Assembly: GCF_006345805.1 (NCBI RefSeq)
Contig: NW_021826561.1
Coordinates: 1 to 12,523 of the forward strand
Length of the DNA: 12,523 nt
Source of the DNA: Octopus sinensis
Taxonomy: Eukaryota
Direction of reading: 5' to 3'
Shown: positions 1 through 12,523 of the stretch, piece by piece
How positions within the stretch are numbered: the first letter of the stretch is position 1
How the letters are laid out: every line of letters begins with the position of its first letter
The notes under the pieces: generated by a model
Seen by the model: only the letters and a program-made list of their open reading frames with translations
Told to the model about the DNA's origin: nothing
The model's database searches: none
Made by a program: the position numbers and the translations under genes

Positions 1-379
1 TGAAGAAGAATTTTTGTGTCGCATCCCTTGCGAGATCTGCTCATATCAGCTCTACCATAGTCATGACTTTTCACATTTTCTTCTGTAACACAATTCTTCC
101 CAAAAATAAAACAAGACAAGAATATCCCCCCATCTTTTCGCAGCTGTACATTACAGACTTCATTAAAATGATCTTTGATTCGTAATTAAAATTATAACAT
201 ATGTACATAGAAATCTGTTTAGTGTGGAAAATATTTGTAGCCTCAGCCATAAAGAATGAATATATTGTCGCTGCCACGATTTCGTTTAATATTGATTTTC
301 TTCCTTAAGTAACTAAAGATTTTGATTATGTGAATCTGAATACGGTTTCAGACCATGGATATCTGTGGTTTATTTTTAG

Positions 380-426
380 GTGAAGTACATTTCACAACAG
401 TTTGATGACAGTGTCATCAAAAACGG
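380..426 (+). CDS. Candidate internal coding exon (47 nt; VKYISQQFDDSVIKN-G) of an unidentified host gene
   Basis: Acceptor ggtttatttttAG|G (AG 378-379) and consensus donor CGG|GTGAGT (GT 427-428). Only phase 0 is open; the other two frames hit TGA. Protein not recognised and no partner exon found in the window. Confidence 0.4.
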
Positions 427-978
427 GTGAGTTTTTTCATAGCACTATCATATTTGGTAAAGTTGTAGACGACTGAAAAGAAATTTCTCCTTAAACTAAC
501 TTAATGTTCTTCTGGTGAAAAAGAGAAATAAAATTTTTTTAATACTTTTAAAAAATAATAACCACGTCTTCATGGAAATTAAGACAAAACTTAATCAATT
601 TTAGAACATTACCACATATAATAACTATATGTTGAAAGTTTAAAATTTTTCTCTCAATTTCTTATAACTGCATACATTTGTGATACACTTTTAACCTAAC
701 GTGATTTTGTCCCATTTGTGAGATAACCAGTTCGTTCTGAACAAGTTAAAAACATTGGAAAATAGTGATAAATTCGGAAAAGCTATACTGTTTCCATTAT
801 CGCCTGGGTGGTGTATATGTATAAATTACTTATTTTTTTATCTTCTTTGGGTGATGGTGGCACGTATTTCATTATTGGAAAAGATCTGTTCAAACATGCC
901 ACATTGCATATATTTTAGAGACTAGCAAACTGCTTTGTCGTTTATAAAAGCAAAATCCAGTTTTACCCCTATATCTGC

Positions 979-980
<2 letters not shown>

Positions 981-1046
<66 letters not shown>
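981..1046. repeat. (AAT)22 microsatellite, 5' flank of the R4/Dong element
   Basis: Perfect AAT repeat read directly. Confidence 0.98.
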
Positions 1047-1047
<1 letters not shown>

Positions 1048-1283
1048 TCTCGGCGAAAGAATTTGACAAGCTCAGAAAATATAAAGACCTGCTCATTGAA
1101 ATTGAGAAAATGTGGCATCTCAAGGCGGTTACAATACCAGTGATCGTAGGAGCACTAGGAATGATCAAGAAGGGAACCGAAAATTAATTGAGAATGATCC
1201 CTGGCTTACCATCCCTGCAAGAAGTGCAAAAGATTGTCTTAACTGGTACATCACACGTATTGAGAAGAGCATTGTCGATGTGA
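1047..1283 (+). pseudogene. Disrupted C-terminal fragment of an RLE endonuclease-domain ORF
   Basis: In-frame TAA at 1185-1187, natural stop TGA at 1281-1283, no upstream ORF because of 5' truncation. Confidence 0.8.
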
Positions 1284-1460
1284 GAACTATTACTACCCAT
1301 GTATTTTAAGTTAACTTTATTTCTATAAAAAAAAAATGAACGAACTAGTGAGTTTAGTTTAATGGCCTACCAATGTATACTATGAGTTTCTTTGCCCTAG
1401 GAGTCGGGAAGACACTCGGCAAGAAATGGAAGCAAATTTGAAAGAAGAAGAAAAACCCAT
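1047..1460 (+). mobile_element. 5'-truncated R4/Dong-clade non-LTR retrotransposon (end of restriction-like endonuclease ORF plus 3' UTR)
   Basis: Frame from 1047 reads ISAKEFDKLRKYKDLLIEIEKMWHLKAVTIPVIVGALGMIKKGTEN*LRMIPGLPSLQEVQKIVLTGTSHVLRRALSM*. This matches the K..KY.DL..E...MW......P.I.GALG C-terminus of RLE-type (R4/Dong/Rex6) elements. A 3' UTR stem-loop (1403-1420) and an A/AAG-rich tail follow, with AAT repeats on both sides. Confidence 0.85.
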
Positions 1461-1461
1461 A

Positions 1462-1482
1462 AATAATAATAGTAATAATAAT
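1462..1482. repeat. Short (AAT)3 AGT (AAT)3 tract, 3' flank of the R4/Dong element
   Basis: aataataatagtaataataat read directly. Confidence 0.9.
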
Positions 1483-1589
1483 TTAGGAACATTCCAGCAG
1501 TTTATTGCTTGTTTGTTTTGGGGTGGGGAGAGTGTAAGTTAATATTATCGCCAACAGTATTTGAATGGTATTTTGACTCCAACAAACAT

Positions 1590-1680
1590 GAACTCGGGTC
1601 GATTTGAACTCAGAACGTAAAAGGCTAGAAGAATTATTGAAGGTTACTTTCTTTCCTGACACTGACGATTCTACTAAACT
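1590..1680 (-). mobile_element. Degenerate head of the tRNA-derived SINE type B
   Basis: aactcgggtcgatttgaactcagaacgtaaaagg and ctgacgattctac align with aacctcggcggaatttgaactcagaacgtaacgg and ctaacgattctgc of the copy at 3407-3635. Confidence 0.55.
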
Positions 1681-1904
1681 TGTCTTTTTTTTTTTTTTTT
1701 GTCCTGTACTCCTGTATGTAAAAAATGATTTGCACAGAAACACAGAAGCTAAATATACGGAGGCGAAGGTGTTTGAAAGTAGAAGGATCTGTTGAATTGT
1801 CGCACTTGCAAAATAATTATAGTATTTTGTATCAAATAATCTGCGATTTTATACATTTTGATTGAAACTGTATTGTTTCTTTTTTTAAAATCAGTTCTGT
1901 ATTT

Positions 1905-2328
1905 GGATCTTTTCGGTTTGAACGGCAGTTTTTGCTAGCGGTGTCATATGAAATTGTCACCCATAATTATGACCCTAGTATCGATCTATTGCATTTCAGT
2001 CTTTTTTAGGGTTAGGTTTAGGATTAGGGGTAGGGGGAAGGGTATCTTTTTTTCTTCACAAATGTAAATAAACAAAATCTGTTTCTTAAACGAGGGACAT
2101 ATTCATACGGCACAGAATGACTTTTACCTCAATGGACGTAATTGATTGGTTGAAATTGCAGAAATTGAAGAAAAAACAACAACAAATATCTTACAAACTA
2201 TAGAATTTTCTCAATAAAGCCAAGAGAAAAAGATGTTTTATAAACACATTCTACCAGTATACGAAGTTTAAAATTTTTTAGCTACCTAGAAATTATGTTA
2301 AAAACTGCCGTTCAAACCGAAAAGATCC
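1905..2328. mobile_element. Non-autonomous TIR element (MITE), 424 bp, with 29-bp perfect TIRs and a 13-bp flanking direct repeat
   Basis: TIR GGATCTTTTCGGTTTGAACGGCAGTTTTT at 1905-1933 and its exact reverse complement at 2300-2328. CAGTTCTGTATTT lies at 1892-1904 and 2329-2341. No ORF. Superfamily not assignable. Confidence 0.9.
2006..2042 (+). repeat. Telomere-like TTAGGN units / G-rich tract inside the MITE
   Basis: ttaggg ttaggt ttagga ttaggg gtaggg gg aaggg read directly. Confidence 0.8.
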
Positions 2329-2433
2329 CAGTTCTGTATTTAAAATTTTAAAAACAATAATTTTCATATTTGTATATTGGTAACTACACTTAATCGAATA
2401 TTTTGCATATTAGGCGGAGGAATATTTTGCATA

Positions 2434-2606
2434 TAGGCGCAGGAGTGGTTGTGTGGTAAGTAGCTTGCCTACCAACCACATGGTTCCGGGTTCATTCCCA
2501 CTGCGTGGCACCTTGGGCAAGTGTCTTCTACTATTGCCTTGGGCCGACCAAAGCCTTGTGAGTGGATTTGGTAGACGGAAACTGAAAGAAGCCCATCGCA
2601 TATATG

Positions 2607-2639
<33 letters not shown>

Positions 2640-2834
2640 TTGTATGTCTGTGTTTGTCCCCCCAACAACCGATGGCGGTGTGTTTACGTCCCCGTAACTT
2701 AGCGGTTCGGCAAAAGACACCGATAGAATAAGTACTAGGCTTCCAAAGAATAAGTCTTGGGATCGATTTCTTCGACTAAAAGGCGGTGCTAAGAGCATGG
2801 CCGCAGTCAAATGACTGAAACAAGTAAAAGAGAG
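2434..2834 (+). mobile_element. Full-length tRNA-derived SINE type A with internal (TA)n(TG)n microsatellite
   Basis: A-box-like gtggttgtgtggtaag, B-box-like gggttcattccc, CORE-like accttgggcaagtgtcttc, microsatellite ~2600-2650, 3' module ending aatgactgaaacaagtaaaagag. Homologous copies at 4643, 5581-6105 and 8975-9394. Confidence 0.9.
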
Positions 2835-3019
2835 TAATATTGATTTAGTGACAGAGAAACAGTATCTGAAGATCAAGAGATAATGTGTATTCTACTCAAA
2901 ATACTCTACATTTAGTTGTAATTAAATGAACAACTTTTGATTTGCCGAAGAATCCGTTCAACCACTTGAAGCTCCCTAATATATTTGTATGTGTTTGCGG
3001 AGGGGGTCGTGTCTTTGTG

Positions 3020-3062
3020 TGCGTGCGTGAGTGTGCGTGTGTGTGTGTGTGTGTGTGCGCGC
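3020..3062. repeat. (TG)n/(CG) compound microsatellite
   Basis: Read directly. Confidence 0.9.
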
Positions 3063-3073
3063 GTTTGTATCGT

Positions 3074-3215
3074 GTGACGTAGGGCGTTGGGGCTCATGAC
3101 CTTGAAGTTGTGGGTTCGATTCCTGGACTGGGTAGAACGTGTTATGTCCTTGAGCAAGAAACTTCATTTTACGTTGCTCCTGTCTACTCCGCTGTATATA
3201 AGCGAGCACCAGCGA
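3074..3215 (+). mobile_element. Degenerate tRNA-derived SINE type C (CORE/V-like central domain)
   Basis: B-box GGTTCGATTCC at 3113-3123, preceded by a decayed A-box region and followed by tgtccttgagcaagaaacttcattttacgttgctcc. Boundaries approximate. Confidence 0.7.
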
Positions 3216-3406
3216 AATACTAACGCGGCTCTTTCTCCCACTTTTACCTGCCGTCACATCCTCCGTGTTCTGGTGGTGCAAGAATGTAATGGCGGAGTGG
3301 GTGTTTGTATCTGCTCTCGACAACATAAGCATCAAGCGAAAGGGTGAGCCAATCTACAAGGTCATACTCTTTGCGAGTGACAGCCAAGCATACGTATGCA
3401 TATATG

Positions 3407-3635
3407 TTTCTTTATTACCCACACGGGGCTAAACATAGAGGGGACAAACAAGGACAGACAAACGGATTAAGACGATTACATCGACCCCAGTGCTTAACTG
3501 GTACTTAATTTATCGACCCCAAGAGGATGAAAGGCAAAGTCAACCTCGGCGGAATTTGAACTCAGAACGTAACGGCAGACGAAATACGGCTACGCATTTC
3601 GCCCGGCGTGCTAACGATTCTGCCAGCTCGCCGCC
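3407..3635 (-). mobile_element. Near-intact tRNA-derived SINE type B
   Basis: Minus strand starts ggcggcgagc, with A-box TGGCAGAATCGTTAG (3625-3611), B-box GAGTTCAAATTCC (3563-3551), core gcctttcatcctcttggggtcgataaattaagtaccag and tail ...gtgggtaataaagaaa. Confidence 0.9.
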
Positions 3636-3639
3636 TTTT

Positions 3640-3760
3640 ATGCATATATACGTATGTATATATGCATGTACGTGTGCGTGTGTGTGTACGTGTGCGTGTG
3701 AGTGTGTGTATGTGTGTGTGTGTGTGTGTTCGTGTGTGTGTGTTCATGTGTGAGTGTGTG
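3640..3760. repeat. Compound (TA)/(TG)/(CG) microsatellite
   Basis: Read directly. Confidence 0.9.
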
Positions 3761-3789
3761 AAAGATTTCTTTCTTCTGGGAATTAAAAA

Positions 3790-4365
3790 AATATATCCAG
3801 AGAAATTACGTGGTCAGCTTTGTCAAGTGGATCATGCGAAGTAGAGTAAATGCCATCAAAGATGAAGGAGGAGAGAATTGAGATGATGACTTGAATAACG
3901 AATTGGGAAACTGACCAGCTGAGAAAGACATTGAAACGGGAAGAAATTAACGATATTGATTTCAAGAGGAACCAGATTTTAGCATAGAGCCAATTAAATT
4001 AATGAGTTTAACCAGAGAGAAATTAAAGACGTTAAGTCATAGCAAAATCAACGACTTTAGAGTTGAACCAATTAACATGATGAGTATTGATATCACTAAA
4101 GACAATAATAATTTAAGGACAACGAGAAAGGATCTGGTCAATTTTGTCGCTTAGAACATCAATGAGTGTAGTCATAACAGAACGGAGAGCGATAAAGGAA
4201 GAAAAGTGGTTGAATGTAGTAAAGCCAATAGTCAGTCAGATCTCACCTAAATTCACGCTTAATCATCTTTATGCCGAGGAGGTTAACCATTAACGTTACA
4301 AAGAAATCCAAGCTGTGAGGGTACCAGGGCTCAAGTTAATCTCTGGAAAGAAGTGGGTGAAAGAG
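3790..4365 (-). mobile_element. Decayed LINE fragment, apurinic-like (APE) endonuclease domain, CR1/L2/Jockey-group type
   Basis: Minus-strand frames give, in order, LALLHSTTF / FFLYRSP, IDVLSDKIDQILSRCP*IIIVFSDINTHHVNWFNS (GDFN.H..W motif), QCLSQLVSFPIRY (L.QLV.FPTR motif) and YSTSHDPLDKADHVIS (PLG.SDH motif). Several stops and frameshifts. Exact clade not determinable. Confidence 0.8.
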
Positions 4366-4642
4366 TGTTTTTTTTTCTTTTTATTTAGTAGGAAAGATTG
4401 AACAGAAGTAAAATTACTGTGGAGATCTTGATTGTAAGTGAATGAAAAGTCACAAGTGAGGGTGAAATGGATTAAGTTTTTGTTTTATGTTTATTTTGCA
4501 AAATTGAAAGTAAATACTTGTGAAAGATTTCTCAAACTACTACAAGAAATAATTGAAAGCAGTTTGAAGCTACTATGCTAAACGCATAGCAAACACGTAA
4601 CAAAAGGCTTTTAACGTGATCTCAGAAACCTCCATGACCTCG

Positions 4643-4810
4643 TTTTGCAACCACGTGATTTTAAGTTCAGTCCCACAACGCAGCACTTCGGGCAAATATC
4701 GTCTACTATACGTCTGGGCCGACTAATATCTTGTGAGTGAATTTGGCTGACAGAAGCTGGAAGAAGCCCGTTGTATATGAGTGCGTATGTGTGTGTGTGT
4801 ATGTGTGTTT
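4643..4810 (+). mobile_element. Diverged 5' half of SINE type A ending in its microsatellite
   Basis: caaccacgtgattttaagttcagtcccac...gggcaaatatcgtctactata...gggccgac...ttgtgagtgaatttgg...gaagaagcccg aligns to 2470-2600. Confidence 0.75.
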
Positions 4811-4835
4811 GTGAAAGTGAGAGAGTGGAGAATGG

Positions 4836-4904
4836 GAGATAACAGAGTATGTGTGAGATATTACAGAGCATGTGCGAGATAGGACAGGATGTTTGTGAGA
4901 AAGG
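4836..4904. repeat. Three diverged 21-bp tandem units (ACAGAGYATGTGYGAGATAKK)
   Basis: Units start at 4842, 4863 and 4884. Confidence 0.55.
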
Positions 4905-4953
4905 GGTATGGAGAAATCATTAGTAGTAAAACAAAATAGTCTTTATGAATAGA

Positions 4954-5318
4954 CTAGCAGTATCGCCCGGCGTTGCTCGGGTTTGTTTCGACCCTTTAGA
5001 ATTGAAATTTTTGAAAAGTAAAAGTTTTGCATTATGTAGCTTGTTATTCTCTTTAAATGAACATTTTTCTGGTTGAAATACACCGAAAAATGGCGACACA
5101 GCAGTCAAAAAATCGTAAAAAATAGTGATTCTCATAAAAAAAGCACCTTTTTGATATAAATAATTTTTGGTCTTAATATAGTCCGATTTGAATTTTTTCT
5201 TCTAAGGAAGGAAGAGCAAGCCTCCTTCTATCATACTCGGGTCTCGGAGGAGATAGTGTTAGTTGAAGGCTACCAAACCTGCTACAGACAGACAACTTCA
5301 GCTTTATATAGAGAAAGA
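4954..5318 (-). mobile_element. Non-autonomous Helitron (365 bp)
   Basis: Minus strand reads A|TCTTTCTCTATATAAAGC (TC at 5318-5317) ... imperfect GC-rich hairpin cccgagcaacgccggg (4981-4966), 8 nt, CTAG|T (4957-4954). This gives the canonical 5'-TC, 3'-hairpin-CTRR, AT target and no TSD. Short (CTGT)n near the 5' end. Confidence 0.8.
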
Positions 5319-5580
5319 TTTGTCACAGACGCAGACAGTTTGGTGTGGTGACTCTGCAGATAACGGGAGGTAAACGCGTGTCCCAATAGGAACTACAAGA
5401 ATCTGTGCATTCCATAATAGCATCAATGCTGTTTCTAATTGCTGGGGGTAGCAGTTAGAAACTGTTGAATTCGTTGACTCCAGCTGATGAAGAGTGTGGA
5501 CCGCACAACAAACTTCATGTAAAATTCTAACGTGCCTGAATCTTTTGATGTTTGTTTTTTGAAATTATATAGCTTTTGCA

Positions 5581-5789
5581 TTTTACTTGTTTTACTCAAG
5601 TGACTCTGGCCATGCTGAGACAAGGCCTTGAAGAGATGTTGTCGAATGAATTGATCCCGGTACTTATTTTTTAAGCGTGATACTTATAGTATCAGTTTTT
5701 TTGCCGAAGAGCTAAGTTACGGAAACGTAAACGCACCAAAATCGGTTAAGTAGTGGCCGAATACACGCATATACGCACGTGCATGCACC

Positions 5790-5826
<37 letters not shown>

Positions 5827-5837
5827 ACACACACACA

Positions 5838-5918
<81 letters not shown>

Positions 5919-6105
5919 AAATGGGACAGGAATATATATATATATACGACGGACTTCTTTCAATTTCCACCTACCAAATTCACTCACAAGGCTTTGGTCT
6001 GCCCGAAACTATAGTACAAAACAGTTGCCCAAGTTGAAACGCAGTAAGACTGAACCCGGAACCTTGTGCTTATAAAGCAAACTTCTTACCGTAGAGCAAC
6101 GCCTA
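5581..6105 (-). mobile_element. Full-length diverged SINE type A with expanded internal (CA)n(TA)n microsatellite
   Basis: Reverse complement of head (taggcgttg..., cttgggcaac, caaagccttgtgagtgaatttggtagg) and tail (cagcatggccagagtcacttgagtaaaacaagtaaaa) match 2434-2834. Microsatellite ~5770-5947. Confidence 0.85.
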
Positions 6106-6126
6106 CAAGTATATACATACATTACG

Positions 6127-6151
6127 TAGATAGATAGACAGACAGACAGAC

Positions 6152-6229
<78 letters not shown>

Positions 6230-6240
6230 CAGAATAGACA
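6127..6240. repeat. (GATA)n/(GACA)n tetranucleotide microsatellite
   Basis: Read directly. Confidence 0.95.
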
Positions 6241-6249
6241 GGTAGAAAT

Positions 6250-6420
6250 ACATACACACATGCATATACATATATATATATATACATACCTATATATATT
6301 CTTATTCTTTCTATTTTCATTTATCAACTTCCCTTTGCTTCCCCCGGTCTCTGTGCCTGTGTGTGTATGTTTATATATATATGTATGTATGTATGTATGT
6401 ATATATATATATATATTATA

Positions 6421-6470
<50 letters not shown>

Positions 6471-6594
6471 TACAGGCATGCATATACATATATATATATA
6501 CATACCTATATATATTCTTATTCTTTCTATTTCATTTATCAACTTCCCTCTCCTCCCGGTCTCTGTGCTTGTGGTGTGTATGTTTATGTACGTA

Positions 6595-6649
<55 letters not shown>

Positions 6650-6660
6650 CATACACATTT
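6250..6660. repeat. Local direct duplication, period ~216 bp, with (TA)n tracts
   Basis: catacctatatatattcttattctttctat(t)ttcatttatcaacttccct...cccggtctctgtgc.tgtg starts at 6285 and again at 6501. Confidence 0.85.
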
Positions 6661-6689
6661 ACCAATATATACATACATAAGAAGCCTAT

Positions 6690-6815
6690 ATATGTGTGCG
6701 GATATGTATGTTTGCATGTATGTAAGTATGTATACCTGTATGTTTGTATGCATGTATGTACGCTTATGTATGTATGTGTGTATGTATGTATGCATACCTC
6801 TATGCATATACATAC
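6690..6815. repeat. Degenerate (TATG)n microsatellite
   Basis: Read directly. Confidence 0.85.
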
Positions 6816-7631
6816 AGGTTTTGCTTTTATCCTTTTATCCCTCTTTCTCTATTGTCTCAATAGCTAACTCTCATTCTCATCATTTTCACTTCCGGTCGAT
6901 ATGTCGGCCATCAGAATTTCCTTTTACCAATAAATTCTAATCCATTATAAAACACAGAAATGTCTCTTTGATTTCTATATTTTCATTTCTGATTTAATTT
7001 CTATGGATTTCAAACAAATCCCTGTCGACCATATATCGTATTTATTCATTCAGAAATATTGCAAATGTTTTTTGCTTTTTTTCCCTGGATTCTCATCTGA
7101 TTACTATCTTTTGTGAATTTTCCCTTCATTTCTTTATCAATTAAGAAATACAAATCAATTCCTTTTTATCCTAGAAAAGAGGTTTTAAATATTTTCAACG
7201 AGTGTGGTGGGGAAGGTTAACTTCAACTTAGGTTCATTTCAATTTCTTCATTCTTATATTTATTTTTCTTTCATATATTTTTGTGCTTATCTTGTTGGGT
7301 TTTTCTCTTTATATTTGAATTGTTTAATCTAGATAATGTCTAGGTCGTATTTTTTCAGTATGTATAAATATATGTATGTGCTTATAATACATATGTATGT
7401 GTATGTGTGTGTATGTGTGTGTGCGTACATACATGTATTTTGTGAATACCAATATTAGTAAGTTTTCATGGACAAGCACAATGTTGTGTGTGTGGGTGAA
7501 GTTTAAATGAATGTGTATGTTGATATTTGCTTTATGTAGCAATATATAAAATATTTGAATATTATATTGAAGGATCACTCAATATTTTTAGCAGAGTACC
7601 ATGTTAATATTAATTCCCACAGGGAAAATTT

Positions 7632-7711
7632 GTCTGTGACATCTACGTTTCGGTTTGCTGCTTGTTATCAGACTGATGACGATTAGTGAGCCGAAACTTC
7701 GAAGTCACTGC
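7632..7711. ncRNA. Divergent pair of degenerate minimal type I hammerhead ribozyme-like motifs (possible Penelope-like element remnant)
   Basis: Plus strand: CTGATGA (7673-7679), 13 nt, GAAA (7693-7696), palindromic stem III ACTTCGAAGT, GTC (7704-7706), actg pairing back to caga. Minus strand: CTGATAA (7671-7665), 13 nt, GAAA (7651-7648), CGTAGAT, GTC (7640-7638). Both carry mismatches, so activity is not implied. Confidence 0.5.
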
Positions 7712-8189
7712 AAAACACTTCCTTATAAAAAAAATATACATGTGTGTGTATGTGTGTGTAAATTATTGGGAAGTAAACAAACCAACGCTGGTTTCCAAGC
7801 AATAGGCTTACAACGATAGAGGCGTGCAGACACACAGATATACACACACGCAAACAGATATATATTTATATATGCGAGAGCGGGTATCTTTAATTGAATC
7901 TACATTTTAATTAAATCTGCAATTAAATCTACATACCTTTAATTAAAATGAATAAAAACTAGAATTGTTTATTAAAGATACTCAAAGTATTCTCTCATTA
8001 TCCCCTGCTTAGCGTTATCCGAGTGACCTCGTCCTAACTTAAGAGCAATAAACAGGCTAGAGAGACAAAGAGGGACCATAGGACAAATGAGAAACTGAGA
8101 TATAAATAAAGACAGCAGGAGAAAAGAAAGAGATTTAAATGTCTGTTAATACATAGTTAACAGAATAAAGCATTCAAAGAAATTAATTA

Positions 8190-8316
8190 TAAGCGCGCGC
8201 ACACGGACATGCACTTGCACACTTACACATACGCACATATAAATATACATATACATATATATATATGCATGTATATATGTATAATTCACAATATATGAAT
8301 GTGTGCATATATATGA

Positions 8317-8358
<42 letters not shown>

Positions 8359-8400
8359 AGAGAGAGAGAGAGTAGGGAGGGAAAGTCAAAGAGAAAGAGA
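8190..8400. repeat. Compound (CA)/(TA)n/(GA)n microsatellite block
   Basis: Read directly; a further (GA)n lies at ~8499-8525. Confidence 0.9.
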
Positions 8401-8974
8401 TATGTTTAGGATACAATATTTATCAGAGGGTAATGTTCTGGTGATGAGATTAAACAAAGGCAGACAAAGAAAGATGGGTAGGGGAGACACTTACATTAAG
8501 AGAGAGAGAGAAGAGAGAGAGAGAGAAGCAGTGAGAGATGAAGAGAAAGCGAGAGATGTTAAAGACATGAAAACGGGAACTACATGGTTAAATGGCTAAA
8601 AAGTTTGTTGAAGAGGTAGAGAGAAAGAGAGAAATATAAAGGACTTAGTAGAGGGAATTTTTTTAAATATATCATTGTGAGTGGAAGAGAAATACTTAGC
8701 AAGATAAAAATAAAAATGCAAATCGTCCCTTCTTTTTTAAATAGCTTCTCTTAATCTTTCTCGTTCTGTGGAATTTCCACGGGTCCAACAAGTACACATA
8801 AATGTAAGAGAACCACGTATATGAATGTATATTTGCATGTGTGCTCGTAAGTATGCATGCATATATTTATGTATGCGTACGTGTGTCTCTGTGTTTGTCT
8901 GCATATGTGTGTTAGTGATTTGCATCTATGTGTTTGTATTTGCGTCCACCAACCTCATTTTTATAAAAGATGTT

Positions 8975-9130
8975 TGTTGGTTTACGTCTATGTGATTTAT
9001 CGATTCGTCGAAAAGAAATGATACTATAAGTATCAGAGTTTTAAATCAATAAACACCAAAGTAGATTTGATCCCGTAAGCTCCTCGGGGTAGTGTCTCAG
9101 CATGGTCACCGCCAATGACTAAAACCAAGC
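8975..9130 (+). mobile_element. Diverged 3' half of SINE type A
   Basis: ggtttacgtc...gattcgtcgaaaagaaatgatactataagtatcag and cagcatggtcaccgccaatgactaaaaccaag align with 2670-2825. Preceded by a degenerate TG/TA tract (8815-8940). Confidence 0.65.
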
Positions 9131-9136
9131 TAGACA

Positions 9137-9281
9137 TAAGCGTGGTTTTGATTGTAAGAATTTTCCTTCACAACCATGTGATCGTGGGTTCAGTTCACTG
9201 TGCGGCACTCTAGGCTGATGTCTTATACCAAAACCTTGTAAATTGATTCGGTAGACAAATCCACTTGCATCTATATATATA

Positions 9282-9346
<65 letters not shown>

Positions 9347-9394
9347 CGTGCGTGTGTGTGTATGTGTGTGCGTCTGTGTGTTTGTGTGTGTGTA
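9137..9394 (+). mobile_element. Diverged 5' half of SINE type A plus its (TA)(TG)n microsatellite
   Basis: caaccatgtgatcgtgggttcagttcactgtgcggcac and ccaaaaccttgtaaattgattcggtagac match the SINE A head. Microsatellite 9272-9394. Confidence 0.7.
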
Positions 9395-9398
9395 TAAC

Positions 9399-10143
9399 AC
9401 AGTATAATAATATATCATAATATTAATTCTCCGATTTGAAGCAACAATTTTTAAACACAAACAAATGACTGGAAAATGATGAGCAAGCCTCAGGCAGAAT
9501 TGAATCCACAAATTGTGTAGTTAAAAGATATTTCACAGGATACATCAAAACAGTTGTAGAAGTTTCCTTTTATCATGTAATACTATGTAACAACTTTGCG
9601 AATATATTCCATAAAGCTGACATGGATCTAAATAATACAGTGATTCTCAGCAAAGATTCTATTTTGAATAATAGATTTTAGAACAAGATGGCCAACACTT
9701 CTAAAGATGTAATACAATATCGTCTGCAATGTGAAGATAAGACAGAAAACACAATTGTTAACGACGTTAATTATTTCAACTAAACGGAGGAATATCATGT
9801 CATGTGTGTGGTTAGACACGTACGCAGACTCACATACACACACACACACACACGCATACATATATTACACGCACGCGCACATTCATAAGCACACACATAC
9901 TTAACACACACACACATGCACAATATGTGATCAAAGCGGTACATACACAGGCGCATACACTCACACAAATACGTCCACATATATACATACACATGCACAC
10001 ACACGCACACACACACACCACACACACACACATATACATATATATAGCGTGCACACACTCATATGGCGCACACATATTGCATACTCACACGCACAAGCAC
10101 AACACGAATAAAGTGAATACATAAGATGTAACATACGGTGACA

Positions 10144-10183
<40 letters not shown>

Positions 10184-10690
10184 ACACACACACACAACGC
10201 ACAGTAAAAGTAAATATAAGACTAGGGAACAATTTTCGTTGAATTAGATCACACACTTGTTTTTGACTCACTTTATATTAGAAGCCATTTCCCAACCGCA
10301 TCATTTAGTTTTGTCTGGGGAGAGTCATTTTTTTTTGTGCCTTATTATTTAAAACACTCACCGGTAAAATTTCCACTTTTTTCTTATTTTTTATTTTTCT
10401 AAAATTTTCGTTGCGTGTTGCAACCTTTTCAATAGTTTTGAGAGTCAAAAAACTATTGAAAAGGTTGCAACACGCAACGAACATTTTAGAAAAATAAAAA
10501 ATAAGGAAAAAGTGGAAATGTTACCGGTGAGTGTTTTAAATAATAAGGCACAAAAAAAAATGACTCTCCCCAGACAAAACTAAATGATGCGGTTGGGAAA
10601 TGGCTTCTAATATAAAGTGAGTCAAAAACAAGTGTGTGATCTAATTCAACGAAAATTGTTCCATAGTCTTATATTTACTTTTACTGTGCG

Positions 10691-10738
<48 letters not shown>

Positions 10739-11350
10739 GTGTGCGTGTGTATGTATATATGTGGACGTATTTGTGTGAGTGTATGAGCCTGTGTATGTAT
10801 CGCTTTGATCACATATTGTGCATGTGTGTGTGTGTGTGTTAAGTATGTGTGTGCTTATGAATGTGCGCGTGCGTGTAATATATGTATGCGTGTGTGTGTG
10901 TGTGTGTGTGTGTATGTGAGTCTGCGTACGTGTCTAACCACACACATGACATGATATTCCCCAGTTTAGTTGAAATAATTAACGTCGTTAACAATTGTGT
11001 TTTCTGTCTTATCTTCACATTGCAGACGATATTGTATTACATCTTTAGAAGTGTTGACCATCTTGCTCTAAAATCTATTATTCAAAATAGAATCTTTGCT
11101 GAGAATCACTGTATTATTTAGATCCATGTCAGCTTTATGGAATATATTCGCAAAGTTGTTACATAGTATTACATGATAAAAGGAAACTTCTACAACTGTT
11201 TTGATGTATCCTGTGAAATATCTTTTAACTACACAATTTGTGTATTCAATTCTGCCTGAGGTTAGCTCATCATTTTCCAGTCACTTGTTTGTGTTTAAAA
11301 ATTGTTGCTTCAAATCGGAGAATTAATATTATGATATATTATTATACTGT
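9399..11350. repeat. Large near-perfect inverted repeat (fold-back palindrome): arms 9399-10441 and 10445-11350, 3-nt centre
   Basis: Arms are reverse complements along their length (e.g. acagtataataatatatcataatattaattctccg at 9399 vs cggagaattaatattatgatatattattatactgt ending at 11350). About a dozen or more substitutions by eye, microsatellite length differences, and a ~110-bp block (10033-10140) present only in the left arm. Tip TTTTGA-gag-TCAAAA at 10436-10450. Confidence 0.97.
10250..10640. mobile_element. Probable palindromic MITE-like element at the core of the large inverted repeat
   Basis: Non-microsatellite self-complementary core. An independently diverged copy of one of its segments lies at 11383-11427. 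Outer boundaries are a guess. Confidence 0.4.
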
Positions 11351-11427
11351 TAAATAATATTATACTGTTCAATAATATACTGTTAAATAATAAGGCACAA
11401 AAAGAAAATGACTCTCCCAGACACAAC
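11341..11427 (+). repeat. Junction stutter (three 15-18-bp direct repeats) plus third copy of the core motif
   Basis: attatactgttaaataat / attatactgttcaataat / atactgttaaataat (11341-11391), running into aaggcacaaaaagaaaatgactctcccagacacaac, homologous to 10536-10580 and to the reverse complement of 10308-10352. Confidence 0.9.
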
Positions 11428-11589
11428 AGAATATGATTCAACACACGAACTCATATAAAGAATCTTGCAAACTAAATCCAAAACCGAAATATCATGTAGT
11501 TAACTGTACATACATACACAGATGTATTTTTTGGTTGGAAAAATATAGAGCTGTACTTATAAAATCAGAAATACGAATTTATGAATATG

Positions 11590-12523
11590 TGTGTGTGCGT
11601 GTTTGTATGTGTACTAGAGTGCGTGTACGTGTGTGTGTGTGTGTGTGTACCAGAGTGCATGTGCGTGTGTCTGTGTGTGTTTGTATGTGTACCAGAGTGC
11701 GTGTGTACCAGAGTGCATGTGCGTGTGTGTATGTGTGTGTTTGTAAGTGTACCAGAGTGCGTGTGTGCGTGTGTGCATGTGTTTGTATGTGTACCAGTGT
11801 GTGTGTGTGTGTGTGTTCCAGAGTGCATGTGCGTGTGTGTGTGTGTGTTTGTATATATACCAGAGTGCGTGTGCATGTGTGTGTGTGTTTGTAAGTGTAC
11901 CAGAGTGCGTGTGTGCGTGTGTATGTGTACCAGAGTGCGTGTGTGCGTGTGTATGTGTGCGTTTGTATGTGTACCAGAGTGCGTGTGTGCGTGTGTGTGT
12001 ATGTGTGTGTGTGTTTGTATGTATACCAGAGTGCGTGTGTATGTGTGTGGATCAGAGTGCATGTGCGTGTGTCTGTGTGTGTTTGTATGTGTACCAGAGT
12101 GCGTGTGTGCGTGTGTGTGTGTGTGTTTGTATGTGTACCAGAGTGCGTGTGTATGTGTGTTTGTATGTATACCAGAGTGCGTGTGCGTGTGTGGGTGTGT
12201 GTGTGTTTGTATGTGTACCAGAGTGCGTGTGTGCGTGTGTGTGTGTGTTTGTACGTATACCAGAGTGCGTGTGTATGTGTGTTTGTATGTATACCAGAGT
12301 GCGTGTGCGTGTGTGGGTGTGTGTGTGTTTGTATGTGTACCAGAGTGCGTGTGTGCGTGTGTGTGTGTGTGTTTGTATGTATACCAGAGTGCGTGTGTAT
12401 GTGTGTTTGTATGTATACCAGAGTGAGTGTGTTTGTATATATACCAGAGTGCGTGTGTGCGTGGGTGTGTTTTTGGTTTGTACTATACCAGAGTGCGTGT
12501 GTATGTGTGCTTGTATGTATACC
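11590..12523. repeat. GT-rich minisatellite: ~24 units anchored on TACCAGAGTGC, 16-52 bp each, running off the window end
   Basis: Anchor positions 11613, 11649, 11691, 11707 ... 12443, 12487; all spacings are even numbers. Confidence 0.95.

What the first reader, a model, noticed from the sequence alone, without database searches (positions are those of the whole stretch)
9399..11350. A ~1.95-kb fold-back palindrome with only a 3-nt centre
Seen: arms of 1043 and 906 bp, roughly 98% identical by eye outside microsatellites, meet at TTTTGA-gag-TCAAAA (with a 2-nt bulge nearby). About 850 bp of ordinary host-like flank is mirrored, well beyond any MITE-sized core. Established: long spacer-less palindromes extrude cruciforms, stall replication and are usually unstable; short inverted repeats can prime fold-back synthesis that creates large palindromes. 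Inference: a real, aged inverted duplication nucleated on a small palindromic element. If transcribed it would give ~900 bp of dsRNA, a potential ADAR or Dicer substrate in a lineage known for heavy A-to-I editing.
Basis: partly seen in the sequence, partly recalled or inferred. Interest (0 to 1): 0.75.

Follow-up and report, generated by a model that had tools for sequence, protein, structure and literature searches.

The report
Two-kilobase fold-back palindrome in octopus DNA
A 1.95-kb stretch of non-coding octopus DNA is a near-perfect mirror image of itself, most likely a real but functionless inverted duplication that has aged for roughly a million generations or more; it is a clean example of a known kind of rearrangement and cannot be proven real without the raw reads.

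Summary
Window 9399-10441 and 10445-11350 are inverted copies meeting at TTTTGA-GAG-TCAAAA. Over 892 aligned bases there are 15 substitutions (98.3% identity), three small length differences at (CA)n tracts (6, 4 and 1 nt), and one 148-nt block (10006-10153) present only in the left arm.

The arm differences look biological, not like read errors:
- They are substitutions, 8 transitions and 7 transversions, spread evenly from centre to edge.
- All 22 homopolymer runs, including a T9, have the same length in both arms.
- Both arms end in different, unique flanks.

No target-site duplication, coding remnant or further copy of the arms was found. The one exception is a 51-nt fragment 32 nt beyond the right arm, about 90% like part of the arm. 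The host is an Octopus: the window's SINE matches only Octopus bimaculoides proteins and DNA.

Best reading (about 0.55): one fold-back-primed inverted duplication at a 6-bp inverted repeat, since aged. Rivals are an assembly artefact (about 0.15) and a long-TIR element or two paralogous copies (about 0.15).

A transcript would fold into about 880 bp of duplex. Transcription, editing and small RNAs could not be tested. Long near-perfect hairpin loci are already reported as unusually common in octopus. Interest is modest.

The parts
9399..10441 (.). Left arm of the palindrome (1043 nt). From outside to centre: a unique AT-rich part 9399-9810, a CA-rich microsatellite zone about 9810-10197, and the inner part 10198-10441.
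   Evidence: Gapped alignment to the reverse complement of the right arm: 892 aligned nt, 15 substitutions. Unique part 98.06% identical to its mirror copy, E = 0.0.
10442..10444 (.). Centre GAG (3 nt), flanked by the 6-bp inverted repeat TTTTGA (10436-10441) / TCAAAA (10445-10450). A 2-nt AA bulge lies at 10451-10452.
   Evidence: Read directly from the sequence. DNA hairpin fold of 10295-10593.
10445..11350 (.). Right arm (906 nt): inner part 10445-10690, TG-rich zone 10691-10938, unique part 10939-11350.
10006..10153 (.). 148-nt block present only in the left arm, lying between two (CA)n tracts. The right arm has a single merged (TG)n tract (10692-10754) at the matching place. Read as a deletion between the two tracts in the right arm, or an equivalent unequal event.
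   Evidence: Gap in the arm alignment. The unique middle of the block has no other copy in the window.
10536..10585 (+). Segment M inside the right arm (mirror copy at 10303-10352 in the left arm). It is the part of the arm that has a third, diverged copy outside the palindrome.
   Evidence: BLAST within the window: 93.5% over 46 nt, 90.2% over 51 nt, E about 5e-11 to 4e-13.
11383..11432 (+). M2, a 51-nt fragment about 90% like M, in the same orientation as the right arm and 32 nt beyond its end. No similarity continues on either side. It is older than the arm duplication.
   Evidence: Five differences in 51 nt have P = 0.002 at the arm-to-arm rate.
11336..11392 (+). Right junction. An 18-nt unit, made of the arm end TATTATACTGT plus TAAATAA (the first 7 nt of M2), is repeated in tandem about 3 times.
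   Evidence: Tandem Repeats Finder: period 18, 3.3 copies. Direct repeat family D14. Sequence.
9120..9393 (+). Left flank: a SINE head (about 9120-9283) and its (TG)55 tract (9284-9393), which abuts the outer end of the left arm. It is not mirrored on the right.
   Evidence: Similarity to the other SINE copies of the window. TRF. No inverted match to 11351-12523.
11588..12523 (+). Right flank: a TG-rich satellite with units of about 42-44 and 122 nt, running off the end of the window. It has the same TG strand as the left flank, so it is not a continuation of the mirror.
   Evidence: TRF. A similar array occurs in O. bimaculoides L003 10224-10342.

Best explanation
This is a genuine germ-line inverted duplication of about 1.04 kb of ordinary non-coding, microsatellite-rich octopus DNA, made in one event.

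Likely mechanism (inferred): a 3' end created by a break or a stalled fork just right of ...CAATAGTTTTGAGAGTCAAAA folded back on itself through the 6-bp inverted repeat TTTTGA/TCAAAA with a 3-nt loop. It then primed synthesis back along its own strand, copying the adjacent roughly 1 kb in reverse. A second junction closed the copy at 11350/11351, where the arm end is joined to TAAATAA... and the junction unit later stuttered into three tandem copies.

Later changes (shown by the sequence): the two arms have since accumulated 1.7% substitutions, microsatellite length changes, a 2-nt A-run change next to the centre, and a 148-nt deletion between two (CA)n tracts. That amounts to roughly 0.85 to 8.5 million generations at an assumed mutation rate of 1e-8 to 1e-9 per site.

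Function: I see no evidence for one. If a transcript reads through, it would fold into a hairpin of roughly 880 bp and would be an expected ADAR hyper-editing substrate, and possibly a Dicer substrate. That would be a passive consequence, not a designed role.
For: Shown:
- Arms, centre and indels are as described.
- The differences are substitutions (8 transitions, 7 transversions) and are spread evenly: inner 4/257 against outer 11/635, Fisher p = 1.
- All 22 homopolymer runs of 4 nt or more, including a T9, have identical length in both arms.
- The flanks are unique and unrelated to each other.
- There is no target-site duplication above chance: best 4 nt, the same as random position pairs.
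- No protein family or homologue was found for any arm ORF.
- No further arm copy was found in the window or in about 67 kb of O. bimaculoides DNA, where the SINE gives 25 hits.
- The predicted RNA hairpin has an MFE of -1533 (plus strand) or -1558 (minus strand) kcal/mol, about 880 arm-to-arm pairs, and a longest unbroken helix of 176 or 279 bp.

From the literature:
- Natural inverted repeats of 3-15 bp lie at the centres of fold-back-primed inverted duplications (PMC10622511).
- Hyper-editing targets long, nearly perfect dsRNA, and octopus has an exceptionally high fraction of such loci (PMC5625713).

Inferred: the order of events, the second junction and the age.
Against: - No reads, no second assembly and no orthologous locus could be examined. 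All DNA and protein look-ups for the region came back empty, so the physical reality of the structure is unproven.
- The sequencing technology is unknown. The window has no N and spans long microsatellites, so it probably comes from a long-read assembly, the type in which fold-back reads occur (PMC12870357).
- Long palindromes with short or absent spacers are reported as unstable in bacteria, yeast and human cells (PMC7999016). Persistence long enough to reach 1.7% divergence with an intact centre is therefore somewhat unexpected.
- A simple fold-back at a broken end predicts a copy that runs on to the chromosome end. The finite arm needs a second switch that I can only infer.
- The 51-nt M2 fragment shows that at least part of the arm has a relative elsewhere.
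Confidence: 0.55

Rival explanations
1. Assembly or read artefact. A fold-back (template plus complement) long read, or a mis-traversal of an inverted repeat in the assembly graph, created a palindrome that is not in the genome. The arm differences would come from unpolished errors or from the two haplotypes of a heterozygous animal.
For: - Fold-back artefact reads make up about 0.55-0.6% of ONT genomic reads. They are near-perfect palindromes, often with fewer than 11 nt between the halves (PMC12870357).
- Whole-genome amplification also yields palindromic reads (PMC6218980, abstract as listed).
- The window looks like a long-read assembly: no N and long microsatellites spanned.
- The structure could not be confirmed in any independent data set.
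Against: - Artefact arms come from one molecule and should be identical after consensus, or should differ mainly by homopolymer indels. Here there are 15 substitutions, none of 22 homopolymer runs differs in length, and there is a clean 148-nt indel bounded by CA tracts.
- A fold-back join should be followed by the mirror image of the left flank. Instead both flanks are unique and unrelated for more than 1 kb, so a second independent misjoin at 11350 would be needed.
- No adapter-like sequence lies at the centre (sequence).
Confidence: 0.15
2. A mobile or dispersed repeat, not a local duplication. Either it is a foldback-type or long-TIR non-autonomous transposon whose two 1-kb arms are its terminal inverted repeats, or it is two copies of a roughly 1-kb dispersed repeat lying head to head.
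For: - A 51-nt piece of the arm has a diverged third copy 32 nt beyond the right arm, so part of the arm belongs to something repeated.
- Palindromic DNA transposon derivatives are known hairpin sources in other animals, for example the palindromic Harbinger repeats of Xenopus (PMC5625713).
- Elements with TIRs of about 1 kb exist, such as Foldback and Galileo of Drosophila (my own knowledge, not tested here).
- The genomic copy number could not be measured.
Against: - There is no target-site duplication above chance level.
- The arm has no other copy in the window or in about 67 kb of O. bimaculoides DNA, where the SINE occurs 25 times. This excludes only very high copy numbers.
- The arms look like ordinary intergenic DNA: microsatellites, an AT-rich unique stretch and no coding remnant.
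- Similarity to M2 stops abruptly on both sides.
- Two independent insertions ending at exactly the same base on each side of a 3-nt centre would be a coincidence.
Confidence: 0.15
3. A selected hairpin-RNA gene. The palindrome is transcribed and maintained because its long dsRNA yields endo-siRNAs, as hpRNA loci do in Drosophila, or because it titrates or recruits ADAR.
For: - The predicted RNA hairpin has about 880 bp with unbroken helices up to 176-279 bp.
- hpRNA loci that arise by inverted duplication are known in Drosophila (PMC10317233, PMC10292708, abstracts as listed).
- Octopus shows very high hyper-editing of long dsRNA (PMC5625713).
Against: - There is no evidence of transcription.
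- The arms have no similarity to any coding sequence that could serve as a target.
- Substitutions between the arms are as frequent in the inner as in the outer part, and they include pair-breaking transversions (7 of 15), so there is no sign of selection for pairing.
- Rfam gives only sub-threshold generic hairpin matches: MIR5380 at 79 bits against a gathering score of 150.
Confidence: 0.07

Closest known systems
Fold-back (snap-back-primed) inverted duplications, also called foldback inversions, described in yeast and in cancer genomes
   Same: Two adjoining inverted copies of ordinary flanking DNA. A short natural inverted repeat (here 6 bp with a 3-nt loop) lies exactly at the centre, within the 3-15 bp range reported (PMC10622511). 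The whole arm is of one age.
   Different: The described events make hairpin-capped, then dicentric chromosomes whose copy runs on for many kilobases until a secondary rearrangement. Here the copy is only about 1 kb and is closed by a local second junction. This is a germ-line, apparently fixed and aged structure, not a somatic or laboratory product.
Replicative template-switch rearrangements (FoSTeS/MMBIR-type inverted duplications; my own knowledge, not tested)
   Same: A small local inverted duplication with two novel junctions. One junction shows short repeated sequence and stuttering (the 18-nt unit repeated 3 times at 11336-11392).
   Different: Microhomology at the second junction cannot be established without the ancestral allele. 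No direct-orientation duplicated segment (a DUP-TRP/INV-DUP pattern) is seen.
Palindromic AT-rich repeats (PATRRs) and other long near-perfect palindromes of the human genome
   Same: Near-perfect, almost spacer-less and non-coding. The inner arms look AT-rich by eye; the whole left arm is 35% G+C. The centre is strongly predicted to extrude as a hairpin or cruciform.
   Different: PATRRs are 200-600 bp and more than 90% AT (PMC7999016). This one is 1.95 kb, 35% G+C, and carries microsatellites. No rearrangement hotspot behaviour is known for it.
Foldback, Galileo and MITE-type transposons with long terminal inverted repeats
   Same: Two long inverted arms with almost nothing between them, and microsatellite-like tracts inside the arms.
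   Different: There is no target-site duplication, no evidence of multiple copies and no characteristic terminal motif.
Inverted SINE pairs and palindromic repeats that form ADAR hyper-editing substrates
   Same: The locus would give long, nearly perfect intramolecular dsRNA if transcribed. It lies in a genome where such loci are unusually frequent (4.4e-3 of loci, PMC5625713).
   Different: The ordinary octopus inverted pairs sampled here are SINE copies at 65-91% identity with spacers of 423 nt or more. This palindrome is 98% identical, about 900 bp per arm, has a 3-nt spacer and is not made of SINEs.
Fold-back read artefacts of long-read sequencing
   Same: A near-perfect palindrome with almost nothing between the halves (PMC12870357).
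   Different: The arms differ by substitutions and a 148-nt indel, not by homopolymer errors, and unique flanks lie on both sides.

Membership tests
Fold-back-primed inverted duplication | Two copies of the same DNA in inverted orientation, adjoining with at most a few nucleotides between them | tested here: met
   Arms 9399-10441 and 10445-11350 with a 3-nt centre.
Fold-back-primed inverted duplication | A short natural inverted repeat (3-15 bp) at the exact centre that could prime the fold-back | tested here: met
   TTTTGA / TCAAAA, 6 bp with the 3-nt loop GAG. The range is taken from PMC10622511.
Fold-back-primed inverted duplication | The whole arm was created at one time, so divergence is uniform from centre to edge | tested here: met
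   4/257 inner against 11/635 outer substitutions, Fisher p = 1.
Fold-back-primed inverted duplication | An unduplicated ancestral allele exists in relatives or other individuals | not testable with these tools
   No orthologous or allelic DNA could be reached. Only 80 kb of unrelated O. bimaculoides loci were available.
Foldback / long-TIR transposon or MITE | Target-site duplication directly flanking the two termini | tested here: not met
   The best flanking direct repeat is 4 nt even with boundary shifts of up to 8 nt. That equals the typical value for random position pairs.
Foldback / long-TIR transposon or MITE | Several copies in the genome with the same termini | tested here: inconclusive
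   No second copy in the window or in about 67 kb of O. bimaculoides DNA. One 51-nt internal fragment, M2, exists. The genome itself was not searchable.
Long-read fold-back artefact | The halves derive from one molecule, so they are identical except for sequencing-type errors | tested here: not met
   15 substitutions, none of 22 homopolymer runs differing in length, and a 148-nt indel bounded by CA tracts.
Long-read fold-back artefact | No other reads support the breakpoint | not testable with these tools
   Raw reads are not available.
hpRNA / endo-siRNA locus | A long, near-perfect intramolecular RNA duplex | tested here: met
   About 880 arm-to-arm pairs, MFE -1533 or -1558 kcal/mol.
hpRNA / endo-siRNA locus | The arms are derived from, and complementary to, a target gene | tested here: not met
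   No homologue for any arm ORF. No Pfam family: the only hit has E = 0.025, below the cut-off.
hpRNA / endo-siRNA locus or ADAR hyper-editing substrate | Transcription, plus 21-22-nt small RNAs or clustered A-to-G mismatches | not testable with these tools
   No RNA data are available.
miRNA precursor families (Rfam MIR5380, mir-9261 and others) | The score reaches the family's gathering threshold | tested here: not met
   79.4 against 150 bits, and 57.5 against 86 bits. Hits occur on both strands at the centre, which is generic hairpin matching.

The most novel reading that the evidence does not exclude
Octopus germ lines tolerate an almost spacer-less 2-kb palindrome for something like a million generations, and may make use of it. 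On this reading the locus is transcribed (perhaps as part of an intron) and serves as a dedicated source of very long perfect dsRNA for ADAR or Dicer. It would be one of a class of young fold-back duplications that helps explain why octopus has so many near-perfect dsRNA loci.
Probability: 0.1. Interest if true: 0.55.

Novelty: new member of a known kind. Interest (0 to 1): 0.3.

Why it matters
If real, this is a tidy natural example of a small fold-back inverted duplication in an animal germ line. The priming inverted repeat is still visible at the centre, and there is enough later divergence to show that a nearly spacer-less 2-kb palindrome can persist. That bears on two questions: how stable such palindromes are outside yeast and mammals, and where the unusually abundant long dsRNA of octopus transcriptomes comes from. 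On its own it is one locus with no sign of function. Its main practical value is as a test case for checking long-read assemblies for fold-back artefacts.

Tried and rejected
- Exact look-up of 10 ORFs in and around the palindrome in the 15-billion-protein collection found none.
- A homology search with a concatenation of all arm, centre and flank ORFs gave no hit. This says nothing about copy number. A LINE fragment of the window found only one close relative (93%) in the whole collection, so almost no DNA of this species is held there.
- Exact DNA pattern scans for the M motif and for a unique arm 23-mer gave 0 matches each in JGI metagenomes (twice), IMG/VR and the GTDB genomes.
- Rfam gave only sub-threshold hairpin matches at the centre, and there are no tRNA genes.
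- I looked for a continuation of the mirror beyond the arms, in case it was hidden by the SINE on the left or the satellite on the right. None was found, and both flanks carry TG on the same strand.
- I tested whether M2 is the start of a longer diverged copy of the inner arm. There is no similarity beyond 51 nt, and the alignment scores fall within the shuffled range.
- I tried to tell which arm is the original from strand composition. The skew of the left arm comes from its microsatellites, and unique DNA shows no consistent strand bias.
- A target-site duplication scan came out at chance level.
- A Pfam scan of the arm ORFs found nothing above the cut-off.
- A literature look-up of the ENA sample that holds the related LINE copy found no paper.
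- I considered searching with the 16-aa candidate micro-exon (380-426) to find the host gene and its orthologues. I did not do it: the query is too short, and the three protein searches were better spent elsewhere.
Full report

Yes. The repeat search lists inverted pairs 9399-9864/10885-11350 (466 nt, 97%) and 10183-10439/10449-10705 (257 nt, 98%, 9 nt apart). A gapped alignment of the left side against the reverse complement of the right side joins them into one palindrome of five collinear blocks. It has 892 aligned positions and 15 substitutions, 98.3% identity.

The gaps are:
- 6 nt and 4 nt extra in the right arm, both inside CA/TG tracts;
- 1 nt at the edge of a CA tract;
- a 148-nt block (10006-10153) found only in the left arm, lying between two (CA)n tracts. 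The right arm has a single merged (TG)n tract at that place.

The centre reads CAATAG-TTTTGA-GAG-TCAAAA-AA-CTATTG, with GAG at 10442-10444 and the AA bulge at 10451-10452.

Chance is not an issue. The microsatellite-free outer 412 nt match their mirror at 98.06% with E = 0.0 and match nothing else in the window. The central 299 nt fold as a DNA hairpin at -163.6 kcal/mol, against -29.8 +/- 3.4 for shuffles.

**2. What surrounds it?**

The window is animal DNA full of microsatellites and SINEs. ORFs read from the window's SINE (2434-2860) hit only four proteins in 5.8 billion clusters, and all four are annotated in Octopus bimaculoides. In 80 kb of the O. bimaculoides assembly fetched through those proteins, the SINE recurs 25 times at up to 88-92% nucleotide identity. 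So the host is an Octopus, though the species is not determined. The window has no N and spans (TG)55 and (AT)30 tracts, which suggests a long-read assembly; this is an inference.

On the left, the arm abuts the (TG)n tract of a SINE head (9120-9393). On the right, the arm end is followed by:
- a stuttered 18-nt unit (11336-11392);
- a 51-nt fragment M2 (11383-11432);
- 155 nt of unique DNA;
- a TG-rich satellite that runs off the end of the window.

The two flanks are unrelated to each other, and both carry TG on the same strand. The mirror therefore really stops at 9399 and 11350.

**3. Do the arm differences look like errors or like evolution?**

They look like evolution.
- There are 15 substitutions, 8 transitions and 7 transversions.
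- They are spread evenly: 4 in the inner 257 nt and 11 in the outer 635 nt, Fisher p = 1.
- Every one of the 22 homopolymer runs of 4 nt or more inside the aligned blocks, including a T9, has the same length in both arms.
- Length changes occur only in dinucleotide tracts and in the A-run beside the centre.
- The 148-nt indel has CA tracts at both ends, the signature of slippage or unequal exchange between two microsatellites.

Fold-back read artefacts are halves of one molecule. They are described as near-perfect palindromes and occur in about 0.55-0.6% of ONT genomic reads (PMC12870357). After consensus, such arms should be identical or should differ mainly by indels. A contig following such a read should also continue into the mirror image of the left flank. 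Neither is seen here. An artefact would therefore need a second, independent misjoin at 11350, plus arms drawn from two haplotypes or paralogues. I rate that at about 0.15. Without reads it cannot be excluded.

**4. Is it a transposon?**

I found no support for that.
- The best direct repeat flanking the arms, allowing the boundaries to shift by up to 8 nt, is 4 nt. That is the typical value for random pairs of positions in this window.
- No arm ORF has a homologue or a Pfam family.
- There is no second copy of the arms in the window.
- There is none in about 67 kb of O. bimaculoides DNA either. That sample only excludes SINE-like abundance.
- The inverted pairs in that sample are all SINE pairs at 65-91% identity with spacers of 423 nt or more. 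So this palindrome is not the ordinary octopus kind of inverted repeat.

The one sign of repetitiveness is M2. It is 51 nt, about 90% like 10536-10585, and has the orientation of the right arm. Similarity stops on both sides. Its 5 differences in 51 nt are too many for it to be as young as the arm duplication (P = 0.002). It is either a fragment of a dispersed repeat or an old local copy; I cannot tell which.

**5. How did it most likely arise?**

The centre is a 6-bp inverted repeat with a 3-nt loop. Natural inverted repeats of 3-15 bp lie at the centres of inverted duplications formed by fold-back priming at resected breaks (PMC10622511). The uniform divergence says the whole arm, including the inner 257 nt, was made at once.

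My best account is as follows. A 3' end just right of ...TTTTGAGAGTCAAAA snapped back, and synthesis copied about 1 kb of the adjacent DNA in reverse. A second switch or joining closed the copy at 11350/11351. That junction (arm end TATTATACTGT plus TAAATAA, the first bases of M2) was later triplicated in tandem, so it existed before the stutter.

The steps after the fold-back are inferred. Which arm is the template cannot be told, because there is no outgroup and the strand composition of unique DNA is uninformative.

The Jukes-Cantor distance of 0.017 corresponds to about 0.85-8.5 million generations for assumed mutation rates of 1e-8 to 1e-9 per site. It would be more if the arms exchange sequence.

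**6. What would it do?**

Nothing is shown. A transcript of either strand would fold into one long hairpin: MFE -1533 or -1558 kcal/mol, about 880 arm-to-arm pairs, and unbroken helices up to 176 or 279 bp. Hyper-editing by ADAR targets just such long, nearly perfect dsRNA. Octopus has both the highest hyper-editing signal and an exceptionally high fraction of loci able to form such dsRNA, 4.4e-3 (PMC5625713).

I see no sign of selection for pairing: 7 of the 15 differences are transversions that break pairs. There is no target-gene homology of the kind that defines Drosophila hpRNA loci. The Rfam matches at the centre are generic hairpin hits far below threshold. Transcription could not be tested. 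A possible 47-nt exon at 380-426 on the plus strand is only a splice-site-flanked ORF and was not verified.

**7. What remains odd**

Long palindromes with little or no spacer are reported as fragile in bacteria, yeast and human cells (PMC7999016). Yet this one has kept a symmetric centre while diverging by 1.7%. Over the central 37 nt per side, only about 0.6 substitutions are expected, so the intact centre itself is not surprising. The persistence of the whole structure is the point of interest. It is also the main reason to insist on read-level confirmation.

**8. Verdict**

'Real and aged' is favoured by the sequence but unproven. 'Nucleated on a small palindromic element' reduces to a 6-bp inverted repeat. 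The dsRNA potential is confirmed in silico only.
- It is a new example of a known kind of rearrangement, in a genome already known to be rich in hairpin-forming loci.
- Interest is 0.3.

Noticed in passing
window 2434-2860 (+), 5589-6117 (-), 4611-4815 (+), 8941-9393 (+): Copies of a composite octopus SINE: a tRNA-like head, a (TG)n tract and a tail of about 200 nt. Two of them (2428-2613 and 5932-6117) form a 78% inverted pair 3.3 kb apart. The family matches O. bimaculoides DNA at up to 88-92%, with 25 hits in 80 kb.
   Followed up: partly
P0109-P0112 (O. bimaculoides proteins): Annotated O. bimaculoides proteins contain stretches that align to translated SINE sequence. They are a UBC-core-domain protein, actin-related protein 10 isoform X1 and two uncharacterised proteins. 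This is either SINE exonisation or gene-model error.
   Followed up: no
window 1039-1483 (+); L001 1449-1899: A 5'-truncated 3' end of a LINE: the reverse-transcriptase C-terminal region with an in-frame stop, a 3' UTR and a (TAA)-like tail. It is 92% identical to an ENA metagenome contig (ERZ22665968) whose upstream ORF carries RVT_1. A (TAA)22 tract lies just upstream at 980-1047.
   Followed up: partly
window 3470-3637 and 1593-1620: A second SINE-like family, sharing the motif ...GATTTGAACTCAGAACGTAA. It has at least eight matches at 81-92% in the 25-kb O. bimaculoides locus L003 (listing truncated).
   Followed up: partly
window 11588-12523 (runs off the end): A TG-rich satellite with nested periods of about 42-44 and 122 nt (core ...GTGTACCAGAGTGCGTGTG...). 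A short related array occurs in O. bimaculoides at L003 10224-10342.
   Followed up: partly
window 380-426 (+): A candidate 47-nt exon: ttatttttag|GTGAAG...AACGG|gtgagt, with only one open frame (VKYISQQFDDSVIKNG). It contains a perfect 9-bp inverted repeat with a 3-nt loop (TTTGATGAC-AGT-GTCATCAAA, 401-421). If the exon is real, the palindrome could lie in a downstream intron of a plus-strand gene.
   Followed up: no
window 6256-6361 and 6470-6573: A local direct duplication of about 105 nt with a period of about 215 nt (88-96% identity in pieces), embedded in (TA)n, (TAGA)30 and (TATG)n microsatellites.
   Followed up: no
L002-L004 (O. bimaculoides GCA_001194135.2): The fetched O. bimaculoides loci carry many N runs: 1.3-10.5 kb of N per 25-30 kb. 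The window has none. The window therefore probably comes from a different, long-read Octopus assembly.
   Followed up: no
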